A stretch of 62,241 bases of DNA, counting the filler, from Rhabdomonas costata (taxonomy: Eukaryota): the NCBI GenBank assembly GCA_019059605.1. It is 27 parts of 27 records of this genome, joined end to end, with 100 filler letters (N's around TTAATTAATTAA, not from the genome) between each part and the next. Parts side by side here need not be neighbours in the genome. Positions count along the whole stretch, not along the records: positions 39,266 to 41,474 come from JAHMHO010004833.1; 26 more parts are not named here. One strand, given 5' to 3'. The notes under the pieces are model-generated. The model had not been told where the DNA came from. It made no database searches and saw only the letters and a program-made list of their open reading frames with translations. The first letter of the stretch is position 1. Each line of letters opens with the position of its first letter. Both the position numbers and the translations under genes were made by a program. This document shows positions 1 to 62,241 of the stretch, in pieces.

Positions 1-1
1 G

Positions 2-2185
2 GGGCAGCGGTGGCTGCTGCCTGTCTGCACGCTCAGCGTATGCTCGGAGTGCCTCCCATCTTCAGGGCCCCTCTCTCTGAAGGACGTCCTAGCCAGCAGC
101 ATGTCCCCGGCCCAGGAATGCCCCAGCTGCCCCCCTCCGTGCATTGGGGGCAAAGGTGACGCTATAGTGTTCCTGAACAGAGGGAGTGGCTGCGGGACGA
201 TCTCCCCTGTGCTTGAGGATATTGCCTTCTTGGGGGCCACCTACCGCCTTCGCTCGGTTCTTTGCTCGGGTCCCTCAGTGGGAAGGCCCGTTGTGCTGTA
301 CCGACGTAGCCCATCGGTGTGGTTCAGGGTGACTGGGAATGAGGTGGCTCGGATAGGGGATCCAGAGGTTTTCCACGAATCTCAAGATGCGGGGCTGACC
401 TTTGTGCTCTCCCCCATCTCCTCTGAGGAGAAGGCAGCAATCGCCGCCAGCTTCGCGCACGCCCCACATCCTTTGCAGCCCACCAAGTCTGCGCCTGCTC
501 TGCAGGGGTCCGATCTGTCAATGGGAAGCTGTGCTGTCTCTCCGCAGACATGCCCTGGCCCCGCTCCTTGTTCTTCCCCAAGGCCTCGACCGCCCCCTTC
601 GCCTCCAATTGTGCCGTCGGATTCCTCTGCCAGTCTACCATCCCAACGGCTACCCCCCATTCTGGCTCGGCCCCCATCCCCTTCTCCCACAGAAGGGATT
701 TTTCAGTTGCCCAGTGTAAGCCCGCCACCTACGATTGCTGGCTCCAGTGTGCCGCCCCTCACTTCAGGTGTCATTCCCTCGGTTTCCTTACCCTCCGGCT
801 CATTTAGCACTGAAAGCTGCCGGCCTTCACCGGTGGCGGTTCCTGGTTCCACCACAACAAAGCCCCACTCACCCCCTTCACTGTCTAAGGGCCCGACATT
901 GCCCAGCGTTAGCCACCCTCCTCCTTTCCCCGCTGCAACGGACTCTGCACCAAAACCTCTCCCCACATGCACTCCTTCGTTCACCCCTTCGGCTTCACAC
1001 TCCTCACCGGCAGCCGTTGACGTTGGTAAGGTTGATGCAGCCACTCAAGTTCGCCTGAAAGGGACGTACTGCTTTCAGGACAGGGCTTACCCTCTGGACG
1101 TGCTGTACACTGACGTGGACGAGTTGAAGCGGCATCTTGGTCTGCACGTGTGGTGCAACGTGGGTGCGTTCGTGGGTAAGAAAAAAGGTATGCTTTTGGT
1201 GCCAAAATGGAACCATTGGGTCATTTCGGGGAACAGGACTTCTCCAGCATTTCTACACACCGGCATTACCTCGCGCACGGGTACATCGTGTGCCCAATGA
1301 ATTAAAGTAATACAGGGTCATCGACAATCCTCCGCTGCTTTGGTTACGCGTGAGCAAAAAGCCACAAAGGGCTTGATGAGCGAATATTGGACCACTTCGG
1401 CATTGTGGAATTTTACGGCGCACTAGAAAGCAGGCATAGTTTGACCTCAGACATCGCCAAGCCCCTCAAAAACGCCGCAATTATGGGGAGGTGTCCGCAA
1501 GGGGTCACCCCCTCTCTCCACGGAAGTGCGAGCCAAGGGTCTGTCTCATAGTATCTGCCACCTGAAAATGGGATCATCCGCATGAATGTTTGAAAAATTG
1601 TTCATCCGGGATTCCGATCCAACATTTCGTTTTTGAGGTTTGGTGTATAATTCAATAATGGACTTGCCCCTCGTTCGTTTGTTGCGGACCCCTTGCTTGT
1701 GCACCAAAATGCGCTTCCCTTCTTCTCCACCTGTTGCAGTTGCTGAGCTTCGGCTGGAGCAGCTCTCCGAGCTGGAGTACTATGATCCTGACTTCAACGA
1801 TTGGGTGGACGCTGGGGGCTGGACCCCGGAGGAGATGAAGCGCGTTGTGGGGATCTGTGGAGAGAGCCTGGCCCTCCGGGTGGATGGCATCTGCAGGCCC
1901 CCCACCCCAGACCCGGTGTACCGCGTGACGGCCAAGGTGATCATCAGGGCGAAGCCCGCCCGCATGGACTGGACGGGCACCAGCCTGGCCATGCTCTGCG
2001 AGGCGGTGAAGGCGAAGGCCCCACCCTCCGACCCCACAAGCACCGTGCTGATGTACCGGCCCTTTGGCAGCAATGGGGACTTTCTCCCCTTGCAAGCCCT
2101 CTCTCAGCTGGCGGAGTTGTCGGACAGGACCGCCGAGGACAGCATCATGTTGGATCTTTCCTTTGCGACGCCCTCGGAACAGTAA
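2..2185 (+). CDS. Partial protein: degenerate USP-like C-terminal lobe, Pro/Ser-rich linker, then a small globular domain; exons 2-1187 and 1740-2185
   Basis: Frame open from base 2. The phase-1 GT-AG intron 1188-1739 joins KKK|VAELRLEQLSELEYYDPDFNDWVD in frame; stop at 2183-2185. YRLRSVLCSGPS...LYRRSPSVWFRV resembles the USP His-box region. Confidence 0.6.
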
Positions 2186-2212
2186 CCTCATCACAAACGA
2201 CACCGCAGATTA

Positions 2213-2312
2213 NNNNNNNNNNNNNNNNNNNNNNNNNNNNNNNNNNNNNNNNNNNNTTAATTAATTAANNNNNNNNNNNNNNNNNNNNNNNNNNNNNNNN
2301 NNNNNNNNNNNN
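2213..2312. other. Artificial contig linker (N-run + TTAATTAATTAA + N-run); first of 26 recurring about every 2.3 kb up to 59936-60035
   Basis: Identical all-frame-stop 12-mer between N-runs; flanking sequences are unrelated to each other. Confidence 0.98.
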
Positions 2313-3442
2313 GGTCTTTTCCTCTTTTCTATCACATTGTTCACAATATTACGCACATCTGAAGTCAACGCAGCTCTCCAAATTCCATTCTCAAGGCACT
2401 TGTCACAGCCATAATTTGTAATCTATCACCTGAGAAAAAAGTGGAGTGGCAATCAGGCAGAGATAATATTCTAGGTTAATTTAATTCCATCCATCCCCAT
2501 TTTCTCCTCTAAAAAGAAGCAAACCCCTCTTACTGAGACCACCACTTCCCACGGAAAATTACTTCCTTCCATTTCATTTGTGTGACCCTAGACAACAAGA
2601 CTCCATTGATACACGTCACTGTCTCTCAGCAACGGGCCCAAGCCCGAGCCTCACCAGCCACATCCTTAGCCGTCTTACTTCATTCCACCCAAATTACCTG
2701 AGCCTCGTTCACACCACAGGTGGCGGTGCTCGCTGTACACTGTACAGAACTAAATGAAGTCCTGGAGTGTACTGTACTTCTCTGCTCTCATCGTTCGTAA
2801 CATTCTTGGATTGTTCCACAGTGGCTTTTGCTGGGTATGCGGAAAGGTCTGGCTTCGTACGATGGGCTATTTCACTGTTTGATCTTCGATTTGAGCGATG
2901 TTCCTCGCTTGAACAACAGAACGGTCACGCTGAAAATGTGCTTCGGTTATAAAAGCGGCAGGTGCGGGTGTCATGGATTCTGAGTTTTTTCAGTGCTATG
3001 TGTGAAGGTTGATTGTATTCGGCGGCGCTTGTGGATTTGTCATCGATTAGAGCGAATTGTTGACTGAATGTCCGCTTGGATGCGAATCTCTGGGCAAAGG
3101 TTCATTGCTTGCTTTCTTGCGGAAAGCGAATGTAAAGGAGAATTCAACCAAAAAAAAGGCTGCCGCTCAGTTTCCTGGATGTTATTACAATAAATTCTTT
3201 GGATTCGTGCTGTGAGGGAATCTGTGGGCGAGAGGTCGGTTTAGTGGACCGCATTAAAACCTACTAATCCAGTTACCCAAGGGCGCAATATGGGCCCCTC
3301 TATGGCTTTCCTACGTCATCTGCCTCATGCCAATCTCATGTGTTTGGAAGCGATTTTGGTGCGGGCTGTGGACTGCATTATTTTGCATTGGACCGGGCGC
3401 TCAAACTGGTGATGCGCCTCGTCTTCTCCAAAGAAGTCAAGA

Positions 3443-4169
3443 ATGGGCGTTTCCTCGTTCTTCAAATGGCTGGTCACGAAGTACCCTGGCATTCTCCAGC
3501 ACTGCGCTGTGGAGACCCCCACGGTGGTGGGAGGAATCACCATACCGGTGGACCCCACGGCGCCCAACCCCAACGGGGTGGTGCACTCGTGCTGCCACCC
3601 CGATGGGGAGCCCCCGCCAGCCACGGAGGAGCTCATGATTGCGAAGGTCATCATCGGAGCTGGCCTCCGCCCTTGCAATTTTTTTGTCGCGTTTGTTTGG
3701 GAACCACTATCTCCACTGGTTCACCGCTTCACCTGCAGCTCATCACTGGCGCTGGCCGGTTGAAGCCCGAAGTCTGAAGTCGATCCAGTAAGGCTTCCAG
3801 GAAGGTTTTTTCTATTCGGGAGTTTAATGGGAGGTTTTCCATTGCTGCACATTGGTGGGTTCGTCTTTTATTCATTTTGGTTTGCCCCAGGCGGGTATTC
3901 TGGCTGATTTTCCGATGGGTTTCTTTTTGTTATATTTTTCGTATAATAATTTTATTTTTATACTTTTTATTTTATTTTTCTTATTCGGATACCACACGGG
4001 TGAGCGTCTTGGCGTTGGTCAGGTCTTTGAGGGAATTGATCTCCTGGTGTCCGTGGTTCGGCCCCGCCGGCTGCTGATGCTCTCCCTGGATGGGGTTGCT
4101 CCCCGGGCGAAGATGAACCAGCAGCGCGGCCGAAGGTTTCGCAGTGCGCGAGACCGCCGCTTCCTTCAG
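3443..4169 (+). CDS. XRN2: 5'-3' exoribonuclease XRN2/Rat1-like, N-terminal part; exons 3443-3646 and 4023-4169
   Basis: [58 protein letters not shown]; phase-0 GT-AG intron 3647-4022. Confidence 0.9.
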
Positions 4170-5304
4170 GTCGCTGCACCGCAGTCTCCTTCCTGCCTCT
4201 CACCCATTCATGTGACCTGCCAAACCTCTCCTTTTATTCTCTTTGGTTTCTTTGGTTGTCGTCTGTGCCCGTTGAAACTTTCGTGCATCTTGTATCTTGT
4301 GAGAGATAATGTGCCTGCCCATGCCACTGACTTTGCCCCTCTAGCGATTTTTCGGCATAAGTCTTATCGTCTCAATCAGTTCCGCGATTTAAGGAGGATG
4401 TACAAAATTTACAAAACTTAAAAATTTTGCTACATGTCTTTCCATCCTTAATCAACCAGTTGCTATTTCTTTGCACTAATATCTTCTCCGCCAACCATCA
4501 CTATTACCCTTTGGCACACATAANNNNNNNNNNNNNNNNNNNNNNNNNNNNNNNNNNNNNNNNNNNNTTAATTAATTAANNNNNNNNNNNNNNNNNNNNN
4601 NNNNNNNNNNNNNNNNNNNNNNNTTCCTTGTAAACAGAGCACATTCGAGCAATTAGATGCCATCACGCTGGGGATTCCATAGTGATAATAGTAAGAAGAT
4701 TTTGCGGGATGCGTGTGTCCCCTCCGCTGCGCTGTGCGATCCAGGATCAGACTTCTGCTTCTTTCTCTGCCTTCCCCTCTGTCTCTTTCAGCTCGCTTTC
4801 CCTCCCTGATCCTTTTCCCTCCCATTTCCTTCCCGCTCTTTTGTCGCGTTGTTGCAGCGGTACAACGCTTAGGTACCATAACCACACAGCGAACATGAAA
4901 CAGTTTGCGCAGAGTAGCTGTCTCTCCACGGAAAGATTGAAAAGGAAGCACAGTTTCCAGTAGGTGAGTTTTCGATGCCCCCCCCCCCGAAAGTAACTCG
5001 CATCAATCTCTTGATAATTCACTATATTCTTTCTTCTATTTCATTGGTACTTGTCCTCCTGGTACGAAATTGGCGTCCCGGATGCTGCCGTGGCGATCGC
5101 AACGCTATTTTGAGTAGCAATTACCACTCACGTTTAAAACTGAGCTGTGAACGCTACTCAGTTCTGCAGAGCGAGAGGCAAGGGATGGGGCATAATGTTC
5201 CGCATCCGGAGGCCGTTGTCAGTCAGATCACACGGCAACGACGAGGCACCGGAATGCCTTGTGGCCGTGGGTGGTGGCTCGCTTTCGATAGATCTCCTCC
5301 TCAG

Positions 5305-6652
5305 AAGCGGTTCGCGAGATTACCTACTTCGAGTCCGACGTTGCCGTGAGCGACTCGGCACTGAAAGACTCTGACTACGGCATGCCCACCCATCCAATTT
5401 GCATTCCTTAGGTGGTGTTGTTCTGTGTGGTGGTTTCCATAGACCCATGGTGCTGTCTGGTAAGATGGCACCATGGGTCTAGGATGGCCGGACAGCGTCC
5501 GATCACAGAACGCTCATAACTGGGGTGTGCGCAAGCTAACCATCCCAAGCTAACCAGCCCCAGGCTGTATGAGGAACCCTGTTTATTAGGGTGTGCTTGG
5601 GCTCCTCGACATCAATTTTAACTAACTCTCCTGATGGCTTTGTATGCCTTTCGATTTTTGGTACACTTTTGAGCTGGATTCAAGTTCTACACTCTGCTTT
5701 GCTATCGCAAGGATAGCCTCGTGTGCCATGCCTATGTCCTCCAAATCAGCCGCCACGGCGGACCAGCCGCTGCAGATGGTGCCGCTGATTGCCTCCGCGG
5801 TGGCCCTTGCAGTGAACGTGCCCGGGCTTTCCTCAGAGGTCACGTTGACGTTTTCCCGGGAAGTCCTGGTCGGGGTCTTCAACGGCAGTGTGCAGTGGTG
5901 GGACTACGCCGAGCTGCGGCGGCTGAACCCCTTCGTGTACCTGCCGCACCGCCCCATTGTGCTGGTCACCATCAGCCAGTGCGTAGCGTCCTGTTCACAC
6001 CCCCTCACCCGTTTCACTCCAAACATTTTTACTCGCATATGCTGAAGAATGGACCCCAAAAAATCACGCAAATCGCCATCACAGTATAATATTTCCCTTT
6101 ACGTTTCCCAAACCGTCCTGGCAAAAAAAAATCTGCTGATTTCTGGTAACCATACTTTAGCGGGGCGGCCTGACAACTCAATGCGGTTGCCCTCCCCCAA
6201 TGCGGTCAGACTTCCATTGAGACAGACTGCTTTAGTGAGTTGAGTGCCTCCCATTGTGGAATCATACCTGCATCACTATGCCGCTTCTCATTCGTCATTC
6301 TTCAACGTTGCTCTGCACGTCTCCGTGGATGGGCTCGCCCTCTCCTAAAATCTCGCTGCCTTTGAAGCCACCCTGTGAAGCCCTTGAGGCCAATGAAGCC
6401 ACCCTTTTTGTGAGGAAGATCTTTCGAGCTCCCTTTCTCTAATTCTTGCCGAGTCTCCCTCGGTGTGGCACTCTCCCTTTTTTTACTCAAAGGAGCAGCT
6501 CGATCACCCTGCTGCTTCAGACAGCTCTTGCTCGGATTTGGTCCCCGTGGGCGACGCTGTACAACGTCAGCTCCAGCCCGCTGTGGCCTCTGGAGGTCGC
6601 CGATAGGATGCTCACTGCAGACTCCCATGACGCTGTGCTGGCCCTGGCACAG
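5305..6652 (+). CDS. PstS-like (PBP2) solute-binding domain, probably a receptor ectodomain, partial; exons 5305-5379, 5750-5978, 6493-6652
   Basis: Spliced product SDVAVSDSALKDSDYAATADQPLQMVPLIASAVALAVNVPG...FSREVLVGVFNGSVQWWD...LNP...LPHRPIVLV...SSITLLLQTAL follows the PstS-fold pattern. The first intron is GC-AG. Confidence 0.75.
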
Positions 6653-7662
6653 GTTGTCCCCACATTCCGAACAGATAGCAGCTCCAACCCGCCCGCCCGC
6701 CAGCAATGGCTCACGTTTTGCCAGTCGTGCCAGATGTTCCCATTGGGCTCCGGCTCCCGTCCCAACTGGTCCGTACTTCGGTCCCTTAACTTCTGAGCCG
6801 AAGGTATTGTCTTTCCTGCCCTCCCCCCCCATTCNNNNNNNNNNNNNNNNNNNNNNNNNNNNNNNNNNNNNNNNNNNNTTAATTAATTAANNNNNNNNNN
6901 NNNNNNNNNNNNNNNNNNNNNNNNNNNNNNNNNNTGTGGGGGGGAAAAAATCGGTAGGCAACACGTAGTAAAGGGGAAGGTACCCATGTGAGGTGAACCA
7001 GCACGCGGTCTTCTTCCCCTTTACTACGTGTTGCCTACCGATTTTTTCCCTTCCACAACTTCCTTCCACTTTGCCATGCTGTGCTTTGCTGACTGTGTTG
7101 AGTCTCACTCAGTGCCTACGTTACGGGGGTACGCCTCGTACGAACCCTTTGCTCCTCTGTGCCTCACTTGGTGTGGTCAGAATGAAATGCGCGAGCTCTG
7201 CGCGTCAGCGATCTGTCTATCCGTGCATCCACTCCTGCGCCGATCTCTCGGGTTGACACTTGTTCGTGCTCAGTTTCTCTTCCTGCCCGTCGCTTTTGTC
7301 GCAGCGCGCTGCTAGTGGCGCTGAGGAGGATATACCTCCTTCGCGTGAGCTGAGCGGACGTTTTGTCGCCCTCATTGCCCCTGCGAGATGTGCTCATTTG
7401 TGCATTTTTGCCGGCATTCGCGGAGGTCCCTCCTTTTCCTCCGGTAACCTCCTTTTCTCCTTGTGTCCTCAATCAATCTGCGTTCTGTTGTGCTTTCCAG
7501 TGCTTTTCAGTGCTCTTTTCTTGTCTCTTGTACCCTAGCTCGCACTGGCTCTGAATCTGGACGGTGCTTCACTTGCATGTCTTCCCCAGCCATTTGGTCT
7601 GTGTCGCGTTTGCTGCGGCTATGATGACGACGATCTGAGTTTGCAGTGAAGATCCGCTTGTA

Positions 7663-8880
7663 CAGGGTGCTCCATTTAAAAAGTTAAACATGAGATTTGA
7701 ATGAAAAGAGCAAGGGCCCCTTTTCGCTGGTAGCTTTGGTATGTGACCCTGCCTCGAAGACGTTTAATTATTCCTAATTAGTTAATCAGTTAGTATGAAA
7801 CCGAATCAAATTAAGGGGCAGAAATTGTCACCGGTCAGCGAAGTTAGACGGTCCTAGAAGGTGGCCCTGTGGTGCAGACAGGCTCTAGTCCGGAGAGAAC
7901 GCGTGTCCATAACAGCCTAAAGGGTCGCCTGCGGCACAGGGCGCCCTCAGAGACTGCACCAGAGTCGACACATGGGCCTTAACCAGGTCCCACGGAAAGA
8001 AGTCCCAGACAGCTGTTTGGACTGAGGTGACCACTGGACTGAACCCCCCTTTTCCTGGAAATCATCTTTTCAGGAAAAGCCTCCTGTTGTGCAAGGGTGA
8101 GAGTCGCGGTGTGAGGCCGCCCGTCCTGCTGAAACCACAGGCTCTGCAGGGTGACGTGACGGTGCTCTAACTGGGGGGTCACCCCGTATCAAGCGCCATT
8201 CACGATAACCGTTTTGCGGCCTCTTCGAAGAAGTTGGGGCCGATGATTCCCCAAGAGGCAACCCCGCTCCACATGGTAACGTGAATAGACTGCCTCTGTC
8301 TGAGAGCTACCTCATGGGATGCCCCGTTACCCCAGTGGGTCTCATCAGCCATGACAAGGCCCCCCATTCAGTTCAGCTCATTTTTTCTATGTTACTGTAC
8401 CCTTGTGCTTCCGCGCCAATGAAGCTTCTACAATGGTTCTATCCTGTATCGTGCATCCAGCTGTGCGGGCCTTTGTTGCTGCAGCGACGCGAAACTATGC
8501 TCGGATGAAGCGAAAGACCCCATGTAACGAAAGAAGCATCCACGTTGACAGCAGCCAGCGGCTGAACGGAAGGGCGCATAGCCATTGCACTGGCTGGAGC
8601 GGAACAAGGCCAGCAGGTGCCCAACAGCGCGGTGCAGGTGTCAGGGCAATCCCCAACCATGCACTAAGCGCCTGGCTGCTTCGGGGACTTTGCTCAAGGG
8701 CATAGCAAATACGCTGCAGAGTTGAGGGAATGAGCCGGTTGAACAAAAGAACAAAGCGACGTGAAAAGCGCCAAAACAGCTGTTAAACAAAATGGCACAA
8801 GTCTGATGTGCACAGACGTCACATCACTTCATGCCTTTTCTTTTCAAAATCCATATATTTCTTTTTAAATGGAACACTCT
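7663..8880 (-). mobile_element. Decayed Tc1/mariner DNA transposon (rosa/DD41D-like)
   Basis: TA|CAGGGTGCTCCATTTAAAAAG at 7661 has an imperfect inverted copy CTTTTTAAATGGAACACTCT ending at 8880; transposase remnants lie inside. Confidence 0.7.
7850..8262 (-). pseudogene. Frameshifted transposase catalytic-domain remnant
   Basis: Across shifting frames: GIIGPNFFEE, VIVNG, LWFQQDGRPHTA, FPEKMISR, WDFFPWDLVKAHV, compared with the family pattern GIIGPYFFE...WFQQDGAPxHT...DFFLWGYLK. Confidence 0.8.
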
Positions 8881-8946
8881 TTCGGTATGAGATCGATTAT
8901 TTTGTAAATGCAACGACGCGTCTGTAATTGAAAATGGTGTAAGGGA

Positions 8947-9136
8947 GATTCTAGGAATAAGGTGAAAAAGCCGGTCTTGGCATCTAAGCGTCATTTTTGA
9001 AGACACCTGAAAGCCGTCCCTGGAGCTGGATGGGTTATGCACGTTTCACGTCTCAGTGTTCGCCTTTGCCTCTCGTTTTTATTCAAAATTGACGCTTAGA
9101 TGCCAAGACCGGCTTTTTCACCTTATTCCTAGAATC
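8947..9136. repeat. Inverted repeat with 47-bp perfect arms (8947-8993 / 9090-9136), extending inward to 55 bp with one mismatch; 80-nt spacer
   Basis: GATTCTAGGAATAAGGTGAAAAAGCCGGTCTTGGCATCTAAGCGTCA and its exact reverse complement. Confidence 0.95.
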
Positions 9137-9951
9137 CCCCACACANNNNNNNNNNNNNNNNNNNNNNNNNNNNNNNNNNNNNNNNNNNNTTAATTAATTA
9201 ANNNNNNNNNNNNNNNNNNNNNNNNNNNNNNNNNNNNNNNNNNNNGTGGGGGGGTGCAGTCTGACGCTGTGAATGTGGGCTTTCCAAATGGTTCTGCTGA
9301 AGAAGTGATGTTTTCAGGGTTGGGTTTTCTCAGTTGGAAGTATTTGTTCTGGTTGTTTGAATGTACTGTTGTTCCGCTTTTCTTGGTGTCGAATGTGAAC
9401 GTTTTCGGATGGTTTGGCAAAGTCTCACTTCCTGTGAGAGTGAAGATGGTGCAGGGGCGGGGTGGTCATGAGTCATGAGTCGCCTGATTGGATTGTTCTA
9501 ACTTTTGAAAATAAGCCGCCTCTCAACTGTGCACATCACTTTGTTCTTCTGGTTCCTCTGGATTTTTCCTTGCTGTGGTTTTTGCGTTATTGCTACAGAC
9601 GCCCTGAAAACCTCCGACTTCCCGGATATCTGCCTGAAGGCCAGATATATGTATTGGAATGGGTATTATATTGCATCGCATGCGTCCTACAATCTTTGTC
9701 TGCTGTGGATCAAAAGGCTTGATTAACCTTAATACACAGCATTGTCCTTTTTAGGGGGACCATCCCAGACGCATTGGTGGGTCTTGTTCGCAGAACGTAG
9801 ACGTTCCCCCGTGTGCTTCTCAGTTGTCTTCGTTTTGTCCTGCTGCTTGCATGTGTCTTTTTGCTGTCTGCGGTTGAATGGTTATGGGGGTGCAGTCGTG
9901 CGAGTTTTACATTGCCGCGCCGACGTGAATTGGGGAGGGGGGCTCTCTCAG

Positions 9952-11416
9952 GTATGACCAGCACGGGCACCCCATCCTCTACGTCCACAGCCAGCTTCAT
10001 GACTGCTCGCTGGATCGGGAGCAGAGGTTCCGGTACGCCCTGTTCATGCTGGAGAAGGGGGTGACTCTGATGAACAAGAAGTTCTCCGGAAAGGAGGTTC
10101 CACCCTTCAACCCCACCACCGCTTTCTGTCTCGTGAATTCGTGAAGCGGCAGTGTGGCATTGGATGTTATCCTTTCCTTTTCGTCTTGCCCCGTTGGCGT
10201 TGGATTGGTCCCAGCAATGTGACTTTCCACCCATGATGTGGTGAGAATTTTATGGCAATCAGGAAGCATGAGAGATAACTACGCACCAAAGCAAAACTGG
10301 GGGACAGAGGTCCCATTTGAGTAAAATTTTTTCTTTTTTTTCTATTTTTTCGCTACTAAACCGAAAAGGTCGCTTTTAGGCAAAAAATATTCAGTCCTAA
10401 AGTGAAGCGAACAATATAAGGTGTCGTCAAGCCGCAGCTATATGTGTAAAGGGCCGAAGGATTAGCTCATAAATTCTCTCTCCCTTCCACATGATCTCCA
10501 CCACCACCTCTGAAGATCACCTGGTCTGGGCTTTGTGGGGCATCTCAGAGTTCTCTGCGCTGCATTAGGAGGTGAAGGAAGGCTCTTTTTTGTTTTTGGG
10601 TTTCGAACAGACTTTCTGATACAAACATGTGTGCTTTCTTTTATCCCCCGTTGCTCCGGCTCCTGTCCAATTGGTCTGTTTTGGTTGGTCTGCTGCGGTT
10701 TAATAGGGCGTGGAGCAGTGGGTCATCGTCCTAGACGAGGCCGGCCGCACGCGCAAGAACATCGACCTGGCGTTCATCCGGAAAGTCGGGCCAATAATGG
10801 GCAGCCACTACGTGGAGCGTCTGTACCGAGTGTACGTCATCCATCCCACCAGCACGTTCTCTGCCCTCTTCAAGGTCAATGTTGCTACCCCCCCCAATCT
10901 TTGCTTGCCAGACAGGCAACTTCCGTCTCTCGTCTTTCTCTCGCCGCCACCACCGACGCGGTGCCGTCACCGTGTGTTGCGTGGAAGGTCTTAATTCCGT
11001 TTACCTTCCGTTTTTTTAAATTCAAACTCAAAATGAAAAAGAATCTAGAGGGCAAAGTCGAAGCGGGCCCGGGGTTTTTTCCATGTGCAGTGGACCCCCC
11101 GAAACGCTGCGTTACCTGCTAATTCTCGTTTTCGGGCTTGCCGATAGATACTCGCAACCTGATCCCCGTGAGCTATCGGGTTCGGGTGGGCTCTGCTTTT
11201 CGGGAGATCAGCAGGAGGCCTGGTGCTGTAATAGTGCTGTAGTATCCTATGCTCTCACCGTTTTGCGCTTCCTCCTCCCTTTTTGCTTTGCGCCAACGCT
11301 CTCTGCCATCACAGGTCGCTTCGTTGTTCATGGACGACGTGTCGCGGTCCAAGGTGGTGCTCAGCCGGACGGACCAGGATCAGCTCACACGCGCCGACGA
11401 TCGGGACCCTGAGAAG
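9952..11416 (+). CDS. CRAL-TRIO/Sec14 lipid-binding domain protein, partial; exons 9952-10096, 10707-10874, 11315-11416
   Basis: YDQHGHPILYV...YALFMLEKG...GVEQWVIVLD...GSHYVERLYRVYVIHP...FK|VASLFMDDVSRSKV; two phase-0 GT-AG introns. Confidence 0.85.
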
Positions 11417-14400
11417 GCATGGCAATGCTCACTGCCGTGACCACCATCACCGCCACNNNNNNNNNNNNNNNNNNNNNNNNNNNNNNNNNNNNNNNNNNNN
11501 TTAATTAATTAANNNNNNNNNNNNNNNNNNNNNNNNNNNNNNNNNNNNNNNNNNNNTGTGGTGGGTGTGGTTGGGGTTGTTGGTTCCCTCTCCTTCCCCA
11601 AATGTTGTCGTCTGTGGATGAAAATGTGCATCAGTAAGCCTCCTTTTCATTGTAAGGTGGCCTTGTTGTACCCGTCTTGTTTCTGTTCGTGTCATGGTGA
11701 GTTCCAGATTTGGAATTTTTCCTTGATGGAAAAAGACCGGGACCTTTCGGTAAATTTTTTAGCAAAGTGTTACAAGGGGCTTTCTTTTTTACAGATTTAC
11801 GTTTAAGCGTTTGGATAGAGCAAAAACAGAATGTCTGCGTTGGGGTTGCACCGCGGGGACTTCCCCATTTTTCCGCTAGATTCTTCTTGAGTTTCAACTA
11901 TTTGCCCATATTTTTTTAATGCGCTGGAGCGTGCAGCAGACGACGCAGCGGGAGGTCCAATGAGCGTGTTCTGAGGTGCCAGTGGGGGTGGTGTCCCAGC
12001 GTCAGACTTCAGGGAGCACGGTAGCGGAGTTTTGAGAAGGTGGAAATTGTGCTTCGGATCTTCATTTCGGATTAGGGCTTGAGTAGCCAACCTAGTGGTG
12101 GTGCGGCGGTTGCGCAGGTCCTCCTTCATCTGCACGAATAGCTGGGAATCTAATCTCACAAGATGGAGCTTAAGCAACGACTGCATCGCGGGGATAGGGT
12201 CAAACTGCAGTCTTGAGGTTAATCCTGGAAAAGTGGGGCAGTAACTCCTTTCGGTTTCGCTTTTTGCTCTTGAAACCACTGCTACCACATGCTACATACA
12301 CCTGACCCATTTTGCTAAAATACATGTAAATGCATTTTGGTGTTTGGCGCATATTACCTTCCCCCTTGCACTATAAATAACATCGCTGCAGTCGCGACCA
12401 ATTCTGAGTACTGTTAGACAGTCCTGTCCTGTCAGCAGAAAAGGTTTCTGAAGGGGTTTTTGAAACCACCGCCACCCCATCTCCGCGACACATCCTGCGG
12501 AACTTGCCCCCTTCCCTCTCTGCGGACGAAGTGAGATGCAGCCCCGCTTTGTTCATTCTGTGAGTGCGTCGCGCGACGCACACAGCGGGCCGTACACATG
12601 GCGTCGCCCTGCGTCTCTTGTGCCCACGCGAGGTCCTGCTGAGCCCATCACCAGCTCTTCATGGCGTTTGGTTCGAGGACCGGCAGAGGCGCTCTCCACA
12701 TCTCTGCTGCCAGCCCTTGGCTGTGCTGCAGAGCGGTCCTGCCCCAGCTTCGCGGAGGGCGCATCTCCTGTCAGAGGAGATAGCGGTGAGAGGGTGGAGG
12801 TGGCCGTGGAGCTGGGCTGGGCTGCTATTCCTGGGGAGCCGCAAGCAGCCTTTAGTGTCAGGGAAGGCGTCAGGACGAGAATGTATGGCCTGCAGATGTG
12901 CTCACAAGGAAGCTGCACCCTAACGCTCTCGGTTTTAAGTTTGGTTTTATGTTTCAGGTTTTGAACAATGAACGTCAATTGCATTGACAAATGTGCTGAT
13001 AATATTGCCAGCCTCTTCCAGTGTGCAATGCACACCGCCACGCTTTCGCCATTGTAGTGGAGAAATTTTTGATTACAATGGCGTGTTCTCTCACAGAGCC
13101 TTTTGCAATTGTGGTTGGTGTTGACGTCTGACGACAGGTGGGGGCGGAACTCTACCGTTTTTTTTTGCTTTGGTTTCACAGGCGTCGCCTGTTGCGGAAG
13201 CTGTTGGGGAAGCTGATTTGACACCTTGAAAAGGCTCGTTCAGTCTCTTCTCTGCAAGGTGTTCCCAGCAATATAGCGATGAGTTGGGGAATTCAGGTGA
13301 TGTGAGATTCTTGGGGTTCCCTTGGGGCATACACTATCGGAACGTGTTCTTTGTTGTATTTGTCCTTTCTTGTATTTTTTACCGTGCCTCTGGCGCGGCC
13401 GCCTGCTTGCGGCGGAAGGTTTTCATCATTCATTGCACATGCAACGGACAATTTTCTTTGCTCAGCCGAGGTTTCCTCCTCTGACGGTATTCGGTTGTTT
13501 TCTTTTCGCTTTGTAGAAGACGTTATGTCCCACATTGCCTCCTGGTTTTGTTTCTATCGACTTGCTCAATGGGACGTGTTGTGCCATCGTGAGGAATATC
13601 GATAGAGCCAAATCCTTTGTTGCGAACAGAAGCGCAGAAAAAAAGAGCGCTTAAGGAAGCAATCTAGTGTAACGCATGATGGCGCTATCATCAAAAGGCT
13701 CGGATGGGCCGAGGATGCCTTCAATAAAGTGAAATACCGAGGCTGACTATTCACCTCAACACACCACANNNNNNNNNNNNNNNNNNNNNNNNNNNNNNNN
13801 NNNNNNNNNNNNTTAATTAATTAANNNNNNNNNNNNNNNNNNNNNNNNNNNNNNNNNNNNNNNNNNNNCCCGGGGGGGGGGGTGCGTGAAGAGAATGATG
13901 CGTTAGGCACTCTGGATTGGGTCGAATAATACATGCCCCCCCCCCACTCATTCCGCTCTGTGCATCACCGTTGGTCAGCAATCCCGTCAGATCAGACATT
14001 TGAGATGAATACTTGTCAAAAACTGTTTCTTCTGTGGACATCCAAACGGAAGCGAGGCAGTGGGGGCGATGGAGTGATGAAGCCATGTGAGCCTGCGGAA
14101 GATTTGCGGGTAGGGCAGAGAAGTGCACCGCTGCTGGCTATGCACCCGGCAGCTCTTCAGAGGGGAAGGGATGGGCGCGGATTTTGTGGGACTTCGTTTC
14201 TCTCAGGTTCTGATGGCCTTCGACCCGCTGAACCGAAGGTCTCGCAAATCTCTTTCCGGTGAACTGCCGAACTTTCTTTCGCCCCGATGGCGTCCCATCT
14301 TTGTATAACCTCAAACAAATGTTGCAATATCGGGGTACTCACGCGCGTTGAAATCGCCGTGTCGTGTCACTTTTGCTGTAGCGTTCTGTCAGCCGACTTT

Positions 14401-14581
14401 GCAGAATACTCCACCCACTTCCCACTTCCCTCACCAGTTGCTTTGATATTCATGTTACCTGACACCTGAGACCTGCCGAAGGGCACACATTGGGAGGGGG
14501 GGGCAATTTGCACAAACTCTATCCTCTTGATGCTCTCCTTTGGGTTTGCATAGATATTGGAAGAAGCTGCTGACCTCTCAG

Positions 14582-16057
14582 TCCCCCTTTGATGCGCTGT
14601 CCTGGGCCGTGGAAACCTACGATGACGGCGAGGAGATGCTGGAGATGATCAAAAAGGTATTGCTGCAATCGCGGCAGACCTTTTGCAAAACCTTTTTGGC
14701 GGTGATTCCATGAGCTGCGAACGTTCCTGATGACAGTGTAGAAGAGCGGTCCTTCCCTTCATGACTGCACAGGTGATGCTTGGAACCACCGTTGGTATGT
14801 TTAGCTGCCTATGTTCTTGCTATGTTCTGCACCCTCCCGCACGTCGAGGCGGGGGGGGACCCGCACATACCGTACTGACCTGGCTGAGGGTAGAATAAAA
14901 CACCTCCCCCGAAGGCTCCGACGACTTTGCGCAAGAAAAACAAGCGCCACTGAAAAAGGTCTGCACACACTGACGCACACACACGGATAGTTTCCCGCTT
15001 TCCCCTACAAACTAAACCCTACACAACACCCGCCCCGAAAATGGGTTGAAGAAATGCCCTCATTTTTCACCCATCGAGTCTCGGTGCATCAGTAGCCTTC
15101 GGGAATAAAATGGCTGTCCGCTGTGCCGGACTCTCCCGAGCGAGCCCATTTGTAACTCTCACTGAGGATGAAGGATCCCTCAGTGCACGGCAGTGTTGGT
15201 TGACCAAGTCATCAGCCCAACATGTAAGATATTTTCTAGTCAATTCCAGGGCTGCTGCTCCCTGACACCCCCCCCCCCCCTCATTTTGTGTCTTTATTTC
15301 ACTTGAATTGGAGCTGCCTCGACAGTAGAGTATTAGAGAACCCACCTTTTTTCTTGCTTTTTTTCTTTGCTGCTGTTCTATGCGGAGGACATTGGATGCT
15401 GGTTCCTTTTTATTTCCTTCAGTGCCGCCGGCAGCACGACGTGATTCTCATGGACGATGACTTGGGTTGGGGCAGAAAAACGGTGTGTGTGTGTGATACC
15501 ACCTCGAGTCCTCCCCAGAAAAAACTCATCCTTGCCAAGTGCACCAAGTGTGTGTGATACCACGGGGCCAGAGTTGCCTTCAGCCTAACGCCTGATCGAG
15601 ACCAACGTGTTAGACCATGATATGGATTCGAGCCGACTTCGGTGCCTGACCCTGACAGTATCCCTTTCAGTGTTCTCCCTTCACACCCAGCTCAGTGTGT
15701 GTGATACAACGGGTCATCTGACCTATGGGACGTGCTTCAGGACGCGCTCGCGGACACTAGCCTTAACATACGGTACTGCGATGCACTTGGGCATTCCACG
15801 AGCCCTAGAACCCTAGCGAGGTGTCGCGTGTTTGGTGTTTTCTTTGGAACGTTTGGCCGATATTGTAGAGACGCTTGGAGACCGTAGCCAAAGCATCCGC
15901 CAAGTGTGTGAGCATCCTCTGCGGTCACTTCCGACTTTGGTTTCCACGAGATGTGGTTTATCTTTATTTTATGGTGGCTCTGCAGGGTCCCCAGCTGACT
16001 GAAGAGATTCGGCAGTGGGAGACCGCTCACGGGCTGACCCCCTCCGTGGTGGTGGGG
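14582..16057 (+). CDS. Response-regulator receiver (REC) domain protein, partial; exons 14582-14656, 15423-15482, 15986-16057
   Basis: Spliced WAVETYDDGEEMLEMIKKCRRQHDVILMDDDLGWGRKTGPQLTEEIRQWETAHGLTPSVVVG fits the REC pattern; all junctions phase-0 GT-AG. Confidence 0.75.
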
Positions 16058-16483
16058 GTCCGCTCGCAACCTGTGGCCNNNNNNNNNNNNNNNNNNNNNN
16101 NNNNNNNNNNNNNNNNNNNNNNTTAATTAATTAANNNNNNNNNNNNNNNNNNNNNNNNNNNNNNNNNNNNNNNNNNNNTTTGTTTTTTTTGGATGGTTTG
16201 AAAGTCAGAAAAACAAAAGAAGTAAGAGCTGCTTGTTCTGCGGTGCGCTCCTTTTCCGGGGGGGAGGGGTCGAACTCAACCCCTCAACAGGGCGCGCTGA
16301 CCCCGCACATGGGAGCACTCGGGCTCACGGCACCCCCATGGATGGGTCCGCTTTATACTCTCCCTGGCGGGTCAGTTTCTTGTTGACGAGAGGGAGAATG
16401 AGAATGTGTGTGCATTTGTTCAATGCTAATAAAAAGTAAACAGCCGTTTCAATGTTTGTCGTACTTTCGCTTGCTGCCCACAG

Positions 16484-18032
16484 GCCAGATTATCGGCCGC
16501 GGCTCGCATGGCATTGTTCGAGCGGTGCGGCACCTGCCCTCCGGAGAGCTGCTGGCGAAGAAGACGATCGACACCTGTGGGCAGCCCGGGGCGGAGCTAG
16601 CGCAGGCCCTGCGGAGGGAGCTCAGCCGGCTGGGCGCCGAGGTGCACCCCAACCTGGTGGCCTACCACCAGGCCTTCTTCTGCGAGAACAAGATCAAGGC
16701 ATGACCCGTGCCATCTCAACAATGAGAAGCGAAGACCCACAGCTTACTAGCACATCGGGAAAACATCCGCATACCCCAGAAAACCGAACCTGAATTTAGG
16801 AGATTCCAATGCACAAGAAGCAACTACACTATACTGACGTGGTTTACAAAAGGCGAGTCTTTTACGATCCCTAAACCCCCCTGTAAGTCCTAAAGTCACT
16901 TTTTCCACTCTTACTTATAAGGTGGCATGGGCAACATATTGATAATGATGTTTGGTAATGCGTCAAATATCGTATCGTGGCTTCTTGCTTCTTTGCCCCC
17001 CATCTGGTGTGGTGTCTTCCATATGGTGGTCGCTTAACCACATCTTGTACCCGCAGACAAATGTACCCGCGCTGTACATGTGAGACGGGTGTCTGAGGTG
17101 TGGTGACCCGGGGCACGAATGGTGGCTGAGGCACACGTGCCAAACTGTGACTGTTTTTCGCATGTCTTCAATTTTGCAAAAATCCTCCGCTCGACCGCTC
17201 GACGCGCCGTGCTCAATCTCAGATGCGTACTCAGCGACGTCACTTGCCCTTAACATGAACGGGCATTATAACATATAAACTATAAGCATCTCGATCCGGG
17301 AACCGCAGCCGTTCTGCTGGTGCTCAGATCGCTTCCCCCCTGGCTGCTCCAATCGCCGAGACTTCCGCAGCACCAGCAGTGATCCGTTCCTTGAACTTGA
17401 ACTTGAAATGTTTTTTTTGGTTTAGTGAGTTTGAGAAGTAAGTGTCAGCCGATCATCACTATGTCGCTGAGTGTTTGGACACTTTGGACACTAAAATTTA
17501 TTTTTTTATTTTTATTTTATTTTTTATCAAAGGAAGGAGGAGGCCAGCAGGCTTTGACACCGGTTACCCCAGGTAACCATCACCACTGGAAACCTTGAGC
17601 AGGGGTGACAGAAAACTGACAAAAAAGCTTACTTACACCCCGAAATCGAGAATTTAGTTTGTAACGAACTGAAGTCGTTTTGACCTGTATTTATGCCGCT
17701 GGGCTTTGGTAGCATATGCTGTCCCTTCGTAAATGCGCACTGTTGTAAACTCGCGATTTACGGTGTAGCCTAAATATCTAATTAAACTTTGTAACCAACC
17801 CCAACGTCAGCTACTCATGTGTCTGTATTGCAGCTCATCATGGAGTTCATGAACCTGGGCTCGGTGTGCTCGCTGCTGCAGGCCCGCGGGGCCTTCCCCA
17901 TGGCTGTGGTGGCCGGGGTAGCCCTGCAGGTGGCCTGTGGGCTGCACGCGCTGCACAGCGCCGGGGTGCTGCACCGCGACCTCAAGCCCTCCAACCTCTT
18001 AGTCAACCGCGATGGCCTGGTTAAGATCTCTG
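16484..18032 (+). CDS. MAP kinase kinase (STE7 family), partial; exons 16484-16698 and 17834-18032
   Basis: [65 protein letters not shown] intron 16699-17833. Confidence 0.9.
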
Positions 18033-19082
18033 GTGGGAAATTATTTCTCTGTTGGCCCCCGCAATTAACAGAAGCATGATGCGACCCACTTTGCACTCAT
18101 GGGCTGTCGGTTCCTTCATTCGGTTTTCTCGACCTTGGTGGTAATAGCTATTGGTGATTGCCAACCTTATGCCGTCCGTCGTTCGTAAGTTTTCTGTCGT
18201 CAGTGGTCTCTCTGTGGATATAAGAATGCTGGTAATAACGGGTGGTGTGGTATTGCTACGTCATTCCAAGTGCGTCAAGCCACGTTCCCGACACAACCGT
18301 CCGCTCCGGCCGCGCTGCGCTCTCCTCTGTCCTATGAACTATTCATACCTGGATTTTTTGGAGGGCTGTCGGAGATGTGTTAACAATGNNNNNNNNNNNN
18401 NNNNNNNNNNNNNNNNNNNNNNNNNNNNNNNNTTAATTAATTAANNNNNNNNNNNNNNNNNNNNNNNNNNNNNNNNNNNNNNNNNNNNAGGGGTGGCGCC
18501 CCCAAGAAGCCGCCACCGGTGGGCATGCGTGGGGTACCATTGCATCAGCGCGGCGTGGTCGGCAAGGCTCTGCTTAACCGTTAGGAAGCGCAGCCCTGTT
18601 GGTGGGGGTGATCATATAGTTGCCGGGGTGTTGGACTTCCGCTTCAGTCTCTGAAAATGAGGAACTGCGCTTCACCTTCCGTCGTGAGTGAGGCCGAACG
18701 CAGGACGGAATCGGCCAAAATTGGCATTCGCGCAGCGGGAGGGTGAAAGGGGAGGCCATGAAATTGCCCAACTGACCCCTTTACTAAATAACTACGGACC
18801 CCCATTATCCCATTTTTATTGTAAACGGACGCCATGGGTTACACCGTGCGATAACCGTGCTGTGTTGCTCTTCCCACCACATCCTCTCGCCGCAGTAGTA
18901 TATCGCGTTCCACCCTCACAAGCTGCAACTGCAGCCGCAGCAATGTTGGTGAGGGCAGGGCAGCAGCCATTCCACAGAACGAGAAGTCGAGAGGTCGAGA
19001 AGTCCGAAGCAAAGACATCCCCATCTCCCCGACGACGTCACCATCTTCATATATGAAACGAGAAGGAGAAAGCTAAACGCAC

Positions 19083-20348
19083 CCTTGAGAGAGGTGTCAT
19101 TGTTCGGGATCGAGTTGCCGTAAAACCGGTGCTCCAGCGTCACCACCGGCAGCCTGGTAGCGCCTCGCCAGGACCATGATCCACTTCTTGGGGTCCGGGG
19201 AGCCAGGGCAGGTGGACTCCCCGCACATCAGCAGGAACAGGAACTGCGGGCTAGCCCGGTGGCCCGCCCACCCCGCGTCGCTGACCCAGTAGCGCTGCAA
19301 AAACGTTGCGGAGGAAGCTGGGTCGAAGTGGTCCACCTTCTGCTCAAACAGGTGCGGGAGATCCGGGGAGGGATCGGTGATCAGGCCTCTGTTTTCAGAG
19401 AAGCGCAAATACCCGGTATACGAGAAGATAGGAAGAATCGAATAATCACGAACGCTGAAAGAAGTACGGCAAAAACCACACATGAATGGACCCGTTTCTC
19501 ATATGATGAGCCGGCGAGAGATTTTTCGCATCAATTTGAACACGAAAATTAGAAATCTTGTGGTGAGTGCCCCTCAAATCGGAGGGTAGGTTCGCTCCCC
19601 CGGTTAATGCACTCCTCAACTTACTTGCGGTAACTCGGGAATAAGGTGCCGCCAATTGTGGCCCAACGCCAGCGTGAGGGTAAAGAGAGGGGTTGAGAAA
19701 CAGGTTCTCGCGGGGGGTTCGGGGCGATATAAGTGCGAGGGGAAGGGGGGGCACACAGCACTAGGGTAACCGCTTGTGTGCGCTTCAGTCCACCCCACAA
19801 GCACACCTTTTTGAGAGCATACGAAGGGCCTCTCCCCCGCGAGAATGGGGTGGCAGCTCCGTGAGGGCCACCGATAATCCCATGCGCAGGGCAAGAAGAA
19901 GAACGAGGAAAGAAGGAGAAAAAGCCATAGATAAACTTTCCCTGTGGGAAGTGGTAGAAAGAAAATTAATGATTGGAAGGCTCTCATTTCTCAAAGGTCA
20001 AAGAGGATCCAATATGCCGACATCCCGCCGCCCTAAAATGGAAGGACTAAGACAAGATGACAAGGGTGTGTGGATGGAAAAATTTCACAGATAAGGGGTC
20101 AGCTCAGATGAGAAGTTGGAAGAGAGAGAGAGCGTAGCTAGGGAATAGGCAATCGGATGTCGTTGAACCCTTCGGTCCCCTGTTCAGTTTTGTGTGAAAA
20201 AAGTTGTATTGGGAACAACAAACCGTGGTCTCCACGGCTTGTTCGGTGAGACCGCAAGCAGAACAGTAAATGACCAAGCCACCCATCCGGAAAAACCGTG
20301 CCAACACCGATTTCTTAGCCACCAGCCGACGAGGCTTTCGGTTGCCAT
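19083..20348 (-). CDS. Serine peptidase S28 family, partial, with a 1-nt frameshift near 19147; exons 20348-20224 (probable) and 19388-19083
   Basis: FEQKVDHFD...TFLQRYWV...LLMCGES, then after one extra G, VVTLEHRFYGNSIP. Confidence 0.85.
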
Positions 20349-21176
20349 GCACACGTCAACAGGAACGAACACTCAGCTCACGTGAATTGCTCCAGCTTCG
20401 GCACCACAGCCCGAATTCTGCCCGGCGGTGTCCTAACCGTTCGGGAACCAACGGAGAGTATTCTTCGGCAACCTGTGGCAACCCCAAAACCCGCCCAGCA
20501 CGAAAGTACCCTCGTCTTGCATTCGTTTCCTCGTCCCCAAACCCAGGCAGAAATGAGCGCGTCCAGTTTCCAGGCTATCTGCGTGGCTTTCGAGATTACC
20601 AGTGGAGTGGTACCCCCCCCTCCCAAAGTACATTCCCCTCTGTTTTACCCCATTCCCTGCCCACACCCAAGTGTAGCGGCGCTGAAAACAAACCNNNNNN
20701 NNNNNNNNNNNNNNNNNNNNNNNNNNNNNNNNNNNNNNTTAATTAATTAANNNNNNNNNNNNNNNNNNNNNNNNNNNNNNNNNNNNNNNNNNNNTGTGGT
20801 TGGTGGCAAGATATTCCAAGAGAAGTGAACGGTGCCGCGGGTCCCACTGGATCACCGCTGTGCATTCCAGATCCCAGATCTCTACGCCCAATGTGCTTCT
20901 GGACTAGGCATTAAAAACAACAAGATTGGATGCATGAGACCTGATTTTTTCGAAGCAATTTTCTTCAGTGAAAAATAATTGAAATGTGCTTTTTTCCGTG
21001 AATTTTCCTTCGAATGAAAATGAACGTTTTCGATCAAGCGCATAAGTGCGTCTGGGCGGTGGGACGCAGGCTCGCCCAGCGCTGCCCTTAAACCCTTGCG
21101 GCTTTAACTCGCTTTGCACTTTCGTCACTGCGCTTTTGTTGGGGCAATCCAAACCCATCCCTTCATCTCAAGACAC

Positions 21177-22976
21177 CTGGGATTTCCACCCGGAGCGCTT
21201 TCCACCGCCGTGGCGGCCACACCACGAAGGGCACCTCAGCGAAGACCAGCCCGATCGGGATCTGCACCCACGGGGGGGGGGGTGTCCATGTCCCATAAAG
21301 ACACAGGACATAGAAGTGCACGTGAGATAGGAGGCAACTTTTGCGGTTTAGCAGAATAGTTTGATAATTTAGTTAGAAACAAAACGAGGAGAATTGAGGG
21401 CGATGCAAATAGCCGTGCGATTCACCCCATGAGCCTTGCGAGCTGAACAGGAGGCAAGAGAACCTGGCGCACCATACATCGAGGAGTAACTCGTCCAGGC
21501 CTGCCTGCGAGACTTTCGTCTTTAAGCGGTCTTTACAGAACTTAAAAGCTCCACGAACAAACATACGCGTACACACATACACGGACTTTAGAAATCTCTC
21601 CCGCCGCCTGGCCACTTCTTGGGGTACGGATGTTCGGAGGTTCTTAGGATACCTCAATGGCGTATATAACCGTATAAATCCTAAGGAGCTCCAACACATA
21701 CACACACTTTGTGCACTTGGCGAATGCAAAGCACTACACGCCCATCACTTCAACGATGTGCGGAAGGGCTACGGCAAGCCTTCACGGTCAGCGTATCAGC
21801 TTTTAGTATGCTCTTTTTTTTTTTGCACTGAGAGCAGATTGGAGGGTTCCCAGAACACAGGAAAGGAGAGTGGCATAGCGCAACCTCGGGCCAAAACTGA
21901 GGAACGTCCTATCGGTCTGTAGGCCCGCCCGAGGAAGTCCAAAATATTATCCTCTTCGCGCACCCATCTTAAACACAAAAGCAAAAAACACAAAAGCACG
22001 CACAGACCGGGCCCAGGCTGTGGCTATCGATGGCCTGCTCATGGTTGTCCCCCTCCACCCAGCAGTGACCTGGGGGCACCGCTCGAAGCTCGTGGTTCTT
22101 TGTCCTCACCTTAGAGAGGAGTCGGAGTCGGGGGTGGGCAGCTCAGCAGCTCCCCGCCAAAAAAAATTCTTCAATTTCAAAGTTTTCAAAGTTTCACCGT
22201 CACTCGATATCGGAGTTTCCACTTCTTTGGGCTTTCGGCTTCTCTGCTATCCCTGAGGAGTATTGCCATATAATCTGAGGTGCTTCGGTGGGAGCCCGCA
22301 AGCCCCCCTCCCCAAGTTTACCACCTCGCACAAAACTTTCCACCGACCAATGCAGGGGCAAGGGCAATGAGAAGCATAGAAGGGAAAGTTGAGAAGCGGC
22401 CCCCGCAGAGCAGTGCAGAGCAGGAGAGCACGGGGGGAGGGGGCTGCGGCACCACGTCTGGGTAGAGTCCCACGACCCTCTTGATCACCATCTGGGCCTC
22501 GTCCTCCGGATCGATGAAGGCGTACACCTTCCCTGTTCCAATGTGGACGCAGACTGAGCTCTCGGATTTAGGGCTTGTGATCGGGGTGAGGTTATTCATG
22601 ATTTATCTGGTTTATCCCTGAGAAGGGCCAGCCTAGTGTATCGCCCAAGATCGGCAAGATGCTTTACTTAGTGTGGTCCAAGTATATTTGACGACTCCCC
22701 CTGAGCCTTATTTGTTTAACGACCCCGCCATAATCCTCCGAAACAAGGAAGGAGCAAAGAGTTGCTTCGCCTGCATCGCAAACTAGACGAGCGAGGAGAT
22801 AGAATCAGAGAAAGGGTGGGGGTAATAGCCAAAGAAAAAAGACGGAGTTGGAATCACCACCGACAACCAGGATGGAAATCCCTCACCTCCCGTACCCCCC
22901 CCCCTTCCCAACAGCGGTACACCTCTGTGCACGTTGCGGCGATCTCGGACGGAGATCCGATCCAGCAGAACCCAAT
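21177..22976 (-). CDS. IMP2: Mitochondrial inner-membrane peptidase IMP2-like (S26), partial; exons 22976-22923, 22532-22453, 22109-22008, 21261-21177
   Basis: Spliced WVLLDRISVRDRRNVHRGKVYAFIDPEDEAQMVIKRVVGLYPDVVRTKNHELRAVPPGHCWVEGDNHEQAIDSHSLGPIPIGLVFAEVPFVVWPP; all GT-AG and in frame. Confidence 0.88.
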
Positions 22977-23102
22977 CTGTCACGTCACCCCACCAACAAC
23001 ANNNNNNNNNNNNNNNNNNNNNNNNNNNNNNNNNNNNNNNNNNNNTTAATTAATTAANNNNNNNNNNNNNNNNNNNNNNNNNNNNNNNNNNNNNNNNNNN
23101 NG

Positions 23103-23992
23103 GCGTCTTACATATGTCACATGCTGGACATGCGTCGGGAAGTCCTTTCTGAGGATGAGTTGTGCGGCATTGAGTGGGTGTTCCTGTTTAAGTACAACCC
23201 GGATGGGTTCAGCTCACACATTAGCTTTCACAGGGATGGACGCTTCTCTGGCAAGGAGGCGGTAGGGCTCACAAAACACATCAGCCATGGATGACGGCGC
23301 TGTTCCGGTTGTCGAAGGCTAGTTGTCGACCATCCAGTTATCATTGCTCCATGTTCCCATAGTTGATTTTCTTGTTATTCTGGACTGTTTTGCTATCGTG
23401 TACCGAGAATATGTGCACAATGATCTTCGCTTGGCTGAAACCAATCAGTAAAAAAGGAACGCTGCCGTTATTCGAGGATCTCGAATTAATTAAACTTTAA
23501 AGCTTTAATTGTCGACTCGACGTCACTTGAACACCCTTTAGAAACAGGCCTATTCGTTTCAAGTGACCTCGAAGATTCGTTGACTTCCGAAAAGCAAAAG
23601 TTGATCACTGTACTGAAGATTCCTGCTGCTACCATGTCGCTGAAGGTAAAGTTTCTTGCACTAATTTTGGGAATTGTGGTCGGAATAAGATGGGAGGTAA
23701 ACGCATGGGCGTGGCTTTTTGCGGCAATACATCCTCCTGCGCCTGCTGGGTTTCGATGGATCCCGTGTTCCACCACCTTGAGCATAAGTGGCGGAGAGTG
23801 GCTGGAGGGGCGGTGCAGGTGAACGAGTTCCCCCCAGTTCACTCTGCAAGGCTTCCAGACTTCTCCTTTGTGATGCAGAACGATTACGTGATCCTCTTTC
23901 AGAACTGGCGGGGCTTTGACCGGGACCACGCCATCGCTTTGCTGATGGATCTGGATCGTCCCGAGCACTTTGAGCATGGCTTCGACCTTTGA
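23103..23992 (+). CDS. Hypothetical protein C-terminus, resembling a domain found after F-boxes in plant/protist proteins; two exons (about 23103-23261 and about 23750-23992)
   Basis: SYICHMLDMRREVLSEDELCGIEWVFLFK...FHRDG, then WRRVAGGAVQVNEFPPVHSARLPDFSFVMQNDYVIL; the second exon's acceptor is uncertain. Confidence 0.55.
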
Positions 23993-24339
23993 GTTGTGAT
24001 TGCACCGTACTTGATTAAGTGCACTTAGTGTTCTTTTATTGTATTTTTGCCCCACGGCACGTGGGTGAATCCGCCTGTTCGTCTTCTGCATCTCGTTGGT
24101 TCCCGAAACGTTTTTGATGCGCAGCAGGTTAACTGGGTAGGGCACGGAGGACTTCCTGTGTATTCTGGTTTTTCCTTGAGGCCAATTTGTCAATGGCATG
24201 CGTTGGATTGCTTATTTTTGATGTGTTGTGAAACTGGGAATCTATATTTGCGTTTCGCGAAATACGGGACCCCGATATGAACATATTCATTGAAGTATTA
24301 CGAAGCAAACGGCTAGTCCTGGTGTGGGTTTGCCCATTC

Positions 24340-24420
24340 CCTCTGTTCTCTTTTCTTTGTTCTGCTTTGTTTTGCTGTTCTCTCTCTCTCTGTTCTGCTT
24401 TGCTTTGCTTTGCTTTGCAG
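24340..24420 (+). promoter_or_regulatory. Polypyrimidine tract ending in CAG: candidate trans-splice or 5'UTR splice acceptor for the phosphatase gene
   Basis: About 80 nt C/T-rich with (CTTTG)n, ending TTGCAG at 24420, about 200 nt before the ATG at 24619. Confidence 0.45.
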
Positions 24421-24618
24421 CAAGCCGGAGGTCTAACGGACACGTGTGCATAGTTTCCCTTTGCCCACTCGTACGGGGGAAGAACGCTGTCCCTCGACTG
24501 CCGGAGTGATCATCGTCATCCTTTCCCACCACTCCTGTCCCCTTTACTGCACAGTGCTCACAGCATTATCTTTGCTATCAAGTCTCCTGCCTTGCTTGGT
24601 GTGTGAACCACTGCAAAA

Positions 24619-25053
24619 ATGCCCGCCCCGATCACCGAGATTCTCCCGGGGAAGCTCTACCTGGGCAACGTCGAGGGGGCATCGTCGGCCGCCAAGCTCA
24701 ACGCCTTGGGGATCACCCACGTCGTCAACGCCGCACTGGATCTCCCGAACTTCTTCCCTGGGCGGCTGACGTATTACAACTGCAACCTTAGGGATGACTT
24801 TTTTGAGCAGATCCAGTTCGACGGCCCGCTGCAGTTCATCCACAACGCCCTGCACCAGGGTGGGGTGGTGCTGGTGCACTGCCGGGTGGGCGCCAGCCGG
24901 TCTGCAGCGATTGTGGTTGCCTACCTGATGGTGTACCACCGGTTGACTCTGAAGGAGATCCTGGGGAAGCTGGAGCGCCGCCGGCCCTGCGTGGACCCCA
25001 ACGGGAACTACATGTTTCAGCTGATGCAGCTGCAGGCTAGGATGCAGTCCCAG
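24619..25053 (+). CDS. Dual-specificity protein phosphatase, first exon
   Basis: ITEILPGKLYLG, LGITHVVN, VLVHCRVGASRSAAIVVAYLM, RRPCVDPNGNYMFQL; probable donor CAG|GT at 25054. Confidence 0.93.
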
Positions 25054-25476
25054 GTGGTTCCGCAGCACCTGCCATGTTTCGGGAGTTGGATGGGTGCTGC
25101 ATCCGGGAGAAGCCGTTTTGTGTTTATTGTCGTTCCCTCCTTGCCCATAGCTAGGCCGCTTCTTTTTTGCGCTGTGCTGCTGTCTGTGAGACTTCGTGCT
25201 CAAATCTCAGTCCCAGCGCCGCGCTGGTGGCTAACATCGAAACTCCTCACATTTGCCTAATCCAAAACCGACATAAGTGCATTTATGCCCCCCCCCCTCG
25301 CCACGTACCCCNNNNNNNNNNNNNNNNNNNNNNNNNNNNNNNNNNNNNNNNNNNNTTAATTAATTAANNNNNNNNNNNNNNNNNNNNNNNNNNNNNNNNN
25401 NNNNNNNNNNNGGGGTTGTGGGGTCGCGTCGTTGCCGCGGAAACCCTCCCAGCGTTGGGTATGGAAGCAGGCAGAC

Positions 25477-25674
25477 CTCCGACGCGCCAGGATCCGAGCG
25501 CCGCGGCAAACTTTGAGGGCAGATGCTCAGGGGATCGGTAGAGTCCTCAATTCTGCTGGCCAAGTCCTGGCGAGCAGCGAACGCCAGCTTCATCTGTTCA
25601 ATAGCGTCGCAAAGGGCATCTGGTTCAGTAATGCCGCAGTCTCCAAGAAGGCGCTCGACAATACCCAGATAAAA
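25477..25674 (-). CDS. Internal exon of a hypothetical protein
   Basis: TGCAG acceptor, 66 open codons (FYLGIVERLLGDCGITEPDALCDAIEQMK...), GAG|GT donor. Confidence 0.4.
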
Positions 25675-27794
25675 CTGCAAAATTGCAAAAAGCGTACCGG
25701 GTATTGCAAAAGAAAAAACAGATAATCGCACATTCGGAATTAAAACCAATAAAACTCAGTTTGTTTCTGTATCATCCATGACTCACCATGGATGATTTTT
25801 TAATCTCGCCGCACTCCACATTCAACACCACAACAACAAGTGTCCGAAAGGTTCAGAATAAAAATGAGGCAGACACGGTACAAGTCCACACTTTTCAAAT
25901 TGCATGCGCCGCTCTTGAAAATGTGCTTCAGATATGGACGACAGCCAAACCAAAGCAATGTTGGAGTCAACACAAATCATGCTAAAAAGGATGCATTTTG
26001 CGGGACGCAAGCAATCAATATGCAAATGAAGTGTTTCAAGCCTTCGGGTTTTCAAGAGAGGAGTACTTGAACCACATTCGTAAGGTGGAGATCAAGGAAC
26101 AAATGATGAATCGAAACGGCACCTTCCAGTGCCTATGACGCGGGGCATCTCGCACTCGCTGCTGCTCAGCGGCGAGCTTCCTCTGGCTGCACCTTGGTCG
26201 TGGCCGGAAAAGACTCCACAGCAAGTTGGCAGCATGGGTCAGCAATCCAACCATCGCAACGAGAGAAGCCAAGCCCACGACAAACGGGAAGTGGGAGTCT
26301 GGGAATGAAGCATTGCCGGGGAGATGCCCCCATGGCATGCCAAACAACATTCCTGATGATCGTGCAAAAAGACACCCAGTATGAAAGCAGTTGCAAGGAT
26401 GACCGATCTGTCTGAAAATTAAGAGATGTTGTCCATTAAAAAGTAGTAGAATTTATTTCCTAACAGCTACACGATCACATCAGCGAAAGTGGTTGTCGAG
26501 TGTCCAAATCCCTCCAGCTTTGTCCAAACCTGCTTCCGAGTACACACACGCACACGCATACACACACACACTTCACTACAAAGAAACTTCAACACCGAAT
26601 CCATGAATGACACTTCCCCAATCAGCAGAACAGTGCCAGAGAGCGGGTTGAATCCATTGCAGTGCGCCCCATGGGCGGCAAGTCAGGTCCAGTTCAGAAA
26701 TATTTTAGCAAAGAGTACCACGTCCAGACACATCTCCCGGGCCCCCGTTCTCAACGTGATGCAATCACAATTTTGTCATGATTTTTTGTGCCCTTTTCAC
26801 TTCAATCTAACACTGTCTTATGTCTTACCCGCCAGTGCACCCCTAGGCGCTCGTCGTGTAATGTGCAGCCACCGTCCACCGAACTTGTCACCGCGAAATC
26901 TTCCCTGCGATTTTTGTGCGTGCCTGCGTTGATGTTTTCGAGAGGTTGCTTCCGCCAAAGTGAACGCGTGACTACACATTCTTTCAATCGAATTCCATAT
27001 GAATGAATGCAAGTCACAACAACAGGTACTCTGTACCCTGTACCCCTATTGCTACTTGCTCACGGCGGGAACGCTTCCTTGAATCCGTTTCCACAGCCAC
27101 ACGTAAGAGTCCACGCCCGGCAGGAAACAGGCAATGCGCAGATGAGGACCAAACAGCCTGTGAAAAATGTCAACCACACGCCCAGTTGAACATTTGATCC
27201 CTCAACGTTGCACGCGCACACAACAGCATCAAGACGCGCAGCAAAACAGACACCGTCCACACCGTAATTGTCTTTCCACCGCACCACCCCTCGGGGGCTC
27301 GCAATCAAAAATTTGTCGCAAACTAAGAAAAATGCATCCTAAGCACCTGTCAAGCACCACCACAGGCAAATGGGCCGCTCGGCCGCACTCGCAGACCCAT
27401 ACGTTCTGCTCCCTGGCTCCCTGGTACCATAAAAGCGTACCGAAAATACACCAAATTTGGCGCGAAAATTACTAAACAAGTAAACAAGTAAACAAACAAA
27501 ACCTGTTGTCAACGAATTCCACCCTGGGCCATGGTGGACTGGCCTCCACTCGGAGTTCCCGCACCACCTTCAGAAGCCCACCACACTCTTCCAAAAGCCG
27601 CCGCTTAAAACACCCCAAAACNNNNNNNNNNNNNNNNNNNNNNNNNNNNNNNNNNNNNNNNNNNNTTAATTAATTAANNNNNNNNNNNNNNNNNNNNNNN
27701 NNNNNNNNNNNNNNNNNNNNNAGGTTCCTATGCTCTGATTTCATTTCACTTTTGAATGCAGCTCGTCTTGCTGTTATTACTGTTGTTGCGAGTG

Positions 27795-29729
27795 ATGCAG
27801 GCTCCCGAAGTGCACCTCGACTATCTTCGGCGGCATAAAGTGCCGGCCCTCGTGGATGAGCTTATTAAGAGGCTTGTGGTGGATATGCCGAAGGACCCCC
27901 GGAGCTACCTCGCTGCTTTACTGACCGACGGAGAGTTCCTTTCCTCTGCCACTTCCAACCCTGGCTCACGACCAAATAGCTTGTCTTCTGGGCCTGCCCA
28001 CAGCAAGGTAACCGGCTCTCATTTAACTGGTGGAAGCTCGTCCAGTGGTGTCCCCATCCCCACGGACAAGTACCTCAGGCTGACGATCTTGCACTCCAAT
28101 GACATCCACGGGGACTTTGAGGCTGAGATGGCCGAGGGCGATGCCCACTCTCAAATTGGGGGCGTTGCTCTTCTGGCGGGCTATCTCCGGAAGGCTCGGG
28201 AGACCGAGCCGAATGTGCTGTATGTTGTCGCTGGGGATATGTTGCAGGGCTCAGTGGTGGATAAGGAGTTCAAGGGAATCTCGACGATGCAGATCATGAA
28301 CTATCTCTCTCCAACCGTGGCCTGCCTGGGTAACCACGAGGAGGATTATGGGATAACCCACCTGCTTTTTCTGGAGAAGGTCGCGCGTTTCCCCATCGTC
28401 ACCTCCAACCTTTACATGAAGGGCATGGTTTCTCGGCTATTCCGGCCCTATCTCGTCCATGAAGTGCAGGGGTACAAGGTCCTCTTCATTGGGCTGGTTA
28501 CGGCGGACATTCTCATTGGGGTGAAGTCCCGGGACACCCTTGTGGCGGAGAACATTGAGATGACCGGCTACGTTGAGGAGGTTGGGAAGATCTGTGATGC
28601 TTTCAAGACCACAGACATCGACCTCACCATTCTGGTTACCCACATTGGGGTTGAGGAGGACAAGCTCCTGGCCTCGATGTTGAAGCCCGAGTGGGGTGTC
28701 GACCTTATCATCGGGGGCCACTCCCACACATTCCTGAAGGAGCCCCTTAAGGTGAACGGGGTGGTGATAGCCCAGGCTGGGTGCGGAAGCGATCAGATCG
28801 GGCGCTTCGACCTTGTCGTTGACACGGAAACGAACTCCATCGCCGAGCTGAAGTGGGAGTGCGTTCCCGTCAACGCCTCTACGGCCGTTCCCGACCCAGA
28901 TTTAAGCCTTTTTCTAGAGAAGCTTAGTGATCCGGTCAAAAAGAAGTACAACGCGATGCTGTGCAGGTTCAACCGAGCGATGCGGCATGGCGACGGAGAG
29001 GTCGAGACTGAGGCCGGGAACCTGTTTGCGGATGTGATGGCGGGCGCGACAAAGGTGGACGTGGCCTTACTATACAGCAAGTCCCTGAGAGGGGAGAGTT
29101 TGGGTCCTGTGGTAACTCTGGGGGACCTTGACACGTTCTTTCCGTACGAAACCGCCGTTCATGTGGTGGACGTCTCAGGCGAAGTCCTGAAGAAGATCTT
29201 CGTGTTTTGGGTGAGGAAGGAGAACCGGGTTCCTGGCCGAGCGAAGTGCTTTCAAGTCAACCGTGGGGTGAAGGCCGTGGTATGCAGTGGACCCCTCATT
29301 TCAACTTGACATGTTTCCACTGAGCGTTGGTGCTTTTTCGGGCATTGAAGGCGTCTCCAATTTTGGTTGTTTGAACATGTGCGCGGATGCGTGGCAAGTA
29401 CACATCGGTTTTGTGCCATTTATTTTTTCATCGGTTTTGTGAGGTGCTTTGTATTCTCCCGTGTTCACCAGTATGACGACGGCAAGGCTCAGCTGGTAGA
29501 GCTGAGTGTGCAAGGCGTCGCTGTCACCGACGGCTGCACCCTCCGGATCTTCCTGCAAGACTACCCCCTGAAGAACTGCGCGGCCCTCCTCGGCGTCACG
29601 GCGGAGGTTTTGAGTCACACCACCGTGGTGGCCACTTCAATGACTGTAGTGCTGAGGGAGCACCTTCAACTCAGCCGGAACCTGTCCGGATCCGTGGAGG
29701 GCAGGCTGGTCTACCTCGCTGCAAGCTGA
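27795..29729 (+). CDS. 5'-nucleotidase/metallophosphatase (UshA-like) with an N-terminal Dpy-30/RIIa-like docking motif; exons 27795-29279 and 29472-29729
   Basis: LTILHSNDIHG, AGDMLQG, GNHEEDYG, VTHIG, IIGGHSH; N-terminal YLRRHKVPALVDELIKRLVVDMPKDPRSYL; phase-0 GT-AG intron. Confidence 0.92.
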
Positions 29730-31522
29730 CCTCTGGACTGAAAGCGAATTCGGGCGCTCTAGCTTGCGGCATAAGTCGACTTTTCCCCCTCTCTCTTGAA
29801 TGATGTGGAACCTGAGGTAACAACACTTGGATCAGGATCCCCGTTGTGCCCATTTGTCCATGTATGGCTCATTGGTTTTGATTGAGTTGAACTGGGATCG
29901 CTCGATCAACACCAATGAAGTCTTTCTGACNNNNNNNNNNNNNNNNNNNNNNNNNNNNNNNNNNNNNNNNNNNNTTAATTAATTAANNNNNNNNNNNNNN
30001 NNNNNNNNNNNNNNNNNNNNNNNNNNNNNNGGATGTGGTGAATAACATGCTTGGGCAAATTTGGTTTCGACGGAGCGGGTTTTTACCCTCGTTTTTCTTG
30101 TGGCACGTCTCTTTTAAGGTGGCCGTTGCTCTTTTAATTACCCGAACAAAAGGCTCGAAGCGTCTTCAACGAAGGGCTGCTTGAGTGGTTTCTCTTGCTG
30201 TTACCCTTCTCGCGCCGGTGTCGGCTAAAACTCCCGTTTCCTTTGCGGATTTGTTCTCGGTCCCTCGGTCCTCGGACCTGTCGCGGTCTAGGCCTAACGG
30301 ACGGACAAAGGAAACAACAGGGGTGGGGGTGGATAGGTAGAAGTTGGTAAGGATATGGTGTAAACCTGGTTATATTGAGTTTGCGTTCGCCACTTCCCGT
30401 TTGTGTCGGAAACCTGGACTTTGGACCCGCGTTGTCCTGCCGGGCGGTTTCTTAATTGCACGGATTTGCTCGAGATTCCCTTTTTATAAAACCCTATAAA
30501 CCTTGCGGTGATTACCATCATCCCCGTTTTGCGAAGCGAGGAAGCCACGCGCCTCCTGCTTTCCTCTGTCATGCTTTCCCAAAATCGCTATGCAAAATGC
30601 AAACCTTCGACTTACACTCTTCAACTAAACGTGTCTCTGCGTTCGCTTCTCCACCATAGGGTGCTTTCGCAAACTCCTACCTTTGCAGTTTGCCATGAAA
30701 CCCCGGGGTGGCTTCCTTGTGTTGCCGGGCGTACTTGGCTTGGATGTACCCATGCCCATAACCACTAGGATGACAGTACACACACCCTTTGCCAATACCA
30801 ACACTTCCCTCGACACAAGAAGCGGTGACACTCCTACGCATCAAGATAAAGTATCAGGCAATCGTGGTATGCCCCGACACCACACCACGGAGGATGGCAA
30901 CCACAGCATCGGAAATACAACCGGACATGCCCTTTCTGTGCTCTTCACCACACCGGGAGTGGTTGGCTCAACATCAAATTCGGGTCACAACAACAGCATC
31001 CAAGGTTGGGTGAACCAGGGTTGATGATGCTATGACCGTTGTTGAAGCCGTCCCGAAGGGCAGAGTCCACCACACCATCCTGACCCCAAGCATAAGATTG
31101 ACGTGGTTGTTACGCCACTACCTGAGGCAGAGGGTTGGATGCCATGGCATTACCACAACATGACATCACCCTTGAAGCGGAGGACTGACAGGGTTGTAAC
31201 GCCCATGCCTACTCAACAAGAGATGACACCATGCCATGGCCCATAACACAACATCCCCACACACAAAGCGTAGGATTGACAGGGTTGTGACACCCCAACC
31301 CACGCGATGATGTGTTGAATGTGCTGATCCTGATGGTAAATAAAACTTTTGTCCCGAAAGGTTCCCTCGAAATATCTTGTTGCCAAAGTAATAAGAGAAT
31401 GTATGGTCTTCTTATCGTGACGAGGCAGTGGTTCCCACAGTGGTGCCCGTTTTTTCTCTTCCACACGCATGGAGGGTGGGGAGGGGGACCTAAATTTGAG
31501 TGCCCCCACCTCTGCTTTTCAG

Positions 31523-32238
31523 GTCTGCACGGCCCGCCCGACTTGAAGGTCAGCAACGGTACTGTGTGTCGGGCCGCAGCCTGGGACTGGTACGCAGTGC
31601 TCTCTTCTTTTTGACTGACTACAACAGCTTTTGCCTTTACGGGATCAGACTACTTGTTGATAGATGTGGTGTTGTGCGGTGGCGCCGCATGTTTTTTTGC
31701 TTTTCAAAAGCGACATTGAAGAGACATACGATGGGGTGACGAACTTCTGCGGGTCCGATGTCATCCTTGATCGCGGCACGGTGTTCCTGAAGGCAGCAGG
31801 GCCATGCGATGTGACAGGTATCTGCATTTTTTTCTCACACACGTACATACACACACCGTCTCTCTTGACTGAACAGTGATGGTCTACTGCGAGCAGGCGT
31901 TTTTTTTACCATGCGAAACAGCATGGTTGACAGCTCATAGCTGGTAGAGGGCGAATTCGTTGTGGCCTGCAAAGCTTGTTGGCCCTTCTTGGATAACAGG
32001 ACGGAGCTCTGCTTGGAATGCATACCAACACAGGAATTAGAAAGCAAATGCAAGGAATTTAGTCTGAAAGCATACTCTCCTCTGCCCAGCCCTTCTTAAT
32101 GTCGTTTTCCCATTGCCCTGAAGTGTCCAACTCGTTATTCTTTACGCTCTTGCAGAAACCTGCGATGGTTACTCGCGATTCTGCCCTGCGGACTCCAAGC
32201 AATCCAACGGCACGGTCTGCCGCAACGCCTCCAACCCC
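31523..32238 (+). CDS. Tandem disintegrin-like Cys-rich repeat protein, partial; exons 31523-31589, 31711-31817, 32156-32238
   Basis: Spliced PPDLKVSNGTVCRAAAWDCDIEETYDGVTNFCGSDVILDRGTVFLKAAGPCDVTETCDGYSRFCPADSKQSNGTVCRNASNP; junction phases are consistent. Confidence 0.8.
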
Positions 32239-32747
32239 NNNNNNNNNNNNNNNNNNNNNNNNNNNNNNNNNNNNNNNNNNNNTTAATTAATTAANNNNNN
32301 NNNNNNNNNNNNNNNNNNNNNNNNNNNNNNNNNNNNNNTTTGTTGGGGACTCCACCTGGTTCAGCGCCTCTGCGGAGTCCACTGCGAAGGCACCCACACA
32401 CGAGCAAGCTCAGGTGGAGTCCCCGGGAGAAACCTTCTCTCCCACTCTGTCATCACACTGCTTTGCATCCACGTTCGCCCAAAGTGCAGGATCACATTAC
32501 AGGGGCAATTTTGGGAGAAATTGCCAGGTTTCTGCTTGCAGGCGATTGCGGATTTGCTGAACGATTGCGTTTGACCACTTTCTGCGGGATGCGCCCTCGC
32601 CTTTCTCATTTTCGCCAGAACACAGGTCCTGCCATCTCAGGAAGAGTGCAGTGCATTGCAACACAGAAAGAGTGAGAAACGTAGGCACAAACAACAAGCC
32701 CAACAAGCCAAGGCTAGCCACGGGGGACGCGAAAGATTCAAACAAAC

Positions 32748-34350
32748 CTGCGTGCTCATGAGTCAGCTCCTGACCGCCCAGCCCGGGCATAACGTACATT
32801 GAGAGCTCCATTCCCGCACGCTTTGCCTTCTGCCCACCCTTGACGTGAATGGCCTGAGTCGCACCCTTGCGCACCCGCCGAAGCACGGCGTCACAACCCG
32901 ATTCGAACCCAACGTGAATCCGGTCCAGCCCTGCGCAGTGCATACACAGTTGCAGTATACACAGCATCGGAAAGAAAGTGAGCCTGGAAACATCGTGCAG
33001 TTTGACCCACCCATCCAAATACCCGCTTCCCTAAGAAACTCTGCAGCTTTACGTTGGGTTCTTTCTGCTGTAACTAAAACTTAATGCAGCCCGTGCGGTG
33101 CTGAATATTGTTGCTCTGTCGCCCTATTACAATAATCGCTCCTGCATCCATAATAAACTTATCTGCAAGTGCACTTTCACATTCAGCGCCATTTATGCAG
33201 CGTTCACCTTACCTCCAGAAAAAAATGGTAACGTTATTATTTCAAACGAATGTTATTGAATCCCCCCAATCCTGTTCCCCGAACGACATTCGGACCTGCC
33301 TCCTTGAGCTCCCGCAAGTCCTGGTCCGCAAGCCTGGCCAGGGTGTGGGAGCGGGCGTAGGAGGTGACCCTCCGCATCGTCGGGAAGATCTGCCTAAGAT
33401 ATTTAAGCACCTCCAGCAAATCCTTGGGGTTCATCAGAAGAGTGTTGGCGTCCTGCAGGAAGACATCCTTCATGCCCTGCTTCACCCAGTCCAGGGCAGC
33501 CTCCGCGGCAAGCTTCTCCGGGCCCTGCAGCTGGGAAAGGTTCACCGCCTCGGGGCCTTCACAGTGATAAGAAAAGACCTCGCTGGCCTCGCTAATCCAC
33601 ATGTCCCCGAGAAAAAGGCCGAATTAAGGGTGATTAGGAGATATGGTTGCGATCCCTCATTGACCCGGCAGGTGGAATGGGCGCAAGGGTGAGCCCGTTC
33701 ATCAGGATTTGAGAGGTGGTTAACCAAACCTACCACAGCTCACACTGCTAAAACGGAGCAGAAAAAAAAGAGACAATGATGCCTTCGGTGGTGATCTTCT
33801 TGACGTAGCCGGCGATGCAGTCGATGTCCTGCTTGAGATGGTCCACCGGGCGCAGCGAGAACCGCTCTCCCTTGTACAGAGGGCAGAATGTGCACTGGTT
33901 CCAAGGGCAATTGCGCGACGTCCGCAGCTTCAGGCTGAACCGTTCGGTCGGGGGCCGCGTCGGCCTATAAGAACGCACAAAAGGATGCGCCAGCGGACAA
34001 CCCCAGCAGCTGGATCAAAAGTGATAGGGCGATGCGCATGACAATGCGGCTCGATGCAAAACGGCAAAAAACTTTCGTCTGAGATGCAAACCTTTTCACA
34101 ATCCTTTGGTACTGTTCTGTGAAAGGGGGGTGAGCAGGGCAAGGTGGGATTGAATCCCGCTTCGCCAAAACCGATTCTTACAAACAAAACTCGAAGATCG
34201 AAAAAAATTCGAAAAGAATTTTCTTTTTTTTTCAATTATTGTGAAAATTCTCGAAGTGAGGGAGCACACACGCACTGGGACACGCATAAGGAGATGATGC
34301 GCACATGCACTGGGACACCGCCCGATTTCAGGTGCTGCGCTGGGAGGGTC
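32748..34350 (-). CDS. Radical SAM protein of prokaryotic type, partial; exons about 34350-34320, 33964-33783, 33556-33296, 32930-32748
   Basis: CxxxCxxC motif RNCPWNQCTFC; RPPTE, VFLQDANTL, RVTSYAR, GLDRIHVGFESG, YVMPGLGG; spliceosomal introns. Confidence 0.9.
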
Positions 34351-34680
34351 CTGCTCAGCAATAAGGCAAATAGGATTGTGAATTTCCTAATTTTACGCTT
34401 CTGCAGTCAGCAGTCACAGCAAGTGTAGTAATGGCTATGCAAGGAGGAAAGTGATCAACTCGCTTTCGTTTACACAGGAGAAGGTGAAGGTGAGAAGCCA
34501 ATGACCAGGCAACCTGTGTTGAATCCCTCTCTTAGGCCACAAAACCNNNNNNNNNNNNNNNNNNNNNNNNNNNNNNNNNNNNNNNNNNNNTTAATTAATT
34601 AANNNNNNNNNNNNNNNNNNNNNNNNNNNNNNNNNNNNNNNNNNNNTGTGTTTTGTTTCTGGTTGAAGGCAGAATTTCAG

Positions 34681-34963
34681 AAGCTTTCCGAGCTTTCCGC
34701 ATTCATAAAAAGAAGTGAGGATGAAGGGTCACCCACCGGAAAGGTAGCGGTCCATTCCCCCGGAGGCGTAGTACGGCGGATACGCGGCAAACTCGTCTGG
34801 CACAGGAGCGTCATACCGGTCAAAGCTCTGCTCCGGGGGCTTTGTGACGCAAAGGAAGAGACGGCTCCAACCGTTATGACTCAGGTCATCACCCGCGACC
34901 CATCCGAAAAGCAGGCACGACAACCGGTTCCACAGTCTAATGTCCATTCAACCGCAATCTCAG
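34681..34963 (+). CDS. Possible exon of a hypothetical protein
   Basis: TTTCAG acceptor, open frame, CAG|GTATG donor; no recognisable motif. Confidence 0.3.
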
Positions 34964-36269
34964 GTATGAGTTCCCCCAGCTCATCCGGCCAGTCGACCCT
35001 TTTCTCGGGCACACCCGTCCCGGAACTGCGGAATCACGAACACACCCAGCTCGAAGAAGGTAAGGTGTAAAAGGGGTTCACAGAGTGAGCGGGTCTGCAT
35101 GCGTCTGTGAGGATATAGCAAGTATGTGGAGCGCACAGTGCGCTTGCTGAAGGGGAGCTGCTGTCGCAACCACCTGGCAGTCCCATTCGATGGGCGCTTT
35201 TAAGCTGAGCATGTGTCTTCCTGGTGTCAGCTTCACCAGGGTCAGTCCGTTGCGCATCGTGCGTGGTACGTGCGTGTGAACGTGCATCCAGGGACACCCC
35301 CCCCCCCAAGGAAACGCTCCTGCTCGTGCCTTTCCCCAGGACAACTCCCACTCCATCAATTCACTGATCCAAAGCAAAAAAAAATACCTGGCGAGTGGGG
35401 CTTACTCGGTCCCAATGCACCTGGGTGTCCTCCACTGTGCAAGGCAGCCATGTCAAAGCAAAGAAGCAGCCACAAAAGCACAAAAAGCAGAACAAAATGT
35501 AAGAACCTATTATCGTAGCTGACGACCTGGCGCCGGGCCAGGCGAACAATGCGCCACCAATCCAACATTCCTTTCTTGATTACTCCGACAAAGCAAAGAG
35601 TTCCAGCCCAAAACAATGCCAGTGTGCAGTACATCTGGGATCCTGGGCTACACCTGCAGTGGGTATTCTGAGCACGTGGCCAGCAAAGACCCAAAAATGC
35701 GCACCGGCATCCATAAAAATGCAGCCGAAGCCGAAAGCGTCCTTAAAAAAGGCTTGGATGGACCTCAAGACAAAGATAGTGATACATAAATCAGCGCAGA
35801 AGCAGACCCGGAGGCCAAACAAATCATTCCAGGACGACACCAAAAATACCCCCACACCCAAAACACGACCAAAATGAAGTTCTAACCCACCAAACTCTAG
35901 CTCGGAGTTCCGAGGTCAGTCCTTGGTCCGGTTTGGTGTTGTGTGATCCGGGAATGCTCGTGCAGTATCCCGTCGAGCAAAGGGGAGTTCCTTTTCGGGC
36001 CAAACAGGCTCCTTTTAGTTGATTGTTGAAGGTCGGAAAGCTGGCTGAAAACGCCCAGCTGGAAGAAACCCCAGAACAGCGATAGGCTAGAAAAAAACTG
36101 CGACTTGTAGCTGGCACACTATGGGACAGGCGAATGATGTGCGCCAGCCTGTATTATTCATGCGCGTCCTCCGCGCTTGCACCGACGTGGGCAAACACGC
36201 GTTTTTCATCTCCAGACAGAAATAAGCACCACTAACGAGACCAAAAAGACGAGCAGCGTTGGCGGTGAC

Positions 36270-36348
36270 CTGCAGGGGCTGGCGTATCCTGGGGGAAGTA
36301 CATGGCATCCTCCGTCCAGAGTGCGGTGTAGGGATCATGGGCAGCCAT
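36270..36348 (-). CDS. Possible first exon of a hypothetical protein (MAAHDPYTALWTEDAMYFPQDTPAPA)
   Basis: ATG after a long pyrimidine tract on the minus strand; CAG|GT donor. Confidence 0.35.
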
Positions 36349-39060
36349 TGCTCTTCGGGTTGCGCAAAGGTGGGAGATCGGGAAAGAGGAGGGAAGAGAA
36401 GGCAAGAGGACCGGCGACAAGAAGAAAAAGAAGAGAAGAGAAGAGAAGAGAAGAGAAGCGAGAGAAAATAAGAGCAGAGGTAGAAGACGACAGGAGAGGG
36501 AGAGGTATGACGGGAGTGCAGGAAAGGCACCAAACTCCAAACACCAAAAAACCAACCAAAAGTTGCAAAGGGTAAAAACCCTGCGGCCGTTCAAGATTGG
36601 CGAAAACAAAGGAAGGGAGGGCGGCGCACATTCACGTGTTAATGAGGAAGCCACAGGCCATCCTTCTGACAGGAGCATTTGTCAGACCATCGCCAGTCGA
36701 TGCCGTTGCCTTTTGGACTTCAAAAATCCGCAACAAGAAATGTTCAACTGGAAAGCCTGGTGCTAAATCTAGCTTACCGATGAAAAAGGCACGCGGCATT
36801 GCCTGTGTAACAATGGTTTTCCTTTTGACTGTTGACTGCGTACCAAAACACCCACNNNNNNNNNNNNNNNNNNNNNNNNNNNNNNNNNNNNNNNNNNNNT
36901 TAATTAATTAANNNNNNNNNNNNNNNNNNNNNNNNNNNNNNNNNNNNNNNNNNNNGGGTTTTAGTTGCGTGTGGTAGTAGGCATGTGGTGTGCTGAAGTA
37001 GTTGATGGAGGTGCGTTGGAGTTCTGGCCTATTTTAGTGTATTGGGTTGTATTTGAAGTCGCGTTTTTTGTTATTATTGGTTGACTAGTGCTGGAGGTCT
37101 GTATCTGCATATTCGGTAACCGTTTAGGATCACAGTCTCTAGTTTGATGAGGGGGTGTTTAAGTTTGGTGTTTGTGTTTTTGTTTCCTGCGTGTAAAGTC
37201 TTGCGCGGGTTTATAATTAGTCATTTCATGTAGGTTTCGGGTTCGAGTTATGCCATTCATATTCTTCTTGGTCTTTTGCGCTTTAGGTGCGTCGCTGGTG
37301 AGTAGGTATTCCATTGAATTTATTTGCGATTTCCTTTGGTCTACGGGCAGTGGTGTGGTTAGCAGGGACTGAAACTGTAAGCTGGAACATATAGTGCATC
37401 TTGACCGTAGACTTCGCAATTCCAGCAGCAGGACTGAGAGTGCGAAGGTGGTACGCCATGAGTAGTATCGACCACATGACTTGGCATGATTCTACTGAGC
37501 GCGCGATACGGAAAATCTGGCACCGCTCCATTTTTAGCTTCATCTCTGATTATTGACTGATAGTTCGATATTTTTGTTTCACTAACGTGAGTTTTGCAAC
37601 TTGCTTCGTGAATATGGTTCGTTTTTTATTCAGATGACTTACGGTGAGGCGTTCTGGTGAGTTAGGGTGAGATTATGGCGTGGTGATTTTTGGAGGTGTA
37701 ATGGATGGTGATTGCATCCGCTGGTGACGGTATGGGTTGGTTGTGCGTATATCTGTGTAGATTGCCATCTTCTAGCGGCATGTTTGTTTGTGAATTGAGT
37801 CCATCGGTGAGGTGATGGTGCTGTATGTGTACTGCTATCTTCTAGAGGTAAAGTGATGTGGGTGGTGATAATTGGACGTGGTTTCTGTTTGTGTTGCATA
37901 CATATCATTGGACTCTGACATAGGGTGTTTTTCACAAAGTGGATGGCTCAGAATGAACGGTAAGAGTATTTATTGATCAATTACAATAGTTACTCCTATG
38001 ATTTTGGTGTAGGATGTGGGCTAGTTGTGTTATCACGCCAAAGATTTGCCAGTGTAGCATAACCGCATTTACAAAGTTATGCGTGGTGGATAAAAAAAGG
38101 ACTGGTGGTATTCAGCGATGCCAAGCAACTTCAACCCCCAACCAACGTGCAGCCATAGCTTAAGTTATGGTTCATTAACAACCACAGCAGGGTGTGGTCA
38201 TGTACAACCGAGGATGTCGTGGTAGAACTGTCACCCATAGCAGTAGCATGGTATATCAGTGTGATAGGACGCTACTATATGGCCATTTGGACCACACCAT
38301 AGGTGTGTGTATGCAAACATATAAGTGTATTACACTAGTAGCAGTGTATGCGCATGTGCGTTGATGTTATGGTGTTGGTATTGGCTTAGGTCCAAGCATA
38401 GAGTGTGATGATGACTCTGAGCCTCTATGTGTGTACCTTATCATGCAAACATCATGTTGAGGTCAAACATGGCATAGTGTCATCATAATCAGGTTGGTGG
38501 TAGGCGAGTAACAACATTGTCAATCCAAATCTCTGGGTGTTACTGTGTTGTGTCATTATGATGTAGGCATTTGTAAGGTAAAAATAGGAAATATTACCAC
38601 CATGTCATATTTGCTACGCTCGATGACATATTTTAAATTTTGGATGAAATGTTAATGGTAATTCATGTATATGGTAATTCATTCTTGTTTTGTATTTGCA
38701 TGGATGTACATTTAATTTGGTAACTGTGTAATATACACGTGCTCAATGTGGTATTTGATTTTAACAGTTACACAAGATGGCAAAAACAAACAACATGCGG
38801 TAATCTGGTGTAGATGTTTCGAACTTTGGAATTATATCTCAGGTTTAGGGTCTTAGTGCCATGTTTCAGTTGTCTGAGTTGTGCGCATGCAGGTAGACTC
38901 CGTTAAATGCTATTTGTGGCTTGATCATAGATATGTTTATCTTGCTATGTAGCTCAATCTTGCAAATAACGTTTTTGTCTTGGACTTCAGTATCCCGTAT
39001 TGTTTCTTGGGTTCATTGTTTCTGTTGCTGCGTATTGGTGACTTGTTCCAAGTGATGTTA

Positions 39061-39165
39061 GTTGTAGTTGTAGTTGTAGTTGTAGTTGTAGTTGTAGTTG
39101 TAGTTGTAGTTGTAGTTGTAGTTGTAGTTGTAGTTGTAGTTGTAGTTGTAGTTGTAGTTGTAGTT
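39061..39165 (+). repeat. (GTTGTA)n tandem repeat, about 17.5 units, running off the contig end
   Basis: Perfect hexamer array seen directly. Confidence 0.97.
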
Positions 39166-39265
39166 NNNNNNNNNNNNNNNNNNNNNNNNNNNNNNNNNNN
39201 NNNNNNNNNTTAATTAATTAANNNNNNNNNNNNNNNNNNNNNNNNNNNNNNNNNNNNNNNNNNNN

Positions 39266-40144
39266 GTTTTTTTGTTGTTCTAACCATGTTTTCATCTGTT
39301 ATTTGTATATTATTTTTTAGTATTATATGTAAACATGTATTTCCATCAATATTCATTAAATTAAAATCAATCTGAAATTTTATTATGAAATTTACTAATG
39401 TTATTACATTTTCTTTTATTATTTTGTGAAAAAATGTATCACCATATATATCTTGATTATTTATATTTATCTTGTAATTTATCAACAATTTAATCATTGT
39501 TTCATTTGTTGCATATGCTAATGCGTTTTCATCCAATTCATTTGTGATATTTATATTTATTTTACTATTTACTAAATATCGTATTGTTTCTTCATCATCA
39601 TTTTTAACTGCAATATGTAATGCACTTTCGTTTTGTTTATTTATATCTTCTAAATTTACATATCTTATTATTTCTTTGTACATATTTAACATTTTATATT
39701 TTATTGCAAACAATAATAAATTATTACCATTGTCATCATATATAGGATGATCCATTTTACTTAATAAAATATTTAACATTTCCATATTTTTCAATATTAT
39801 TGTATAATGTATCGGTAGAAGACCATAGTAATCTTTTAGATATAAAATATTATTACCAATATATGTCTTATTATAAATTAATATTTTATCTAGAATAGAA
39901 ATATTATTATTTTTAATAACATAATATAGCAAAGATCTTTTTTCGATATCGAAAATATCTATTTTTGGTTTTTTTTTATCAATTATCGTTATGATTAATT
40001 TGTTATGATTGCTTAATAATGCATGAGTAAGTAAATAATTTCCATATTTATCTATTATATTTATGTTATTTATTTTTGCAAGTTTTGTCAATAACAAATT
40101 TATGTTATTTTTTTTATAAGATCGAATAAATATTCATAATCCAT
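39266..40144 (-). CDS. Ankyrin-repeat protein, 3'-partial; likely true ATG at 40144 with a homopolymer frameshift at 40108-40115
   Basis: Repeats DKYGNYLLTHA, DYYGLLPIHY, NKQNESALHIAV, QDIYGDTFFH, NIDGNTCLH. Adding one A to the A8 run fuses MDYEYLFDLIKKNNIN to the ORF. Confidence 0.9.
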
Positions 40145-40183
40145 TATATTTTTAAAATATAATTTATACTTTAAAAATATAAT
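40143..40183 (-). terminator. Mimivirus-type 3'-end hairpin
   Basis: 14 perfect pairs, one G.U pair (minus-strand RNA only), 4 more pairs and a 3-nt loop, starting just past the stop of ORF 40779-40186. Confidence 0.7.
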
Positions 40184-40185
40184 AT

Positions 40186-40779
40186 TTAATTGTTTATTTG
40201 TTTCAAAAATTCAAAATTCATCAAATTTAAATGTGAATGTATGTTTTTCCATTCTTTCTTATGTTTCATTATATATTTTAATAAAAATGTGTACAAATTA
40301 TGTTTCGTGAATTTATCTTTATATTTATCTATATCTATGTTATTTAATCGTGCTGTATATAGCCAATCTTTCATCATAACTAGATAAAATATATCTATCC
40401 AGCTATCTTCAAAAAATCCCAATTCATTACCATAACATATTAACGCATATTCTAAATATCTTACATATGATCTATAATCTGTATCTTTTTTAAAATTTTT
40501 ATTTAAATATTTCATCACATCACCAAATGATTTCGCATCTTCACATACTATATTTAAAAAAGATTTAGTATCATGTACGAAATTAATTATTGGTGTTGCA
40601 AATGATGATGTGATTTTTTTCTTTGTAAAACATATATTTACCACTGGTGCATCATAATGTTTTAGTTGAAAAATTGTATATGTTGGACATCTTGGTATTA
40701 TCACGTCTGAAATTAAAAGTTCAAGTATTACGGGATGTATAAAAGGTTTCGTCGTACATTTATCTATACATATATCCAT
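40186..40779 (-). CDS. Hypothetical viral-type protein, 197 aa
   Basis: Complete intronless ORF in AT-rich DNA; N-terminal CxxxC...IHPV...CP pattern. Confidence 0.8.
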   Translation of the reverse strand: MDICIDKCTTKPFIHPVILELLISDVIIPRCPTYTIFQLKHYDAPVVNICFTKKKITSSFATPIINFVHDTKSFLNIVCEDAKSFGDVMKYLNKNFKKDTDYRSYVRYLEYALICYGNELGFFEDSWIDIFYLVMMKDWLYTARLNNIDIDKYKDKFTKHNLYTFLLKYIMKHKKEWKNIHSHLNLMNFEFLKQINN

Positions 40780-40919
40780 CTTATATAAGACTTATAAAAA
40801 TTTTAGTATATCTACAAATAATATTATCATAACACATAAATTAATTAGAGTACAATTTATATGTAAGTTCACTAAAATAAAATTAAAATCAAATCATTTT
40901 TTATAATTTTACATTATAT

Positions 40920-41474
40920 ATGTTGATATTACAAACATTAGACAAATATAAAAATACATTCATCAATAATGCTATTAAATCTTTGTTTATTAATCTAAAT
41001 ATAAATGATATATTGCTTTTACATGAACTTTTAATCAGATTTATTTATGCAATATCTGTGATTTTTTCATTGCACATTGATAAACTTATTGATCAATTAT
41101 TTAAAAATCATTATCGTGATTGTAAACGTCTTGGTTTGTTGTTACTTCCTGAAATTAAAAATAGAGATAAATTATTATCGTTTAACAATTTATATCATGA
41201 AAAAGAAAAAAGTTCATGTTCTAATACTAATATAGCCAAATGTCAACCTGATTATTTATTTACATATATACAATATAACAGATGTAAAAGACAACCACTT
41301 GAAGAAATTAATTTTTCTTTTGAACATTTAAAACATAATTTAATTTTGTTGATCGATACATTACAATGTGTTTCAAATAAATTATTTGTTAATTGGTTAC
41401 ATACTACTCCAATTGATCTTCATACATATACATTAGAACCTATTTATAATTTAACATTATCTAGATATAATTCT
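40920..41474 (+). CDS. Viral-type protein N-terminus, 3'-partial
   Basis: Intronless 185-codon ORF; QLFKNHYRD..LLLLP and SNKLFVNW motifs recall a large conserved mimivirid protein (from memory, unverified). Confidence 0.75.
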
Positions 41475-41574
41475 NNNNNNNNNNNNNNNNNNNNNNNNNN
41501 NNNNNNNNNNNNNNNNNNTTAATTAATTAANNNNNNNNNNNNNNNNNNNNNNNNNNNNNNNNNNNNNNNNNNNN

Positions 41575-43781
41575 GTGTGGTGTGCCTGGGAGGAGCCTGG
41601 GCAGGAGGGGGTTGAATGTGATGATCCGGGGCCGTTCTCGGTGGTGCCCGTGGAGGGCACCGTGGCCCCGGGGCAGACGCAGTGGGTGGAGCTGAAGTAT
41701 TCCCCGATGGATATCGACTGCCCTCACAGGCGGGTGCTGGTTGGGGCCTTCGACAACCTCGCTCCGGAGCTGGCCACACCCAGGATTCCGGTATGCGAAG
41801 GCAGCATTTTGATGAGAGTTGGAATTGTCTGGAATTGAACTGCCTGTTGAACGTCTTGTGGTAATACCTCCCTCTTTGTATGACTCTGCTGGAAAAGAAG
41901 GGAAAGTTGGGAAGAGTGCAGTATTATTGAGATGTTTGAAATCAGAAAAGCTCTTCACCCATAGCGCCTTTCCTTAAACCACATTCACCAACATTCACAT
42001 GGAGTCTTAGGTCCTGTGTCTTGGGGAGCGCCATTCTATTTTTACTGTTGAGAATTAGTGGAGAGTGAACCTGTCACCAATTGCAACACATCGAGTTCTC
42101 TGTCACCGCAATCACTACAATCAATAGAGGGTATGCGTTTTTTTGTGTTTTTCTCTGTGCGATTTCTAGCTATTTGCGCTTCTCCGATTTCCGTCCGTAT
42201 CTGACACTGCGCGACCTCAGGTGGAGGGCTACTCCGAATGCCCCCTGGTGCACTTCGAGCTGGAGCCCTCGGACTACCTCACCTCGGACCGCCGACCGCC
42301 GGAGCTTCGGGGCCCGGCCAACAAGCTGGGCAGCCTGGACCCTGCTTCGACCCAGGTCATCGAGTTCCAGTCCCTGGGGGTCAAGATCCGCAACACCCGC
42401 CGGTTCTACGTCCTCAACCCCACGGCCTCCTCGTACGAGTTCGAGTGGGTCGACGTCACAGGGGACTCCGCAATCTCTGCACAGTTCTCCTGCCACACAC
42501 CCCGAGGGGTAAGTTCTCTGCGCTTCTGCGCTGTGCGTCTGGGTGTGAGATAAGGTCGGTTGGTCGCCTTTCTGTACTTACTTTTCTCCGCAAGCATTTT
42601 TCTTTTGGGTTCTCGTTTTCCATTTTCGCTTGCCTTTGGTCACTGCCTCCGAACATCAAACAAAATAGCCGATGTTTTTGCAGTTGCTGAAGTCCCGCAC
42701 GTCGTGGGTTCCAACCACTGCTTCCTGGTACAGTGGTCTCCTTCATGTGTACGGTTTTTCAGATCTGTTCCCCCCCCCCCCCGCTCCCTTTGTGTTTCTT
42801 GCAGGTCATTCACTCTGGGAAGAAGTTTGAGATGGTCTTCGACTACACCCCTGAGAGCCTGGACCTGAGGGAGTGCCTGTACAACTTCAGCGTCCTGATC
42901 GGGGCTCACCCCACGGTGGTGCCGTTCCTTCTAGTGGGCTGCTCGCTGGAGCCTGACGTGAGGTTTGACAGCACCAAACTGGCGTTCGGCTCGGTGCTGC
43001 TGGGCTCGAAGGTGAAGCAGACCCTCACCATTATCAACAACGAGGAGCTCCCGTTCGCGTTTTCCTTTGATAAGGTTTGCACATGATAGATAGTTCAAGG
43101 GGGCATGAAGTGCTGGATAAAAGTTGCGAGTTTGGGTTTGGTGATTCAAGGCATGTTTTTTGGCCGCATTTTGATAAGTGCAGGATCCAAATCCAACTTT
43201 CTCATTTGATTTTGGCTGTTTGCGAGAAAAAACATGATCTTTTGCAATCTCTTCCCGCTGGCTGCCGTTTTTATTGATGGTTAAATGACGAGGTTTCTTT
43301 TTATTCATATAAATTAGCGGGAAAATTGCGCAGAAAGATGCTAAGAAAAGGACCCTGGACAAACGCTAAGATGACAAGAACTTTCTTAACAACGCGGTGT
43401 AACGAAGATTTCTGCCCACCTTAGTTCGCTGCCATTGGAGCGACCGTTCCAAAAGCCAGCGGCGTCCATCCTCTTCTCCACCCCCTCTTGCCACTGCCTC
43501 ACGCACTACACAGATCATGGACGGCAACCAGGAGGGCAAGTCCGTGGTCACCGTGTCCCCGGAGTCTGGCACGGTCGCCGCGCACAGCACCGTGCCCGTG
43601 GAGGTTGCTTTCTGCACAACCTCCGAGGAGGCCTATAACTACAACCTGGTGTGCCGCGTGAAGAGGAAGACCACCTTCCTCAGCTGCAACGTGAAGGGCG
43701 AGGGCTACTCCGTCCACGACAGCATGGTGCTGCGGACTGCCCAGGAGACGATTGTGCTGCAGCCCAACGTCACCAACCACA
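41575..43781 (+). CDS. HYDIN: HYDIN central-pair protein, internal part; exons 41575-41790, 42221-42508, 42805-43074, 43514-43781
   Basis: HFELEPSDYLTSDRRPPELRG...TQVIEFQSLG...FYVLNPT.SSYEFEW, VPFLLVG, YNYNLVCRVKRK...NVKGEGY; three phase-0 GT-AG introns. Confidence 0.92.
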
Positions 43782-46201
43782 NNNNNNNNNNNNNNNNNNN
43801 NNNNNNNNNNNNNNNNNNNNNNNNNTTAATTAATTAANNNNNNNNNNNNNNNNNNNNNNNNNNNNNNNNNNNNNNNNNNNNCTGGGTTTCTACGCTATGG
43901 TTGGTGCTGCAAATCGTGTTGGATGTGCTTTTGTGGTGCATGCGTGGGCCTGTGACGTGTCTTTTGGGCTTTGGTTCACGTTTCATGGTTCGTCCTTCGG
44001 TTAATCTGTTTGTGGTTCTGGGAATGTCTTCGGGTTAGGCCTTCTGGTGTCGTAGTTGTGTGTTGCTGCCTTTGTTGTGTACTTTGTCTCCTTTGCTACG
44101 TCTGCTGCTTCTGTGTTGATTCGTGCTTCTGTGGGCTTGCATGGTGTCTTGCATGTTGTTGCATGTTGCATTGTTTCTGTCCTTCCGCTTAGTGGTATTC
44201 GTTGGTTCTGGTGGGCGCGCAAGCGTTGGGTGGGTGGCTTTCGGTGTCAGCATTCGGTCTCATGGCATTCGTTGTGCTTCTTGGTTCCTTCGCTGTGTTC
44301 TGTGCTTCATCTTTGCGTGTTACAATGGGTAGTGGGTAGTGTGGTGCTGTCTCCAGGCTAGTAATTGGGGTTCTGTGCAGGTATGGGTGTGGGCGTCATG
44401 GTGGATGTCGCGCTTTTTGGTTCGTGTGCTTTTTTCAGCCGAGTGAAGGTCTTCTGGGTTGTGCGTGAGCCTAGTTGGCAGTTCTCTGGTGGGTGTGAAT
44501 TCCTAGGGTGGTATGGCGTTACTTATGTGGATAGTGCTTACGGTGCTTGTGGTATACTTGGTGGTGTTGCTGAAGGTACGATGGGTGGTGAGTGTGCTTG
44601 GTGTGCTTTGGATGCTTGTGTTTCTTCTATGTGTATAGGTGCGTAGGTGTTTGGTAGAATAGGATAGATCAGAATGCAGTAATCCAGAACCCGAACTCAG
44701 AAACACGGAACCCAAAAACCAAACCCCAGAATTCGAAACCCGAAAACCCTAAAAACCCTAAAAATCAAAACAGGTGGTCCAGATTTACTGCACCACATCA
44801 AAAAATCACCCTCCGCGCAAAAGAAATGACCACCGTGGTGAAAAATTCTCCACCCAAATTACAGAATTCCACCACTTTCATAATTCCCGCATACACTCAT
44901 GATATGAAATGATACAGAATGCCAAAGGGGCAGCCAATGACCACCTATTCTGCATCAAAAGTGAGAAAATACGCGTAAAATTTCCACTTACATAAATGCC
45001 AAATACGCGCAAGATGTTACACATATGCTCACATTCTGTAGCACTGACAATGCACTTGAAACACGATTCTGACAGTGATTTTCACACGCATTTTGAGAGA
45101 TATCCGGATATGTAGAATTATGTAAATTCTTAAACGATGCTAGTAAAAGTGAAAAAAACGAGTATTTTTTCACCTATTTTTCTTTTTTCAAGTGCTCGTA
45201 TGCATTTGTGTATATGATATGATATGTACACTTTATTAAAAATGCTTAACGTGTAAAAACCAAAAAAACCAAAAACTTTAACAAATTGTAAAAAATAAAA
45301 AGATGAAATTCTGATAAAATGTGTAAAAGATGCACGTAAGACCATCTCACTTGCATCTCATATAATTCTGAAAAATGGATGGTGTTTGTGGTGAAGAAGA
45401 GAGATGCAGGAAGATGCATCATACCTGCATCTGATACCCATAAGAGAGAAAAAGGCTTCTATGTTTGTTGGCCGTGTGTTCCTCGCACTAGCTCCAACCA
45501 CACCACCTACCCAAACAGCATCGGCAACAACTCCAACAGCAACACCCACTTCGAGTCCACTACAACCACTGACTCCTACTACAATAGAAATACAACCGAT
45601 ACACTGAGTCCCAAACCACTAAGCACCACCCAAGATCTCCGAAACAGAGTTTGGCCATTCCATAGCATCCAACAATCAATATTGCAAGCCAAAAAATGCA
45701 TAAATTGTAGAGAACTTCATACCCGAAATGCCAACACCCACCGATCAAGCACAGATACCCAACACCTATGCACCAATATGATATGACTTCTGTGTTTGAG
45801 GTCGTCTTCTGGGGTCTGGATTCTGGGTTCTGCTTTTGGGTTCTGGAATCGGAGTCGAGTTTTGGGTTGTGCGTGGATTCGTGGCTTGGGTTGGTTGGTC
45901 GTGACCTCGTGTACGTGCGCGTCTTCTTCTTCTTCTTGTATTCTTGGGTTTTGGATTATGGGTTCTGAGTTGGGTTGAAGGTTCTGAAGTGGAGTTGAGT
46001 TTCCGAGTGAGATGGATGGAGGGTTCTGAGTCGGAGTCTGAGCGTAAGGTGGGAAGGTGGAGTGGGTGAGTTGGAGTGCAGTGGAGTGGAGTGNNNNNNN
46101 NNNNNNNNNNNNNNNNNNNNNNNNNNNNNNNNNNNNNTTAATTAATTAANNNNNNNNNNNNNNNNNNNNNNNNNNNNNNNNNNNNNNNNNNNNGGTGTTG
46201 T

Positions 46202-46305
46202 TGTGCAGGTGGTTGTGGTTGATGATTGATGGCTGAGTAGTGTTCGCTATTTATGAATAGCGAACACTACTCAGCCATCAATCATCAACCACAACCACCT
46301 GCACA
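46202..46305. repeat. Perfect fold-back: 50-bp arms, 4-nt loop (TATG)
   Basis: 46202-46251 is the exact reverse complement of 46256-46305. Confidence 0.95.
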
Positions 46306-47384
46306 TAAACTCTCAAACTCTCTACCATCTCAGAGAACCCTTTCGCGAAACATCGCTCAAATGAGAACAACGTGACACATGTGCATGAGAACATTCACCT
46401 AACACTGCGCGTAATCCACTTTCATGCGATCACGGAACCCCTGAAGAGATTATTTTCGCACGAAGGGCAGCGCCGCGGTGCGACCTGATCCAAGCACCCT
46501 GAGCGCCATGCACGTTCCCCTGTAATTTGCAACAGAAGGCCAGCACGGGATTAGGGATGAGGCACCCACGGGGGGGTTTGGAGGGCTCTGCCGTTGGGTC
46601 CGTTCTAAAAGTTGTTGCGTAGCTAACGATAATCACGGCTAAGTAATTACGTTAAGTAAGTAATGAATGCTATTCACGGGGGTGAATAGCCGGGGGCGGG
46701 GGACGAAAGACTCTAAGGCCAACTTTCCAAGACCAATTTTTCTGTTCAGATCTTGAATTTTAGGGACCTATGAGTGACCAGTCATCAACTACCTCTGGGC
46801 TAGGAAACGGCAAAGGGAGAGAAAAGGCAACGAGGTTGCGGTTGTGCCCCCCCCCCAAGACATACATGCTCAAAATAGGGGCACACCTTCAGCCAAAAAG
46901 AAGGACTCGCGCTCAAGGTTTTTGTGGCGCAGCAGCGCTTCGAAGCGAGCCTGCAGCTCGGGATCGTCGGAGAGCTGGACGTGCTCTCGAACCACAGCCA
47001 CAATAGAGTTCCATTTGTTTCCCTTTGAGAGGAGGAAAGAGAGAGCCGAACGTCACGACTCTCACGACAAACCCAACCGCCATACCACCTGACACACGCA
47101 ATCAGCTTACAGCACCGAAAAAAAAAGGGCCCGAAATGGATCTTAAAAGACCTTAAGTAAAGCAAAAGACCGAAGGATCCGACCTCATTCCGGTGCTATC
47201 ATGAATGCACACATGTAGATACATGACAGCCCCCACCGAAAGGTTGGGCTCAAGGTGCAGGTTCAAGATCTGCCCATTCGGGTCTTTGGAAAGGTGGCTT
47301 AGTCGAAAAGGGCGACAAAAAGAGGCATTCAAATACATATCATGTGTCTCTGTGAATCTCGGGACATATGCAAGTTGCGCACAC

Positions 47385-48401
47385 CGCATTGAGCATCTCC
47401 ATGGAAAACTCCAGAGAGTCGCGTCTCTTCATCTTACTCACCAAAAAACCTATTATCGTGTTGAGCTCAGCGGAAGCGGGGTCGTCCGAGCCCTCGATAA
47501 GAGGCTTGTACCCACCCAGAAGGTCTCCGATTTCTGTCTCGGAATGCACCGTGATGATATCCAGCTTCTGCCGGTACAGCGCGGCCAGCTCCAGAATTAG
47601 CTCGGTCTTCCCGCTGCACGTGGGGCCCTCCAGAATCACCATCCTCTGGCTGGTGGTCATCATCGCCAGCTTCTGCAGCTGCCGAAGGGAGTGCCTTGTG
47701 TACACAAACCGGCCCTCCCCGATCGGATGTTCGGGCTCGTTTCCAAACGCATCAATCCCATCCTTCCCATCCTTCCCAAGCTTAAGATGGCCCAGAGTCC
47801 CGCTATTGCTGATTTCCAATGGAAAGAGATCCTCAAGGCTCACATCCAGCTTCGTGAGGATGTACTCGAGGGAGCGCTCGCGATCCTCGCGGTGCAGGTG
47901 ACACTCCGAGAAGACCATCAGGGCGGCATAACAGCCCAAAAGCTTGTTCTCCGCCAGAATGGTGTGACTGCAGTTGCTCCTAAGGGAGCGGTAGACGTCG
48001 CAAAACTTCAGTACGTCCCGAAGGTTGAAGCCTTGCACTTCGTCATGATCTTTGTGCTGAAGCTTTCCGGGAAGGTCTTGCAGTAGGTTGTTCAGGAGGT
48101 CCTCAAAGACGGGATCATCGAGCCCACGCATGCTGAGGTATTTCCAGGCAATAGCACCCACCTCGGTGTCGATCAGGGTGTCCTGGTGGGACACAACAAA
48201 GTGGGGGGCGACGACCAGTTTCGATGTTGACGCCGACATCTCCGTAGTCGTCCGAGTTGCAAAGACGATAGTACTGGCGGGGTCCATGGGTGCAGCACTG
48301 CCTTCAACAAAGAGGACAGGGTGACGGGTGTCCAAAAAGGGCACCGTGAGCTGTTGCACAGGGGGCGGAGCCAGGTCGAGGTCCTCGAAAACCACAACAC
48401 A
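47385..48401 (-). CDS. Midasin-like multi-AAA ATPase, internal exon
   Basis: FNLRDVLKFC, FVYT, VILEGPTCSGKT (Walker A), ETEIGDLLGGYKP; donor GCG|GTGTG at 47384. Confidence 0.75.
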
Positions 48402-48733
48402 NNNNNNNNNNNNNNNNNNNNNNNNNNNNNNNNNNNNNNNNNNNNTTAATTAATTAANNNNNNNNNNNNNNNNNNNNNNNNNNNNNNNNNNNNNNNNNNN
48501 NGGGTTTTCGCTAGAGATTGAGAAGACTCACTCTAGCGAGGTTAGCAATTCAACTAAATTCTGCCCCCAATGGAGACCGGAATTTCGCCAGGATTTGGAC
48601 ATCTGAAGGATGGATATTCCTAATTCTCCAATACCCGGGGGGGGGGTGATGGTGGTGGTGTTGGGGCGTCACCGAGGAATGAAACAAACGCCCGTTCCCC
48701 ACAAAAGGCCCCACAAACTGATCCAAGACGTGC

Positions 48734-50553
48734 CTGCTGTGGCGTGGGGAGGTCTTGCCCTTCCCTCAGCTCCACCAGTGTCCCCATGTGCGCCCTGGCG
48801 AAGTCCCAGGTGCAGGGCGTGGTGGTCACAGTGGCTCCGAAGAGCCCCAGCTTTAGCGGGGACGGCAGGCAGTCCAGGATGGCCTCCACCATAGAAGCCC
48901 CGCGCTTCAGCAGCGAGTCCGCCTCGTCCAGGATCAGGGTGGTACCCCCAGGACTGGTATCAAAGCAGAGCTTTGGCGGGGTGCTGCCTGGAGCAGAGAA
49001 GTTCCAGACAAAGGGGAAAAGGTGAAGCATAGGGTGGGACATACCCAAACATGGATGCGAACTGGGAAGGGGGCCGTAGAGAGAGGCCAAAGGCCACAAC
49101 AAACAAAAGGCAAAAATAGAAAAACGACAAACGAATCATTTAAGCATTAGCAAAACCAGTTGTGTTGACTAGATGACTCTTTTGTTGACAAGATGACTAC
49201 AAACTAGGTGATGGGGTGGGTGGGGAATCGCAAGTGACAAGCGGCAAGTCAAGGCTGACAAGTCTGGAGAGTTTTCATGGGCAAAAGGTGGATGTGATGA
49301 TGGCTCAACGTTTCTCATACTAACGTACGATGACCATAAAAACAAACTGGCTGAATTTTTTGCTCCAAAACTGACGGAAAAAATATAAGGCTGCGCCATC
49401 GGCACGGGTGCACAGGATTATGCTCACGATGGGAATAAGAATGCAGCGGGTAGGTTCGGTGTGTGGGGTATCACAGTCCATCACCACAACCACCATTCGA
49501 CAAAACCTGATTTTTTTTTGGACCAGATGCAGCTTGAATCCTAAAGACGCAGCAACCTGCCGCCTGATGCATCTGGCGAAGGTACAAGTGCAAGGTGTCC
49601 GGGGTGCACAGCAGCACATTCCCGCCGCCCCGGGGGGCCCGGGCATAGGCCTGCAAGTCCTGTGGCAGGGTGTTCTGACCATGCAGCACCGCCACCCTCA
49701 GGTTGAACGGTAGGGCTCGCAGCAGCTTCCGCGCCACCTCGGCGGTCTGCTCGGTGAGTGTGGTGGTGGGCGAAAGGATGACCGAGGACACTACCTTTGT
49801 CAGCCGAGGAAGACCTGAGCGATAGTGCACACCACACAGAGAGAGTACAGTCCTGTCTGTGGTGGCCATCACTCCCATCGTTGCAGGGTGGTCTTCAGTC
49901 AAACTCACCTCCACCACGTGAACCCCAGGCGAGTGGGACAAGGACAACCAGGTTATTTATAAGGTGGGTATGAAACCTGGGACTCTACCTAGTAAGCATA
50001 ACGGTGCTGAGCAGAGATGACTCACATCCGGAGCTCCGCCCATCGTCTTGGTTGCTAAGAGTCCACGCGGCAAACATCCCCCCCCTCCCCGATGCATAAG
50101 AAGTCATAAGGCAGCAAACAGTAAGACTGGGGTCTGGGGTGTGGCTAAGAAGGCACAGATGCGGGGCGACGTGGAATGAGCGGTGTGGTTGCCACATACG
50201 CACATTCAGGTTGTAAGCGAAAGTGAAAGTTCACCGGAAGCGACATAGAAACCATACCTTAAAAGGTCGAGAGATTTGTTCAAGAATGAAACATATATCC
50301 GAATGTCCGGTTTCTGTAGTGCAAACCTACTGATCGATTGAAACACTCGGAACAAAGGAGCAGGGAAAAAATATATCAGGTGATTAAAGGAATCGAGAGG
50401 CCGACAGTAATAGAATGAACAAGGCCAGGCAAGGGCAAGCGGAGATCTCGGGGGGCTCAAACCGGTGTCGCGCAGAATAGCGGTGTTCTCCCGCAGAAGT
50501 TTTTGCGCAATCGGAATGATGAAGCAGAGGGACTTACCAGAGCCAGTGCAGGC
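48734..50553 (-). CDS. Divergent DEAD-box RNA helicase (DDX55/Spb4-like), partial; exons 50553-50463, 49814-49557, 48987-48734
   Basis: ACTGSGKS, ILSPTTTL, LLCTPDTL, LILDEADSLL, GLFGAT; two phase-1 GT-AG introns. Confidence 0.85.
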
Positions 50554-53328
50554 CTGACAACAAAAAACCCATCTAACAATATTTCACCCCCATATCGGAG
50601 AGCATTTTACTTCCCAGGAGACAATGCCGGAGTTGAACAGACTTGGTAAACCAGACACGCCACCATCACTGCAAGGGGACATCCGCTAAAACTGAGAAAA
50701 CACCACACCNNNNNNNNNNNNNNNNNNNNNNNNNNNNNNNNNNNNNNNNNNNNTTAATTAATTAANNNNNNNNNNNNNNNNNNNNNNNNNNNNNNNNNNN
50801 NNNNNNNNNGTTGTTGTTTATTGTTCACGCGGACACATAGCGCATGAATAATAAACTTCAACTCTCACTGTCCAATCGGCTTGAATGTGTGGCACCCGCG
50901 TTTTTTTTACGGAGACATTAATTTTAGGTTGAAAGGGGCACATACCAAATAGTATGTGTTTCTGGGTATAAGTTCCCTTACTTAATCGGGATCGGATCGT
51001 GTGGTGTGTGGTCTGTTTGGATCGGGGGTTGACCCTGACTGTGTGATTTGGGAGCGGAATACACCAAAACAGGCCTGTGGATTTTGTACATGCAGCAGGC
51101 ATCCAGAAAACTCTGCGGGGCCGGTCCTTAAGGTGAGATGTCTGACCTTTCCCCCTCTGCCAGTTGTTCGTGCCTCTTGGCGGTATTTGCAGCAAATCAC
51201 ACATAGCACCCCTCACCCTATGCCGCACGGGGCCAGGCAAAATGGCTCTCGGCCGATAATGCCCCAAATACTCACTGTTGCTTGCCCTAGTTAGCGCAGG
51301 GCCGCTCTCGGCTTCTCCGGGGCACTGCCAGGCCTTCACTGTTAACTCAAAACTGCAACCCATGTTGAATGAGAAAAGAACCTAACCTTCAAATTCCCAT
51401 CGTTCAAAGTGGGACCAGACGCCAAGTATGACAGCTTCAGAGTACAAAAGCACACGGAAAACCCCTTTGACGCAGTCAGGAACCTACTACTTTTAACGTT
51501 CCACGGGACAAAGGTATTGCATTGGCATATGGGCACAACCACAAACATTTCACAGGCTGGACGTCCGTGCTTGTCCCCAAGGCGCCCCTTCCGTTAGCTG
51601 AGCCGCCTGCGCCTCTGCATGAATCCTGGCATGTCCTTCCCCCCCTCACCTTCATTCTACCCATAACAACGAAGGGAATACAAAGCGAGAGGTGGTAGGC
51701 ATTTATGGCCGTGGAAGGAGAACCAAGCCATCTGTGAGGATCTAATAAGGGGAGGAAAGTGCTCTCACACGCGGATGAATTTCTGTGTGCACCGCCATTT
51801 TTAGCCGAAAGTTTCCGACGAAACAGCCCCGAACAGTTGCTGAATGAAAAGTGCGAGAAAGTCAAAACGCTGGAAAGGCGTCACTTTGAGAATCCGCTTG
51901 CAGATGCTGCTCAGGATGGAGGCGTTCTGTTGCACGACCTTCCATCCCACCGCCACCGCCACCACCCTTCTCTTTTCTCTGCTCAAGCCGGAAAGGTTTA
52001 ATTCATCACTCGTTAGCGAAACTTTAAAGGCGCATTTGTGGCTTTTCAAACTGACATAAGGACAAGTCGATTTCTCCTCCTCTGAGACTGTGTGAGTCAG
52101 GTGGGAGGGTGCCTGCACCCAACCCAGCCACAAAGCAAACAAGATAAAGTACGTTACACCGTAAACTCAGAACCACAGAATTTTTCTTTTTTTTTTCAGC
52201 TGTTTTGTGCTTCCCAAGCAGAAAACCTACCCGTGTGAGGACCAAACTCCACACAACCCGCATGCGTGATGTGGAAGCATTCCCGCTGGGTGCAAAAATG
52301 GAAAATTTTCTTCCGCCTGCGGCGCTTAGCAACAGAAAACAAGACCTTTCCTTGAGATGGGTGCGGTCCAAGATGGCAGGGAGAGTCGCGGGACCATATA
52401 ACCATCCTGCTGAAGAAGATGGCAATCATATAGGGTCTGACGACTCCAGGTTGAAATACGTTACATACGTTCTTCTGAGTTTTGGGGTGTAACTATCCTT
52501 ACCATCTATGCAGTTTCGGTGCCGTTTTCCACGTCTTCAGAAAATAAACAACATCGCCAAGCAACACTTTGTACTGACTGGTGTGATTTCGTGGGCGTGC
52601 TCTGCGAAATTAGACGGAGTTGCGGTGTTCTTTTGGTTGTGGAGTGCAGTTTTTTTTTTCGCAGCCAAGGTGCGAGTCCTGGGAAGTGAAAGGGTCGGCC
52701 TGCTCTGAACTGCATTCTACGCAAGTGCAACCCTTGAACGTACATATGCGGTTCTTGTCCCGGTGCACGTTGAGCGAGACAACCCCCTTGTGCAAATCAT
52801 AGCTTGACGAAACGAGGCCCAGTGCTCCCCCTCCCTCCCTCCTCCAAACGCAACCCGCAACCCGCGTGGTGGACATTCCGCCAGTGGTCGGACAAACGCA
52901 ACCAACGACAGACATGTGAATGCGATGCGTTGCATGACGCTTGACTTGACGGCCATCCCACGACGACATCACTAGCCCGGACTTACCCCACCCCCAACCC
53001 CAAAACCACCCAACACNNNNNNNNNNNNNNNNNNNNNNNNNNNNNNNNNNNNNNNNNNNNTTAATTAATTAANNNNNNNNNNNNNNNNNNNNNNNNNNNN
53101 NNNNNNNNNNNNNNNNGTTGTTGGTGGGAGGGCCCCTTTCCTCCGCACACTGTGTGCGTGCCCCTACAGTTCAACTGCCTCGCTTCATAACAATCTCTCA
53201 TCTCGTTTCGTTTCCTTTAAATGACTAGCGCAGGTCGCTTTTTTTTTCACAAAGGGCATGCCGAGGTCATGCGTTTGTGCGCTTGTGCTTTTGCGTGTGC
53301 GTGTGTTTGCATGTGGGCAGGAGCACAC

Positions 53329-55250
53329 CAGAGAAGCTGTTCGCACCGACACCGATGACCATCACTGTGCCTGCACCCTCCTGCACGTCGGTGCCGCTGA
53401 TCACGAAGGGGTCCTTGTCAACACTCTTGTGCACCACGTCGGACTCCCCGGTGGCCGTGCTCTCGTCGATCCTGAGGTCCTGCCCCACCAGCAGCAGGCC
53501 GTCCGCGACAACCCGTTGCCCGCCTTCCAGCTGCAGCAGGTCCCCCAACACCACCTGGGTGGAGTCCACTGACACCGTCGCCCTGAGCGATGAAAGGGCA
53601 TAATTGAGCAAGAGAAAATGAACAGAAATACAGATACACAAAAACCAAAAAAGTGATGTGTGTATGGCCGAAGCAAATATGACGGTCTTCCAAATATCGC
53701 TATGGACATTTTTATTTCATGAACTGAAAATTATTGCATTGCCTTTTGCTCGGACATTTAATATTATCCGTGCTGGAGTCGTGACTCGTTTTGCTTGAAA
53801 TAAACTTTAATGAGATGCATAATGGCAAAATACAAAGTGTGAGCTGGCAAGACAAAATCATTGAAAACAGATAAAAAACCTCTGCGAGCTGTTGTCTAGA
53901 CAGCACGCCGTTATTCATGACATTGTCCAAAATCAAAGGATTGCAAAATCCGCACAAGCTCAGAGACGCCCCCACATTCCACTATGCATTGGATAGTGTT
54001 CCCACAGAAAAGTGTCTGCAGTTTTATGCATCCAAATCGCTATTAAGTGGAAACGTGTTCGCGTTTTGGCACTGTCATCGCAAAGTGCATGATTCCAAAG
54101 GGGCCAAAAGGGCCACAAGGAATCCCATACACATACAACGACAAGCAAAACGCGAGTGGGGAACAAACTCTACCGGCATAAGCACAACTGCGTCAACGAA
54201 CCAATCCACCAAGTGGTTGTGGGCAAAGCCAAACACATACAGCAAGAAAGCGGAAACGCCACCGCGTTCCGGGCCAGTTTCGATTTGGAAAAAAATCAGG
54301 CACCTGTGTGTTTGCCTGCCGATCGGACCTTTGGTCACCAGTTGGGGGGTGGGGTGATTGATGTGAAGGAAAATCTGGCAAAATCAGAACCGTAGTAACC
54401 TTGGATGGCGGGAGACGCAAGGGTTTGGTCCTCTCTCTTCCCCAAAGAACGAAAGTCATCATTTTGTCCCCCTAATACCAGCCTCATGTAGACAGAGAGC
54501 GAGAGCGAGAGAGAGAGAGAGAGAGTGTGTGTGTGTGTGTGTGTGGCTGAAGCACACCCGTCACGGATCACGTCGACCATCTGGGAGGCCTGCATCTTGC
54601 TCAGCTCGGCAAACTTCTTGCCCTTCTGGTAGTCATTGACGGAGCTGATCGACACCACCACGGCCACACTGATCAGAATGGCCGTGCCCTCGATCCATCC
54701 TGCGAAACCCACAACACGACACCATAGAAGTAATCGGAAGCATGCCACCTCGCACCCAAAAAAGCCACCGTGGGGGAGGTTGCACCCATCGTTCCAAAGG
54801 GTCCAGAGCAGCATTCATGAACCAAAGTGGATACTTCGACCGAAATGGCTCTCCAAGACTCTGGCCACGAGTCGGGGTGGGGGAGTACTCGAAACACAGA
54901 GTCAGGCTCCTTCCTTTAAAAACTCCACAACCACTCAGTTTTCAGCAATAACAGCCGACATTGGCCCCCAGCGAGAGTCCGAAAACTTTCGCAGTTCTTC
55001 GTGCTTCGGACAACGCCCAGCCCATACAGAAAATGTCCTCCAGACTGATAACAAGTGCAAGCGTGCGGGGCTGTAACCATGGAGAAGCATCGATCGTGGT
55101 ATTCCATTCAACAAAGCTCAAAGGGGGACGGTTCGCTGGAAGTATGACGACACGCGTACCCTTTGAGCGGTCCACTTCGCCCGTCTTGGGGTCGGCCATG
55201 GTCATGTCCAGCACGATCGAGACCACCGCGGCAACGAGTAGCAGCCGAAT
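53329..55250 (-). CDS. P2B-type Ca2+-ATPase (PMCA-like), partial; exons 55250-55160, 54699-54558, 53582-53329
   Basis: GWIEGTAILISV...SSVNDYQKGKKF, VIRDG, LRIDESTATGESD, DPFVISGTDVQEG, VGANS. Confidence 0.93.
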
Positions 55251-55607
55251 CTAAAGGGGAGCATGCAAACGAGGAAGGTGGGCGAACAGGTCCACAAAAA
55301 ACTGGATAGCAACAAAAAACCNNNNNNNNNNNNNNNNNNNNNNNNNNNNNNNNNNNNNNNNNNNNTTAATTAATTAANNNNNNNNNNNNNNNNNNNNNNN
55401 NNNNNNNNNNNNNNNNNNNNNGGTTTGTTGGTTATAATTTGGGAACAGACACTGTTGTCGGGTAATTCGGAGGTTGGCTTCGATTGGGGTTCACTGTACT
55501 CCGTTTTTTTCTTTAGAATCTCAGGGGGCTTGTGTTTCGCTGTCAGCAAAAATAATAATTCCACATCATTCGCCGGGGTGCTGCCTTGATTTCGGTGTGA
55601 TCCTTCG

Positions 55608-57494
55608 ATGACATCCTCCCCCTCGCCATCGCGTGCCTCGCTGGGGCGCAGTGAGTTCACTCCAACCCCTGCGCAGGAGCCCTTCCACAGAGAAACCACG
55701 GAGCTGCTGCTGCGGACCTTCTTCGGCTCGTCCGGGGCTGAGCCTCGGAGCGACGCCCCTGCGGAGTACTGGTTCCCTGCCACTCTGACACCGTGGCAGC
55801 GGCGGTGTGTTCACGCCATCGCGGAGACGATGAAGTTGCACCACGTCAGCAAAGGTCAATTAGGATTTTCGTGGGGGGGGGGCTCTTCCTCTTTCTGTGG
55901 CTTCCTTTCTTTCGCTGCCGAACCTGAAAAATGCAAATAGAAGACGTCATGAACGTTGAAGCACAAGCGCCCTGACCTGCGCACCCTGCACAGGAAGCCG
56001 TTTTTCATTTGAAGCTGGTTTGATCAGGCCTGTTTGGTCCGCGAGTCAATCAAGCTGTACTCAGTGTTTGCGGTTATTTCTGAGGAATATCATATTTCTG
56101 TCAGTTCTTGCAGATCTGGGGGGTGCCTCGCTCGACTACGTAAGACGCCCTTAATAACTATCTGTCGGAGCTCCAATTTTTCTTCACAATGCTTTTGGGC
56201 ATCTCCGGTGATAGGGGCAGTGCTAGGGAAAATATCTCTCTGTTTCAACTGGATGGCTCTGTCCCCTGCTGACAAAAAAGGCCCGGACATTCAGCGGTGT
56301 GTGGTGGTCTCTCGCGGTGCCTCCGAGACGGATGCTGCGGGAGCCTCGGACCCTGCAGAAAGCAACGCCACCCCCGCAGCCGTTACTGGGAGCAGTTCGG
56401 CTCGGAATAGCTTCCGGGAGTACGTCGCCCACGCGTTTGGGCTGCCTTTCGCGGCAACCAACAGCCCCTTCTTCGAGTTCTTCGCGGAGTGGTACGATCC
56501 CCTGCTGAAGTCCAAAGCTGTTGTGGAGGGCGTGACGCGGGACCTCGAGGCGTGCGGCGGTACGCCAGAGAGCGTGAGGGCCCATCTTGCGGTATGTGTG
56601 GCCTCCCAATTTCCGGATCGGGTTTTCTCTTCCACACAGCACAGTAGCGTTTGACGGGGGGGGGTCGCATGGCTGGTTTTCTTTTGGAGTGATTCTGAGT
56701 TTCGCAGAGTTACGCATGGAGCAAGCAGACGAAAGGGTTTTGACATCCATGGGAAGAACGGGGGCTGTGATGCACACTCGGAATAACAGTTGCAGAAAAG
56801 AAAGAAAAGAAAACGGTGCAGTGTGCTGTGACGTGTGACGATGGTGTCGTGCGCCAAGAGCTTGCTGATTAACGGTAGCAGGTATCCAACAAGTATCATC
56901 CTTCTAAAAGGTTAATTTGTAAGGACGTTTCTCACACCCTGTTTTGTAGTATGTCTGCCCATGGGGTGACTTGTCCTAACAGAGCTTCTCGCCGCCCATT
57001 GAAGCATCTCTTTTTTTTCTAAGGTACATTACAGAAACTCATAGTTAAGGATGTTACGAGATTCCAATTCAAGTTCTGCGAACGCTATAGAATGCCGCTG
57101 GCATCTATGCACAAATTTGTTTTAAACGCTTTCATGTAAAAGAAGTGCGCGTGTTCTGAGTTTACGGTGTCACGTGTGATGCTCGTCTCTCTTGTTCAGG
57201 TTTTCCTTCGTGAAATTCGTCATCTCTTTGTCATATCTGGTTATCTCTATCTTTCCATCTGGCAAACCCATCTCTGCTGTGGGGGCAGGGTGTGAAGAAA
57301 CAAGTGATTACCGCCGTGATGGCCACTCCTGCCTTCGAGGCCTTCCGAGACCCCACGCGGGTGGCTGCCGTGCTGCCTTTGGATAAACTCTGCACCTTCA
57401 GCCACGTGCTGCGTCTGAATCCCTACCACCCCAGCTGTGCGGGGCAGGTCTTCCTTAGCTTCGACCTGGCCAACGCAAACTTTAACTCGCTCCG
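55608..57494 (+). CDS. R3H-domain protein fused to an uncharacterised domain, partial; exons 55608-55854, 56281-56591, 57289-57494
   Basis: FPATLTPWQRRCVHAIAETMKLHHVSKGPDIQRCVVVSR is an R3H domain; junctions are GT-AG and in frame. Confidence 0.8.
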
Positions 57495-57728
57495 GTGTGC
57501 ATGTGCGAAACTTTTTTTGTATCCGCTATTCCGAGCACACTGCATTACTTTGAGTTGGGGCTCCAGTATGTGTCCCCTTGTCCCCGTCATCTCGTCCCTG
57601 CTTCGTGTGCTCACTTTCTTTGCTGCGANNNNNNNNNNNNNNNNNNNNNNNNNNNNNNNNNNNNNNNNNNNNTTAATTAATTAANNNNNNNNNNNNNNNN
57701 NNNNNNNNNNNNNNNNNNNNNNNNNNNN

Positions 57729-59622
57729 GGGGTGGCGGCGCCGCGCGGCGCGCTTCTCGGCCTTCCGCTTCGCCACCATCGCCATCTTCGTGTACACCAC
57801 AGCGTACCTGCGGCGAGTCAAACACCTTGGGCATATCTTGATACAGAGAGAAAAACTTCGGCAGAAAGGGCAGGCGGCGTTGTTCGGCAGCGCTTGTCGG
57901 AGTTGCAGGGCCAGAACGAAGGTTGCGCTGTACGGGTTACCGTTGTCAACGACGGGCGCATTAGGGGGGGTCAAAGAATGAAACATACCACCCATGAGCA
58001 AAAACAATCGCAACGCTGGCACGCAGGGATGTTGCGGATTTCGTATGCGGTGGGCAGGCAATACCCAAACACACCTAAAACCGCTCGTCTACGGTTGGAA
58101 AACAACTGGCGACACAGCGCTGCATGCGGTTTGCAGGTATTTCAGTACGGTAGGTTCCTGGGGTGATGAAAGCACGATGAGGGTGTGGGGAAACAACAGA
58201 TGCGATTTGTGTGCCGCGCTAGCTGATGCGTGTGTGCATGTTGATAAAAGCCCAAAAGGTGAGGGAGAACACACCCAAAAACGCACGCACGCACACACAC
58301 ACACACACAGACACACACCCGTCGAGGATCTTCTCGAGCTTCTGCAGCCACTTCGAGGTCAGGTGGATGTTGCTGAGCATCGCCCACCCGCCCTGGCTGA
58401 AGCATGTCTCCAGGGCGTTCTCCGCCACGGGCTCCTGGCCCTGGCCCAGGCTGACGTTGAAGAACTTGTTCTCCTCCTCCTTGAACCCGTACTTGATTCC
58501 CAGGGACTCCACGTCCTTCACCGGGTCCACTCCGGGACTCAGGATGAAGAACATCGGGGTGGTGGGGCCGGCATCCTGGAAGCTGATCTGTGGGGGCAAT
58601 GGGCGGATTTGGTCAGTTTGCACACCAGTACACACAGATGAACATATTCCCGCCCACACACCGTTGACCGATGTGGTGTGAAGCATTCATTGAGACGACA
58701 CAGCACTCTCTGAACACATGCCCGGGGAGAGGGGGAGGGGGCGCCCGCCCACCGCACCTCCAAGGCCACGGCCTGGTCACTGATGTAGTTCTTGCCCAGG
58801 TTCTCGTGAATGAACCGCTCTAGGGCAGCTGTCAGGCGGTCTGGCCGCAGGCAGCGCAAGACGAGCAACTTCTGGAAGCTGCTGAGGTTCTTCCAGTCCG
58901 TGGGCATCTTCTCGTCCTCGGGTTTCTCGGTCTCCGCCCAGAGCTTCCACCGGTTGTGCTCGCTCATGTCCGTGGGCAGGAGGTCGAAGCTGGGCGACGC
59001 CCCCTCAACCTCGGCCAGGGCCTGCACGGCGGCCCAGTTGGCCTCGGGGCACCACTCCGCCACAACCTCGGGGCGGTCCACCCCAAACTTCCGGGGCCCC
59101 CGGATCAGGAAGTTCAGCTGCTTCTCCTCCTGTCACCATGCGACCACGGACACATCCACATCATCGAGCAAGGAGGAGATGTCTTACAAGATGTGCTGAG
59201 GCTGAGGGGGGGAGAGAGAGACATTGCGTTTTTTCCAGGGAGAGGATTTCGGGGTAAGGTGCACAAGAAAAGGCCAGACACGGGCGGCATGACTCACTAA
59301 CCCCTCCCCTTTGGACGAATGCCACTTTCGGCCGGTAACTTGCCTGAATTCCAGTACCACGGCCGGGAAATCTACTGCAGTTTCAAGTGCACCCACCCAC
59401 GCGGACGCGACGCACCAGCTCCCCGCGCTTCTTCATGATGGAGATGCACAGCAGGGTGCTGAAGATCAGTTTGTGCTTCTCGAAAAGCCCGCGGGAGGTG
59501 AACGCAAACACGGTCTCAGTGATGCTGGTGATGATGTTGGCCACGCGGTCCGCCACGGTATCGCCGGGCTTAGCCTTGCGCAGGGCCTTGTTGAACACCA
59601 CCTCGAAGGCCTCCAGCGAGTA
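57729..59622 (-). CDS. Axonemal outer-arm dynein heavy chain (DNAH9/11/17-like), AAA6 region; exons 59622-59416, 59129-58758, 58587-58319, 57807-57729
   Basis: YSLEAF, SRGLFEKHKLIF, LRCLRPDRL, PMFFILSPGVDP, VSLGQGQEPVAE, GGWAMLSNIHL. Confidence 0.95.
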
Positions 59623-60040
59623 CTACCAGCGGGAAAAGAGATATGGAAAAAATCGCGCAGGAGATAGGCACCTCTCTTGAGGGGGGGGAGTTCCTGTTCC
59701 TACTGAAAGAGATTGCTGTTCAGAGTTTGAGACGCGAGTTCGAGACGATTTTTGAAAACACGAAAGGATGTGAATTGGGCTACACATAACACAAAAAGTG
59801 CGTCTGTGGGTTTGTGTCTGCTTGAAGGAAACCGCTTGCTTGTGAGTAAGCGGGCGAGCATGGAAGTGTAAGGCCGGCGAGAGAAGCCGCCATTCACAAG
59901 ACAGGCTGCAGCAGCTCGTCAAGGTCCAAAACAACNNNNNNNNNNNNNNNNNNNNNNNNNNNNNNNNNNNNNNNNNNNNTTAATTAATTAANNNNNNNNN
60001 NNNNNNNNNNNNNNNNNNNNNNNNNNNNNNNNNNNTTGTT

Positions 60041-60109
60041 TGGGGAACTTCTGAAATGGGCCACTTCTTTTCCCAGGGAAAAGAAGTGGCCCATTTCAGA
60101 AGTTCCCCA
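60041..60109. repeat. Perfect palindrome: 34-bp arms around a single A
   Basis: 60041-60074 is the reverse complement of 60076-60109. Confidence 0.95.
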
Positions 60110-60279
60110 CCGGACCGGAAGGAAGTGCTCCCTTGGGAAATTCCTCTCCACTTTAAATGCGGATCCAGCAGCATTAGCTCAAACGCAATCTAATTTTGTT
60201 TTCTATTTTGACATCTCTTGGCTCGTTGACCCGTTATTCCTCATTTGAGAATGAGGGTTTGTGTCCTTTCTGGCCATAG

Positions 60280-60943
60280 ACAAGGACGGATGTTCTCGGG
60301 CCTTCTCCAGCGCTTGCCGTTAGTTTGCCTCTCATACGGGATTTTTCTGGGCTCCTACGACACCTGGGTGTTCCACCGCCGGAGTGGTCATGGTGACCCC
60401 GTGTGGGACGTAGCGTTGGCCTGCTCCGCCCTGGGTTCCTTGGTGGAGACCGTTGGCGAAAACCTCCGCGTGCACATCGGTGGTCCAGCCAAACTTCCCT
60501 CCAGTTTTGCGCAGAGGGGATTATCCGGGACTCTGAAGCTCCTCACCAGCAACTACCTTGGCGCCTTCCCTATGATCCTCCTCCATGCCTGGACTGTTAT
60601 AACCTACAACTGGATGGTGGGGGGGCTGCGCTCCAGCGAGCAGGAGGAGCCCTCGCCGCCCTCGAAAGTCTGGCAGAAGTTTAAGAAGTTTGTCGGAAGC
60701 GGGTCACACCTGCCTGTGGAGGCGTACATTCCCAAGCCCACCCCATCCTCGCCTCGATCGCTGCTCTCCGTCCCTGACCTACCTCAGGTCTCGGCGCCCC
60801 GCAAGCCGAAGTCCATGCGCAGCATTGTCAAGGAGATTTCAGCCGCTGAGCCGCACGCGCCTGCTTCGCAGCAAAGTCCGCAAAAGGAGGCGAAGCAGAG
60901 GTCGTGGTGGAGTCTTTTGAACCCACTGTCGTGGTGGAAGTAG
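60280..60943 (+). CDS. Terminal exon of a hypothetical membrane protein with a Pro/Ser-rich tail
   Basis: About 220 open codons with GC-rich third positions and three hydrophobic stretches; ends in TAGTAG. Confidence 0.6.
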
Positions 60944-61518
60944 TAGAGCGGTAGAACGTGGGGAGGACATCGTGAGGACTCCTGATGAGTCGGACGCTCT
61001 TGCCTTCGGTACTGTAAGGAAGAGCAGCCGAGGGGGTACACTACTTATGGGTTCATTGGTGAAGCAGGTTGCTGTTTGGGTTGCAGGCGAAGCGGATTTT
61101 TGTGAAGGCTGGAATGTCATCGGCCAAACGAATCACAGTGTAGAAAGGCTCGTCGTGGGGGTACATAGTTCTCCTTGTTTGTTCTCGTTGATTGCAAGGA
61201 GTCCTTCAAAAGCCGAATGTCTATACATCTTGTTGGATTGCAAAGTCCGTTGCAAGAGAACAGATGATTAGGGTTGAAATTGATTTGGATTTGGATGGGA
61301 TATGTTGCCCGGTTTCTGCGAGTTTTTATCTGTAAGACAGCTGCTTTTTTCTTTCACATTTTCGGTGGTGCTGCCTTTCCACCATTCCCATTCCCCTCTT
61401 TTTGTCCTTCCTTCTGCTGTCCTTCCTTGTTTACTTGGGCCTCTCGGTTTTCATTTGAGTTTCCCCGTGCCACTCTGAAGGAGAAAGAGAGTATCGCGAA
61501 GGAAGGGAAACCGAGCCA

Positions 61519-62241
61519 ATGACCACCCTGGCGGCTATTACTGCGGTGGAGATGTGCAGGCAGTTCATTCCACGGCTTAGCACATCGGGCCACAAAGGCT
61601 CCTCTGGTTGAGTTCCCCAAATCTCCTTCTCTCTGTGGAAGCCTTACATCTTTCTCGTGAATCTCTATTGTGCGCAAGACATGTGATTTCACCGTTTGAT
61701 GGACTTGTTGAGGCTTTCCCAGTTAGCCACGGGTGCACTTCCGACATGTATTTTGGAAAAAGGGAAACGCCATTCTTTTGCTAGCAGTTTCTGGTCACAC
61801 GCTGTGTCTGCATTGCCTGGACCAAATGCTGGCGTGAACTTATAAACATGAACATATATCGCCCTCCTCCTTGCCCCCCTTCGTGTCATCTTCAGGACGT
61901 GTGGGTGTCATCGGGGGCTCGGAAGAGTATACAGGTGCGCCATCACAACCACCACCCACTCTGCCCACGGGATGTAGCTCTGGTGGACGTATTCTTGGAA
62001 AAAGTGAACAAGCGAATTCTGTCCAATGGCGCTTCAGAAGAAGACCATTGATTTTTCATCAGAGTGTCAAAAAGAGTGAACGTTGTAAAATTTGTACCTT
62101 CCTGAAACGTCAGTCTGCCTCTTACGGCACCTTTCTCACCTCGCTCTCACCGTGTCCACACGCCGCGGCAGGGGCTCCATACTTCTCTGCCATGACGACG
62201 CTTCGGCTGGGCGTGGATCTTGCGTTTGTGTACTGCCACCC
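61519..62241 (+). CDS. NAXD: ATP-dependent NAD(P)H-hydrate dehydratase, 5' part; exons 61519-61606, 61896-61934, 62172-62241
   Basis: Spliced [49 protein letters not shown]; two phase-1 GT-AG introns. Confidence 0.92.

Follow-up and report, generated by a model that had tools for sequence, protein, structure and literature searches.

A 2.2-kb contig in the genome assembly of the flagellate Rhabdomonas costata is very probably a fragment of a mimivirus-lineage giant virus

We have analysed a stretch of 62,241 nucleotides (referred to as the window) from the genome assembly of Rhabdomonas costata (GCA_019059605.1). The window consists of 27 contigs of 2205-2212 bp, with spacers of the form N...TTAATTAATTAA...N between them. 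Our subject is contig 18 (JAHMHO010004833.1), whose limits are exactly those of the segment 39266-41474 singled out in a preliminary description. An ankyrin protein, a 197-aa open reading frame (ORF) and a divergently transcribed ORF had been listed there, and all three are found on this contig. The features are as follows.

39266..41474, no strand assigned: contig 18, 2209 bp, GC 19.9%, ~90% coding; very probably a mimivirid-like giant-virus genome fragment
39267..40097, minus strand: ankyrin-repeat gene, main frame, 277 aa (Pfam Ank_2, 1.5e-30); C-terminus cut at the contig end
40098..40144, minus strand: likely 5′ end of the ankyrin gene, with an ATG at 40144 and 12 codons, MDYEYLFDLIKK, in a different frame from the main ORF
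40186..40779, minus strand: ORF197, complete, 197 aa; member of an apparently mimivirid-restricted family, by library matches, leave-one-out profile and BFVD
40780..40919, no strand assigned: AT-rich intergenic region of 140 nt between the divergent ORF197 and helicase genes; presumed bidirectional promoter region
40920..41474, plus strand: ORF3, putatively the first 185 codons of a DEAH/RHA-type helicase gene, which runs off the contig end

The GC content of contig 18 is 0.199, compared with a mean of 0.519 (SD 0.035, range 0.411-0.583) for the other 26 contigs, i.e., it lies 9.2 SD below their mean. The suggestion that this is the sole AT-rich contig is thus borne out among the 27 contigs of the window. 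GC content measured in 300-bp windows remains between 0.153 and 0.257 throughout; no host-like flank is seen in these windows on contig 18, both ends of which are assembly breaks 2.2 kb apart. The contig had also been called intronless and gene-dense, in agreement with a coding fraction of 0.90-0.92 and intergenic gaps of 41 and 140 nt. An AT-rich, gene-dense and intron-poor character is a trait of Imitervirales (Mimiviridae-like) genomes, and contig 18 shares it. When 926 ORFs from related viral and metagenomic loci were compared with the window by tblastn, 114 matches fell in contig 18 and two weak ones (E 4.7e-4) elsewhere. A search of the whole window against Rfam returned no family (no rRNA, no tRNA). 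Among the host contigs, the sign of a flagellated host is a single CFAP65/HYDIN-type Ig match below the Pfam cut-off, and one ORF had bacterial 5′-nucleotidase clusters as its matches in the ESM Atlas.

No stop codon interrupts the 185 codons of ORF3. Compared with the 1559-aa helicase of L004, the closest viral locus (GC 17-25%), it has 39% identity over 160 aa (E 8e-28), and it also matches locus L001 (2e-14). A leave-one-out profile gave 108.7 bits (scaled E 3.3e-26). Relatives were found on viral contigs (17, in IMG/VR) and in metagenomes (167), none exceeding 42% identity in this N-terminal domain. Full-length helicase relatives have 1200-1760 aa; their core matches Prp43, Prp22, DHX8 and HrpA (E 3.6e-24 for Prp43), and the Pfam models DEAD and Helicase_C score close to the cut-off in them. 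ORF3 itself had no match in Pfam, nor among longer proteins in a single-sequence word-based search, and the best Z of 5.6 from a wide VIA-align search with the domain is within the noise for helical models. In BFVD, however, the best four fold matches were all mimivirid RNA helicases (probability 1.00), including the Moumouvirus 'Putative ATP-dependent RNA helicase' (2.6e-6) and its counterpart in Megavirus courdo11 (3.7e-4). ORF3 appears to be a virus-specific N-terminal helical domain of a large DEAH/RHA helicase, the core of which would lie past the contig end. From the likeness of the core of the full-length relatives to Prp43, DHX8 and HrpA, the protein might unwind RNA in viral transcription or mRNA handling.

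Two motifs had been quoted in the preliminary description, and both are real in contig 18 and retained in viral orthologues. The IDIFDIEKRSLLYY block aligns with its viral counterparts, and in NKLFVNW the residues K154, N158 and W159 do not vary in any of the 15 sequences compared.

ORF197 is intact, and alignments show that it keeps the conserved residues of its family. It has an N-terminal motif made up of Cys4, Cys8, His15-Pro16 and Cys31, followed by a helical C-terminal domain at residues about 68-197. A search among 1.84 billion representatives gave three matches (2.4e-6, 3e-4 and 4.9e-4). Against a profile built from 17 family members with ORF197 left out it scored 58.5 bits; scaled to 1.84e9 sequences, this corresponds to an E of 6e-11. 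With this profile it was the sole match among 473 ORFs of the window. Fold matches in BFVD were to Harvfovirus (E 9e-6), Megavirus lba (1e-2, probability 1.00) and also Hokovirus. Searches started from the single sequence gave nothing comparable: there was no match among 5.8 billion proteins in a word-based search, none in a single-protein scan of viral contigs and none by phmmer against the ORFs of 20 loci, while plain BLASTP against its counterpart beside the L004 helicase gave a nonsignificant E of 2.7. Membership of the family is therefore based on the three library matches, the leave-one-out profile and the BFVD folds. Foldseek found no match in the PDB at E <= 0.001. Pfam suggested GP7 (15.5 bits, cut-off 27) and Rcd1 (13 bits, cut-off 37.7), both of which we rejected as noise. 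The ESM Atlas returned weak neighbours, all bacterial 'hypothetical' proteins, with a score of 0.91 that is under the usual level for recognition. Taken together, the family would be one found only in mimivirids, combining a Cys-x3-Cys...His-Pro...Cys motif with a helical domain. Such features may indicate a zinc-binding adaptor or regulatory role.

The ankyrin ORF passes the Pfam gathering score with Ank_2 (106.1 bits, cut-off 27.3), and is also matched by Ank_4 (79.3), Ank_3 (52.5) and Ank (46.5). As a single sequence it found no match among viral contigs in a word-based search. It aligns collinearly with residues 40-297 of a 745-aa protein of contig C34 in the viral bin G002 (260 aa, 35% identity, E 4e-23), and this protein is encoded with the L004 helicase on one 14-kb viral contig. 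The counterpart in bin G001 has 34% identity, and orthologues occur on six distinct contigs. The ORF thus seems to correspond to the N-terminal part of an ankyrin protein of 686-745 aa that is conserved near the helicase in mimivirid bins. Its main frame contains no in-frame ATG. The frame is broken at a run of eight Ts, positions 40108-40115, which is A8 in the coding sense. With an X placed there, the translated N-terminus can be aligned to the beginnings of five orthologues, so that 40098..40144 is probably the true 5′ end of the gene. The break may be either an assembly error or a real frameshift. By analogy with ankyrin proteins of other large DNA viruses, the product could bind host proteins.

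The arrangement of these genes is also found among the relatives. Of 20 distinct related contigs with a member of the ORF197 family, 17 have it directly upstream of the helicase gene and divergent from it. Contig 18 therefore shares the conserved local gene order of mimivirid members in its divergent pair but not in the position of the ankyrin gene. The latter lies on the opposite side of the helicase from that in the relatives, and could thus be a paralogue. The conserved block of the relatives contains helicase, Erv1, ankyrin and Nudix genes, and MutS, Nudix and Erv1 are neighbours in the bins. The preliminary description had pointed to a mimivirus locus, R366-L371, which would run from a helicase to an ankyrin gene. 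As a gene arrangement this fits the block of the relatives, with R366 and L371 as presumed labels. We found no literature linking 'R366' with 'helicase', and in one paper R366 is a tagged viral-factory marker, with no word on the helicase.

The 140-nt gap between the divergent genes is presumably a bidirectional promoter region. The octamer AAAATTGA, which we take to be the mimivirus early promoter motif, has no exact match in the whole of contig 18, including upstream of all three genes. It is typical of mimivirus and CroV but not defining for the order Imitervirales as a whole, and as the contig offers three upstream regions only, its absence weighs little.

Bins G001 and G002 contain relatives of each of the three ORFs, and both have PF04451 (NCLDV capsid) genes; PF04451 scored over the cut-off in three of three bins searched and in none of 14 control genomes. 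The 2.2-kb contig carries none of the NCLDV core genes capsid, PolB, A32 and VLTF3. A quick tree places the query in a clade of 32 rows (SH-aLRT 99), to which all 19 rows that have the gene pair belong as well. The terminal branch of the query is long (1.4), and its amino-acid composition is deviant. Among the matches listed, the significant BFVD matches of ORF197 and ORF3 were all mimivirid. For the N-terminal domain of the helicase, no relative was found in 185,579 prokaryote species genomes with the same patterns that gave 167 in metagenomes.

Given relatives of the three ORFs in capsid-bearing bins, and none of the helicase N-terminal domain among the prokaryote genomes searched, a mimivirid origin is well supported. 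We conclude that contig 18 is very probably a genuine piece of the genome of a giant virus that is uncultivated and belongs to the mimivirus lineage (Nucleocytoviricota, Imitervirales, Mimiviridae-like). The virus appears divergent, as no match exceeded 42% identity, but within the mimivirid lineage. The proposal of a mimivirid fragment thus stands, in that all three ORFs are related to genes of capsid-bearing bins and the fold matches are to proteins of Megamimivirinae and Klosneuvirinae. A mimivirid piece within a eukaryotic assembly is an ordinary sort of find. The pairing of virus and host that had been suggested with it is a more tentative matter, discussed below.

How the viral DNA came to be co-assembled, as it would have been, with the DNA of a eukaryote of ~52% GC allows several explanations. 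The chances are about even that the virus is a bystander, i.e., a particle that was attached, ingested or co-sorted, the virus of another organism, or a cross-sample contaminant. Only one of the 27 contigs of the window is viral, its length of just 2.2 kb suggests low coverage, and nothing on it ties the virus to the host. We consider it less likely than not that the eukaryote assembled here is the virus's true host. A more specific reading would have contig 18 as the visible part of an infection in nature, or of a very recent integration, in the assembled flagellate, the virus being a deep-branching representative of the mimivirid clade with the gene pair; this we consider unlikely. It is decidedly improbable that the contig is an endogenised giant-virus element in the chromosome of the eukaryote. 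The ankyrin frame is broken near the start of the gene, as in decaying insertions, but the break is in a homopolymer of eight bases, where errors of sequencing or assembly typically arise. Moreover, ORF197 is intact with the conserved residues of its family, ORF3 is open in 185 of 185 codons, and GC stays at 15-26% across the 2.2 kb of the contig without a host-like flank. Our working view is that the viral DNA was free or replicating rather than inserted. Finally, an origin in an AT-rich cellular organism (a Rickettsiales- or Legionellales-like bacterium, an AT-rich protist or an organelle) is largely refuted already and has very little probability left: ankyrin repeats and about 20% GC are known also in intracellular bacteria and some protists, and the weakly scoring ESM Atlas neighbours of ORF197 are bacterial hypotheticals, but the affinity with AT-rich bacteria that had been named as the outcome against a viral origin was not seen for the helicase N-terminal domain among the 185,579 prokaryote species genomes, the three ORFs match genes located together in virus bins with capsid genes, the high-probability fold matches are all mimivirid and the window has no Rfam family.

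Very few giant-virus lineages of metagenomes have a known host, and any physical association of a viral contig with a eukaryote is thus a lead. The clade defined by the divergent Cys-motif gene and helicase was matched only as metagenomic contigs and bins in these searches. Should the assembly hold a bin of the virus at meaningful coverage, a metagenome-only mimivirid clade would be linked to a host, and the bin would add a very divergent genome. If the assembled eukaryote is infected, or if there has been a very recent integration, this would be the first host for the clade with the gene pair. On its own, the single 2.2-kb contig shows just that viral DNA was in the sample, and for users of the assembly it is non-host sequence to be removed or labelled. 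Being tightly paired with the gene for the DEAH helicase, the ORF197 family is a candidate for functional work in relatives that can be cultivated.

Giant-virus contigs found among eukaryote contigs have been used to propose hosts in single-cell and protist-assembly studies (PMC6789865, PMC6792449, PMC12644861, PMC10327091). The evidence of those studies comprises whole bins and several cells; here we have one 2.2-kb contig. A compositional parallel is provided by Bodo saltans virus, a klosneuvirus with a kinetoplastid flagellate host, for which PMC5871332 gives a GC content of 25.3% against about 50% in the host, and many ankyrin-repeat proteins (148 copies). Contig 18 and its co-assembled eukaryote show the same compositional contrast. 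No Bodo saltans virus protein occurs among the best 50 listed BFVD matches of either the ORF197 or the ORF3 model.

The closest named proteins for ORF3 are the 'Putative ATP-dependent RNA helicases' of the Megamimivirinae (Moumouvirus 'Monve' H2EEB1, Megavirus courdo11 K7Y9C6 and Bandra megavirus A0A2K9V8D2), which we take to be orthologues of mimivirus R366. They have the same predicted N-terminal helical fold (Foldseek probability 1.00, TMq 0.58-0.64, E 2.6e-6 to 1.6e-3), and the NKLFVNW region of ORF3 is kept in its metagenomic relatives. The identity to the Megamimivirinae proteins is 24-27%, however, and contig 18 ends before the core and catalytic motifs.

Bin G002 (IMG/VR GVMAG-M-3300023174-155; 1.31 Mb in 87 contigs) provides a comparison for the locus as a whole. 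Its identity to contig 18 is 39% for the helicase N-terminal domain, 35% for the ankyrin protein and about 20-22% for the ORF197 family. The ankyrin gene of G002 lies downstream of the helicase, past a 396-aa gene and Erv1, whereas in contig 18 it is upstream and adjoins ORF197. In both, the ORF197-family gene and the helicase gene are transcribed divergently, across a gap of 39 nt in G002 and 140 nt in contig 18. Like contig 18, G002 has a GC content of about 20%; it has relatives of all three ORFs on a single 14-kb contig, C34, and the bin contains NCLDV capsid genes.

The window is apparently a size-ordered slice of a fragmentary assembly, its 62,241 bases comprising 27 contigs of 2205-2212 bp each and N spacers centered on TTAATTAATTAA. 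Because the contigs are joined by such N...TTAATTAATTAA...N spacers, adjacent regions of the window are without physical linkage. Positions 39266-41474 coincide exactly with contig 18 (2209 bp). Its GC content of 19.9% lies 9.2 SD under the mean of the other 26 contigs (51.9%, SD 3.5%, range 41.1-58.3%), bearing out the AT-rich outlier of the preliminary description, with a uniqueness that applies within these 27 contigs. The second-lowest GC content in the window (41%) is that of contig 17 (36956-39165), which is not AT-rich like contig 18 and closes in a long (GTTGTA)n microsatellite (39050-39165) abutting the spacer. The gene-dense organization ascribed to contig 18 is also found, with a coding fraction of 0.90-0.92, intergenic gaps of 41 and 140 nt, and all three of the open reading frames (ORFs) described:

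39267-40097, minus strand: ankyrin ORF, truncated at the left contig end
40186-40779, minus strand: ORF197, complete, 197 aa
40920-41474, plus strand: ORF3, divergent, open past the right contig end

Pfam gave no credible family for ORF197 or ORF3. Its relatives identify ORF3 as the N-terminal domain of a DEAH/RHA helicase of giant viruses. Scanning IMG/VR with ORF3 alone identified 3 loci, and an alignment-based scan 17; in every locus of sufficient extent ORF3 matches the first ~180 residues of a protein of 1232-1759 aa. L004, from giant-virus bin G002, holds the best relative on a viral contig, 39% identical across 160 residues (composition-adjusted BLASTP, E = 8e-28); the viral locus L001 gave 28% identity and E = 2e-14. 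Against a profile of 14 relatives that excluded ORF3, it scores 108.7 bits (E = 3.3e-26, scaled to 1.84 billion sequences). The motif NKLFVNW, singled out in the preliminary description, is indeed the best-conserved stretch of the domain, with K154, N158 and W159 invariant in 15/15 sequences. In full length, the L004 protein has a core resembling Prp43, Prp22, DHX8, DHX36 and HrpA (best E = 3.6e-24), and the full-length relatives score close to the cut-offs for Pfam DEAD and Helicase_C. ORF3 stops upstream of this core, which lies beyond the end of contig 18.

An AlphaFold model of ORF3 from a 15-sequence alignment is all-helical (mean pLDDT 71.6). Its best four matches in BFVD, to Moumouvirus 'Monve' (E = 2.6e-6), Megavirus courdo11 (E = 3.7e-4), Bandra megavirus (E = 1.6e-3) and a Megaviridae environmental sample (E = 5.1e-3), are all named 'Putative ATP-dependent RNA helicase' or 'RNA helicase', each with a probability of 1.00, falling to 0.03 at the fifth. 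Among solved structures none rose above noise for this domain (best Z 5.6).

Sequence comparison places ORF197 in a small mimivirid-restricted family that is paired with the helicase. Word-based searches of proteins and of viral contigs found no relatives of ORF197. When 1.84 billion representatives were searched in full with HMMER, three proteins emerged (E = 2.4e-6, 3.0e-4 and 4.9e-4). These share with ORF197 the N-terminal pattern Cys4, Cys8, His15-Pro16 and Cys31 (ORF197 numbering). A profile of the four sequences matches the divergent gene directly upstream of the helicase in L001 (1e-27) and L004 (2e-19). Since this match might stem from the three relatives alone, the profile was rebuilt excluding ORF197; with the resulting 17-member family profile ORF197 scores 58.5 bits (E = 6e-11, scaled), and is the sole match among 473 ORFs of the window. 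By plain BLASTP ORF197 matches the L001 neighbor with E = 2e-4 and the L004 neighbor without significance (E = 2.7), and phmmer with ORF197 alone found no match among the ORFs of 20 loci.

The model of ORF197 (6 sequences, mean pLDDT 65) is confident in a helical C-terminal domain only, residues ~68-197. Its best matches in BFVD are uncharacterized proteins of Harvfovirus (E = 9e-6, probability 1.00), Megavirus lba (E = 1e-2, probability 1.00) and Hokovirus (probability 0.97); a fold search of the PDB gave no match at E ≤ 0.001. Because the Cys/His pattern is conserved we propose a putative zinc-binding knuckle at the N terminus, and the remainder may be a helical interaction domain.

Across all fetched loci the helicase N-domain is present on 96 ORFs, and 24 loci have both this domain and an ORF197-family gene. 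Removal, by contig name, of contigs fetched twice left 20 distinct contigs. In 17 of these the family gene is divergent and directly upstream of the helicase, with a gap of -95 to +432 nt measured on first-Met ORF calls; it lies 1.5-1.6 kb upstream in two, and is on the same strand in one. A quick maximum-likelihood tree was calculated from 79 N-domain rows, leaving out exact duplicates and rows matching <140 profile positions. All 19 pair-bearing rows and the ORF3 query sit in one 32-row clade (SH-aLRT 99), and the pair is present in 0/47 rows of the other. The exact position of the query within the clade is unsure: its end branch is long (1.4), its amino-acid composition deviates, and its identity to any row does not exceed 42%.

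Pfam recognizes the ankyrin repeats, with Ank_2 at 1.5e-30 and 106 bits (cut-off 27.3). This ORF has one strong match in bin G002 (35%, E = 1.5e-24) and one in bin G001 (34%, E = 5.4e-20), each on the same contig as the helicase; G002 has a further weak match on another contig (E = 4.9e-4, with internal stops), and a search of bin G003 gave none. Residues 11-262 are collinear with 40-297 of the 745-aa G002 protein, from near its N terminus (E = 4e-23). Orthologs of 686-745 aa are found on six distinct contigs and, where the helicase is in the locus, lie 379-1434 nt past its 3' end, are encoded on the other strand and have Erv1 and Nudix genes close by. In contig 18, by contrast, the ankyrin gene adjoins ORF197, on the other side of the helicase from its viral relatives, indicating either a local rearrangement or a paralog. 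The ORF is without an in-frame ATG. An ATG at 40144 starts a 12-codon frame that stops right past an 8-base homopolymer (40108-40115), and the main frame carries on from that point; with X placed at the break, the N terminus aligns to the starts of five orthologs. The break is either an assembly error or real.

Six loci of mimivirid relatives (L001-L004, L021 and L022) have a common block, comprising a small conserved gene of 176-203 aa, a Cys-motif gene, the DEAH helicase, (a 396-aa gene), an Erv1/Alr sulfhydryl oxidase, the 686-745-aa ankyrin protein, whose C-terminal domain of ~350 aa has no Pfam match, and a Nudix hydrolase. The putative mimivirus gene labels for the helicase-to-ankyrin locus are R366 and L371. 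L002 and L003 are viral contigs of 36-39% GC with shorter helicases (~1250 aa), and a low-complexity repeat ORF (VEPT/VAEP) upstream replaces the Cys-motif gene (L002 9199-9685, L003 7671-8264). Two other helicase-bearing viral contigs, L016 and L017, have a GC content of only ~16%, below that of contig 18.

The relatives are giant viruses rather than cellular organisms. PF04451, an NCLDV capsid family, was above cut-off in all three bins searched (G001, 241 kb; G002, 1.31 Mb; G003, 306 kb) and in 0/14 control genomes, and a MutS gene adjoins the block in L001. Peptide patterns found 167 metagenome relatives, the best with 36-41% identity, and no relative of the helicase N-domain in 185,579 prokaryote species (one genome each); relatives in AT-rich bacteria, a contrary outcome named in the preliminary description, are absent from this set. 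When 926 ORFs of all fetched loci were compared with the window by tblastn, contig 18 received 114 matches and the rest of the window 2, both marginal (E = 4.7e-4); by this limited test the other contigs have no viral look. BLASTP and profile searches, as earlier proposed, matched all three ORFs to genes of this group, including those of PF04451-bearing bins, and the folds of ORF3 and ORF197 match mimivirid proteins. The Mimiviridae-like fragment of the preliminary description is upheld, and contig 18 very probably is a genuine piece of the genome of an uncultivated mimivirid that is divergent.

That description also raised a possible new virus-host pair. The other contigs of the window encode eukaryote-type domains, with DSPc above cut-off, a midasin-type AAA domain barely so (AAA_5, 25.6 bits against 22) and its accompanying AAA-lid below (19.8 against 22.7). 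The sole sign of cilia or flagella in the window is a CFAP65/HYDIN-type Ig-like domain in a short frame of contig 19 (41575-41838, plus strand); at 23.7 bits this is below the cut-off of 27, and so a flagellate is only hinted at. Contig 13 has a 517-aa open frame (27756-29306, plus strand) for a metallophosphatase/5'-nucleotidase, with 53-56% identity to cyanobacterial enzymes across ~79% of its length and an N-terminal extension of ~100 residues; this gene of the eukaryote may descend from a bacterium or a plastid, or else the contig may itself be bacterial.

The virus may be a bystander, ingested or co-sorted and not infecting the assembled eukaryote, a prospect that we consider evenly balanced. 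Giant-virus contigs in single-cell and draft assemblies of protists are well documented (PMC6789865, PMC6792449, PMC12644861, PMC10327091). That the assembled eukaryote is the true host is a tentative and rather doubtful reading; contig 18 would gain weight as a host link if the rest of the assembly backs one. Integration of a viral fragment into the eukaryote genome is improbable. Across the 2.2 kb of contig 18, which ends in an assembly break on either side, the GC content is 15-26% throughout (300-bp windows), so that no host-like flank is present within it. Among its three ORFs there is no core NCLDV gene, and the contig has no host junction.

No protein of Bodo saltans virus is among the 50 BFVD matches listed for each of the ORF197 and ORF3 models. 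According to its description (PMC5871332), this virus has a GC content of 25.3%, a host of ~50% GC and 148 ankyrin genes, and thus shows a contrast in GC content with its host like that between contig 18 and the other contigs.
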